The notes beneath the pieces were generated by a model. It was not told the origin of the DNA. It saw only the letters and a program-made list of their open reading frames with translations, and did not search any database. Of a stretch of 64,000 bases of DNA, positions 1 through 64,000 are shown piece after piece. The stretch spans positions 186,001 through 250,000 of the forward strand of contig VJWM01000044.1 of the NCBI GenBank assembly GCA_010909165.1. The letters are read 5' to 3'. The position numbers and the translations under genes are program-made. This DNA comes from Anthoceros angustus. Its lineage: Eukaryota; Plantae; Anthocerotophyta. The first letter of the stretch is position 1; each line of letters opens with the position of its first letter.

Positions 1-1399
1 AGTAAATTTATCCAAACAGGAAATCACTCCTCTACCCTAAGGAAGGAAGTGCATAAGATCCAAATGGGTATTCAAGATCAAGCACATAGCTGATGGGAGT
101 ATAGAGCGATACAAGGCAAGGCTAGTGGGGAAGGGATATACACAAGTGCCAGGTATTGACAATATTGACACTTGCTCCCCTATTGCTAAGATCACATTCA
201 TTTGTATACTCTTAGCAATAACAGCTACCATGGATCTGGAGATACCCCACATGGATGTCCAATCTGCACTTACTTGGTATGTTAAGATTGACAAGTTCTT
301 CCAAGCTAGAGGTTTCAAGAAAACCAATGGAGATTGAAAAATCTATGTGAAGAGAGTGGCAGAGTCCATGATGATCATTGTTGTCTATGTAGATTTATGG
401 CTAACCCTGGACAACAGTAGTTTCAAGCTGTGAAGAGAATAATGAGGTACTTGAGTGGTACAAAGCATTAGAATTTGGTGTATCAACATGAACATCAACA
501 GGAAGTTCGAGCGGTAGGATATTGTGATTCAGACTGGGCACAAGATGTTGATAGTCGCAAGTCTACGATTGGATATGTGTTTATGTTGAATGAGGGAGCC
601 ATTTCTAGGAATAGTAGGAGACAACCTAATGTGGCTCTATCCTCTACAGAAGTATAATATATGTCAACATGCTCTGCAGTCATGGAGGCGATATGATTAC
701 ATAACTTACTAGAGGAGATGGGATTCAAGCAGAAGGAAGCAACAACAATCTTCAACAACAATCAAGGTTGCATCTTCTTAGCCAAGAATGTAACTTTTCA
801 TGCTAGAACCAAGCACATCGAAGTGAAACATCACTTTGTAAGAAAGAAGGTAAAGTCAAAAGAGGTAAAGCTAGAGTATTGTCCAACATGAGACATGCCG
901 GCAAATATTTTGACCAAAGGCTTGACTTTAGATAAACATGTTAGGTTTAGCAAGGTGCTAGGCCTAAGGGAACAATTTTGATATGTTGAGTGCCAGTGTT
1001 AGAAGTGATTTATTACAACATATCAAAATATGTTATGAAGAGTGCCCTAAATGCAGGTTATGAAGAGTGCCCTAAAAATAACAAACTTGAAAGTCATGCA
1101 TGTCTAGAAAGTATATTCTAGCAAGCCCAAAAGTAAAAGGCAAGTAAAGTGACTAGTAGGATTCAAGGTCAAGTAACCAATAGGATTCAAGGTCAAGTAA
1201 TCAATAGGATTCAAGATCAAGTGACCAATAGGATTCAAGGCTTGGACTATATAAGGCCAAGCCCACCTATATATGGGGTGTGGTGTGTGTAGGTGTGCAT
1301 ATAACTCATATTGTATGGGAGTGTTGTGTTCCTTCTTTATAAAGCCTCAGCTCTTCTCATTGTTTTCTATACTGCAAAGCATGAGTATCATCCACATCA
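1..1399 (+). mobile_element. Ty1/copia LTR retrotransposon remnant: deleted, stop-ridden RT/RNase H followed by the 3' LTR (about 997-1399)
   Basis: Translation gives [57 protein letters not shown] and HARTKHIEVKHHFVR, with internal deletions and stops. TGTTAG follows a purine-rich tract at 997, a TATATAA box lies near 1248, and the LTR ends in ..CATCA near 1399 (end approximate). Confidence 0.9.
1157..1240. repeat. 24-bp tandem repeat (about 3.5 copies) inside the copia LTR
   Basis: TAGGATTCAAGGTCAAGTAACCAA recurs with few substitutions. Confidence 0.85.
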
Positions 1400-1614
1400 T
1401 CAAAGGCAGTGTCCTAGAAAATGTCTCTTAGATATATGTCCCTATGCCAAGAAAATATCCCTTTGTCTTATGTCCCTACTCCAAGATTGGAGATACAAAA
1501 AATCCGACCTCCTTTTGATCCCCTTAGTCATATGTCCATACACCAAGATTGAAGATATAAAAAATCCGACCTCGTTTTGATCCTTCGCGATCTCCAAAGA
1601 CGCTGTCAAGGATA

Positions 1615-1750
1615 GTCTGGGACTAAAAAGCCATGGCCTACATTTCAGCAGCAGGCAATGTTTGAAAGACGAGTGCTCTGAAGTCTGGGACTAAAAAGCC
1701 ATGGCCTACATTTCAGCAGCAGGCAATGTTTGAAAGACGAGTGCTCTGAA
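1615..1750. repeat. Perfect 68-bp tandem duplication
   Basis: GTCTGGGACTAAAAAGCC...GAGTGCTCTGAA occurs at 1615-1682 and 1683-1750. Confidence 0.95.
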
Positions 1751-1807
1751 GCGCCGGTGCGTGTGCAAGTTCATCACATCACTGTGCAGATCGTGGTCAA
1801 TGCTCTC

Positions 1808-2695
1808 ATGAAGTGCCTAGGGCTGCTCACTTTCCTGACAACTACGTTCTTCAATAAGCTGTCTACTAGAGGCTAGGGCCCAGTGATCATCTGTTCCAAG
1901 TTCTTTTTAGTTCTCTTTTGTGCAGTGGTTGGACTTATCCACTCTCGGGGAGAACCGCCAGCCGATTGGGAACTTGTCTACAACGATGCTGCCATCTATC
2001 CCTACGCCTCCACTTTAAGATGCATCCCAGAATCTGGCAGTACTAGTATTCAAATTCGCACCTGCATGGCCACCGTACAGGTGTATTGCGCAGGCGCCTT
2101 CCTGCGAGTTTTTTGCGACACCGACCAGTTGCCGGAAGTGAAATCGATGTATGGCACCGGCAGTCGCAATTTGTAGATCTTTATTCACGTACTCGGTTCA
2201 ATTTCGAAATCAGGGTGGACATGTCAGTGGCAGCAGTAGTTGAGAAATCAACCTGCGTCCCTCTTGGCTACTACTAACCTGTGCGTGGTCCAAGTTGCCA
2301 AATGGTCGTGCCTTTTGGACAACCCCAATTTCGTTTTCGCCGTCTCCCAGAAGGGGAGCAGCAACCTATACTACTTCCAGTTCCACGCGTCCGCCCCATC
2401 GTCCCAGGCAACGTGCCTGGACAACCACTGCGGCTACCCGGGAGGGCACGTCATCCAATACCCCTGCTACTTTGACGGCAGCCAGGTGTTCCATCTCCAG
2501 AACGTAGGCAAGGCCCATGGTTGCCCCGATTATTGGGACGTTTTCCGCATAATCGGTGTCACGAACTCGTTTGGCCCGTGCCTCACCACCGGACCAGAGC
2601 ACATCAATAGCCAACTTTGCACCGCCTTTGTCACCGATCCCACACAGACTTTCCTCATCCGCCCCAATGCAGCCCGATTCAACTCCACCACTTGA
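1808..2695 (+). pseudogene. Probable secreted protein with a C-terminal ricin-B (R-type lectin, beta-trefoil)-like domain; one frame broken by three TAG codons
   Basis: ATG 1808 and ORFs 1883..2176 and 2240..2695 share one frame, with TAG at 1874, 2174 and 2237. The C-terminal part shows three ricin-B-like Cys-pair subdomains: NLCV..WSCLLDNPNFVF, TCLDNHCGYPGGHVIQYPCYFDGSQVF and PCLTTG..QLC..DPTQTF. A hydrophobic stretch lies near the N-terminus. Confidence 0.5.
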
Positions 2696-3691
2696 TCAAG
2701 AAACCGGCGCTAGCGGTGGAGCTTAACCGCTAACGTTAGGGTACAGCCTGGCCAGGGTTTGAATAGTGCAATGCACTGGGCTCCAGGCTCCAGGCTATAG
2801 ACCTATTATACGTGTTCGGTTTTCAGATAAGACTCTACGCTTTCTATTTGTAAGCCTTGTGGGTGTAGTGAGGTCTTGTGCTCTTTTCAGTTTTCATAGA
2901 CCTTTCAATGTGAAGGCAGTATTTGCAAAGATATTTTGCCTGTCGGTTTCCCCTTTCCTTTCACAAGGGGCAATATCCTTGCCAGTAATGCGACCCGGTG
3001 CTATGGGCCTTCACAAGTACAGAAATAGCATCCCTGTTTTCGCTATGGTTCAGAGCCTGGGAGCAAAGTCGCTGGACGACAGCTGAACTAAAACAGCAAA
3101 CCCCCAACCTACATTGATCCTCCGCTGTTGCACTCAGTGCTCTCCCGCCTAGCCAGGTAGCCTGAAGCTTGAGGGGTATTGAGATCGAGGTCTGTTTGTG
3201 CTGTTTGAGAATACTTCAAACATTCGACAGTCCACCGCCCAGTGCCGGAAAATGCAGCCCTGGGCGTAGAGAGCGTGGGGTCCAAAAGCCGGTCCCTTAC
3301 TTCACAGGCATGCTGCACTTGGGCATCCCTTCAGGGTAACGTTGATTCCATGAAGGGAACCGTTAATGCAATCAGGATACGAAAGTTTGTACTGGCCAGC
3401 ATTGCAAGGAAGGCCACTCGTTCAATTCGCAAACGATGGCAAACTTAGAATCATGAACCATTCCATAGAAAAGCCGATAGAAGTTGTGGGGCCACTTAGA
3501 CTTAAACGTCTTTCAACTCTACTAGGTAATATCTGACAAAATCCCATCGAGTGTAAGAAGTCAATACATGGAGCTAAATGTCTCCACACTTCAAATAGTG
3601 GGAAAAAAATGTCCAAAGTTTCCCAAGCTGGAGCGTCTGGCATATAAGAACCGACCAACCTCAATACTCATAGTACGTGTCCACGAATCCG

Positions 3692-5166
3692 TCAGGGCTT
3701 GAGAGCCAAAGCCAAACCAAGTTTCGCACTCTTGTCAAGGGCCTTAGTATCAACCTCTCCGGAGATGGTAACCAACGACTTAGGCCTGAACTCATGCTGC
3801 AGAAGAGCTGCCACTTTCCCGTGGTTGGTCGCCCGGGCTTTTGCCGTAGTCAAAGCATCCAACTCGTACAAGCCACCCACAGTGAAAGTGTTCTCTTTCT
3901 TCGAAAACTTGTGCGCAATTTCAACCGCAATTGTTGTCCGCGTAGCAGGACTGACGTTGTGCAAATACGAAGCCTTGAGTGTGTCACCTTTATCAGACCT
4001 GCACAACAAAACTTTCAGGCAATGAATCTCCACTTCCACCACCTAACCAAAAAGTAACGATGAATATCGACACCTATCCTTCCGAAATCCCGGCAGAAGC
4101 CATTCGGAAAACAGCCTCAATGCGTTCCATCAGTAAGGTACAGACTTACAGGACAAGGGCAGCACTGAAATCTGGTTTTGTGAATCCCAGGCCTGCGCTG
4201 TACTTCGTCAAGGTTGCTGAAGCAGTGTCAAAACCCAATTCTCCACCCAAGGAGAAACCTTCACTACCAACAGCTCCAGCAATATCCAAAACAGGGGCGG
4301 CGGTAAGGCCAACACTGGTGGCAATAGCCGCATAATCATGCGCATACTGAAGCTCCACCTGCACACAGCCACTTCACATAAATCAATACAGAAGGACTGG
4401 CAAGGCCTCTCAGCACTACCGACGTACTGCCTACAACCTCGGAAGAGTAACCAGGAGGAAAAATATCGCCGAGTATCAACAAATGGCATCTCAGGTCCAA
4501 CTGATATCAGACCTGAACCATGACATCGAGGAAAAAACTTCCAACATAGAATTGTTCCACGAGGTCATACCTTGCCAGACTTCTGGTCAGGAATAGTGAA
4601 AGTCACAATGGACTTGGCTCCTTGAGCAAATTCATCGATGGTAAGAGTGGTGTGGACCTGTCCAAACAGAAATTGACAGCCGTTTCAACTCCATCACAAC
4701 TGCTGCACACTGAAGCCCTTAGAGTGCAATATGAGAGGAAACCCTACGTTGGACTTGGTGTCGACTTTAATATCAGCCGTGAGGTTCTTGTTCTTGAACG
4801 AGGTATTCACATCACCATTGACAGCTTCCCCTTTCTTCAAAACCGTTGTTGTGAAAGACTGCACAACAAAAACAGCCTCATCTGAGATACTCTTCTAAAC
4901 ACCTCCAAAACGCGGCTTCCAACATCCCAAGCAACGTCCCAAGCTCACCAGCCCCGCAGAGGTTGTCGTGGTCACAGTAAACTTGTGATCATGATTGTAG
5001 TCCTTGTGGAGAATATCTGCAAGAGCCGGATGCGCTCAGATGGGATGCATGCAGCACATCCGGCCAGGGCTGAAAGATGAAATGATCGAGAGGCAAGAAG
5101 CGCGTGAGGAATCCAACCTTTGGCCTTCTTCCCAATGTCACCGAACAGCCCTGGACCCTTGCCCAT
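3692..5166 (-). CDS. VDAC: Voltage-dependent anion channel (mitochondrial porin), 276 aa; exons 5166-5118, 5016-4949, 4858-4748, 4657-4571, 4358-4150, 3998-3692
   Basis: MGKGPGLFGDIGKKAKDILHKDY start; KVELQYAHDYAAI; C-terminal KSLVTISGEVDTKALDKSAKLGLALALKP. All introns are GT-AG and the exons sum to 831 nt in frame. Confidence 0.97.
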
Positions 5167-5220
5167 GTCGGTAGGACGCTCTACGGCGAGACCTGGGGGT
5201 TCGCTAACAGCCGGCCAGGA

Positions 5221-5487
5221 GCTAGCTGCTTGCCAGAGCACAGCGCAGATCTACTGCTCGCCTCCCTCACGCAGGCGGAGAAGGGCCGGCTGCCCTAATG
5301 AGAAAACGGCGACGCACGTGAAAAGGACGCCGTCCTCCCTCTTTCGCGACACCTTCGGAGCGACCTGCGGGGTCGTTGGCAGACTGGCCACAAAGCTAAG
5401 CTGCTTGCCAGAGGACACTCCAGATCTGCTGCTCGCCTCTCTCTCGTATGGAGGTCGAGAAGGGCCGGCCGGCTGCCCTAATCAGAA
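5221..5487. repeat. Two diverged copies of an 85-90 bp unit just upstream of VDAC
   Basis: GCTAGCTGCTTGCCAGAG..CAGATCT(A/G)CTGCTCGCCTC..GAGAAGGGCCGG..CTGCCCTAAT(G/C)AGAA at about 5221-5304 and 5395-5487. Confidence 0.8.
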
Positions 5488-6687
5488 CAATGCATGAGGA
5501 CTGGAAGCAGGAGAGGAATCTTGTGGGATATCGGAGTACGTACAGTATGGTCAATTCAGAGCGTGGAGGTTACGATTATTTCTCTTACGCAATACATAAA
5601 ATGTTGATAATCAGTACTGTATGACGCACACTGTGCAAGGAAACAAGTAGAACAAGTAATTTGTCCCCCGGAAACAAATGGATTACCACGTCCTTAATCC
5701 CTGCCGGCAGCATACAGGAAGGTGTATCCTCTTCAAGGAATATGCCGCCAGTCTGTGACACCGCAGCACGACCCATACGAATGCCAGTCGACTCGTAAGG
5801 ACCGCCTACCTTTGCCTACCTTTTCCAGCCCTAATTTTCATTGCTGCTGTGTTCGCGTTCTGGCTTGGCTACTCATCGCCAGATTTGGCGGCCGAAGTTT
5901 GTGAGCTGCCGGCGTTTTCACGAAGGGATCAAGAAGCAGATATTTTGCTGATCTCGATTGATCTTCCGGAGCTCTGGATAGGAACATCTGCATTCGAGTC
6001 TTGTCGTCGTGGAAACGCACTAATTGACAAGGTTTGGTGTAATCAGTTAGCTTAATCTGTCGAATGCGAAGTCAGTCTGGGAAGATCTGCTTCACTGTCT
6101 TTCCCAGCAAGTGCCTTTTGCTAGTCACACTTTTGATTCCTCGCTTGCATCGTTTCAATTGCAGTCCTCGCTTCACCATGCCATTCTATCAAGTGAACAG
6201 CGGAGGGTGTCGAATATCGTGCAACGTGATGCAGACATAGACGTCCAAAGAAAACCTGCTTGATCCCACTGTGGAATCAGCGAGAACTCCTAGACAGAGA
6301 GGTAGACTGAACGTGGAGAGGCACCGCAACGTTCTTTGAATTCACCGTCCCCAACTGAGCCTATTACGTTCGCAGCTGTAATTAGAACATATGAAACAAG
6401 AGCTTGCATACAGTTTCCAAACATAATGGTAAGGATATACATTATGGATTCTTAATGGAATTGCAAGACCCTGTTTATTTCGTGGCAAATTCCCCGTCCT
6501 GGTGGTGGTGGTGGTTGTCATTGCATAAGGAAAAGAGCTTTTGGGAAAACGCTCGCCCGAGTCCATTTGGAAGACAGGGCCTTCTCATTAGAAGATCCTC
6601 GGCAGATACCAATTGAAGCACAATTTCCACAGAAAGTGCACGGTGAAAAGAGCAACCCACGAAGCAGGCTCTTCTTCGTATAATCCA

Positions 6688-6722
6688 TCCAATCCAATCC
6701 AATCCAATCCAATCCAATCCAA
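6688..6722. repeat. (TCCAA)n microsatellite immediately after the PDAT stop codon
   Basis: About 7 perfect units. Confidence 0.95.
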
Positions 6723-6730
6723 CGGTGCCG

Positions 6731-9390
6731 CTACACCTTCAGAGGGATGCGATCGGCCCACTTCTGGAGGTCAGAGTACAGACGGTCACCCCCAATTTCC
6801 TCTCCAGAAGCCCCTGCGACAATCCGCAAGACGTCGTCTAACAGACCGAAGTTCCCTAACACATCCACATGGCTGCCACTCTGCGTGCCACGGCCTTCCA
6901 AAATCATGTTGGAAGGGGGTGCATGGTCGTATTCTCGGACATAAGTGGCAGCCCCAGAAGGGTTGTACTTGGTTTTACCTCGCCATCCTTTGGCACACAT
7001 GAAGCCTGCACTCAAGGTGGGGACAGTCTCATCTCCGTCCACAAAATGCACACCACCCTTGAGGCATCCTTCGGAGTCGCCATCTGCAGATGTGTCAATG
7101 CGGAAAGGAATGTAGCACGTGTCGCTTGAAGGGGAAAGTTTGTATATGTAGGACCTCTCGGTGAGGATGCCTGTCCCGTACATGCAGAATACCTCCATTT
7201 CTGGAGCGTTCGGCAGCCTGCATGGACAGGAAGAGTTTCTTGTTGTCAATACAGCTGGACGGTGGTGATAAGAAAAGAAGAAGCTTGCATTGTGCGGCAC
7301 TTACGTGGTTTCCAAAGGATTCGACCAGTATTTGTGATGGTCATACTTGGAATCTGATGGATCCTCGGCGACACCATAAGACCAAGTGGCGTCTGCACGC
7401 TGCATCATCCTGGGAGCCACAACTCTGAGCAGATCCAGGATTGAGCTGGATGTGTAGATGCCATGATTCTCAACCGCCTGGATAACATCCCAGCTTATAT
7501 CATGGTATTCAGTCCAGACTTCTCCACAGGAAATGTTGGCTTTCCCAGTCACTGCGCCTGTCTTCACCATATCCTGCACATACCCACGTCCCTTCTTTAG
7601 ACAGGATAGCTCAACTTGTCTGTAAGGTGAGGTGAGAACTTGAGGATGTTAACTTTCACCTTAACGGCCTGAAGATCCCCTTTGAGCACATCCTTTGATG
7701 GGAGATGTGCAGCACTCTTCCCGAAGGACACTATTCGCCCATAATGTGGCAATGGCTTCCCGTGAGCTCCCACTGCGATCTGTGTGGAGTTGTCTACGGA
7801 GGTAACAGCACACTCGTGTGTCTCCTCGACCTTACTTTTCTTGAGAGCACAGTCATATCCCTCTTCAGGAGACCAGTCAGCCCCACCCCACACAACCTCT
7901 CCACCTCTTGGCAGCATAGACATGGTAGCATCCCAGGTTCGTGTTACACGCATCATATGTTGCAAAGTCTGGAGGCCAAACAGATCACTGTCCAACACTC
8001 CGGGTGCAATAGCCCTGTTCCAGAACAAAAGATTTCCCATAAACTCCCCGCCAGCGCTGCAGAAAAGCGAACAGTGAACCGTACTAACAATCCTCACCTG
8101 GCGACTGCAATGTCTTTGGCCTCAGCTGAGAAGAGCCCCGTGAACGCCTTAGGAACTCCCAGGAAGGGACCTCCGATGTTCAATATGGTCTTGAGGTACT
8201 TGGCACACCATGTGGGACCCCCTCCTCCTCCCATGGGAAGGGGAGCCTCAACCCACTTCATGAAATGCAGAAAGTAGAGCGAGCCCATGGAGTGCGGAAT
8301 GACCACCACCTTCTGCTGCTCGTTGGTATTATAGAGGAGCTCTATTGTGCTCTTCATCCGGCTCAGTGATCTGTCACGAACCTGCTCACATACCGTCGGA
8401 CAGAATCAATCAAAGCAGACCCAACACCACGCAGCTCACATCTTGCAAGAAGATCAAACGAGCTTCAGGAAGTGAAAGCGAAGCATGTTCCAGTACATGC
8501 CTCGGTGTTCTGAAACGATAAACGCCAGTCATAAGCTGCCATGTACAGTGATCGCTCCTCGTACCCAAGACGAGCCAGGTTTTCAATCAGCACAGCCCAC
8601 ACAAAATATCCAGGAGCAAAGTAGTCCGCCGCAACCAGCCCTGACACAGGCCTCACTCTAACCCCCTGGGGATCCAACCCAGTCTCATTGTTCAACTGCA
8701 TATGCTCCATCCAGCACTTGGGCCTGCCAAGCACCAACCACGGTACCGTCAACATCACACAATGCAGACCACAACTGCAAAGCTGCAGCTGCATGTCAAA
8801 GCTCCACCCCACATGCAGTAGCAGCTGCAACCTCAACAATTACACCTCTTGTAAACCTCCCCAAACGTGCCCCCCCACAGCCGCTTCCGGAACAGACCCT
8901 CCATGCAGGGATGCCCCTCCCAGAGCTCCAGGCCCCCAGTCACGATCCCTGGCACGAACACCACGGGATGCTTGGCCCGCAGCCCCTCCTTGGCCAGCCT
9001 GAGCCCCGGAGGATCCGGCAGCGGGCCCGTGATGACCTCAGTCACATACTGCGGCAGCGAAGGCAGCGCATTGTAGATAACCAGGATCAACCACCACGTG
9101 AAGCAGCCATACCCAATGAGCCAGCAGCAGGAATCCAGGCACCACTTCACCCCGCACTTCCTGCGGGGCTTTCCCTTCGACCCGGGCCCAGCCAAAGGCA
9201 CAGCCACTCCCTGCTGCTGCCCTTGCTGCTGAGGCTCCCCCTCCTTCCCCTCCTTCTGCTCCTGCTGCTGGGGCTTGGCCTCCTTGCCATTCCCAGCTTT
9301 GGGCTCCTTCGGATCTTTAGCCCCCACTGCTGCTCCCGCTTCTTGCTCCTTGTCCGCATTGTTCACCGAGCCCTTGCGCTTGCGCAACAT
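6731..9390 (-). CDS. PDAT: Phospholipid:diacylglycerol acyltransferase, 720 aa; exons 9390-8846, 8723-8501, 8381-8098, 8014-7660, 7573-7305, 7217-6731
   Basis: N-terminal transmembrane segment; HPVVFVPGIVTGGLELWEG; lipase box VVVIPHSMG; VDGDETVP; SHVDVLGN. The six exons sum to 2163 nt in frame. Intron 2 has a GC donor. Confidence 0.97.
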
Positions 9391-12366
9391 CTCCGCCGAT
9401 CCTCGTCACGCCAGCTGGGAACACGCAGATGTCAAGGCGCCCGCAGCTGCTGCAGGGAGGATGGACTCGCAGGGAAAAGGATGCGGCCCGGCCCGCATCC
9501 CGGCCCCGCCCCACATGGCAGCAAGCTGCCAATGCGAAGTTTTATATAGTCAGGGCGAGGGAGAGAGGCAGAGGAGGAGGGAGGGCAGTGGCACACACCG
9601 GCATCCGCCCTTACCGGACGTTGGACTTGGCATCACGTGTTAGCGCACACAACACGCCCCTGGTGGAGAACCCGGAAACAACCAAGACCCGAGCATTTCG
9701 GAATCCGTTTCCAGGTGAATCCAGAAGGTTTGAGACACGCGTCACTGATGCCACGTGAGCTTGTCTGCCTCCTAAACTCTGTTCAGGCAAGCAAGGAAAC
9801 GAAACGAAAAGGCAATCTCGGCCTATACGCTAGGTGTAGTCGAGGCCGGTTACAAAATGGACAGCGAGATAGGTGGGATAGCAGAGCGTAGGGTATTGGT
9901 ATCATGGAGTCGCTGGATGGAGAAAAGAGCAAAACTCCGTTGGTGTAGAAGGGGGCTAGCCATAATGTAAGTGGATTCGTTGCGAGGGGGGAGTAATGGT
10001 TGGAAAATAATGGCCATGATGGAATTGCTTTTGCCAATGGTGCTAGGACTTTTAAGTCTATGGTGCAAGATGTACCAAAATGATGCCCAACTCACTTTTG
10101 CATCTTGGTACGCTCTTACTTGGTGGAGAACTTATGTTCAGAGTACTGAGCAAGGTAATAGAGTGGAAACTATTTCCACCTGGGTAGAATTCAAAGATGC
10201 ACGGCAACTTCAATTCCAGCCAACTAATGCATCTATGCTAGCAAGAAGGATGCTAGAGAATGTGAAGCACACAGGAATGTTGCGGCAGTATGTGAGTGAA
10301 TTTAGCACAGCTGTGTTACAATGCCCTGATATGCAGGAGGTGGATAAGCTCCATAGGTTTTATAGTGGACTCAAGAGGTGGGCTCTGGATAGAATTCAGA
10401 TGACAAAACCTCAAACTCTGCGAGGGGCTATTGTAGCTGCAGATGCGATACTTGACACAAGTCGTGCCGAGGAAGCACCATTGTCTTTCAGAGGAAGGTA
10501 TCCAAGATCTTTTCAGGGAAGATCAAGAGGTAGAGGAAGAGCCACCAACACTGGGCATATTGGAACAAATGAAAATGTTGGTAGAGGCAGAGGAAGAGGA
10601 AGAGGAGCCAATAGAGGTCGTGGCCGTGGAAGCCAAAGGACGACAGGCCCTCAATTTGGTGCGTGCTTCAGTTGTGGAGAGCAAGGACATTTTGCGAAAG
10701 ATTGTCCGCATGCTGGGAATTCCCAACTGAATGTGATAGCCGCCAATCCTCAAGCTCCGGGACTTAGGATTCAGGAGCTTTCTGCAGAGCCCAAATGATG
10801 CCAGTGGCCACATGTTGTTGTGACAGCATGTGGTGAGTCATCTAGTGTCAAGGATGACACTATTTTGAGGGAAGGTGGAGCCCTTATGTATATATGTGGG
10901 AAGATGAATGGCTTAGAAGTAGAGTTATTGTTGGACTCGCCACCCACAATTTCATAACTCCTCGCAAGGCGAAAGAGCTTGGGCTAGAATGGGCTAGTAC
11001 TTCCGCGCCATATGGAATCAAGCAAGCTAAAGGAACTCTGCTTTTCTTGGGTGAATTGCATGGAGTAAAGCTGCAAATAGAAGCGTGGGAAGGATACATG
11101 AGTTTCACAGTTGTAGACATGGATGACCATGATGTTATCTTGGGTCTAGAGTGGATGAAATCCAATGAAGTGCGTGTAGATGTGAAGTCCCGCACCATTG
11201 AGATATTGAAGAATGGAAAGCACAAGGTGGTTTGTGCTAATCTTAGTCAGAAGCTTGAGATGTGCTCAGTACAGTTGATTTCAAAAGAGAGCTCAAGCAG
11301 GACATAAGACAAAAGAAGGAGCTTTATCTAGTTATGCTCCAGGATTAGAGGATGGTCTTGAGGAAGAATCCTCAGAACAGAAAGACATCCCGAAGGAATT
11401 ACAAGTTGTCTTGGATGATTTTAAGGATTTGATGCTTGATGAATTGCCACCTTTACCGTCTCACAGAGTAGTAAATCATGGGATTGAATTAAGGCCAGGG
11501 AGTACGCCTTCATCGAGAGCACCATATAGATTGTCGTAGGATGAGCTGCAGGAACTCAAGCGACAACTATCCAACTTGTTGGCAAAGGGATATATCAGAG
11601 TCTCGAAGTCTCCTTTTGGTGCGCCGGTATTGTTTACGCGCAAGAAGAATGGAGGACTAAGGATGTGTTTAGATTACGAGCTCGAATCAAATTACGATGA
11701 AGAATGCATATCCTTTGCCAAGAATGGATGATATGTTTGAGTTGAAGGGTGCCAAGTATTTCACCAAGCTAGATCGATGGCGGGTACTATCGATCGTAAT
11801 CGCAGAGGGACATGAGTACAAAAGCGACATGTAGGACCGTGTATGGGGCTTTTGAATTTGGTCATGCCATTTGGACTTACTAATGCACCGCCACATTTTA
11901 TACACTTATGAATACTATATTCATAGATCTCGTGGACAAGTGTGTTGTAATCTATCTGGATGATATTTTGATCTTTAGCCATACCTTGGAGGAACATGCT
12001 GAACACTTAAGAGAAGTGTTACAAAAGCTAAGAGAGAATTCTTTGTTCTTGGCAGTGTGACTTCGTCAAGACATAGGTAGCTTTCTTAGGCTTTATTATC
12101 TCTGCTGATGGCATCAGAATGGATCAAGATTGGCAACCTCCTAGGAACATTCATGAGGTTCGCAGTTTTATGGGTTTGGCTTTTGTGTGTAGGAGATTTG
12201 TACATATGTTTGCTAAGATAGCAGCCCCTATAACTGACCTCTTAAAGATGACGAAAGCTTGGAAGTGGGATGTTGAATGTCAAGCAGCATTTGAATACTT
12301 GAAGATGAAATTGAGCACAATTCCGGTTTTAGGAATGTATAATCCCAAGAAGGATGTGGAAGTGTA

Positions 12367-14879
12367 CACTTCCAGGAAAAGTATACTTTTACTAATTGCA
12401 GTTTTACAACAGGGGTGCATTTTACCACGACTGCCCATTTTACTACGTCAATTGAAGGCACCGTTTCAAGTCCATGTATTATTTTCAAGTATAGCCCTGA
12501 ATTTACTAAACCTCATTCCAACTTTACTACAGGGCTTGTTTTGCCAAAGGCGCAACAGCTGACGTGGCAAAATAAAATGGATTTTACTACGGGGCACTTG
12601 TTACTTACAACAGAGCTTATGGACGTTACAACGATGGCATGTTTGTTTACTACGGGCCATCAATTTACTCTGAGGACTTTCTCCATTACAACGGGTTCTT
12701 TTACAACATGCCAATGGTATTTTACAACATCCCATAGTTTACTACACACCGTAGGGTTTTCAACAAGACCCTTTACGACTAGACACCGTCGTTTACAAAG
12801 ACTAATTTAGAATGGGTTTTGATGATAACCCACATCTTTTACCCTAAAAAGAAAAAGTAGAGGTAAGGTGTACATCGATTCTGACTTGGGCTAGGCCGAC
12901 CCTAAACAAGAACAAGCGGGGACATGCTGAAAAATCCTCCATATGCATCCACATCCTTATGCATCCATATTTTCTTCAAAGACAACGCGTTTTCCACGTG
13001 CAGTGGTCCCGACAACCACTTTATTGTCATACAAAAAAGTTTGAATTAGTTTGGGTGACACAAGGGTAAAGGGATCATCTTGAACTCTGGTAGAAGGATA
13101 ACAAGATCTAGGGTTCACTATGTGCATTCCAGAATTGTCCTTCTTCAATCCCTTGCTGTGATCATTTGCATCCTCATAAACTAGTTTGAACCACTTAACC
13201 TTTAAAAATTAGTCGTTGATGACAACCCAAAGTCAACCTTTAAAATTTTCTGCACTATTCCCACATATGGCGAGGAGAAGTGTGGCGAGGATTAGGGTTT
13301 GGGTCAAATTAACCTTGGCCTTCAAAATTGAGTTGAATATGTCGGATGAGGGTTAGGGTTTGGTTAAAGTAACCTTGGGCTTCGGGATTCGCATGGAATA
13401 TGCTGGCTTGAGGTCTAGGGTTCGGGTAAAGTCTCAATCCTAGGGCAGACATAGGGGACCGTAGGTGCTGCCGCATGATCAAAGCAGTTGTACTTTCTAT
13501 TTTGTGCTGAGGAGGAAGGTGCCATGAAGAGGGTGAAGGATACGGGTAGCAATACCTACACATGCTTTGGCCATTGGGGGCAGCGTGGTTTTCTGGATAG
13601 GTTCAGAGGAAAGTTTGGGAGGGAGCCAACCGTGGATGAGATCAGAGCTGTTGGTACAGTTCACGGAAATTGGCTGGTGAAGCTGAGCGTTTTGGATGAA
13701 TTCCAAAATCACAAGTCCCGCTTTGGGTCCACAGGTTAACTCACGGGGGATTGACACTGCTATTAACGTGTGGAACCTGTTGGTTGAGGCAGGTTACCCA
13801 ACCGATGAATGCGATACCCAATCATGGGGCTTGGCTTACAAAGTTGAAAGAGTTTTGGATGCGATGCGGAACTAGAACTCCAGCTTTGGGTGCAAGTGGA
13901 CCCAAAGGGCGAAGGACAAGGCGATTAATGTGTGGACCTTGTTGAAGGATGCAGGCTATTCCATCAAGGAGTGCGATGAGAAGGTCATGGAGGCCATCCT
14001 AAAGCGAGAATGTCATAGATGACGGTGGATGGTGGGGCATTATCTTCCCGCAAAGTTGCAAGACAAGCTGAGGATGCTTGAGCATGATTCGTTAGGTCAT
14101 TGTCCGTGACTATTGTGTCTATTTTGTGATAGCCTGAAGTTCTGTGAACTTGAACCGATTTAAGTTCGTGGTTCTCTTTTTGCAGGTGGCAAACCTTTGG
14201 GGCACGGTCTTTGAGTTGAGGTCTGGGTGGAGAAAATTCTTAGATGCCCGTGTAGCATGTAGGGGCTGGGAGTCTAATATATTGTAGGATGTAGGTGCAA
14301 TCCCCAAATTCAAGACCCCATAACCCACACACCCGCCTAGCACTCCTTCATTTTACTACAACAGAGTGCACTTTACTACAATATAAATCCGTATTTTACT
14401 TTACTACGGTCCTGATTACATCAGATTTTTACTACGCGCCTTATTTTGCAGCCGTGTGTTTTACAACGGCCCGTTATAACTACAGTTCACTGATTAACCT
14501 AACCATGGTTACATAACTATGGTTTATAAACCACTGTTATTTAACTTCAGTTAATAAACTTGAGTTAATTCACTTTGGTTACTTAACCATATTTTATTAA
14601 CCACGATTACAGTTGTAAATGCCGTTGTAGATCACTGTAGTAATTGTTGTTGTAAAGTGAACTGTAGTTAAACCCTAACTGATGTACGGTCAACTCCGTA
14701 AAGTACATCGTATGTATGTCACATACGAATACGGTATATAGCCATGGTATACGGTGTGAAGACATTACCACGGAAATTAATGCTATGTGTTTACAACGGG
14801 TATTTTACTACAGGTGTAGTAATTCTGTAGTAATGTCCGTAGTAAATTCCGTTGTAAAGGACACGTTTTCCTAGTAGTG
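12367..14879. mobile_element. Non-autonomous CACTA/CMC-type DNA transposon (2513 bp) inserted in the gypsy RNase H
   Basis: Left end CACTTCCAGGAAAA; right end TTTTCCTAGTAGTG (reverse complement CACTACTAGGAAAA). Dense subterminal TTTAC(T/A)AC repeats occur at both ends, inverted near the right end. Removing the element restores GAA GTG TAC AGC GAT (EVYSD) with TGTA duplicated. Confidence 0.88.
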
Positions 14880-15641
14880 TGTACAGCGATGCCTCAGACG
14901 TGGCCATAGGTGGAGTGTTGATGCAAGACCATAAGCCGATAGCTTTTGAGTCAAGGAAATTGCATCCTTATGAGTTGAAGTATCCCACCTATGAGAAGGA
15001 AATGACTGCTGTCATTCATTGTCTGAAGGTATAAAGACACTATCTCTTGGGCAGATCTTTTGTGCTCTATACTGATAATATCAGCACAACATACTTCTCT
15101 AACCAATTGAAGTTGTATGCAAGACAAGCTAGATGGCAAGATTTCCTAGCTATGTATGATGTGACTCTCAAGTATAAACTTGGAAAAGAGAATAAGGTTG
15201 CAGATGCGCTGAGTTGCAAGAAGAGTCAGGAAGTAAAGGCAATGGCAATGCTGGTTGAACCTATGGACACTCACAAGCAGATCAAGGAAGCATATCTGCA
15301 GGATCCAGATGTTCAAGACTGGATTAATGGAATAGAGCGGAAAGGAAGCAAGTTCAAACTGAGGGATGGTTTGTTGATATACAAACAAAAGAGGATTGTG
15401 ATCCCAAATTCTTCAGAATTGAAGAGCAAATTGCTTGCTGAATGTCATGATGTGCCAAGTGCAAGTCACCGTGGAATTGACCCCACTTATGAGAAGCTAA
15501 GGAAGTTGTTTTACTGGCCGGGAATGTATCAGGATACAGTGGATTATGTCAAGGCATGTGCTGTTTGTCAGCAGGATAAGGTGGAGCAAGCTAAACCAAG
15601 AGGTTTGCTACAGCCCCTACCTATTCCAAGTGGACCATGGA

Positions 15642-16055
15642 AGTATGCACAAGTTGCGCATCCTTAGAGAACTTGATTGCTGCCCAAGGTGAAGTCTCCA
15701 CGATGCATGATTCGCAAAAGATGAAGATTAGAGTAGCATTGGGCATATGATAGTATAGAGCTCAAGCATAGAGAGCTATAGCTCTGATACTATGATGAGA
15801 ATCAATAGCTCTTAGGCACAAAGTGCTAGAATACAATGAATTAAGAAAGCAAGAGTACAAGCCTATTTAAAGGCCATATGGTTGCAACCATAAGTTGTTG
15901 CAACCAACTTGTAACTATAAAGTAGTTATAACTAATAACTACCATCTATTAACTACCAAAAATAACTACCTATGCCTTAGCATTTAATTAATCATTAAAT
16001 GCTAGTGCCCTAGTGAATAGTGCCCTAGTGCCCTAGATGGTCATATATTTCATTT
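15642..16055 (-). mobile_element. Copia-type 5' LTR (about 15793-16055) with Met-tRNA PBS and a short internal stretch, antisense within the gypsy integrase
   Basis: GCTCTGATACTA at 15781-15792 is the reverse complement of TAGTATCAGAGC (canonical PBS TGGTATCAGAGC) and abuts TGATGAG, the LTR end. A TTTAAATA box lies on the minus strand near 15865. The right boundary is approximate. Confidence 0.7.
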
Positions 16056-16059
16056 GCAG

Positions 16060-16565
16060 GTCTATCAACTTTTATGTAGCAAGAGGAGACTATGAGAAGA
16101 CTGAGCTCACCCTCATCTTTTAGTGTGACTCTGGACAAGGTGCTGGCAGCCGAAAGGAAGCCTAAATGGAATAAAAAAGGAGGGCAGGGCAAGCCTACTA
16201 ACAGTAACCCCGACAAAGGTGATAAGAGGAAAAAGAAAGGAGCATGCAATTGGTGTCCAATACAGCCGAAAGGAAGCCTAAATGGAATAAAAAAGGAGGG
16301 CAGGGCAAGCCTACTAACAGTAACCCCGGCAAAGGTGATAAGAGGAAAAAGAAAGGAGCATGCAATTGGTGTCCAATAGAAGGGCACTGGGACTATGACT
16401 GCCGTAAGAAAAAGGCTTGTGAACCATGCAAGAACAGGCCCCTTAAGACACATGTTGCTGAATCTTCAACAAGGACTGTACCTTCAGTAATGACAATTTG
16501 TTTCCTTTCCACTTGCACATCACCTTCTTTGTGGGACTTGGACTCCGGAGCCTCTGCCATTCCCT
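16060..16565 (+). mobile_element. Copia gag-protease fragment with an internal 116-bp tandem duplication
   Basis: CNWCPIEGHWDYDC zinc knuckle followed by the copia protease motif WDLDSGAS. Duplicate units lie at 16147-16262 and 16263-16378. Confidence 0.8.
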
Positions 16566-17633
16566 TTTCGCTAATCATGGATTTCCCAAATCCTAGCGAA
16601 CAAGGAAGAAGGAGGAAAGTTAAGACCCAGACACATTTCATCCCTACAAAGAAGCGAGTGATAGCTTCTGAGGTAGCCAGCTTGTTTAAGAAGAATGTAT
16701 ATAAGTACCATGGCTTGCCTATGCAGATTGTGAGTGACAGGGATCCAAGGTTCACAGGAGAATTTTGGTAGCATTTGATGAGAAGCTTGAATGAGGAATT
16801 ATGTATGAGCACAGCTTTCCATCCAGATACTGATAGCTCAACTGAGCGAGTCAACTGAATCCAAGAAGAATACTTAAGGCATTATGTGCAGATTGATCAG
16901 AGGGATTGGACTGATCATCTAGACAATGTAGAATTTTGTTATAACAACACTGCACACAGCTCTCTGGGATGTAGTCCTTTTGAGATGGGAGGAAATTCAG
17001 CACTGAACGTGGTATCCATGCTAAATGCTGAAGTTTTTAACACTACCTCTAGAGATCCACGTCGATTCATTGAGCAGTTGAAGGCTAGGCATGAGATTGC
17101 CAAAGGAATTTTAGCCAAGGCTCAAGCACATCAGAAGAAATATGCTGATAGGCACAGGAGAGAAACTGTCTTCAACGTTGGGGATAAAGTATGGGTAAAA
17201 TTGAAGCATTTCCCATTACCTCAAGGATTAACTCTTAAATTAAGGCCAAGATATGGTGGTCCATTTGTAGTCTTGAAGCGCATTGGAGAAGTGGCTTACA
17301 AGTTACAATTGCCTGAATGGATTTTTGCACACAATGTGTTTCATGTATCACTACTGAAACCATTTGTGCCAGGTAAAGAGAAAGAAGACATGGACAAGAA
17401 GAAGCACAATATTCTCGTGCAGCATAATCAAGGATTGCGGTAAATTGAGGAATTCCTTGCAGAGAATAGCGTGGCTACAAAACGTGGAATCGTACCATAG
17501 TATATGGTAAAGTTGCGTGGGATCTCACATCCAGTTTGAGTAACGTTAGAGGATATTCAGAAAGGATCTTGGATGATCTCTCGATACGTTGGCTATCACT
17601 GAAAACATTGATTCTTTTCCCAGTGGAAGAGAA

Positions 17634-18181
17634 AGTAAGAAGCCTTGCATGAGAAGCATGCAGCCCTGGATCTAGTTAGTAATTTGTAAGTAGTGGTGAT
17701 AAGACTTAGCTTAGGGCCTAAGGAAGAAAGAAAGTATGCTTTAAGCAGTTACTTTGGAAATGTTGTAAGTCTCCCTATAAAAGGAGATTAAGCTAGCTCT
17801 AGAGAAGCATGTTGTGATCCTAGCATGGGGAGCTACACTCTTGAGGATAGGACTTTGGAACCTAGAGGCCTTAGGAGCCTGGAGTGTGAACATGTTTAGA
17901 AGGATCCTAGCACTTGGGAGCTACACTCTTTTGAGGATAGGACTGTGATGTCTAGAGGCCTTAGGAGCCTAGAGTGTGAGAGTGCTAGAGGAGAGCTGTT
18001 GAGGAGGAGATCGAGGGGAGAGAGTTAAACTCCTAGCTTAGGCAAAGATGGGGAGCTCTTTCTGATCTCATGTATTCTTGTTGTTGACTCTTGCTGGAAT
18101 AAACAGCAGCAGCAGACGTGCTGACTGCTAGTCGTCCCGTAGAAGGATGGCGGGCTACTTGGAGGCTTAGTTCTGGTGTCA
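17634..18181 (+). repeat. 3' LTR of the chromovirus
   Basis: Follows the purine tract GTGGAAGAGAAA. Contains CTATAAAAGG (17775), an internal ~80-bp duplication (17817 and 17903) and AATAAA (~18098), and ends ..TGGTGTCA. Confidence 0.75.
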
Positions 18182-18415
18182 TGGTGATGTTTTTGTCGCT
18201 AACTGCGTGACTGCCCCCACCTCCCTAAAAAGGGGGTGTTACTCATATGGAACTTCTTGTACCAGCCAGCGAAATGCCAAATTCCTCGGAGTTCTCCTGA
18301 TCCCAACTGGTTGAATAGGCCCTGCCAACTCCCGTAGCTGTTGTGATGCTTTGGCCTGTCCCTGTCCGGACAAGATACCGTGCTTGGGCGCACCGATTCT
18401 CTCTTATCCGCAGGC

Positions 18416-20774
18416 ATGGTGCTGCTGCAGTTGTGTTCGTCACCGCTGGGACTTCCTCTACGTCCTGTTGCCTCCCCCGCTCGCTTCCATATTCGCGTCG
18501 CAAACCCAGCCGTAGCTGTACCATTTCGGCGAAAGGACCCGGGGAATCTGGCAGACCTGGTTGGAGCGCCTCCCGCTGGCCGTTCTCAGCTTTCAAGCCG
18601 GTGTTGCGCTCAGCAGGTTGAGGATGATGTGGACGGACAGACAGGTTTGCCGCAAGCTGATGCCGAGCCTATCGATAATTTCAATCTTCTAACGAGCGTA
18701 AGCAGCCCTTACAACACCATTACAGTGCTGGAATCGCCGGCAGGCTCAGCCTCGCGCTTTGCAGGCTCCAGGCTGCTACTGCTGGATTATTCGGGTGAGC
18801 TGGACCTGTGTCTTTACTAGGCACGACGACATTGTTTTTAAGTTGAGGTGCACGACATTGTTTTTATGTTGTGGTGCAATGCTGGTGTATTCGTCAGCAT
18901 AGACTCTAGATTGGAACTAAGGTTGGTTGCAGGAAATGTACACAGCATATACAAACCGGATACAAACTGGACTGGTTCCTACTGGGTTAGTCTTGCAAGT
19001 GAAAACATTTCATGCAGTTTTCTGTTCTCGGATGCTGCACTGGTAGCTACACTGCGCGCATGTTGACCATTTGCTTTGCCTCTGCTCCGGCTTCCTTGTC
19101 TGTCGGATATCAGGATGAGTTTGCAAGTTTACCAGCTATCATTCCTGAAGGACCTGTTGCAATTCTAGGTTTGGTAAGATGACTACGAAACTTGGTCTTT
19201 TGTTGTGTGCAAGTCTTGTGCCGTCCTTTTGCTGGAAATGCCGTCGGCTAGTGATAAAACCTGTGAGCTTCAGCTGAAGCAGTTCATGATACTTCATTCT
19301 TAATATGCTTCACTTGCTGTGTCAGGGTGGTGGGTCATCGGCAAGGCTTATTTTGGAACTGTGGCCATCTCTTAAGTTGATTGGTTACGAAATTGATGAA
19401 CTTGTACGTATTTTCATTCATTAGACTGTATGGGTTCTCTGTTGCGTACACTGTTCCAGAGTTGATTTAAGCTGAGGTATGACCTTTTGTGTGATGAGCT
19501 TGTCAAATGTTCGTTGAAAAATGTAGATGACTGTAAATGGAATGGAGGAGGGCATTTGCCCCATTCATACTAGACTCCAGTATAATTGGTAGATAATATC
19601 ATATTGTCAAGGAAACATATGCAATTTCAAACATCAACTGAGCACCATTTCAACCAGACTACCCAGGGCAACTGCTTGGATTGTTTGTGAGTAAGAGAGC
19701 AAACAATATCATTCTGGCCTGTTCCGTTGAGAGTCGGCCCCCTTCTTAGGTATCATGCTAGAGATCTTCAATTCTGGACCACGAATTGTGGCATCAGTCA
19801 TGCTGGAACTGATAGGATAATCTGTCATCATACTGTTCACTGATGTTACTTTGAGTGGCCTTGCCTCAGCTGGTGGGGAAGGCTAAGATGTACCTGGGAC
19901 TAGCAGAGCTGGAGGTGCCAACCAAACAGGGTGGAGTGTTGTCCATCGAAATTGCTGATGCTCTGTCGCCTGCAGCTACAGTCGATGGTGGCTTTGCAGG
20001 TACCTCTTGTTAGGTTCCTAGTATTGAGTTCAAGGTTGCATTCTGTTAATTTTTAAGGTCCTGATTCTGAGTCCAAATTTCTTGGCCTCATGGTCTGATT
20101 CAGCAGATCAATTGAATGTCAGCGTGTTTGGTCTCCTGTCTGCTGGGAGCTTAGATCTTGCTTAAACAACGATATCGTGAAATGCAGGCATCATCGTTGA
20201 CCTATTTGTGGAGGGAGAAGTTCTACCTCAGCTTCGCAAGGCATGTCTACTGCCTGTTGTCTGTTCACCGTTTGAAGGCATGTTGTGGCACTAAAAGTCG
20301 AGGCTACGTGCAGAGTGAGACGTGGAAGCAGCTAAAGACGAAACTGAAGCCTGATGGTCGAATAATGGTGAACTGTGGAGGTGAATGCGTCGAGAAGAGT
20401 GATCCAAAAGCAGATGATCTAGACGGAACTTGGACATGGGAAGATGGGGGAAGTGCCAAAGACGCCACTTTATCAGCGCTGTCATCAGTATTTCCAGGAC
20501 AGGTAAGTGGAACCTTGCCAAAGACGTCACTTTATGAGCACTTTCACCAGTATTTCCAGGACAGGTAAAAGGAACCTTTCTGTTTGAGGATCAATCTGCT
20601 CTAAAAATCTGAGCCACTTGTATTTCTACGCCCCAGGTCTGGTGGAGAAAGATGGAGGATGAAGCTGCTGATAATCACTTTGCACTCACTGGAGACCTTC
20701 CCGACCGCGTTCAGTGGGCCAACCAGTTACCTGAAAAGCTGAAGAAAGCTGTTTTTTCCTGGAAGGCTTTGTAG
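18416..20774 (+). CDS. Class I SAM-dependent methyltransferase (spermidine-synthase-like fold) with a probable plastid transit peptide; exons 18416-18794, 18933-18985, 19114-19173, 19326-19403, 19870-19999, 20188-20240, 20314-20502, 20637-20774
   Basis: SPYNTITVLE, NVHSIY..WTGSYWDEF, motif I AILGLGGG, YEIDE, GIIVDLF and LKPDGRIMVNCGG splice in frame. The N-terminus is Ser/Ala/Arg-rich. Intron 6 needs a GC donor. Confidence 0.88.
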
Positions 20775-21997
20775 CATTCAGCACAGACTTTAGAAGTAGG
20801 ACTCAGTTATACCCCAAAATGATCACAGTCTCCAGCATCTAGAGTATCCACGATATCACGGGCCCACGGGCTCGAACGGTGAGTGTACAAGCCATCTCTC
20901 CAGTTCAACAAATGTCTCGTAGCAGGTCTTGGAAGAGATAGTCGATCACCCAACGGGCTCAGATGTGTACAACACATGCTTTGGCAGACTTGCGGGAGGA
21001 GCCGTAGGCAGCATGTGTAATTCATCAACAGAGGGGAGAGAAGTGGTTGTCAGATGATCAAATAGTTAAAAAAGAGATCAAACTCGGTAGTGGTGCAGGG
21101 AGCACGCAGAACGAGACTGTGTACAGCCAGGTTGCTTTGGAGTGCGGGACATACCGAATGCAGATACGTCGACGTGCGCCGATACATGCATGAAGGCAGG
21201 CCTTGGCATGCAACAGTGTGATGAAATCATTCACTGGGAGTTTGGGACAGACGTGCACGCATATTGAAGTTGGTGTGATATGACTGCGAGATTGACCCGC
21301 AGGGCTCGGAGCTCAGGGGGCCACGGTGAAAGGTCTTGCACAGAAGAGAAGACTCGCATTCCACAACTCAGTATTACGAACACGCCACTGAATAGAGCGC
21401 GCACACGAAGTCTAAATTCATCCCTACCACTGCTAATCCAGGTCTGCGATTCCTCGCTGCGAGAGCGGCCAAGGTGCATACTAGTTGACAGCAAGAGGAG
21501 ATCTGAGAAATCAGATGGAACTGCCAATAGAAGAGCAGCTGCGGCTGTAGCTTGCAGTGCAGTGTCCTCCAGAGCAAGAAGGATGCAAACAGGATATGGG
21601 TGACATGGGCCTACCAGCAAGCTGCTCACAGAGTCTAGGTCTATCAGAGGCCATGTCTCTCGAACAAACAGGAGACTGCAGCCAGCTTGCGCTCAGGAAG
21701 TCGGTGCTGGAGGTGTCCTGAGTTAAAAGCCAGGGCAACACTAAAACCTGGATCGAACAAAAACCGCTCGATCGAACGTTGCTGGTCGAGATGATGCAGA
21801 CTAGGCCCATGCTCCTGAGCTGCTCCGCTCCTGCAAAACTGCAAGCACAGAAACGCAACAATCGCAGGATCGAGTACATACACGTCGTGAAAAGTCAGCT
21901 GAGCAGAAACCAGCTCACTCGTGCACTATAAGGAAAGTGAAGCTCGGTGAACAAACACACGAGGCAGCAACGAGGAGGAGCGACTGAGAGCTAGCAG

Positions 21998-22078
21998 ATG
22001 TGATATTGGCGCGGCTCAATCTGATGCCTTCGCTACGCCCTAGCGTTGTCATCTGATTGAGCCTTACCAACATCACAT
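21998..22078 (-). ncRNA. MIR171: MIR171 precursor hairpin; mature miR171 UUGAGCCGCGCCAAUAUCACA at 22019-21999
   Basis: The 3' arm GAUUGAGCCGCGCCAAUAUCACAU pairs with the 5' arm AUGUGAUGUUGGUAAGGCUCAAUC (2 mismatches, 2 G:U), with a structured loop between them. The mature sequence matches the conserved miR170/171 family. Confidence 0.95.
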
Positions 22079-22537
22079 ACATTTCACTACTCAGACACCA
22101 CGTCTCTCGTCTCGCAGCCAGGCCAGAACAGAACAGAGCCAACACGCAAGATTGCAGCGGGAGGTGAAGCTGATCCACGTACGGTGTCGCCTTGCACACG
22201 GCGACAGGCGAGCCACCAAAGTGAACGACACCAGCAGAGGGTTCCACGCTCTTAGCTTTCTCCAGAGACAAGGAGGTGAACTCCAAGAGTCCCAGAAATC
22301 CAGCAGTACCCAATCTAGACACGCAAGGAGCAAAACCAAGGCCAGGGCCACGCCTGGGACAACCCGCTCTCCCAAGCCCCGCGGACAGAGCGTGAACTCC
22401 CCACGCAGCCCTTGCCCCAGCTCATCCCCAAGTATCTAATTCACGGGTCACACAACAAAGGAGAAACCCGCCGGTTGAAATAGGAAAGAGCAGCCCAGCA
22501 GGGCAGAGCAGAGCAGAAGAGAGCAGGGCGGAGCCGA

Positions 22538-23190
22538 GCTCCAGCTCCAGCTCCAGCTCCAGGAGGAGAGGAGGTCCCATCTCCCCGTGGCTACCAGGTG
22601 CGGTAGCTCAAGACAAAGAGAATTGATGGGAAGGGAGGGGGAGGGAGGCCGCTCTTATCCCCCGCCGGCCCCTCTCTCTGACGTCGCCTCTGTCAAGGAG
22701 GCAATCAATTGGAGCACTTTGAATCCGCGGAGGGTGCCATGCCAGGGGGAAGAGCATCGTCCTGGGAGCTAGCGTGGCCTGGCTGGCTGGAGAGAAGCGG
22801 TGGAGGACTGGGGCCTGGCCCTGCAACAGGGCAGGCAGGGCAGGGCAGGGCAGGGCAGGGAGAGCAGGGAGAGCAGGGCAGGGCAGGGCAGGGCAGGGCA
22901 GGCTGCCATGCCATGCCCATCACTCTTTCCATTGCCGTTGCCGTTGCCGTTGCCATCGCCATCGCCATTGCCATTCCCATGCCATCCCCCGGCTGGCTCC
23001 CTGCTGCGGCTTCTGCCGCACCAGGCGGGCATTAAATGCGTAGCCTTTCTCACGCTCAGCGCGTTCGGGGGCAGCCCGTTTCTGGCCGCCCGGTATTGGC
23101 CACCAGTTTCCGCTCCGCTTTAGGTACGGTTCTCCCCCACCATTCTCCAGCCTGGGCTGGCTGGGCTGGCTGGCTGGCTGGCTGGGCACC
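22538..23190. repeat. Microsatellite cluster upstream of MIR171: (CCAGCT)n, (GGGCA)n, (TTGCCG/ATCGCC)n, (GGCT)n
   Basis: Visible directly at about 22540-22562, 22829-22902, 22932-22975 and 23150-23185. Confidence 0.9.
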
Positions 23191-24723
23191 CTCCAGCCAT
23201 GGCCGATGCAAAAGCCCCGCTCTGAGATGAGGCAGGCTGGTGACCCGGTCCCGGTCCTGAATCCGAGCCCAAAACAAAGCATTAAGCAATGTGGTAGACC
23301 AGCAACAGCAGCGCTACCATCGCCTAAGCCACGCAATTAACAAAGCCAGGCCAATCGATTGATTCCGCTGCCAAATGCGAGCACAGCGTGTAACTGCCGA
23401 TCTACGTAAGTCAACCGGGAAGACTTGTCAACCAAAAAACAAGTGGAGCGTACCGCCCTGCTCACTGGAGAGCCTGACCTGGAGTAGTAGCTGCAGACGC
23501 AGACTGGGCTGCAAATGCAGGGAAGGCAGGGCAGCAGACTGCACTGCACTGCTCTGCTACTATGTATAGCCGCGACCTGACACCCACTCCATTATGGATG
23601 CCATTGCCAGAGCGCCAGCAAATTCGACCCCTGACGAAGCCCTGCCTCTCCTGGCGGACAGGCCCACAAGCTGCAGCTGCCCAGCCCAGTTAATGCCGCT
23701 CACATGACCTCCCCGGCGTGTACTCGGCGCAGGGCTGAGCAGCAATTAAGCAATCGTGCCCATCCCTTTCCCGGGCCTTTAAAGACAGCCCGTGTCGCCT
23801 CCCGGCTCTCGAATCGATCTCACAAGATAGACATGATCCATCCCTCCCAAATGCGCAAATCGCCAAATCGTCGCACTCGCCCGCTTAGTGCTCGTCGTAC
23901 GCCCATTTTTAGGCATGCCGCACATGTGGGCACGACTGGGGCCATCGTGCACCAGCCTAATACGCGGCCTGCAGTAAAGCAGCAGCTAAACGCGGGCTCG
24001 GTCGGTCACACCAGTCTACTAAAAAGCCACCGCAGCTCATGCTGCTGCCCAGCAGCCAAGTGCCAACTGCCAACGACATTCTCGGTTTCTCCAAGCAAAG
24101 AAAAGCTATCCTTTGGCCTCACCTACTTTGGATGACTGGGTGCTGGGTGCGGGATGCTGGGTGCTGGGTGGGGACAAAATTGCCCTCTTCCCACCTACCT
24201 TGTCGTTTGCAGCCCTCTTTTCAATCGCAATGCTATCGATCACAAAACACATCCATATCATGTCCCTCATCCAAACAGCCCCATACATATCCAGCACAAG
24301 GTAACAGCCCTATACACATCCAACACAAGGTAGCATAGTTTTTACAATATGTCATGACATCGAAGTCATGAGCTTTATTGAAAGATTGCTTAAAAAAATC
24401 AGGCCACATCTTCTTGGCTTCTTCCTCCTCCTAAAAGTCATTCGAATGTTTCTCATGATATGATAACAGATATATTCCAGATGACTTCCAACACATACCC
24501 ACAACATATGAACAATATGTTGGTTACAAAGGAACAAAGAGTTGAGGCAAAGTACCTACCTCCTTTACCTTGAAAATTCTCATGCTAAAAGAATCTTGTA
24601 ATATTATCTCACTCAAGTGATGAGATAATTTACAGATTAGCATACCTACACAGGTAATGAAATGGATGCATATTCTGGGCTTCTTTCTTGTAATATACAT
24701 ATCTACATCAACCAAAACTAGGG

Positions 24724-25503
24724 CTATTTCTTGTTTGACTTTGACTTAGAACTCTCTGCTTCACCAGTTACAGGGTTGATGTTCACCAATATATCAGAGA
24801 AGCTGGGCATAACTTCAATCTCTTTGAGTTTTCCTGTGGGTTTACTTTGTTTTGCTTCTGGCCATGAAGCTTGAGCTGGCCAAGGATTATTAGCAGGCAT
24901 TAACTGAACGGTAGCTGTTTCTTCGGGAGGCAACAAGACATGTGGCCTCGCCAGCAATTGAACAGCTTGTTTGAAGTCTTCCTTCTGGCCCATTGGAACT
25001 TCGTGGTCATCTGAATCGGGACCAAAATGCAAAGCTTCTACACTTTTTAACAATTTGGCTTGGTTTTGCAAGTTCTTTTTAAATTGCAGGGATGAGCCAG
25101 CCCCATTTTTATTCCTATCGTAATTTATGACCAAGGATCTGTGTGATCCAGGTTTTCTTAAATTACCAGCTTCACCTCTTACCAAAGGCCTATCAGGCCT
25201 GCAGCAAAAATCGGTTTTTGTTGTAGCAATACGTCTTAACCTATGCAATAATGCATGATTTTCCCTTTCAATTTCCCTCAATCTAGATTCTTCTAATTGG
25301 GCTCGTTTAGCATTCAATTGTTTGTCCAAACCTCCATTAGGTCCTTTATTATCAATAGCAGCTTTCATGTGCCTTAATCGTTCCAAGTGCCGTCTATGGT
25401 GGTTGCCACGATCCCAATCCAAAAAAGGAGTTCTCCTCATAAACATTTGATGTCTACTTTCTTGTTGGGATGCATTTAATGCATATCTGCTTTTTTCAGT
25501 CAT
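24724..25503 (-). CDS. CFAP97: Intronless CFAP97/KIAA1430-domain (cilia/flagella-associated) protein, 259 aa
   Basis: WDRGNHHRRHLERLRHMKAAIDNKGP..NAKRAQLEESRLREIERENHALLHRLRRIA fits the family signature (W..H..+L..K..IDN..P..K+.QLE..R...IEREN..LL.RL..I). The ORF is uninterrupted in AT-rich DNA. Confidence 0.8.
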   Translation of the reverse strand: MTEKSRYALNASQQESRHQMFMRRTPFLDWDRGNHHRRHLERLRHMKAAIDNKGPNGGLDKQLNAKRAQLEESRLREIERENHALLHRLRRIATTKTDFCCRPDRPLVRGEAGNLRKPGSHRSLVINYDRNKNGAGSSLQFKKNLQNQAKLLKSVEALHFGPDSDDHEVPMGQKEDFKQAVQLLARPHVLLPPEETATVQLMPANNPWPAQASWPEAKQSKPTGKLKEIEVMPSFSDILVNINPVTGEAESSKSKSNKK

Positions 25504-26272
25504 TGCATTCTTCCTTTCTTTATAAAATGGTAGATGATGGGTAGGTTAAAATGTTACTTGTAGTTATAGAAGTTCTTCCGTGAAGGATGAGTTTTTATTC
25601 TACCCATAATCTGCTAAAAGAAGTGTTTGCACATGGATCAACATAAAACTTGAAAGTTGGATCATAATCACTAATAAAACATGAAAATAATAATCTCTCT
25701 TCCATTTGTGAACAACACCATCTATATGGCCTTTACCACGAACTAGGATACCACTTTCCTTACTAGGTCTAGAGTTTTCCTACACAACCAAGCTCTGATG
25801 ACACCATATTTCTTATTTACATTCACCAAATGCCCACTTGAAGTTTCAATTTGAAGAATAGACAGTTTTCTTGAATGCTTGTTTTTGTTCCAAGAATTAA
25901 AATATGTTTATGTCACGATTCATTGGAGTTGAGCTGAGAGGTCTAGGTATTTTAGAGCGTTGTGTGCTTGACTCTATGTTTCCAAATAGTGGATTGTCAA
26001 GCTGAAACATAAAACAAAAAATAAAATTCATTTAAATTAGAAATTTCTCAAAGACACTTGTTCATTGATTTATCTAGAATGTATGCTTAACCTAATTTTA
26101 ACATCATATTTACCATCTATGTATGTCTTGAGATTTGAAGGAGTGATGAATAAATCAGACTAGGTACACATTTGTTTGCAGCTGAATATTATATATGCCA
26201 ATCGTACTTGCTCAAGTATAGCACCTTGTGAGGGTAGCCAGTAAGCAGCAGCACATGTGGTAAGTGAAAATT

Positions 26273-28400
26273 TTACGTACCGAAAATGAAATAAAATGGA
26301 AGACGTAGATTTGAAAAGGCATTCATCGTACGTGTGCTAGCTAGGCAATAGACCTCCCCGGGACGCCAGGGAGGAAGAGTGTGAAAAGGGGAAATGGGAG
26401 AGTGGGACGGCCGGCCGGGCCGGCTGCAGGGTCCGTTGGCGTTGCGCGTTGCGCCAGGCGTTCCCGTCGGATGGCGAAAGGAAGAGCCGGTGGCGGGCCC
26501 CGGTCCCGTCCGGGTTCGGGTCCGGGCCCGGCCCGCCCCGAATATAAAAAGCGGAGCCAATGGGGGGCTGCGTGGGCGTGGCAGGATCTGGCAATACAGG
26601 CGGGCGGGCATTGAGGAGGGTATAGGGGCCGTGCGGGCCCCGCCTCATGATTGGCATACCCAGCGCAGGCCGTGAAGAGTAAAATAGGAAGCGCGGGCCC
26701 CGCCCCCTCGCTTATTCCTCCTTTTCCTTGCCATAAAGTGCCGGCTGGCCGATTCGATTAAGATATGGTGCATTTATGGAGAGTTGCCAAAGGCTGGTGT
26801 GCCGCGACCCCTTTGTGGCGCGCCTACCTACAATGATCGCCTCGCCTTTACATAATGCGAGGGCTTGTGGGCTTGTGGGCGGTCGACGCTGAAACCAAGC
26901 CTTGTGCCTAAGTGTTGGCAGAACAAACCCACCCATTGGCTGCCCCTTCCAACATCAAGAGACGTCATGCTTGATTCTTTTCACGCCCCGGGTCGGGCAG
27001 GACTGTTTGTACATACATGTGACCACCGCCTTTTAGCTTGACCCGTGACTTGGGTAAAGATGTTGGCACGCGACTGCGCATGCCGTGTTTTATGTAAATT
27101 CTGTATTGTAGTTGTAATGTGAGCCCGTGTGGCGGGACGCGGCTGTGTGAAAGCGGCCACGCGCTATGTATGTATGTACATACATATGTATGTACATGTG
27201 GGACAATGATGTGGCAATGAGGGCCGAGTGAATGGAACGGGAGCGGTCACGAGCGGGTTTAATGCGGTGACATTGAATTTGATTCCCCGCGTCGTAACTT
27301 CTGCCGCTCCAGCGGCGTCGGGGCTCGCGGGATAGCGGATCGCGAATCTCGAATCGGCGATTTTTGAGCGTGCAAGTTTTTATTCCTGGGAGGCTGAAGG
27401 CCGGGGACTGTTTCCTTTCTTTGCGTGGGGTGAAAGCGTGCGCAGCTGGAATATGTCGCTTTACGGTTCGTTGGAGGCGGGTGTCTGGTTCTTGTCACCG
27501 CGGCCGCTGCAACACGGCATTCCCCGTCCTGCTACACCGCCGAGTCACCGACACCAAGTGCGATTGCGGAATGCGGAAGCGGAATGCGGAATGCGGCGCG
27601 ACGCCCCTCGCATGGCCGCCGCGCCAGTCATCGAGCCTCACCTACCCGTGCTGCACTCGGCGTGGCGTGGCGTGGCCGGCCCGGGAGTGCGGGATCCGGG
27701 AGAGCTGCTGGAGACGGCCTTTCTCCCGATACGGTAACTGTGTGGACAGGGATGTCGCTGACCCCTGATTCCTGAATCCTGATCCCGAGCTCCACCTAAA
27801 AAGACTTGCTCCGCTCTGACTTCACTGTGTGCCGGGCTTGGCTCCGGGCTGCTCCACTGGCCGGGAACTCGGGGCTCCGAATGGACATGTTTCACTGTTG
27901 GAATGCAATGCTTTACCGTGCGTTGCCTCCACTGTTCCAAACCCTAAAGGGCAAGGAACAAACGCTGGCAGGATGCGATCTGGCTCTGCGCACATCCGGA
28001 ACGGTGAACTAGGCACGCACCTGGTGCAGGATTGGTTGCACACAGCAGATCAGGAGAAGCGTGGACATTCTCCAGCAGTGCGGAAGGTCAGGAAGCTTTG
28101 GATACAGTGCAGCTCCAGCACAGCTGCCGTCCAGAGGAAAATGCACTGTTTCATCACAACAGGTTACCAGCAATGAAACAGGAGAGGTTCTGCCGGTCCC
28201 CTGGACCCTGGACTCCGATATTTACCTCGGAATAGTGCCGTGTTGCACATCTCCCGCAATACTTCTGTCCAGGAATACGAATATTTTCGGGTCATAGAAA
28301 TCGAGACCAAAATCCAGCGATTGCTGTCGTCGGTGGCTTAACTTTCACGACTTTTAGAACTTGCCAAAGAGCAACGACTTTTAGACCTTACCAAACACCA
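26273..28400. other. GC/CpG-rich island of unknown function between two divergent AT-rich genes
   Basis: Sharp compositional shift, many CCCG/CGGG runs and a TATAAAAAG box at about 26543. No recognisable protein in any frame. Confidence 0.5.
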
Positions 28401-28506
28401 ACGACCGTCCACTACATTACATACTGGAGGGCTTTGTTTTGGTTGACGAAACGTGGACTATATTATAGAATGCACCGGATATAAGTTTTCATTAAACAAA
28501 CTTTTT

Positions 28507-28854
28507 TCAAGAAAATTTTAATGTTGAACTAGGTAGTTAGATGATATCTATAAGCAATTGCTAAATGAAACCACTGCAAGTTATTATATTATATCTAAAA
28601 TAATTATAAATTTTATTAAATATTTGATATAATTTTACACAAAGTTGACTCTCACATTTGGAGGAAGTCTAGCAGCCTCTTCAAGAAAATTTTAATGTTG
28701 AACTAGGTAGTTAGATGATATCTATAAGCAATTGCGAAATGAAACCACTGCAAGTTATATTATTATATCTAAAATAATTATAAATTTTATTAAATATTTG
28801 ATATAATTTTACACAAAGTTGACTCTCACATTTGGAGGAAGTCTAGCAGCCTCT
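28507..28854. repeat. Near-perfect 174-bp tandem duplication upstream of GGP
   Basis: TCAAGAAAATTTTAATG...GTCTAGCAGCCTCT at 28507-28680 and 28681-28854. Confidence 0.95.
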
Positions 28855-29069
28855 CACTGACAAGTAAGATTTTATTGCCTCTGATTAAAAATATTTTTTA
28901 ATTTAAAACTCTTTTGAACTTAAATAGGAAAAGAATTTACCTATTAAAAATCTTTTTTCTTAATATAGTCAACCTCATTTACATTCAAATTTCCTAGAAG
29001 ATGTTATATAATTACTCTCTTTCTTGGGCTCACTTACTTGGAGGCCTAGTATCCCATAGAGAAGTCAAC

Positions 29070-31181
29070 ATGTTGACAATAAGAAAGGTTCCTACTCTTG
29101 TGTCCATGTACCAAGAGGTGGACAATGTCAATACATTTGAATCTCTAGAAATGTGCTGTAGCTCAGGTGCAAAGCATGTATTATTGAACAATTGAATTCT
29201 ATCTTTCTAAAGCATTGGAGCTATCATCCATTTCTTCAAAATTTCCTACTTGGTTCAGAAAATTCTCATGCTTATAGGTTCCAAGCTGCCATTGTATCGA
29301 TTCCCAAGAAGAGCTTGCACAAAGATAAAGAAAGTACACAACTTTGATAGAATTAAAGATATTTTCAACTCTAAAATTTGCGACATTACTCATGAGGCAG
29401 CCACAAAATGCAATGCTACTTTTCTTAGGACCCATATCTTAGGACAAGTGAGATGATAACGGCCTACCTTTTCCACTTGTGTTGTACTTGTTTAGATTCC
29501 TTGAGCTCAAGGTTGCATCAAAGATGACACTATAAATTTAGGTAATGCCATTGTTCACATCTTCTAACCATAGAACTTATGTAGTGGGAGGATCGGGCAC
29601 ATCGTGGTATGTTTCGATATGACGTCGCTACATGTGAATCAAAGGTTACATCCGACCCATGTGTATTTACTTCTTTATACAAGATAGGCATGTCATCAAT
29701 GTGTTGATTACTATAATCCTTGTGCACAGATTCTCGGTGGCATCTACAATTTTATTGCCCAATTAAATGAGGGCCGATATCTTAAGAAACGTCCCACCGA
29801 ATTTCGTGTGGATCAGGTACTTCAACCTTTTGACGAAAACAAGTTTAATTTTAAAAAAGTTGGGCGTGAGGAGGTACTTATGTGTTTCCACGAAAGTGAA
29901 GACAAAAGTAGAGTGTATGTTGAGCAAGCAAATGTTATGAAAAGCCCCAATGTGATTATCATCAATGTGAGACTATATCTTTGAGACACTTTCTTCTTCA
30001 TATTAGTGTTTGCTGAGATGAAGATATGCTGATGTGGCTCCCCCCGATGCATCATAGGTTAGTCCTATTGAGTATGGACATGTGCTTCTAATACCCAAAG
30101 TTATGGATTGCTTACCTCAAAAAATTACTGAAGAAACTTTTTTATTGGCTCTGCAAATGGCAATTGAAGCAGATAGTTACAATTTTCGAATTGGGTACAA
30201 TAGTCTTGGAGCTTTTGCCACTATCAACCATCTCCACTTTCAGGTGTATATGCTCCGCGTGATGTTTTGCTTCCTTCTTTCTAACATAAATATATTTTAG
30301 CTATGAGTAATTAAATTTTAAAGTATAGTAGCATTGAAAAAAAGATGAGAAAACCCATGGATCATAAGATAATAAAAAATTATATTTATATTCAGGCTTA
30401 TTATTTTAGAGGACCTTTTCCAGTTGAGCTGGCACCATATGTTCAGATTCGTACCCTTGGATGTCAATATCATACTAGTGTAAAAATTTCAGAGCTTTTA
30501 AAGTATCCAGTTAGAGGACTAGTATTCGAACAAGGCAAGACTCTTGAGGAGTTCTCGCTAGTTATCGCAAAGACATGCATAGGGCTGCAAGAACGCAACT
30601 TTCCATTTAGCTTGCTTATAGTTGATATGGGAAGCAAAGTTTTTTTATTTCCTCAGGTTGGAGTATGCCGAATTCAAAATGCACATCTTATACACATGCT
30701 TTAGTTATGGCTTTTCTAAGTATGGCTGAAAAGGATTTCATGCTCAAGCTGAAGAAGTACATAGTAATATTTCAAGTACTAAAAATGTCTTCTGCAGTGT
30801 TTTGCCGAGAGGCAAGCTAAAGCTGAAGTTGATAAAAAAATATTGGATACTCAAGTAAACCCTGCTGTCTGGGAGATAAGTGGACATATTATCTTGAAGC
30901 GTAAAGAAGACTATGAGATAGCGGATGAGAATTATGCCTTCAAATTGCTTGCAGAAGTTTCTTTATCAACAGAGCGTTTTGAAGAAGTAAAAATGATTTG
31001 TGTAAAGGCTATTGATGGATTGAGCAACCTTCATCCTCCATCTTCAAGCTCAGAGAATGGAAAGGAAGACAAATTTTCTCTTATTCCAAGTCAACCACAT
31101 GGTGAAATGATTTTCTTCATTCATGAGTTAGCATTTCGAGATAAAAGGGATTATAATTTGCGTGTTTTGATGTTTGTATGA
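29070..31181 (+). CDS. GGP: GDP-L-galactose phosphorylase (VTC2/VTC5 family), about 464 aa; exons 29070-29166, 29278-29447, 29585-29644, 29730-29966, 30058-30243, 30396-30656, 30798-31181
   Basis: MLTIRKVPTLVSMYQ start; WEDR..GMFRYDV; AQLNEGRYLKKRPTEFRVDQVLQPFD; NVSPIEYGHVLLIP; YNSLGAFATINHLHFQ (HIT-like motif); QVNPAVWEISGH. All introns are GT-AG and in frame. Confidence 0.96.
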
Positions 31182-31523
31182 TGCGTTTTGTTTTTGCAAA
31201 GATGAGTATGGTACTTTGCATGTTCTTGACCAAAATACCATCCATGGTGAGAGTTGTATAAATTTATACATATTTTAACAAAGATATGATGATTCTATTT
31301 ATGATACGTCCATTGGAGTATTTTTTAACTCATTATTCAAAATTTTATGCAGCTCGATGTTGCCCAACGATATTGGGGCCGAAACTAAATTGTAGTTGGA
31401 TGTTCAGTTAACCTATAGATTGGATGTGATCTTGTTGTCGAGCATATTGTGATTAATTTCATACGATCTTGAACGTTTCACTTATGGGTCAAACTATTCA
31501 TGACATCTCATAAAAACGCTTAG

Positions 31524-31913
31524 GTTTATCTAACTTACATAAGAAAAAGATATGTCGACCTTCATGAGTTTATCCAACTTATATAAGAAAAAGATATGTC
31601 AACCTTCATGAGTTTATCTAGCTTATATACGAAGAAGATATGAATGTGCACTTGCCAAGCCTCATGGGTTAAAACCATTCATAATATCTCTGGAAGAGGT
31701 TGAGGTTTATCTTTCTCATATAAGAAAAAGATAACAATGGAGCCACTTTGGTTAATCCAAAAGCTAAAATTGAGGACAAAGAAATCCATATTTAAAACAG
31801 GCTCCTTGGGTGGCCCATATAAGAAAAAGATAACAATGGAGCCACTTTGGTTAATCCAAAAGCTAAAATTGAGGACAAAGAAATCCATATTTAAAACAGG
31901 CTCCTTGGGTGGC
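31524..31913. repeat. 44-bp tandem repeat (31524-31642) and perfect 98-bp tandem duplication (31717-31913)
   Basis: ATAAGAAAAAGATATGTC(G/A)ACCTTCATGAGTTTATC occurs about 2.5 times; CATATAAGAAAAAGATAACAATGG..CCTTGGGTGGCC occurs twice. Confidence 0.9.
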
Positions 31914-34830
31914 CCTAACGCGTTTTACCACCCCCACCACCTCCGTGGCATAGGTTCCAGTGTCCAGCTCCGCTCTTCCTAGGGTGCCTCTTTCATCATG
32001 GGAATGGTTGTAGACCTATGTGGATCACATCCTTGGGTTGTTTGAAACCCTCTTTCCATGTCAGTGCATCTTCCGCAGGCTTTCTACGCACCTCCACGAT
32101 GATGCTCGCTTAGCGTTATGTCTTCCTCTGGATCGCCTTGTTAACTCCCATGACGAGCTGGCCTCGTGTCTTCTCCTGCTTCTCCCTTAGTGTTGTTTGC
32201 GCTGTTCTAGGGGTGGGGCCTTTGGCCATCGGGAGGTCACAAGCCGTATTTTCGGGATGGCAATTGAGTATCTCTCCATCCAGGAAGAGCTTTGTGTGCT
32301 TTTAAGGCTCATGCGAAATCTACACAACGGATGGAACAAGCACTGGGAAATGCGGCAAACTTGCAGCACTGCAAGTTGCTTGGCCAAGCGGGTAAATATG
32401 CCCGTGTCGCTAAAGCTCTTCGCCCCCTCCCTTTGGCCCCTACTTTGGAGGGACCATTGCAGCCCTCCGAGCCCTTCATCCGGCCCCAAAGGACGCCATC
32501 CCCTGGGACATATATAACTATGTGAACCCTTCTCTTTAGATCAAGCGGCTTTTGCCCTGAGCTTCTTGATGACCTCACACCTTCATCTGCCAAGTTGTCT
32601 AGAATGGTGTTTGAACGCCTCAGGGACCTTTTTCTCCCTGAAGACCCTTCTAGCGACTTCCCATAGCTCTTTTTCCTAGCTGCTACCGTGGCTCGGGTAG
32701 AGACGCCTCACAGAATCTCTCATGTTCTTGTAGCTAGCAGGCTTGTTGCCATGGACAAGCCCGCCCCCTCCTGTGGCGTGCATCCTCTTGCGGTTGGGGA
32801 AGCCTTTATGCGGCCGTAGTATTGCCCTCCAATACTACTCCTTTCTCCAGTAGCATCTCGATCCCCTCCAATTTGGCATTGCCACTCCAGGGGGTTGCGA
32901 GTCCGTGGTGTTTGGAGTTAAGGCATGCCTTGACACCCACCCGGATTGGGTGGTCTTATAGATGGATGTTGAGAATGCCTTCAATACCATCTCTAGAGGC
33001 ATTATCTTTGAGGAGCTCAGGGATAGAGGCGGTGTCTTAGGGAGCCTTATCCCTTTTTCTCGGTGCTTCTATGGGAGGTCCTTCAACCTCTATTATCAGT
33101 ACAAGAACGCATCATCGGGATTTACAATCTCTGACTTGGAATCAGCTACAAGTACTAGGCAAGGCGACCCTCTGGGCGGTGCTCTCTTTGCCACTGCTCA
33201 CTACAGGGCCCTATCCAGGGCTACCTCCTCAGCACATGACTTTGTCTTGCCTTCGCTGATAGATGACTCTTACATCCTTGGGCCTGGGGACAAGGTCAAG
33301 AAGGCCTTTGAGCTCTTCTCTCATAAGCTTTTTTTGGCGGGCTTGAAGGTCAAGCCGTCCAAGTGTCGAGTCAGGTCTCCATCGGGGAACCTCCCTACTT
33401 TGCAATTCCTTGAAGGGAAGATTGCTTCGGCCTTAGGCCTACGGATTTTGGGGGTCCCCTTTGGCTTCCTTGACTTTATCGGGAGTTTCCTAGACCAGAC
33501 TCTCGCGGAGGACCTCTCCCACATCGAGGACTTCCCTTTACTGGAGGATGCAAAGGTGGGTATTGTTTTGCTAGGCGCGCTGGTTACCTCATCCACACGT
33601 TGCCCCCTTCTCCGGTCATTTTGTTCTGGCTATAAAGGTTTGATAAGAAGATCATTGACATTCTAGGTGATATCATAGGCCCTGGGTTTTTGAGTGCCCT
33701 GCAAGCGATGTGGCCTTGTGGCAAGCATCACTGCTAGTGCAACGTGGAGGCACATGTCTTCTCTCGCTGGAGGTACCTTCCTCGGTGGCATTTTTGGGCA
33801 GCTGGGCCCTCTCTGCCCCTACTATGGCCGCCCGCTTCACCGCCATGACAAGCCCCTTTTGGAGGATCTTGTGTCAAGAGTCAGGAGGAGGGAACCTTCC
33901 CACTCCAAGTATCTTTGAGACTGGCCAGGGATATGCTACCATGCGTAGAAGGACTTCCCTTCTTTCACGAGATTCATCACCAATGGCTTTAGAGGGTTGC
34001 AGGCGTCCCTGCTCGAGAAGCAGCTTGGCAAGGCTTTCCAATCTGTCCTCCTGGACCCCTTCATCTCCAGGTCCACAAGAGCTTGGCTTCGCTCTTGCTC
34101 TGCGAAGAGCGCAGGCGCTTGGCTATTAGCTCGTCCATGTATTCGGGGTTTTCACATCGCACCAACCAGCTTCTCTATTGTGATGCGATTCCATCTTGGC
34201 CTCCTCCAGCCTGTGGCTTCGTCCCTCCTTAACTGCGAGTGCTGCTCTATCTTCAAGGACTCTGGATACACCTTCCTCATTGATCCCCTGGGGGCCATCG
34301 CATCGCCACCCATGACGCCATTTGCGATGTCATGTTCGTCATAGCTCGCGAAAGTGGCTGCATGGCCTACAGGGAGTGGGGGTACACTCTTCGTATAGGT
34401 CGGTCAATCAGGGCTAATTTGTACCTCGTCCGCGGCGACCAAGTTTCGGTGGCGGACATGGTGGTCACTAACCCTATACGCGACAAAGATCTCCGCCGTG
34501 TAATCACTAATCGTCTGTGTTAGCACGGACGGCAACTTTCAAAGTCAAGAAATAAAGCGGAATGCAAGCGGGCCACCAATTCATTTCGCTCGCCCTTGAA
34601 ACATATAGGGCATTGGCTAAGGACTTTGATGCATTTCTCAAGTCCTGCGCCAAGGCTTATATCTCATGCCCGTAGGCATGGTGCGGGACTATCCCTTTCT
34701 TCTTTCATGGCGTTCTTCAGACAACGGGTCTCAATTGCTCTCCATTTTAAAGTGGCAAATAGAGCAGACAGAAGGAAGTGGTTCGCTGATCCCAATTTGT
34801 AGCCTTCTCACATTAAGTGTATTGATATCG
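31914..34830 (+). mobile_element. Degenerate CRE-clade non-LTR retrotransposon (RT plus C-terminal Cys knuckle and restriction-like endonuclease)
   Basis: HPLAVGEAF, QFGIATPGGCE, DVENAFNTISR, RQGDPLGGALF, LIDD and LGVPFG in the RT. The C-terminal region has AWLLARP..MRFHLGL..CEC..HRIATHD..E..R(A)N..VADMVV and RQRVSIAL. No APE domain precedes the RT. Boundaries are approximate. Confidence 0.8.
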
Positions 34831-35752
34831 GACTCATGGTTCTGCCCACGAACACCGGTACGGTTCACGCCTTATGGTTTGATGACATCGATTGTCACAA
34901 AAGTTCCTATTCGGTTGAGTCATGTGGTGAGAAACCCTAAATCCGCTCGAAAAAGTTACATATTCATTCTTGAAAATGGACATCAACAACAGAACTAGAC
35001 ACGAAGTGGAGTTGTGACAAGTAATGGATGAGTAAAAGTGAATGAAAAATATAAACTTATTTTACTGAACGGTCATGGTTCATTTTGTAAGTTTCTTTTT
35101 CAAGAGAGCCGTACCACGTCGGTAAACCGGACAGCCAGCTCATCATCTGTGCCATATTGTGGTTGAACCTAATTGCGATCAGACCAACATTCGATGGCCA
35201 GTCTGCAAACGGCCGCCGAAAGATGAGTCTGGTAATGCCCTAAAGAGCTTTACACTTGAAGTCACCTACAACACGTATCATGTCATAGCCAGGAGAATGG
35301 AGGGGCCTACATACTAGTAAGGATACGTCGGCTCATATCATTGCTATTTTGAATACTTTCCTCCCCAAAACCTTCGGAAAACAATAGGCTCGTGGAGTCA
35401 AAGGATAATTTAGAAAGCAGTGGACACATGCTACCAATAGAAGACAATGAAAAAATACACGGGTAGTACTACTCCATATTTGTGTAAGCGTTTATTTACT
35501 GGTATAAATCTTGAATTTCTATTTTAAACAAAATATTTCATAGTCCTTATAAAAACATAAAAGACAAAATTCTTATGTATAGCTTGTAACTATAAATTTA
35601 GCAAAGTCTTTGCCAACTTTCATTCTGTGTGACTCCAAAGCAAAGGGATTACGAGGTGGCCCTCTTACATCCCTATGTACTTGGAGACTTTTATTATTGC
35701 TACTCCTCCAATTTGGGGACCAAGATATGTTAACATGCTCAAAGAGAACGAA

Positions 35753-36075
35753 TCTATAACTCTTGCATCCACCATAATTTCCAAACTTGACCATAGGATG
35801 CTCTATAACTTCCGCATCCACCATAATTTCCAAACTTGACTATAGGATGCTCTATAACTCCTGCATCCACCATTCCAAAGTAGACCATATGATGCTCTAA
35901 AACTCCCACATCCACCATTCCAAAGTTGACCATAGGATGCTATATAACTCCCGCATCCACCATTCCAAAATTGAACATAGGACGGTCTATAACTCCTACA
36001 TCCACCATTCCAAACTTGACCATCAGATGGTCTATAGGTCATGCATCCACTATTCCAAACTTGACCATCGAATGA
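35753..36075. repeat. 45-bp tandem repeat (about 7 copies; the two leftmost are 49 bp)
   Basis: Consensus CTATAACTCCTGCATCCACCATTCCAAACTTGACCATAGGATGCT. The minus strand is open for 15-aa repeats (YRASYGQLWNGGCGS). Confidence 0.9.
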
Positions 36076-37117
36076 AGTACTAGTCTACTTTCGTGGGATG
36101 ACCTATCCGGAAGTGCATATCATCCTTCCCTTCAAGCCTCTAGGTACAATGCATGTCTGACTTTAGTACTTCCAAATGCAAATATTTTAGAATAATTCCT
36201 AAAATAAATCTAAAGAAATTTTATATTACAAAAAATCAATGCATGATATAAGAATAATATAATTTTATAGAATCTTAATCTAATTCTCAAAATAATATAA
36301 ATGATTAAGTTTTTCTTAAACCATGTGCATCTAAAAGAGGGAACAAAGTCACAAAGTTGAATTATCAACATCTTAAGGACTTGAAGAATAAAACAATTTA
36401 CAAGAGAAAAATATTTATGTATTATATTTTTAAATTTATGATTCTCATTTTGTCCTTTTATCAGTTGACTTTGTAACATGAATGAGAGTATGCACTTAGA
36501 TTAATGAAATATACAAAATCTTTAAAATTGCTAGCTGTTACCTCGATACCTGCACCTTGTACAACACACTAAGTTTTAGAGCACCACACATATGTTGAAC
36601 AAGTGTTAATGGCTGCATAATATATGAATTAAGAAAGAATAATCTTAACGCATAGTTGACCTATATTTGAATATCAACTTTGTTAAATTGAATGATGAGT
36701 GCATCGGTTACCTACTTTCTAAATTGATTGCGTGTTTAATGCTCGACAACTCTAGAATCACGTGTTCCAATTATGTAAGACATAGCACATCATGTTGTTC
36801 ACCTGTTATGTGTTCAGGTACTTATATATATCATCGCAATTCCACTAATAAATTCCACATAAACATTGGTTGTGGATCCAACAAATTCTACATGAACATT
36901 GGTTGTGGATCCAACAAACAAAAGTTTCTATATCAACATTGGTTGTAGGATTCAACATTGACGTCGAAGCTTTTCATCTAAAGGTATATAACTCTTTTAT
37001 TTTTTTAATATTTTAATGATCTTATATATGAATCTTTTTGCCTAACACTTTGTGGTTTACATGTCTAAAGAATATAAGCAATATTTTCAACTATCAGAAC
37101 TAAAGACGACTTAAAGG

Positions 37118-38604
37118 ATGAAGGCTTTATGGATGATGGTATTGACAACTTTCTTGATAGCAATGGTAATAAGCCTTGAATTCTATTGTGAATAAGCCTT
37201 GAATTCTATCTTTTCAATGTGTAGAAGATATCGTGAACATTGATGATGGCAGCACAACCTTTTCATGCACATGGTATCATGAAAAATATTTAACTCAATT
37301 GTATGTGTTTTAAACAGGCAAACTTCAGTGTTGCTGTCCCACCATATTATTTGCATTCAATGAATAGAAAGTTATTTGAAAAAAATGCAAAAGAGACCGA
37401 GCTTTCATTACCTTTGATGAGCATGATGCCGAATAAGATCATACTAAATTATTGGAAGGCAAGATTTGGTTCCATGGATATGCCTGCAGGGTTGCAAAAT
37501 TTGGCATCTCCAATGTCCTTTCAAAATTTAGAGCAAACAAACAATGCAAATGTTCTCTTGCACAAGCTATGTTACTCACCATATCTTGTGTGTAATGTTT
37601 CCTCTAAAGTTGATTTGAGCAATACAATATCTGATGGATTCCCAGGATATTTCCGTGATTATAATGTAGAACGATCGGAAGCTACTTTGAGCGATGCGGC
37701 ATCATCAGGATTTCCATCATACATGCGTGATTATTTGACACCATTGAAAGCCACTTTGAGCGATTCAGAATCAGCAGGATTTCCATCATACATGCGCGAT
37801 TATGTTGCACGAGTAAACGAAAAGAAACACTCGACATCTATGACTCCGTTGATGGAGGAAAAAATAAAACTTGTCGAAGCTGTTTGGTTTCGTGAGAAAG
37901 ACTTGATTAACCAGCATGAGGTAGGTAATGTTCTAAGAAAACCTGCCCAAATATTTATTGCTCGTCCTACTGAGTGGGGTCCAAAGAAGTTTCTTCCGCT
38001 CGTTATTCTTGAGGCACTTGGAGGTTCAAAATTAGAAGCACCTGATCTTCTCAAAAACTTGAAAATCCAAGCAGATTCTCCATTAGCTACTCAAGTATTT
38101 CAAACGATGCGAATATGCAACATGTCCAAGGAACTATCACTCCAAGGAGAAATCAAAAAATGTCTTAACTCAGTTGAAGAAATTATTGATTTTTTGAAGC
38201 ATGTATTTAAGTCAGAAATTACCAAATTATCCACCATAGAAATGTTGGAGACCTCTTCCCTCGATGCACAAAATGAAGTGGTACTCAAAGGTGAATTTAA
38301 ATTATCAACTCTTGAATTGAAGAATGATGTGGAATCGAAATATGTATCATGTCACTCTATGAACTTTCCCTCCAAAATGGAAGTGTGCCACTATATTCCA
38401 AGTACAAAAATATATCTTGTGTCTTTAGAATCTACTATTAGCAAAGGCTATACAATTAAGAATGTAGTCCTATGCCATACAGATACAAGTAAGTGGAGTC
38501 CAGATCATATTGCTTTCAAAGCGTTGAAAGCAAAACCCGGTGACGGCACTTTATGTCACTTTTCTGAAGCTAATGCCTTTTCATTTATTCTTCATAATCA
38601 ATAA
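37118..38604 (+). CDS. Secreted BURP-domain protein, about 444 aa, with three GFP(S/G)Y(M/F)RDY repeats; exons 37118-37165 and 37318-38604
   Basis: The signal-peptide exon MKALWMMVLTTFLIAM splices in phase 0 to ANFSVA. WFREKDL marks the start of the domain. The BURP signature CH-X10-CH-X27-CH-X25-CH-X8-F is intact (the terminal W is replaced by F). Confidence 0.9.
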
Positions 38605-39418
38605 GTGGATGTAGAACTAGTTTACTAACATGACTTGGTTTTTACGTTATACTGTATAGAAAGAGTGACATACTATGATAACTTAGTGTAAATAAATTTA
38701 TTTATACAATAGAATAGTATCTTTTGTATAATATATATAAATAAAATTTAAATAAATATATTATTATATTGTACGTTAACTATATATTCCTTCGTGAGAT
38801 CCTTTGCTATCCTTAGAATTTTCTTGACCAAGTGTGATCAAGTTACACAAGGTTTTTCAGCATCTTTCTAACTGTCAGCAAAACTGCTAGCCAGAAACCC
38901 TGGCAGTCCATACCCTCCATGTCTAATTTGCACAGGAAATTGGATGTCCAGCTTCGCACATCCCTGCAGGAGACAATGAACTGTGAACGGATTGCTTACA
39001 GTGATGCATTCTTCCTTCATTGCACTGCATTTATAGAAGAGAGGCTTGCTGCCTCATGCTTTCTGGATCATCGCATTTCATGTCACGCAGTTCATGCAAG
39101 GCGGAGAAGGCTGTGCCAAGTCCTCAAACAGTCCTTGACTCTATGGTTTGCGACAATCAGCTTGAAGCAGCAGACTGCCAAGAAAGGCCATAGCGATTAC
39201 CCTTCCTGGCTGCCATTTTCCAGGTTCCAAGCATCAAGAGTGCAAGTTAGGATTTGTTGCAGGGGCACACGATACAGTTCTTGCAGAGAAAGGATATGAA
39301 GGGGCGATTGAGGTTCTGGGCTGCATAACGTTCACTTCAAGTATGTGCATAGATATATGATGGAGGTGATACATTATTGCCAATGGCGAAGAATGAATTG
39401 GTGAAGGTGCCATCAGTC

Positions 39419-39570
39419 AGGTGTATCATGACAGTGTGAAATGGTGCAGCCTTAGGTGTACCATGACAATGTGAATTGGTGCAGCCTCAGGTGTACCATG
39501 ACGATGTGAAGTGGTGCAGCCTCAGGTGTACCATGACAATGTGAATTGGTGCAGCCTCAGGTGTACCATC
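39419..39570. repeat. 35-bp tandem repeat, about 4.3 copies
   Basis: AGGTGTACCATGACAATGTGAATTGGTGCAGCCTC. Confidence 0.9.
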
Positions 39571-39710
39571 ACAAATTGTGTACATTGCCAAAGGCAGACC
39601 AGGGAAGCACAGCGCTAGCAACTACCTACGATGACTGGATTTAATGCTCTACATGTATGATACAAGCCTTCCACAGTGTGAAGAAGACCACTTCCACAGT
39701 GTGAAGGCTA

Positions 39711-41147
39711 TCAGGCTGCAGCAAGGTGTACCAAGAGGCCAACCATACCGGCGTTGATGTATGTGGTGGGCTCGGCCTGCCCGTAGTTGCTGCGGTCGTC
39801 GGCATAAGCATCGGCCTCGTCGGGTCCTCCCACAATGCCGCCCGTGAGCTGGTTGGGGTCGGAAGTGCTGGCTTTGTAGTAGGAGAAGCTGGCAGAGCAG
39901 TCGATCTCGGCGGGGTGAGTCTTCATGCACGGCACTGAAGCCGCGCGATGGTGAACCCGTTGGGCGAAGCTGGATCCAAATCCCACCATGTACGACATGC
40001 TCTGAGGGTTGTCACCCAGAATGTAGTCCACCTGCGCAGCAGCCACAGTATGATCGGACTCATGAGCCAGCAGAAACCGTTACCAGTGGAGCAGGAGCCA
40101 AATATCATTCAGACCGTACCTGGGTTTTGGCATGGGCACAGAGCTGGCTGGGACTGATGGTCGTGGTGCCACAGGTGACTGTCTGCTAAGATGCATCAAG
40201 GTACTTGGCGTAGACAACGAGGAGGAAAGAGGATGCGGTCACGTACTGCAGATTGCTGCCTGTCGCGAAGTAGAAGAGCCCGCCTGCAGATGGACAAGTC
40301 GATCCATGCGATCAATTATGTGAAACTGCAATCAGTGTTCAGTCAGGCTTCCACCAACTTGAAGGCAAGGCCAGGGGAGAGGGATTCAAACGAATGTAGA
40401 ACCATTACCAGGAGTGGACTTGGCTGCAGAGACGCCTGGCATGATGCCGCACACGAATGCATCCGCTTGCTGCTTGTAGCCCTGTAGACCGTCGGCTTTC
40501 CCAGCAAGGAAGAACTGCGAAGCCAGGACCTGAGCGCCCGCGTATTTGTTGTCCCAGCTGAGTGTGGGAGCGGAGGTGGTGGAGCCACCCAGCTCCTCGC
40601 CGTTGTCCACCAGGTATTGGAGGTATTTGTCGTCCCTGGATGCCTTGAAGAGCCAGGCTGCTCCCCACAGCAGCTCATCCTTGAAGCCAGAGTAGGAGCA
40701 GTAGAAGGGGCACACTTGCGGCTTCAGTGACCCCTCGCTGTAGGCCCCTCTGTACTGGTCCGCAAACGAGAAGAGCTCAGTGGCGCTGGCCAGAAGCGTA
40801 GCAGAGTACTGGGCGTCAGTGGCTAGGAACACAATGGATGGGGCGGCCAGGGCGGCAGCCGTTTCCGCAGCAGCGTCGGACCCTGGATTTGTTGCATCAA
40901 TCTTGTACGCAGTGTACAGCTCGGTTGGCCCAGTGTGAGCTTTGAGCAGATAGTCAGTCCCCCAACGGATGGCATCCTGTGCATTGGTCATCTCTCCCGC
41001 TGCACTCAGCTCTTTGCCCTTCTCGATCACCGTCCACGACAGCAGCGTGATGGTGAAGGCCATGGGCAGGCCGAACTTGACATTGTCGCCAGCATCGTAG
41101 TGTCCTCCCACCAAATCCACGCTGGACGAGGTGCCATCAGTCAAGCT
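39711..41147 (-). pseudogene. GH9 endo-1,4-beta-glucanase, middle and 3' portion
   Basis: DLVGGHYDAGDNVKFGLP, PGSDAAAETAAA, DELLWGAAWL, SWDNK, SNLQYV, VDYILGDNP, HHRAAS and EPTTYINA are present. The VQVGD..CWERPEDM segment is deleted between TELY and TAYK, there is an in-frame TAG at 40186-40188, and the 5' end is displaced to 43 kb. Confidence 0.92.
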
Positions 41148-42195
41148 GCTGCTCATCGGAGACTCTGGCGTGGGGAAGAGCAGTCTTCTGCTGCGCTTCA
41201 CCGCTGACACCTTCGACGAGTTGGCTCCAACCATCGGTGTGATTTCTGCTTGCTCGTTTACGGACAGTTTCGTTCATCCTGCAGCATTTGAGCCGGGGAA
41301 CATTCGGCTCGGCAGGTGTGGATTTCAAGCTCAAGTTGATGACCCTGAGTGGGAGAAGACTGAAGCTCACAATTTGGGACACAGGTAGGTTGCAAGCTGT
41401 CTCAGCTCGATTGGGAGTCGGACTGCTTTGTGCGGCAACTGGAAGTCTCTTTCACGGTTAGAAAGTCTGAGAGACGTTTGTTTGTGTTGTTTGTTGGTGT
41501 GGTTGTTGTGCACAGCGGGCCAAGAGAGGTTTCGGACGCTTACCAGCTCGTACTACAGAGGGGCGCATGGCATCATCCTAGGTTGCGGTTGAATTAGCCA
41601 AGTTTTCCCAGCTTGTGTAATGCTCTGCTGAACCCTAGTTTATGTGGCGCAGTTTATGACGTGACGCGTCGTGAAACATTTACGGATCTGTCGGATGTGT
41701 GGTTGAAGGAAGTGGACCTGTACTCCACCAATGCCGACTGCATTAAGATGTTGGTGGGCAACAACGTGGATAGGGTGGGTGGGAGCCAAAACTTTCAACT
41801 TCACAGTTGAGGGAGTAGGACGAGCAGAGTCTTGTTTCTAAGAGTAGTATTTTTCATAAATGCTGCTTTCTGCAGAACGCAGAACGTGTTGTGTCCAAAC
41901 AGGAAGGGGTGGATTTTGCCAGGCAGCATGGGTGCCTCTTTCTAGAGTGCAGTGCTAAAACTCGCATCAATGTGCAACAATGTTTTGAGGAACTTGTACA
42001 GAAGGTAATGTTGAGTGCAGCTAATCCAGCTCAAGCTTGTTACTCATAGGCTCTAACATATCTTCTTGCGTGTAACAGATTCTGGACACTCCCAGTTTGT
42101 TAGCTGACACAAAGGGCTACAAGAAGACCACGATTCTTACACCAGAGCCTGCCCAACCTACCACAGCGCCAGCCAGCAGTGATTGCGCATGTTAA
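41141..42195 (+). pseudogene. RABC: 5'-truncated RabC/Rab18 small GTPase; exons 41141-41236, 41316-41384, 41516-41581, 41653-41774, 41876-42004, 42079-42195
   Basis: [46 protein letters not shown] and the C-terminal CAC prenylation motif are present. The start codon and promoter are missing, and NKxD reads GNNVD. Confidence 0.93.
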
Positions 42196-42577
42196 TACTC
42201 TTGCTGACTCCTCGAGTACCTCAACTTGATGAATCCCTAGGAAATCTGGGTGACTTGTCCTTGGCGACAGTGTCCACTCCCTCTTCACTGGACCGTTGCT
42301 CTGCTTGCAGCTGACACTCTTCCAGACATGACCTCTGGACTGCAAATCATATTGGTCGGGAGGAAATGGGATAGATTTGAGACAAGAATGCTAAGTTTTT
42401 GAATGTGTTTACATGTAAGGGCAGCACAGGGAGGTAACCCGTCCATCAACGGGCCATGTGCGCTCCCGGCCACAGCACTACCTACGTAATGCTACTACTG
42501 CATTTCAAGAGTAAGCAATACACATATGGTACAAGCAAGTTGGGATGCTAATCCACGATGTGAAGCAAGAGCCGGCA

Positions 42578-42915
42578 TCAGGTGGCAGCTGACAAATGTG
42601 CCGAGAGGCCGACCATACCTGCGTTGATGTACGTGGTGGGCTCGGCCTGCCTATAGTTGTTGCGGTCGTCGGCATAAGCATTGGCGTCGTCGGGTCCTCC
42701 CACAATGCCCCCCGTTAGCTGGCTGGGATCGGAAGTGCTGGCCTTGAAGTAGGAGAAGCTGTCAGAGCAGTCGATCTCGGCGGAGCGAGTCTTCATTCAC
42801 GACACCGAAGCCGCACGATGCTGAACCCGCTGGGCGCTGGGGGAACCAAGCGCCCAGGTCCCAAGTCCACCATGTACGACATACTCTGAGGATTGTCTCC
42901 CAGAATATGGTCCAC
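42578..42915 (-). pseudogene. Last exon of a second, diverged GH9 paralog (frameshifted)
   Basis: VDHILGDNPQSMSYMV..GIVGGPDDANAYADDRNNYRQAEPTTYINAG is homologous to, but not identical with, 39711-40031. The flanking intron and 3' UTR are also diverged homologs. Confidence 0.88.
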
Positions 42916-43004
42916 CTGCAGCAACCAATTCATCAGACTCAGGCATCAGCGAGCGCCCAACAACCATAAAATCGATCAGTGGAGCAGAAGCGAAAAATCA
43001 CCCA

Positions 43005-43243
43005 CAACCGTGAATTCCCGTCCACGTCAATCTCTGGGATGTCAGCAGCGGCCCAGATCGCTGTCCCTCGTAGAACAGGATGGCCTTGGGCAGGGCGTCG
43101 CTGTACTTAGCCGCACCGAATCGGGCTGCACCACCACCAGCATTGCAACATGCAGGTGCCCAGGCGAGCGAGGCGACGCACACCCACACTCCCAATGCTG
43201 CAGCCGCAGCTGCCATTGTTCCACAGCTGGAACCTGGGGCCAT
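43005..43243 (-). pseudogene. GH9 5' end (signal peptide and first conserved motif), separated from the rest of the gene
   Basis: MAAAAAALGVWVCVASLAWAPACC..YSDALPKAILFYEGQRSGPLLTSQRLTW ends where the 41147 fragment begins (SLTDG..VDLVGG). Confidence 0.88.
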
Positions 43244-43979
43244 GCTTTAGCGAGTGCTACAAAGCTGCTGCAGATGGCGACCAGCTCTGAGCTGTTCGGG
43301 AAGGGAGATGACGGGGTGATGAGCAGAATACAATGCCAGGAACGTCGTGGAAGTTGCCACTAAATACAGATCCAGGGGAACAATGCGCATGCCGCCTGCT
43401 GATGGAAGCCACGAATGCGCCTCCTGTTCGCGTCGGTGCTCGGGTCTGGGATCCGAGCCACAGTTCACGGCGCCGGCGCCCTGTCCCCACCGTGAAAGCT
43501 GCTGGCGTGTCCCTTCACCCGGAACGGTTGCGGCAGTTGCGGGGACCCAACTTGTTTTACGAAGCTTCCTATTTACCCAACTGGTTTTAACAAGCCTGGT
43601 TTTACCCGGGTGAGGAGGAGAGGAGCGCGGTGGTAGGATGCGCTGCGCGGTCTGGCAAGGGCCTCGCGGGCCCCAGGTAAGGGGCGTAGAGCAGGGAACT
43701 TCATCCTCTGCGGGGGTTTCCCTGCAACCCCGGCGGCATCTTCTGCGTCGCGACGCCCACCTGGGTTGGTCGCGGCACAGCCCACGCAAGGCGGGGCGCG
43801 GTCCGGCAAGGGTACGGTGGGTAAGGGGCGCGGTCCGGTAGGGGTGCGACGGTAAGGGGCGCGGTGGATAGGGGGCACGGCGGGTGCGGGTGCGGCAGGT
43901 TGAAGGCACGGCGGGTAGGGGTGGAGTAAAAGTAGGGCCTGAGAGGTCGTGGCGGTGAGGCCAGCGGTGAGCCGGCTTC

Positions 43980-45080
43980 CAGGTTTAGGGTTTTACAACG
44001 GCTGGTCTTCTAGGTTTAGGGTTCTGTGGCAGAGGCTTTAGGGTTTTCAGGCAGGGGGTGAAGTTTTGCAGTGGCGGGGCTTGAAAACGTAAGTCGCTGG
44101 CTTTCTAGTCGGCCACGGGCTTTTAGGTTTTCGAGAGGGGGGTGTGTGCATTGGGTTGTCAAGTGTTTTGGCGGGTTCCGGCTCCTCTGGGTAGGGGCCT
44201 TTGGCCAGCCTAGTGAGGCTCGCCATACGGAGCATATACTCCATATATTTGGTAAATGCCGGTGATGCTTTGTCCTGGGCACTCGGGGCCCCCTCGACCC
44301 TGACACCCTCGGGAAGTCGTCCACGGGTTGTTCCCTGAATCGTGTCATTCTCGTTTGTTCCTGCCCTCTCCCCTATGGTGCAATCCACTCCTTGATTAAT
44401 CGTGACACCCGTCCGACACCCACCGGTGTCTTTGTGGGGTCAAGGGGGTGAAATGTCACATTGGACACAAACACAAAGACTTCGACCAAACCACCCAGGA
44501 GGCTCAAGTAAAATTTGCTTCTTCCAGTGGGGCTATATATCTGGCTCCAAGTTTGGATGCTCCCCTCGGCCCACCCCCAGAGTCCTGCTAGTGGTTGCGA
44601 ATGCAATTGGATCATCTGTTCACCCTATTCGGAGCACGCTTTTCGGAACCCCGCCTTTTTCGACGTCTCCCAAGGTGCTTGCATGACAACGTTCATCTTA
44701 CCTACCAGCTTCCTCTGGATCGCCTTGCGCTGGACCTTGAGGACGAGGTGGCTTGGACTCTGTTCCTTTTTCTCCCTTAGTGGTGTCTTCGTCACTCTAT
44801 GGGTGGTTCTTCCGACCATAGGGAGGTGGTGTCTCGTCTCTGTCGGTTTCGAGCTGGGGACTGAGAAGCTATGCAGGAGGAAGGGGGTCGCGCAACGAGA
44901 TCGAGGCTGGAGGCTGCCAAGGTGGATCGGGTTTGTCATGACCCTGCCAAGGCGCGGCTCAAGAGGTCTCTTGCTCGGCCGTGCTAGGGAATACACCGGG
45001 GCTTCCCGGACACTATGCCCGGAGCCGGTGGTGCCAACCTTTGAGGAGATAGCTCTACGCTCTGTGTCCTTTATCTAGCC
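43980..45080 (+). mobile_element. 5' fragment of a second, diverged CRE-clade retrotransposon copy (no RT)
   Basis: LFRRLPRCLHDNVHLTYQLPLDRL..AWTLFLFLP*WCLR..GG..HREV at 44650-44830 aligns with FRRLSTHLHDDARLALCLPLDRL..GGAFGHREV at 32070-32240. The two share the 19-mer CTTCCTCTGGATCGCCTTG. Boundaries are uncertain. Confidence 0.6.
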
Positions 45081-45264
45081 CCATATGACCTCATTCCACA
45101 GGATATCCTGGATTACAAGTCAGAGGAGCCTTTTGTCTCGACAGGACGGTCTTCGGTAGAGCTCTTACCCCTGCCCCATGGCTTTCTTCGTGTGGTCTGT
45201 TTGGGACAATCTACGATCACCTTCTGGAGGCCCTTCTTGACCTTGGATGCGTGCGCTTGTGCGC

Positions 45265-45412
45265 ACACGTGGGCCCCCTTGCCTCCTGATGCGCCAACAA
45301 GTGCACGCACCTAGGCCCCCTTGCCCCGAGGTGCGCGCACTTGTGTGCGCACCTGGGCTCCCTTGCCCCCTGGTGCACACACTTGTTCACCCAGCAGGGC
45401 CCCCCTGGCATG
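45265..45412. repeat. Diverged ~45-bp GC-rich tandem repeat (GTGCGCACAC..GGGCCCCCTTGCC), with another copy near 45695
   Basis: Three to four copies are visible. Confidence 0.7.
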
Positions 45413-46105
45413 TTGGATGATAACCCGGTACTAGGTCACCGCCGAAAGAGATGGAAACACCGTAAAGGATAAAAAAGGGATAGGGTGTTCTTCGTCGCAT
45501 TAGGACATAGGATAGATATATGAGAGCGGTCTAGGTGAACCTCCACCGATGTCTGCTACTTGTTATTTCGTCGGGAGTTCCGGCGCATCCTCAGACCTCC
45601 AAAAGGACATGTTTCCCCATTAGAAGATCATTTTTTGCGTTCTTTTTGCACAGTGCGCACATAAGTTCGCGCATAGCGTTAACGTTGTACCAAGCGTGCA
45701 CTTGTGCACACCTAGGCCCCCCTGGAATACAAAAACATAGAGGACCACACAAAATGCAGAAACTACAGACACGACGAAATTATGGAACAATGAAGTCACA
45801 TACCCTTCATCACGTCGACTAAATCGCCATGAATCTAATTAGAAGGCGCCAGCTCGGTATAGATAACGTGATAGGAAGTGGCACCGGACCTGAGAATGCT
45901 AGAAACCAATGGATGAACACCTATCAAAAACAACAAAAAACAAACCAACTTGAGTTTTCAGCGAAATAGAGTTGGGATTTTTACCAAAACCCCTTTTGAC
46001 AAGAGAAACCCCTTTCTACAGAGACGCTGTTCATAGAAAGAGCGGACGAAAGGAATAAGACTTGCCAGGTGCCCACTTGCACCCTAGAGCTCTAGAGGTA
46101 AACTA

Positions 46106-46311
46106 TGTCGTCCTAGAGACCGTGTTGAAAGCGTTCTCGACACTTGTCGTCCTAGAGACCGTGTTGAAAGCGTTCTCGACACTTGTCATCCTAGAGACCG
46201 TGTTGAAAGCGTTCTCGACACTTGTCGTCCTAGAGACCGTGTTGAAAGCGTTCTCGACACTTGTCGTCCTAGAGACCGTGTTGAAAGCGTTCTCGACACT
46301 TGTCGTCCTAG
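46106..46311. repeat. Nearly perfect 39-bp tandem array (5 units plus 11 bp)
   Basis: TGTCGTCCTAGAGACCGTGTTGAAAGCGTTCTCGACACT, with a single substitution in unit 3. Confidence 0.97.
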
Positions 46312-47144
46312 CCCTACTAGAAAAGGCAGCCTATGTTACAGTCGTTATTGCAATTTCATGTAACACTTCCAAATTGCAACATGCTATTTAGGCTTGGTAT
46401 TAAGATTGACACTATTCCTTCTCATGCCGTCACCATCTTAACATGAACCCGGCTCTCTCTCATCACCTCACCCTCCTAAGTACAACATCCCTCTCGCTAG
46501 CATTGTTTATGATTTCAAACATATACAATGAAAACTTGGTTATGTTATAGTCCTTTGTTACAATTTCATGTAACACTTTCCATGTGGTACACCCAAAAGT
46601 TAGGTGGCTTGGTGTTAAGTTTGTGATTTTCCCTCCACCTTCTCTCACCATCTTAACAACATGCAAGTGGTCTCTTGACCTTACACCTCGCCATTAAGAG
46701 CTTATCATCAAGTTTGTTGGTTTGGTGTTAAGTTTGTGATTTTGTTTTCCACTTTCTCTTACCATCTTAACAACATGCTTGGTCTCACCTTTCACCTCAC
46801 ACTCCTAGTTAATGCTCCAGATGACACCCATTTCTTTATTGTTTCCCTCTTGTGTTGCCATATGATTGTGACAATGAGCTCCCTCTCCCACCGATTTTAT
46901 TCTTCCTTCTTGCTTTTCCTACATAGCAATTACCAGAACTCTATCTCTCCGTAGGTATCATTCTCTTTCCATCTTCCCTCTTCAATGCACCCTATGTCCA
47001 CACCGGTTTTCTTTTCAAGCCCCATATACACAAACAAACCCTTGTTATCGCCTAATTATGTATAGTAGGATTCTACATTATTTATATGTCCATTTATATA
47101 TACGGTTGGCGGTATTAGATAATCCTACATACATGATGAACACG

Positions 47145-47175
<31 letters not shown>

Positions 47176-47519
47176 AATACATACTTTATGTATAGGTACA
47201 AATTCATAGATATCTAACCATGCCATAGTTATAAGTATACACCTCATAGATTAATAAATACCTCATCACATTTACCACCAAATGCGACATGCGCATGCTT
47301 CTTCAAACGCCCCATTTGTGCGTTTTCCCTATCTAGACTTCCGCTCAAATATACATGCGTTTAAGACATATGCCATAGTTTTCGGGTTCATTCCACAACG
47401 CTAAAACATATCGAAGGACAATGTAAACGCTACGTAACTATGGAATGCCCGCCCACATGTGTGGCGCTATGAGGCCGATCTCCCTTCATCTGCTCGGATC
47501 GACCATCACCCGCCCTCGA

Positions 47520-50500
47520 CGACTACCAATCAAGCGCGTGTCGCATCGCCCAAGCACTCCTCCACCAGCCCACGTTACGCGATGGCGGCGGTGAATGTCC
47601 TCGCATGCGCTTGCTCGGTGCGTGTTTCATTTGCCGTTGCTCCCGCTTTGCACAACGCAAGAAAGGAACGGCATCAAAATCCACGAGCCCCACAAAGACA
47701 AATCAATCCAGCTTATTGCGACATGGACTTGCACATACCACATGTGGGCGGCAGACTCTACTCTTGGCGCCATCCGAGTCTGACTCCTCCTGCATCTTCA
47801 ATAGCCGTCGTCTTTTGCCTGACCCTTTTGGCCTAGCACCTCCTGCCCGTTTTCTCCCGCTCATGTCGACCCTTTGAGCGCTGGCATTCGAGCCACTAAC
47901 CTCCACGTTCAGGCCTTGCACTCCTGGCCCCATAGGCTGCATATTCACCGTGCAGTAAGTTACACTTAGGCAAAATGATCTGCATTCAATTCATCCCTGC
48001 CGCCATTGCCACCAAACTCACACTTTTGGAGACAGATCTTGTGATTCGCCTTGTGGGTGGCAACACACTCACGCCTCCACCTTCCACACCATCCCCACTG
48101 CCTCCGACATCACGAGTGTGATGCCTCCTCGTTCCACCTTCCCTTCCCTTCCTCGGGACATGCTATGGTTCCTTCCATCTTTTCGTGCCCTTCACCGCAC
48201 ATTATTTTCCTTCTCCTTCGACCGCAGCCATGCACACACATCGCCATCGCTCACGCCTTCATGTCCTACATGCGCACTTTTTGACCAGCCTAGCTATTCA
48301 ACCAAGGCCCCGATCTATCGCCATACCACTCCGAGTCCCGCATGCTCCAATCCATGTTTCGCCCATTTCAACTCTTGCTGCGCTCCTTCCCCACCGCTGA
48401 ACATACCTTCTCTCGAACTCTTTTGCTCCCATGGGACCAAATGGATTGGTCCCATGCTCGTGCTTTGCAAGTCGAAATGGGTTGCCGCTTGTTGTGGGTT
48501 GGCCACACACCACCGTGCTTGTGCAACGTTACCACCGCTTGCTCCACGCCCGCCTCCACGCCTTGGTGCCGACGTCGGAGGGTGCAGCCATTTCGCATCT
48601 TTCCTTCTCCTCCAAATAACCGCAGCACCTTCTTGCCAACGTTGTGGTTTCTTGTCCGCGAAGCCCCTGCAAACCTGGACACGATATCCTCGCGATCTAC
48701 ACTAGGGAACTCGTACTCTACCTTCCTCACCAATCATCCCTCAAAGTCTCGCGGCTGGACCATGGTACCATCAAAATCTTCGCCAAGACACTAGCTCCAA
48801 CACGCTGCCGGAAGGCCTTCCGGACTCCCTCCTCGCCATGGGCTCTTCCTCCTCATCTTCATTCTCCACCCACCCTCCATCACACAGGCTCAGCCCATGT
48901 AAACCCCCACGACCATGCAGCACAACACGGCAATGATGTCGTCAAGTGGCTTACCGCCAACTTTTCGCTCCCCTATCTCTCTGCCAATGTTGTCGGTAGG
49001 TCCTCCTCCACCTCTTCACCAGCCATTTCCACTCCCGCCGCCTCCCTCCCGCTTTCACCATCCTCGTGCCGTGGTGTCCTCGCCCACCAGGCTCGACCCA
49101 TGCGGTGTGTTTCGTGGCCTCCTCCTCTTCCTCCCGCCGGCCTCAGCAATATCAACTCCAAAGGCCGCACTTTGCTGCCCTTCGAAAGACCCTCCCGCCT
49201 GCCTCCTTGAGTCCTCCATGGTCACCAAAATAAGCTCTTCTAGAAGAGCCCGATTCTCCCTCCCGCCATCCAGAGGTGCGCCCCTCGCAAGACCTCCGCC
49301 GCCTCCACATGCCGGCGTCCTCGCACCTCGCAATTTCGTACTCTTCAACGGCGTGGAGGGCCCTTTCAAAGTCCGTCGTGCGTGTCGTCCTCGCACCCAC
49401 AAGCTCCACCAGCCCACGTTACGCGATGGCGGCGGTTGTGAATGTCCTCTGCATGCGCTTGCTCGGTGCGTGTTTCATTTGCCGCTTGCTCCCGCTTTGC
49501 ACAACCGCAAGAAAGGAACGCATCAAAATCCACGAGCGCCCACAAAGACAAATCAATCCAGCTTATTGCCGACATGGACTTGCACATACCACAGGTCGGG
49601 CACTCAGCTCTTCGGCCATCCGAGTCTCGACCTCCTGCATCTTCAATAGCCGTGCCTTTTGCGACCTTTTGGCCTAGCACCTCCCGCCTGCTTTCTCCCG
49701 CCATGTCGACCCTTTGAGCCGGCATTCGAGCCACTAACCTCCACGTTCGCCTTGCACTCCGGCCCCATAGGCTGCATATTCACCGTAAGTTACACTAGGC
49801 AAAATGATCTCGCATTCAATTCATCCTCGCCGCCATTGCCACCAAACTCACACTTTTGGAGAGATCTTGTGATTCGCCTTGTGGGTGGCAACACACTCAC
49901 GCACCTCCACCTTCCACACCATCCCCACGCCTCCGACATCACCGAGTGTGATGCCCTCCTCGTTCCACCTTCCCTTCCCTTCCCCTGGGACATGCTATGG
50001 TTCCTTCCATCTTTTCGTGCCCTTCACCGCACATTATTTTCCTTCTCCTTCTCGACCGCAGCCATGCACACACATCGCCATCGCTCACTTTCATGTCCTA
50101 CATGCGCACTTTTTGACCATGCCTAGCTATTCAACCAAGGCCCCGATCTATCGCCATACCACTCGAGTCGCATGCTCTCCAATCCATGTTTCGCAGCCCA
50201 TTTCAACTCTTGTATTGCTGCGCTCCTTCCCCACCGAACATACCTTCTCGAACTCTTTTGCTCCCATGGGACCAAATGGATTGGTCCCATGCTCGTGCTT
50301 TGCAAGTCGAAATGGGTTGCCGCTTGTTGTGGGTTGGCCACACACCACCGTGCTTGTGCAACCACCACCGCTTGCTCCACGCCCGTCTCCACGCCTTGCG
50401 CCGACGTCGGAGGGTGCCATTTCGCATCTTTCCTTCTCCTCCAAATAACCGCACTGTCGCACCTTCTTGCCAACGCTAGGTTTCTTGTCCGAAGCCCCGC

Positions 50501-51962
50501 AAACCCGGACACGATATCCTCGCGATCTACACTAGGGAACTCGTACTCTACCTTCCTCACCAATCCCCTCAAAGTCTCGCCGTGGCTGGACCATGGTACC
50601 ATCAAGCATCTTCGCGCACACTAGCTCCAACACGCGAAGGCCTTCCGGACTCCCTCCTCGTCGATGGGCTCTTCCTCCTCATCTTCATTCTCCACCCACC
50701 CTCCATCACACAGGCTCACACCATGTAAACCCCCACGACCATGCACAACACGGCAATGATGTCAAGTGGCTTACCGCCAACTTTTCCGGCTCCCCTATCT
50801 CTCCTGTCAATGTTGTCGGTAGGTCCTCGTCCACCTCTTCACCAGCCATCTCCACTCCCGCTGCCTCCCTCCCGCTTTCACCATCCTCGTGCCGTGGTGT
50901 CCTCGCCCACCAGGCTCGACCCATGCGGTGTGTTTCGTGGCCTCCCTCCTCTTCCTCCTGCTGGCCTGAAGCAATATCAACTCCAAAGGCCGCACTTTGC
51001 TGCCCTTCAGAAAGACCCTCCCGCCTGCCTCCTTCGAGGTCCCATGCTCGTGCTTTGCAAGTCGAAATAAGTTGCGGGTTGCTGGGTTGGCCACACACCA
51101 CCGTGCTTGTGCAACCACCACCGCTTGCTCCCAGCCTGCCTCCACGCCTTGGTGCCGACGTCGGAGGGTGCAGCCGCATCTTTCCTTCTCCTCCAAATAA
51201 CCGCACGCACCTTCTTGCCAACGTTGTGGTTTCTTGTCCGAAGCCCCGCAAACCCGGACACGATATCCTCGCGATCTACACTAGGGAACTCGTACTCTAC
51301 CTTCCTCACCAACTGCCCCTCAAAGTCTCGTGTACGGACCATGGTACCATCAACCATCGACACTAGCTCCAACACGCCGGAAGGCCTTCCGGACTCCCTC
51401 CTCGTCCATGGGCTCTTCCTCCTCATCTTCGCTCTCCACCCACCCTCCATCACACAGGCTCACACCATGTAAACCCCCACGACCATGCACAACACGGCAA
51501 TGATGTCGCCAAGTGGCTTACCGCCAACTTTTCCGCTGCCTCCCTATCTCTCACAATGTTGTCGGTAGGTCCTCGCCCACCTCTTCACCACCCATTTCCA
51601 CTCCGCCTCCCGCCACCATCCTCCCGGTGGTGTCCTCGCCCACCAGGCTCGACCCATGTGTGTTTCGGCCTCCTCCTCTTCCTCCCGCCGGCCTCAAGCA
51701 ATATCAACTCCAAAGGCCGCACTTTGCTGCCCTTCGAAAGACCCTCCCGCCTCCTTGAGTCTTCCATGGTCACCAAAATAAGCTCTTCTAGAAGAGCCCG
51801 ATTCTCCCTCCCGCCATCCAGAGGTGCGCCCCTCGCAAGACCTCCGCCGCCTCCACATGCCGGCGTCCTCGCACCTCGCAATTTCGTACTCTTCAACGGC
51901 GTGGAGGGCCCTTTCAAAGTCCGTCGTGCGTGTCGTCCTCGCACCCACAAGCTCCACCAGCG
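47520..51962. repeat. Tandem duplication of a ~1.84-kb unit (47568-49410, 49411-~51035) plus a partial third copy (~51040-51962)
   Basis: AGCCCACGTTACGCGATGGCGG occurs at 47568 and 49411; 49210-49411 matches 51757-51961. Copies differ mainly by 1-4 bp indels. Confidence 0.9.
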
Positions 51963-52949
51963 CCCACCTCTTGGAGACAGACGTGGAATGAGGAGGATTT
52001 GTTGCCGCCTCCTCCTCATCAACACCTTCCACTTGTGCAACTCCCTCCCCGCGAAGCCCCTCCATGCCTCCATTCGGCTCCACGGAAGGACCTCCCGGCA
52101 TCCACTCCCGCCTGCTCGCAGGCAGATACACGCCCACATCGCTTGCCGCCTCGGCTTTGGCACCCGCCCCGAGGCCGCCAGCAATTCCACTTGACCATAA
52201 ACGGCCGCCGCTTCCTCCATTTTCCAAACCTTCACCGCCTCTCCATTTTCCAAACCTTCACCGCCTCCATGATCGGGCGCAAACAGACGAAGGGCCCTCC
52301 GTCCTCTGCTTTCCACCAACCACTTTCGGATCGCCATCCAAGTCACGGGTTATGGTAGCGGGTTGTAGGCTTAAACGAATCGGCCCAAATCTTCAAGTCC
52401 ACGTCCCAAACCATAGCGGAACCACGCCAATCGCGACGCCTAGATGACCTAACCGCGGAGTGCAAGCAAGGACGATATGGGTTTTCGAAGGTGGTAACCT
52501 TGTGGTGACGGAGGGAGGGAGGGGCGAACGAAAGGACATGCCACTGGCTCCTTGCCACAAGATGCCATGTTTCCCAAGACGCACCTCCATCGGTTCTCGA
52601 ATACCCATGTGTCCGCCATGGCATGCCCCATGCCGCCTTTGGCGGCGACACCGTCACCTCTTTGAACGAAGCTCCATGTCCCCATGCTTCATATATAGCC
52701 CGCAACAATACTGTGACCCAAGGACGAAATTGGTAACAATGCTCGGATGCCATGTGCCAAGGATGTTGTATGGTCATTCATGCCGCCATGGCCCGCTCAA
52801 CATGCATGCCACACGGACGAACATCACGTCCGAATCGGTGGTTTTACCTTCATGTCAAGTGTGCGAGCCATAAGCGTGCCACTGGCTCCAAAGACGTGAC
52901 GCCGTCCTGCTGCGGCGCACACCTACCTACTGCCAAGCGCCATGTCCTG

Positions 52950-53930
52950 CTTCACATATATAGCCCGGTGATTTGAACGCCTTCTCGTGACCGGGACGAA
53001 TTTGGCGCATGCTGGATGCCCATGGGTGAATGGTGTTGTCTGTGTGTCGGTCATGGCTCGCACCTAGCCATGCTTTTCCGGCGCACACCTGCCTTTTGTT
53101 CGTTGGCATGTCCCCATACATATATAGGCGGGCGATTTGTACGATAATTCGTGACCCAAGGACAATTTGGCGATGCTTTGGATGCCCATGGGTGAATGGT
53201 GTTGTCTGGGTGTCGGCCGTCATGGCTCGCACCCTAGCCATGCTCTTTTCCGGCGCACACACCTCGCCTTTTGTTCGGTTGGCATGTCCCCATACTCGCA
53301 TATATATAGGCTGATAATTCGTGACCCAAGGACTAATTTGGCAACTTAAAGCGGATGCCCATGGGCCATGGATGTTGTTGGTTTGTGAGTTGAAAAGACC
53401 ATGGTCCAAGGATGGTTAATGCATGGTAAAGTGTTGACTACTTATTCGAGATCCAAGGAGCATTGTTCGCAATGCAATCGGAATGACCATGTTCCAAGGA
53501 TGGTTACGCATGTGGTGGAACAGCTACTTATTCGAGATCCAAGGACCATTGTTCGCAATGCAATCGAATGACCATGGTCCAAGGACGTTAATGCATATGT
53601 GATCTGCTTTGAGTACTTTTCGAGACCAAGGACCATTGTTCAATGCAATCAAATGACCATGGTCCAAGGATGGTTAATGCATATGTGTTCGAATGTTGAG
53701 CATCTTTTCGATCCAAGGACCATTGTTCGCAATGCAATCCAAATGACCATGGTCCAAGGATGGTTAATGCATATGTGCTAAGTGTTGAATACTTTTTCAG
53801 GACCATTGTTCGCAATGCAATCGAATGACCATGGTCCAAGGATGGTTAATGCATATGACAATGTGGAATACTTTTCAATGCCAAGGACCATTGTTCGCAA
53901 TGCAATCGGAATGACCATGGTCCAAGTAGT
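52950..53930. repeat. ~165-bp duplication (53013 and 53180) and an array of ~85-95 bp units (53395-53930)
   Basis: GGACCATTGTTCGCAATGCAATCGAATGACCATGGTCCAAGGATGGTTAATGCAT occurs about six times. Confidence 0.88.
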
Positions 53931-55019
53931 TATTTCACTCCCGTAACCTTGTGGTGACGGGTGGAGGAGGGAAGAGTGGGGCGGAGATCATCCACAGCCA
54001 CCTACATTCTTTTCCGCCTTTCCTTTGCGGGCGGACATTATAACCACAATGGCAATAAACATCGCCCATTCTGCCTATTATGATCCTTGCAAGTACATGG
54101 CCGCATACATATGCCATGACAAAAGGACAAGTGGTAGGTCGAACCCTATGATGTATCCTACAAACCCACTTGACTTGGTTGCCTTCATCAAAGTGAAGAT
54201 ACCGCTAATGTCCACACCGTGCGCCATTGCCAATAAGTGATGGTGACGGTAGCATTTGGCGTGCCATGTCCCGTGATGTAAGGAAGACCGTGATCATCAT
54301 TTCGCACACGGCATGGCACTTGTCGAGCTCGCCTCTTTGACCAGCCTAAGAGAGATGCGTGAACCACCAGATATGTGCAATAAGATCTGCCGCCATCCAT
54401 CGCGGGCCACAGAATAATGTCTTTGAGCGAGCCAGCGCTCACCGACCATCAACTAGGAGACATGGTGGAGGATGACACATGGCTGAAATTGTGAAAAGCG
54501 CAATGACGACAACCCTCACGCCACTGGAAGACGGACGTTTGTGGCCTTTTTTCATATCACGCAGAGCACGGCATTGGAATCCGCCACTCTATGCCCGCAC
54601 TAACCGACCGCCATCCTCATTGCACCTTGCAATAGTGGTCATTCATGGAAATCGAGAGCCGGGAAAGCCTACCATGCCTGCGTTTTCCCTTTACAGGAAC
54701 GGTCGACATTAAAGATTCCCTCGACCGTTCCTTGAAGTGGCATGACGCACAAGTGGTTGCCCACGGCGGCCCTCATCTGCATGCACGGTTTAAATGACCT
54801 TGCCTGGGCCTCCGCTTCATGGTAGTAGCGATCTGTTGCTCCTCCAAGCGCGCGGTCGCCTTGTGGAATAGTCGGAGGTGCAACTCCCAACCCTTGCCCT
54901 CTCCTCCTCTCTTCATCCGTCTGCAATTGCCATGGGCATGTGTAGGAAACCAACTTCGTTGAGGGGCGCCTCGTGCGGATCGGAACCGAACCACCATTGG
55001 TTTGTTGTTCTCTCCATCT

Positions 55020-58000
55020 CCGGTGCACACCCCATCCGATGGCCATCAAGGACCCCAAGCGCACTGGAGGGGCGTCGCCCATCTTAGTGGGCGGTCATGT
55101 GCATGCAACTGGGAATCCGCCATTGGGGTGGCAATGTGGAAGTCTCAATGGTCACGGAGTGGCAGATGGTATCCAACCTCATGTGGCATGGAAGGTGTCG
55201 GGCACAAATCGTAGTTGTCACCTCGCTTCACAAGCCGTGACCGTGGCGATCATTTCTTTCAACCTCGTGGATGTTTGGATTTCTCTTTATATGTTGCTCA
55301 AACGCTTCATTTCCTCACCTTCGATGTTGCTTGCAACATTGCGGATTGTGGATATTGGCGTCACACGGCCGCGAATCGACGATGGCCATCGAGGAAGAGG
55401 GCCGCAGCCTCGTTTCACAAGCCGTGACTGTGTGGCGATCATTTCAACCTCGTGGATGTTTGGATTTCTCTTTATATGTTGCTCAAACGTTCATTTCCTC
55501 ACCTTCGATGTTGCTTGCAACATTGCGGATTGTGTGGATATTGCTGCGTCACGGCGTGGACGATGGCCATCGAGGAAGAGGCTGCGTTCCACATTCCGGC
55601 GATGGCCATCGGCGCCGATGGCCATCAAGGACCCCAAGCGCACTGAGGGGCGTTCAACTCGCCCATCTTAGTGGGGGCGTGTCTTGTGCATGCAACTGGA
55701 ATCCGCCATTGGGGTGGCAATGTGGAAGTCTCAATGGTCACGAGTGGCGACATGGTATCCAACCTCATGTGGCATGGAAGGTGTCGGGCACAAATCGCGT
55801 TGTCACACCTCGTTTCACAAGCCGTGACCGTGGGCGATCATTTCTTCAACCTCGTGGATGTTTGGATTTCTCTTTATATGTTGCTCAAACGTTCATTTCC
55901 TCACCTTGATGTTGCTTGCAACATTGCGTGTGATTGTGGATATTGCCGCCACACGGCCGCGAATCGACGATGGCCATCGAGGAAGAGGGCCGCAGCCTCG
56001 TTTCACAAGCCGTGACTGTGGCGATCATTTCTTTCAACCTCGTGGATGTTTGGATTTCTCTTTATATGTTGCTCAAACGCTTCATTTCCTCACCTTCGAT
56101 GTTGCTTGCAACATTGCGATTGTGTGGATATTGTCACACACACGGCGAACCGATGGCCATCGAGGAAGAGGGCCGCAGCTCACGGCGATGGCCATCGGCG
56201 GCGATGGACGGAGGTTGCTCTCCGCCCACGCCACGGGGAAGGCAAGCTTGGCCGCCGGCCCCGCTTTTGCCGTCTCTTGGGCATGATCGTGTTCGGGGCC
56301 AGTTATACCTCACATTCGGGTATACTTTCACCATTCTTAAAGGCGGCGTTGGGAAATGTGATTCTCCATTTGTACCACGGTACTACTCATCAACACCGCA
56401 ATAAAAGTCGATGACTGTCATGTCCACTTCGGAATGGATGGATAGGGGTTGGTGCCCATCCATACCGTGTGGAGCATATGACATGTCACCGCCACCCACG
56501 TCACTTATGTTTGACGCGTGTCAATCGTGCAGCCGATGGATGCCATATGGATTCACAAACTTTGGGATCCTTTGCCATCGCGTTGCCCTCCTCGGATAGT
56601 ACCGGCCGAAAACTATACAAGTGTCCGCCTCCAAACCGTGATGGATCGAGGTGGAAGGCGGGACTTTCGCAAGCCTCAAAGTTGAAGGCGAAAGGGAGGT
56701 TGAGAGGGAAGGGAACAGACACAACACTCCCCGCCTTCACCGACCATGCCGACAGGGGAGAGGGAAGCGGGGAGGATTCCGGCTTTGGGACGGCGCCGTC
56801 TGTCCCCACGCGGCGGAACTGCAGCAATTTCCCAATGGGAGGAAGAGGCAAGTCGCACCGAGCTACACTTTTGCAGGCCACGATCCGTGGAGGAGGTCGC
56901 AGAACTTGAGTCGATTGTTTCGGATAGAACAACCGCCGTTGTGGGGCTTCACATCCAAGCGCCACTATGGCTGGCTACACACACCTCAAGAATGGACTTG
57001 GGGGCGAAGAGACGGCATGGAACACGCTGCGGCCACCGGGTGCACCGCCTTTCACCGCAATGGCGCACGCAACATGGGAGTTGTATAGAGACTTTGAGAG
57101 CATGAGCTCAACACTATCCTCGCTATGGACGGCAAATCAAGGAGGTGGCTGCAAGGATGGGCGCGTCGGCCGAGCATCTTCCGCTTCCTTTCAATGCAAC
57201 CGCTTCCGGTTTGAATGTAAAATTGTGAAGGAGGTGGGGCATCTTTTAGCCCAACACATGTTTGCAAGTGCAATGACTCACCATGTAGATGGCTGCGCCC
57301 ACCGCTAGCCGTTGCTCATCTCCTCCCTTTCAATAGCCACACCTCAAGAATGGACTTGGGGCGGAAGAGACGGCATGGAACACGCTGTGGTGCCATGCAC
57401 CGCCTTTCACCGCAATGGCGCACGCAACATGGGAGTTGTATAGAGACTTTGAGAGCATGAGCTCAACACTATCCTCGCTATGGACGGCAAATCAAGGAGG
57501 TGGCTGCAAGGATGGGCGCGCCTGTCCGAGCATCTTCCGCCTTTCAATGCAACCGCTTGTCGGGTTTGAATGTAAAATTGTGAAGGAGGTGGGGCATCTG
57601 TTTTAGCCCGTAAACACATGTTTGCAAGTGCAATGACTCACCATGTAGACGTGCTGCCGCCACCGCTAGCCGTTTGCTCATCTCCTCCCTTTCAATAGCC
57701 GCCACCTCACCGACGGCGCTCAATGTCGGGAGTGTTTATTCAGGCCCGTGACATCCCGCCAATGCAATGATTCATCCCATCCCGCCGCTCACCGCCGATG
57801 AACATGGCGTGAATCCACAACCGCATTCTTCCTCTCTGCCATCGACGGACGGCTCATCGCCGATGGCACATCGCCCGAGGTGCTCTAATGTTGAAGGACC
57901 GGTTCTCGACGGAGGTGACGCGTCTGCGCTGCGCGTGATGCCCGCACCTACAAGCGGCGGCGAGGGTCGTTGTGAATTGGACATGAATTCGCGGGCGAGT

Positions 58001-59840
58001 CTCGCATTCATAGGTTGCCCGTGCCGTGCCGCCTGATTTTGTGGTCGACACCTGACCACGCAAGATGCCCGATTTGCAAATGAGGTTTACATGTTTTGTC
58101 CATGCTGTGTGGCGACCTCGTGGATGTTTGGATTTCTTTATATGTTGCTCAAACGCTTCATTTCCTCACCTTGATGTTGCTTGCAACATTGCGGTGATTG
58201 TGGATATTACACAGCGAATCGACGATGGCCATCGAGGAAGAGGGCCGCAGCCTCGCTTCGGCGATGGCCATCGGCGGCGGACGGAGGTTGCTCTCCGCCC
58301 ACGCCACGGACGAGGCGCTTGGCCGCTCCGGCTTTTGCCGCCTCTTGGGCATGACAATGCCGTGTTCGGGGCCAGTTATACCTCACATTCGGGTATACTT
58401 CACCATTCTTAAAGGCGGCGAAATGTGATTCTCCATTTGTACCACGGTACTACTCATCAACACAATAAAAGTCGATGACTGTCATGTCCACTTCGGAATG
58501 GATGGATAGGGTTGGTGCCCATCCATACCGTGGAGCATATGACATGTCACCGCCACCCACGCCACTTATGTTTGACGTGTCAATCGTGCACCGTGTGCCA
58601 TGGATGCCATATGGATTCACAAACTTTGGGATCCTTTGCCATCGCGTTGCCCTCCTCCTGGATAGTCAGCATGACAAACTATACAAGTGTCGCCTCCAAA
58701 CCGTGATGGATCGAGGTGGAACGAAGGGACTTTCGCAAGCCTCAAAGTTGAAGGCGGGAGGTTGAGAGGAAGGGAAGGCAGACACAACACTCCCCGCCCC
58801 ACCATGCCGACACGAAGGGAGAGGGAAGCGGGGAGGATTCTGCTTTGGGACGGCGCCCGTCTCCCCCACGCCGCGCCAACTCGCAGCAATTTCCCAATGG
58901 GAGGAAGAGGCAAGTCGCACCGAGCTACACTTTTGCAGGCCACGATCCGTGGAGGATTTGCTGCAACTTGAGTCGATTGTTTCGGATAGAACAAATCGCC
59001 GCTGGGGGCTTCACATCCAAGCGCGCCACTATGGTCAAGCTACACACCTCAAGAATGGACTTGGGGGCGAAGAGACGGCATGGAACACCTGTGCCAGGTG
59101 CACCGCCTTTCACCGCAATGGCGCACGCAACATGGGAGTTGTATAGAGACTTTGAGAGCATGAGCTCAACACTATCCTCGCTATGGACGTGCAAATCAAG
59201 GAGGTGGCTGCAAGGATGGGCGCCTGCGAGCATCTTCCGCCTTTCAATGCAACCGCCGGGTTTGAATGTAAAATTGTGAAGGAGGTGGGGCATCTGTTTT
59301 AGCCCAGAACACATGTTTGCAAGTGCAATGACTCACAGTCATGTAGACAGTAGCCGACCGTTGCTGCCCAACCGCTAGCCGTTCGCTCATGTCCTCCCTT
59401 TCAATAGCCGCCGTCACCTCACCACTACGCTGACGGTGCGCTCAACGTCGGGAGTGTTTATTCAGGCCCAGGACATCCCGCCAATGCAATGATTCATCCC
59501 ATCCCGGTCGCTCTCACCGCCTGGGATGAACATGGCGTGAATCCACAACCGCATTCTTCTCTCCGCATCGATCTCCATCGGACGCCGATGGCACATCGCC
59601 CGAGGTGCTCTAATGTTGAAGGACCGGTTCTCGACGGAGGTGACGCGTCGCTACAGCGTGATGCCCGCACACAAGTGCGTGTATGGTCGTGAATTGGACA
59701 TGAACAGGCGAGTCGCGATTCATAGGTTGCCCGGCTGCGCCGCATTGCCGCTGTCGGGACTGCCCGACCACGTGCAAGATGCCCGATTTGCAAATGAGGT
59801 TTACATGTTTTGTCCATGCCGGTGTGACCTCTGGGCGGAT
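55020..59840. repeat. Hierarchical duplications: ~190-bp units (55228-56200), a ~600-bp superunit, and a ~2.1-kb unit (about 56000-58060 versus 58110-59840)
   Basis: CCTCGTGGATGTTTGGATTTCT.. recurs at about 55263, 55448, 55850, 56038 and 58116; CACCTCAAGAATGGACTTGGGGGCG recurs at 56982, 57340 and 59046. Confidence 0.85.
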
Positions 59841-60249
59841 TCCAGCACATCTCAAGATCTCTTGCACTGCCACGGCCGCCGGTAAGCTCTGCGCTCGCAT
59901 TCCCATTGCTCTCTAATTTGCAATCGAGGTTTATCCGCATGGAGCCAAGTTTGGACAGACGGTGGCGGAGGCCTTGAAGGCGCCTCTCCACCGCAGACGG
60001 ATACGGAAACGGGCTCGAGGAGTATGAAATGCGAGAGCAAGGGGGGGCGACCAAAGTGGCGTCCGATGTGGAGAGCATGGACGAGGAACGGATGTGAAGA
60101 GGTACCTCATATGCACTCGGACGACGGAAGCAACCGATCATGCACTTGGCACGGAGGGAACCGCGCACAGAACCGCTGCTTGTCGCGCTGCTGGCGAGAC
60201 GCCTTTATACCAGGTGTAAAGGAAAGCGAAGAGAGCCGCTAAGCGCCAC

Positions 60250-63200
60250 CGTTGTTGTTGTCTTGGCAAACCATGTTTGACATCGACGCCGTGACAGCCC
60301 TCTTAAAGATCTTAAGTGTGGATTTTTGCCGATCAACGAGTTATCAAGGACATGTACGAGGCCAAGTCATCACACCTATTTGGCCCCGATATGAGAAAAT
60401 CCATGCTTGTGAGAAAGAGCTGCTGCTGTGGGCGAGTACGGGACGCAACCATTGCCCAAAGTGTGGGACGCGTTCAGGATGGGTTTGATGAACGGTGAGT
60501 CCTCGGAAGGTCCTCCGGCATTTTCCTTGAAACCGCGATCAAACGCATGTTTGAATGGCGGAAATAGCGCTTGATGACTTGGTATGTCGGGAGGCAAAGC
60601 GAGAATGGGGACATGTCCATGATGGCGGATACCCGGCATGGAGAGCACTAGATGCGCTTGATGGTTTCGGCGATGAGCCGAGGAACTTGAGGTTAGCATT
60701 ATCCATGACGGTTCAACCCGTTTGGTGTGTCCGCAAACACGTCCATATGGCGGTTTTGGTATTTGTGCACAACATGCCACCTTGGGCCAGACAAAGGACG
60801 CATGTCATCATGCCTCCGATTGTGCCGGGATGGTTAAAATTTCGATGTGTACATGGCACCGGTAGATGAACTCAAGAGTTATGGAGGGGTGGACATGGAA
60901 GATTTCTCAATGCCGGTAAACCATCCTAAGAGGCATTTCAAGTTACGCAGCTTCTCGCACATCATTGCCGACACCGGGTTGGGTACCCTCACCGGATTGC
61001 AAGTGAGAGGAAGCGGCGTGTGTCGATTGGTCGGACCTTGATTCTCGCTATTCCAGATTTGAAAAGCCCGCTTTATGTCGGATCGCTGGCTACCGCCAAT
61101 GACAAAGGGACGGTGGGAGGATGCGATTGGTTTGATGGATCGGACCGACCCAAACCAAAGCCGCCAACGCTCGATGATATTGTGACGGATATGGCACGCA
61201 GAGAAGCTGCGACACCTGCAGACGTCCGTCAGCGGGGCAACTTTGGAATCAGGAGAATGTCGTCCTTGTTCAGAGTCCTGCCATACTGGCGTCACATGCT
61301 TGTGTGGGCACCAAAGGATGTGATGCACGTGGAAAAAAACAATGCAGAGGCCATATGGCACACGCTGACGGGAGAGCGAGATGACATTGCATCGCGCATG
61401 GACATGGAAGCAAGCGGAGGGAACCGCGCACGTAACCGCTTGTCGCTGTCGGCGAGACGCCTTTATACCAAAGGTGAACAAAGCGGTGAAAGCGAAGAGA
61501 GCCGGCTAAGCGCCACACTTGTTGTCTTGGCAAACCATGTTTGACATCGTGACGTGACATTACCCTCTTAAAGATCTTAAGTGTGGATTTTTGCCGATCA
61601 ACGAGTTACTGAAGGACATGTACGAGGCCAAGTCATCACCTATTTGGCCCCGTGATATGAGAAAATCCATGCTTGTGAGAAAGACTGCGCGTGTGGGGTA
61701 CGGGACCGCAACCATTGCCCAAAGTGTGGGACGCGTTCGGATGGGTTTGATGAACGGGTCGAGTCCTCGGAAGGTCCGCATTTTCCTTGAAACCGCGATC
61801 AAACGCATGTTTGAATGGCGGAAATAGCATTGATGACTTGGTATGTCGGGAGGCAAAGCGAGAATGGGGACATGTCCATGATGGCGGATACATCATGGAG
61901 AGCACTAGATGCTTGATGGTTTCGGCGATGAGCCGAGGAACTTGAGGTTAGCATTATCCATGACGGTTCAACCTGCTGTGTCCAAACACGCCCATATGGC
62001 GGTTTTGGTATTTGTGCACAACATGCCACCCCAGACAAAGGACGCATGTCATCATGCCTCCGATTGTGCCAGGCCGGGATGGTTAAAATTTCGATGTGTA
62101 CATGGCACCGGTAGATGAACTCAAGAGTTATGGAGGGGTGGACATGGAAGATTTCTCAATGCCGGTAAACCATCCTAAGAGGCATTTCGTTACGCTTCTC
62201 GCACATCATTGCCGACACCGGGTTGGGTACCCTCACCGGATTGCAAGTGAGAGGAAGCGTGTCGATTGTCGGTGGACCTTGATTCTCGCTATTCCAGATT
62301 TGAAAAGCCCGCTTTATGTCGGATCGCGCTGGCTACCAATGACAAAGGGACGGTGGGAGGATGCGATTGGTTTGATGGATCGGACCTCCGACCCAAACCA
62401 AAGCCGCCAACGCTCGATGATATTGTGACGGCACGCAGAGAAGGCGACACCGCAGACGTCCGTCCGGGCAACTTTGGAACCGTGAGAATGTCGCCCTTGT
62501 AGTCTCGCCATCAAGGCCACATGCTTGTGTGGGCGCCAAAGGATGTGATGCACGTGGAAAAACAATGCAGAGGCCATATGGCACACGCCGACGGAGAGCG
62601 AGATGACATTGCGCGCATGGACATGGTAGCAAGCGGGGAAAAGATGGTTGTGGCTCAGGGTGACGATGGCCAATACCGCAGCGCCAGACGCTTTGTCCAA
62701 ATCGACTTGAAGACCGTGATTGAGGGCATTAAACGCATCAAGTCGCCACGGCTATGGGTCCAACATAGCTAAGGTGGAAAGCGGGAAAGTTGGCAGCCTG
62801 AAATGCCATGACTGGCACATTATGTTGGAAATCATATTCCCCATCGTCCTTCGGGGGTGCATAGAGCCAGAGGTGTACAAGGCGGTTGTAAAGCTAGGAC
62901 GCCTTTACCGGTGGATTTGCCAGCGGACGATACCGAGTCGGGACATCCAAGCACAGCGCGAAGAGGCAGTGAGGGTAATGTGCTCTCTGGAGAAGCAATT
63001 TCCCCCGAAGATGTTTGATATATCAACCCACCTCATATTACACTTAGTGGACGAGGTGGCCGCAGCCTGGTTCACACTAGGTGGATGTACCCGGTGGAGA
63101 GGTATTTAGGATCCGTGAAGCGGATAAAGGCGATGCGAGACCCGAGTCCAGATAGCGGTGGGGTACATGCGTGAGGAGAGTTTGCATTTCGGCATGACAT

Positions 63201-64000
63201 TTCTCCGCTATTACGCCACGTGGGAGAAGCATGGACCGCAGATGAACGTATGGGGAGAAGGTGCTGTCGGTGTGCGTACATTATGGATGCCGTGGAGGCA
63301 CGCCAGCATACACATATGTGTTGTATCACAGAGGTGCCGCGTTCTCTTGGACATGTACGAGGAAGAAGTTAGGACAAACGGTGCAGGATGGTCGACGGAC
63401 TTTCGGTGGATATATGGAAGAAGGGCTCGAACGCATGGGATGGGCATCCTTGCATGACCCATGAAGTGACCGCAATCATGGATGGGCTGCAGCGGTGGCA
63501 TATAGCCACATGTGGAACAAAGGCGCCCACCTCAAAGGAGGCGGACAAACGCCGCGAGTACAAAGGAGTGCGGTGAGCCAAGTTTCTCATGATCGAGGGC
63601 GGCGGCGACATTGAAGAGGAGCGCCTGCTCTACGGCACATAGAACAAATACTCCGCTGCAGCTTCTCGCATGATTTTAAGCCAATTTTGTTGAAGGTTAG
63701 ATGGTACGAGTGTCACCGTGAGGGACAAGGCCATCGATGCGAAAGTCACCGGATTTGACATTGTAAATACGGAGAAAGTTTGTGTGTGGTGCGCTCAATA
63801 GATGGTCCGCTTTGTCCGCCATCGCAGTGACGCAGCATGTTGCATCCGGAGACGGGGATGACAACATAGGTGGGCCATCGCTGCCCACACCGCCGAGGGA
63901 TGGAGGGACACGAGCGAGTGGAGAGCCATATAGCGCATGGCATGTGGCCTATGGACGCCGAGGATGGGGCAACCTCCCGGACCACTGACGAATGTAATGT
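60250..64000 (+). pseudogene. CACTA Tnp2-family transposase (Transposase_21/DUF4218 type), frameshifted, N-terminal ~1.26 kb duplicated
   Basis: CPKCG, PRNLRLAL, VDELK, DVMHVEKN, LKCHDWHIML, HLILHL..E and WMYPVERY. The duplicated unit is about 60150-61410 versus 61410-62620. Confidence 0.9.

Follow-up and report, generated by a model that had tools for sequence, protein, structure and literature searches.

The window analysed here is a 64,000-nt stretch of the Anthoceros angustus genome. Read from its sequence, it carries on the plus strand, at 37118-38604, a two-exon gene for a BURP-domain protein, whose ATG stands at 37118 (Table 1). The first exon ends at a GT at 37166 (GTAATA), and the acceptor AG ends at 37317, from where the frame runs on into the listed exon-2 open reading frame (ORF). 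At 37% GC the 428 codons of exon 2 would stay open by chance with P ~5e-14, and in a 91-row alignment this exon departs from none of the invariant or 90% conserved columns. We regard it as almost certain that the gene is intact and belongs to the BURP family. The N-terminus reads as a signal peptide, hence the protein is called secreted here.

Two genomic contigs, L001 and L002, from the nearest relatives give the gene model comparative support. Both have a short exon with a hydrophobic N-terminus (18 or 12 codons, ending in GTAAG), and a phase-0 intron some 200 nt long stands between it and the conserved protein. Arabidopsis PG1-beta-like genes also consist of two exons with a short intron between them (PMC4460304). 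The DNA run from which L001 and L002 come (SRR33208241) encodes at least two members of the clade described below, P0002 and P0003, both built with the signal-peptide exon and intron just described, so the clade has expanded in at least one plant.

Two public runs from one sample of the organism were searched for the gene. The RNA-labelled run yielded nothing from the 37118-38604 stretch, and the DNA run yielded short, error-rich contigs with many 1-nt deletions. Some 200 nt upstream of the BURP ATG, at 36850-36918, stand 2.1 copies of a 33-nt tandem repeat (94% matches), and a 23-nt tandem repeat at 37153-37203 straddles the exon-1 donor.

The BURP gene is surrounded by a transposon-rich region. 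The neighbouring GH9 endoglucanase exon is 45-56% identical to moss, lycophyte, gymnosperm and angiosperm proteins alike, and its GC3 of 70% contrasts sharply with the 32% of the BURP exon. Upstream of the BURP gene are a MIR171 precursor and a CFAP97-domain ORF; CFAP97 is a cilia/flagella gene, pointing to a plant with motile sperm. With Marchantia among the closest relatives of the BURP protein, a non-seed plant is plausible on these sequence grounds, although Ginkgo or a cycad might fit too.

Table 1. Features of the BURP gene and its surroundings, in order of position within the window (residue numbers are those of the exon-2 translation)
Feature	Position	Strand	Details
gag with zinc knuckle, weak Ty3-capsid match	9971-10798		ORF with retrotransposon domains
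Integrase zinc-binding domain ORF	15047-15667		
MIR171 precursor hairpin	21990-22086	both	above Rfam gathering score, 65.9 and 59.3 bits
259-aa ORF, Hemingway/CFAP97 domain	24724-25503	-	Pfam E 8e-12
Weak reverse-transcriptase match	32962-33666		E 1.4e-05, below Pfam cut-off
BURP gene, exon 1	37118-37165	+	16 codons, MKALWMMVLTTFLIAM; signal-peptide n- and h-regions, by sequence reading
BURP gene, intron	37166-37317	+	152 nt, GT..AG, phase 0, AT-rich; read from sequence
BURP gene, exon 2	37318-38604	+	428 codons plus stop; remainder of protein
N-terminal short segment, NYW..MP..SPMS..C-x6-C	37435-37593	+	from clade alignment and AlphaFold2 model
Repeat unit 1	37615-37662	+	shortened TISD leader, core GFPGYFRDY (37636-37662)
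Repeat unit 2	37666-37734	+	ATLSD leader, core GFPSYMRDY (37708-37734)
Repeat unit 3	37735-37803	+	ATLSD leader, core GFPSYMRDY (37777-37803)
WF start motif	37885-37890	+	upstream of Pfam BURP match
BURP domain PF03181	37954-38586	+	Pfam E 2e-39, residues 213-423
CH motif 1	38350-38355	+	Cys345-His346
CH motif 2	38386-38391	+	Cys357-His358
CH motif 3	38473-38478	+	Cys386-His387
CH motif 4	38554-38559	+	Cys413-His414
GH9 endoglucanase exons	ORFs 39711-40046, 40386-41234	-	convergent with BURP gene

BURP domain and repeat region

The BURP domain scores 135.9 bits against a Pfam cut-off of 27. All four Cys and all four His of the CH-X10-CH-X25-27-CH-X25-26-CH pattern are present, with spacings of X10, X27 and X25; after the last CH the usual X8-W is replaced by X8-F, a variant shared by 20 of 150 relatives. 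Since 146 of the 150 BURP relatives keep the CH motif intact, it cannot separate cyclases from other BURP proteins. A sequence search of the PDB matched 8sy2 (E 1.6e-10).

An AlphaFold2 model was built from the 91-row alignment (mean pLDDT 78). It is confident throughout the BURP domain (pLDDT about 90 or more) and across residues 41-90 of the short segment (87-96 over residues 41-70), where the clade alignment shows no variation at W46, P56, C85 and C92. The sole Foldseek match of the model was the cyclase of peanut (8SY3/8SY2), aligned over 145 columns at an rmsd of 2.9 A with probability 1.0; a look-up in the ESM Atlas gave 'BURP' and nothing more. Residues 96-155 and 162-168, which cover the three repeats, have pLDDT below 50. 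No docking of a core in the copper site was predicted in the full-length model, and when the model was truncated to begin at repeat 3 this repeat was again unplaced (pLDDT <50); by themselves the two models speak neither for nor against docking.

The three repeat units, containing four FxxY motifs, recur with a period of 23-24 residues in the disordered linker that immediately precedes the BURP domain. The core of unit 1, GFPGYFRDY, holds two overlapping FxxY motifs. Our script located the cores where the first-pass annotation had placed them and found the ATLSD..S.G leader in units 2 and 3; the signal peptide and four-CH BURP domain that it had described were likewise recovered in place.

Units 2 and 3 are a 69-nt tandem duplication, 83% identical by repeat search. 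Compared in codon register they differ at 13 of 69 nt, and 12 of these differences fall in the 42-nt leader/spacer, where ten of them alter eight amino acids. The single difference in the 27-nt core is synonymous (hypergeometric P 0.008, for a core window picked post hoc). Between units 1 and 2 the codons for Phe and for the first Tyr differ synonymously only, and the frame G-F-P-x-Y-x-R-D-Y is retained. A conserved core with a drifting spacer is the pattern to be seen in repeated functional motifs.

Relatives and descent

Protein searches were run with exon 2. A word-index search gave one match, in Spirodela (32%), and a clade-profile search returned the same Spirodela protein together with P0012, itself a row of the query alignment. 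Exhaustive HMMER searching found 678 BURP proteins, none of them more than 39% identical in the public collections searched. Proteins from Logan sequencing-run assemblies matched best, followed by the sole BURP protein of Marchantia polymorpha; the HMMER matches also include SkrBURP (P0096, QXY82431.1), whose BURP domain is 34% identical. Judged by these comparisons, the window protein appears to be a very divergent addition to the known BURP proteins with Tyr-containing repeats.

Two trees were computed, one from 150 rows and a careful one from 57 rows. Both set an RD22/USP side (111 rows) against a second side (39 rows), with 98/91 support in the careful tree. The second side includes the PG1-beta-like Typha BURP12-like protein, a Medicago 'polygalacturonase non-catalytic protein' and a Welwitschia protein, and also fern, Ginkgo and moss proteins, SkrBURP and the window protein. 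The window protein belongs to a 10-row clade with the Marchantia protein (support 94/97). SkrBURP is the sister of this clade in the best tree, with support of only 54/77, and may be the nearest relative that has been characterised.

Nesting of the window protein within the seed-plant PG1-beta clade is rejected (AU p 0.0034). An RD22/USP/BNM2-type identity is rejected as well: that type lies on the opposite side of the tree (98/91), and the window protein has no TXV repeats.

The layout common to the clade is a short segment (YW..P..SPLS..C-x5-8-C), a variable region, the WF motif and the BURP domain. In a regular-expression test the short segment was found in 20 of the 39 rows of the PG1-beta side and in 0 of the 111 rows of the RD22/USP side; PG1-beta-like proteins and a Ceratodon protein have it too. 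The Marchantia protein (Mp6g16190, P0006; uncharacterised) shares the N-terminal segment and domain order with the window protein, but is 30% identical and repeat-free, with a single WYYY cluster in its variable region. Among the closest clade members the FPxY-type repeat motif is absent from the variable regions, so the repeats appear to be lineage-specific. One conserved aromatic core for the whole clade (WYYY in Marchantia, FYYY in P0078, RYSYRDE in P0010) is unsupported, P0002 and P0011 having nothing comparable.

In P0004, a Logan protein of the same clade, all four CH His are lost (CE, CR, CY, CT), and a 227-residue Met/Pro-rich repeat region stands where the window protein has its repeats; repeats in this region alone therefore do not imply catalysis. 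The moss protein from Ceratodon purpureus (P0111, KAG0580295.1) is another uncharacterised Tyr-repeat BURP protein of a non-seed plant; behind the short segment that it shares, DKSAYMYKGAD recurs more than 20 times.

PG1-beta, the non-catalytic polygalacturonase subunit, and AtPGL1-3 show the same order as the window protein, namely signal peptide, YW..SPLS..CxnC segment, FxxY-type repeats and BURP domain, and the same two-exon gene with a short intron (PMC4460304). In the BURP tree, too, they share its main side (98/91) with the window protein. The core F-x-(S/G)-Y of the window protein fits the PG1-beta unit consensus (D)(S)-F-(T/K)-(S/G)-Y-G...N. PG1-beta has about 21 repeats with a 14-residue period, whereas the window protein has 3 at 23-24 residues; the window cores, unlike those of PG1-beta, have a Pro after the Phe and a second Tyr four residues past the first (SYMRDY). 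The cores are FxxY motifs at the same place as the PG1-beta repeats, which makes the architecture PG1-beta-like. The gene is thus PG1-beta-like by architecture and outside the seed-plant PG1-beta clade by descent. The first-pass annotation had named nesting among PG1-beta-type structural BURPs as a point against its reading; this caveat holds in part, for the architecture and the FxxY cores are of PG1-beta type, although the tree places the gene outside that clade.

Possible self-modification of the repeats

That BURP cyclases give rise to cyclic peptides in plants was recognised only recently, and SkrBURP is the one characterised member from a non-seed plant. Fused BURP proteins are copper-dependent autocatalytic cyclases (PMC11253845, PMC12186524, PMC12164859), and the first-pass annotation was correct on this background, as on the VLFYPSY cores of SkrBURP (PMC11253845). 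The four His are the copper ligands, and ArbB2 loses its cyclase activity on mutation of the three His that were tested (PMC12186524, PMC12164859). Two rings form in the selanine A core, xLxYxxY: the first, 14-membered, joins Leu and Tyr, and the second, 17-membered, is closed by the last Tyr (PMC12871766). In Ziziphus jujuba FPIY is a validated core, whose Tyr-O is joined by ZjuBURP to the Pro-C-beta in a 14-membered ring, and fusion of precursor and cyclase increases the yield (PMC12871766). Elaeagnin (LPIIY) likewise has a Pro-Tyr ether (PMC10349150).

A second literature concerns PG1-beta. Sergeant 2017 reported for alfalfa, hemp, Arabidopsis and maize that each Phe identified in the PG1-beta FxxY motifs had lost 2 Da, and attributed the -2 Da to dehydro-Phe, formed by an enzyme not identified there (PMC5313189). 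This contradicts the idea that the PG1-beta FxxY repeats are unmodified structural elements. Mature tomato PG1-beta is mostly the FxxY region, the short segment and the BURP domain being cleaved off (PMC4460304). No paper tying the PG1-beta -2 Da modification to BURP cyclase chemistry was found in the literature searched, which lay outside the subscription journals.

Three known cyclases invite comparison with the window protein. SkrBURP, too, carries Tyr-containing repeats ahead of the BURP domain within one protein, and aromatic-P-S-Y is common to both (YPSY vs FPSY). It differs in having nine cores and no YW..CxnC segment, and in the Leu of xLxY, which is required for its first ring; the window protein is without this Leu-x-Tyr element. 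The ZjuBURP/ZjuPrec-FPIY system of Ziziphus jujuba has the same F-P-x-Y core pattern, a likeness by motif, but it is an angiosperm system with split precursor and cyclase genes, and its Tyr is C-terminal in a 4-residue core. AhyBURP of peanut (8SY2/8SY3) has the same fold and four-CH copper site, but as a USP-type protein it stands across the tree from the window protein, to which it is 28% identical over 145 aligned columns; the window repeats bear no relation to its Trp/Tyr core, QPYGVYTW.

We propose, with a probability of roughly 45%, that the BURP domain of the window protein oxidises its own three F-P-x-Y motifs. The protein would enter the secretory pathway and its BURP domain would be loaded with copper. 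The loaded domain would then oxidise the three G-F-P-(S/G)-Y motifs, with a loss of 2 Da at each, in the disordered linker, some 25 to 75 residues ahead of the WF motif. The product could be a 14-membered ring closed by an ether between Tyr-O and Pro-C-beta, as in the cyFPIY of Ziziphus; a Tyr-O to aromatic-C-beta ether in a 17-membered ring, as in the YxxY of selanine A; or dehydro-Phe at -2 Da, as reported for the PG1-beta FxxY motifs. The modified stretch might either stay in a cell-wall protein, as in PG1-beta, or be excised as a cyclic peptide, as in the burpitides.

The catalytic prerequisites are present in the gene and its model: four intact CH motifs, a confidently modelled BURP fold and Tyr repeats upstream. 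These features and the FPIY precedent, a stronger one than the first-pass annotation had cited, partly support the description of the gene as a candidate Tyr-crosslinking precursor given there; what that description has to accommodate is the PG1-beta-type architecture. The window gene would be a second, very divergent non-seed-plant candidate, at most 39% identical to public proteins and in the clade of the Marchantia BURP protein. Its FPxY core combines two validated ring motifs, and its PG1-beta-like layout joins the burpitide chemistry with the unexplained -2 Da Phe of the PG1-beta literature.

If the repeats are modified, self-crosslinking at FxxY is perhaps a general and ancient property of the BURP family. 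A broader form of the proposal, which we hold to be somewhat unlikely, is that all FxxY repeats on the PG1-beta side, those of PG1-beta included, may be substrates of their own BURP domains. Were it true, the -2 Da of 2017 would be a BURP-made Tyr-O-C-beta ether, or a dehydrogenation from the same C-beta radical. Self-modification at aromatic-x-x-Tyr would then be an ancestral BURP function of land plants, from which the burpitide pathways were derived later. With three repeats only, the window gene would be a minimal natural substrate on which to test this idea.

Alternative readings

The protein could instead be a non-catalytic, structural BURP protein of the RD22 or AtPGL3 kind, its repeats an unmodified linker or a surface for binding, for example, cell-wall polymers, with a part in the expansion of the wall or in the response to stress. 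Most BURP proteins are without a shown enzymatic role (PMC8672867), and a GH9 endoglucanase gene adjoins this one; yet every copper-binding residue is kept, and the Phe, Pro and Tyr of the cores are preserved through synonymous changes. The variable regions of the clade are unrelated to one another, and P0004 retains repeats without any of the His, which favours this reading; PG1-beta counts against it, for the FxxY repeats of this most closely studied 'structural' protein do carry a modification (PMC5313189). We judge this reading unlikely. If the repeats are unmodified, the gene would simply be a lineage-specific BURP paralogue of the ordinary kind.

A strict fused burpitide precursor, as put forward in the first-pass annotation, would be a special case of self-modification with a release step added: the FPSY cores, and perhaps MRDY, would be cyclised and set free by a protease as a mono- or bicyclic peptide. 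The repeated leader-plus-core layout resembles SkrBURP, the FPxY core has a precedent, the core is conserved while the spacers have diverged, and basic or acidic residues stand beside the cores. Against this, there are three cores only, genes for processing enzymes (protease, methyltransferase, oxygenase) were not seen among the ORFs lying between 26 and 48 kb in the window, and in PG1-beta, the nearest architecture, the modified repeats remain within the polypeptide. Such a precursor seems distinctly improbable to us.

A silent or decaying copy with no present function, in a transposon-rich and AT-rich patch, would fit the absence of the stretch from the RNA-labelled run, the retrotransposon fragments upstream and the low GC3 beside the GH9 exon, but it is very unlikely given the open frame of 428 codons, the intact conserved residues, the splice signals and conserved exon structure that are kept, and the similarly low GC3 (34%) of the CFAP97 ORF in the same window.
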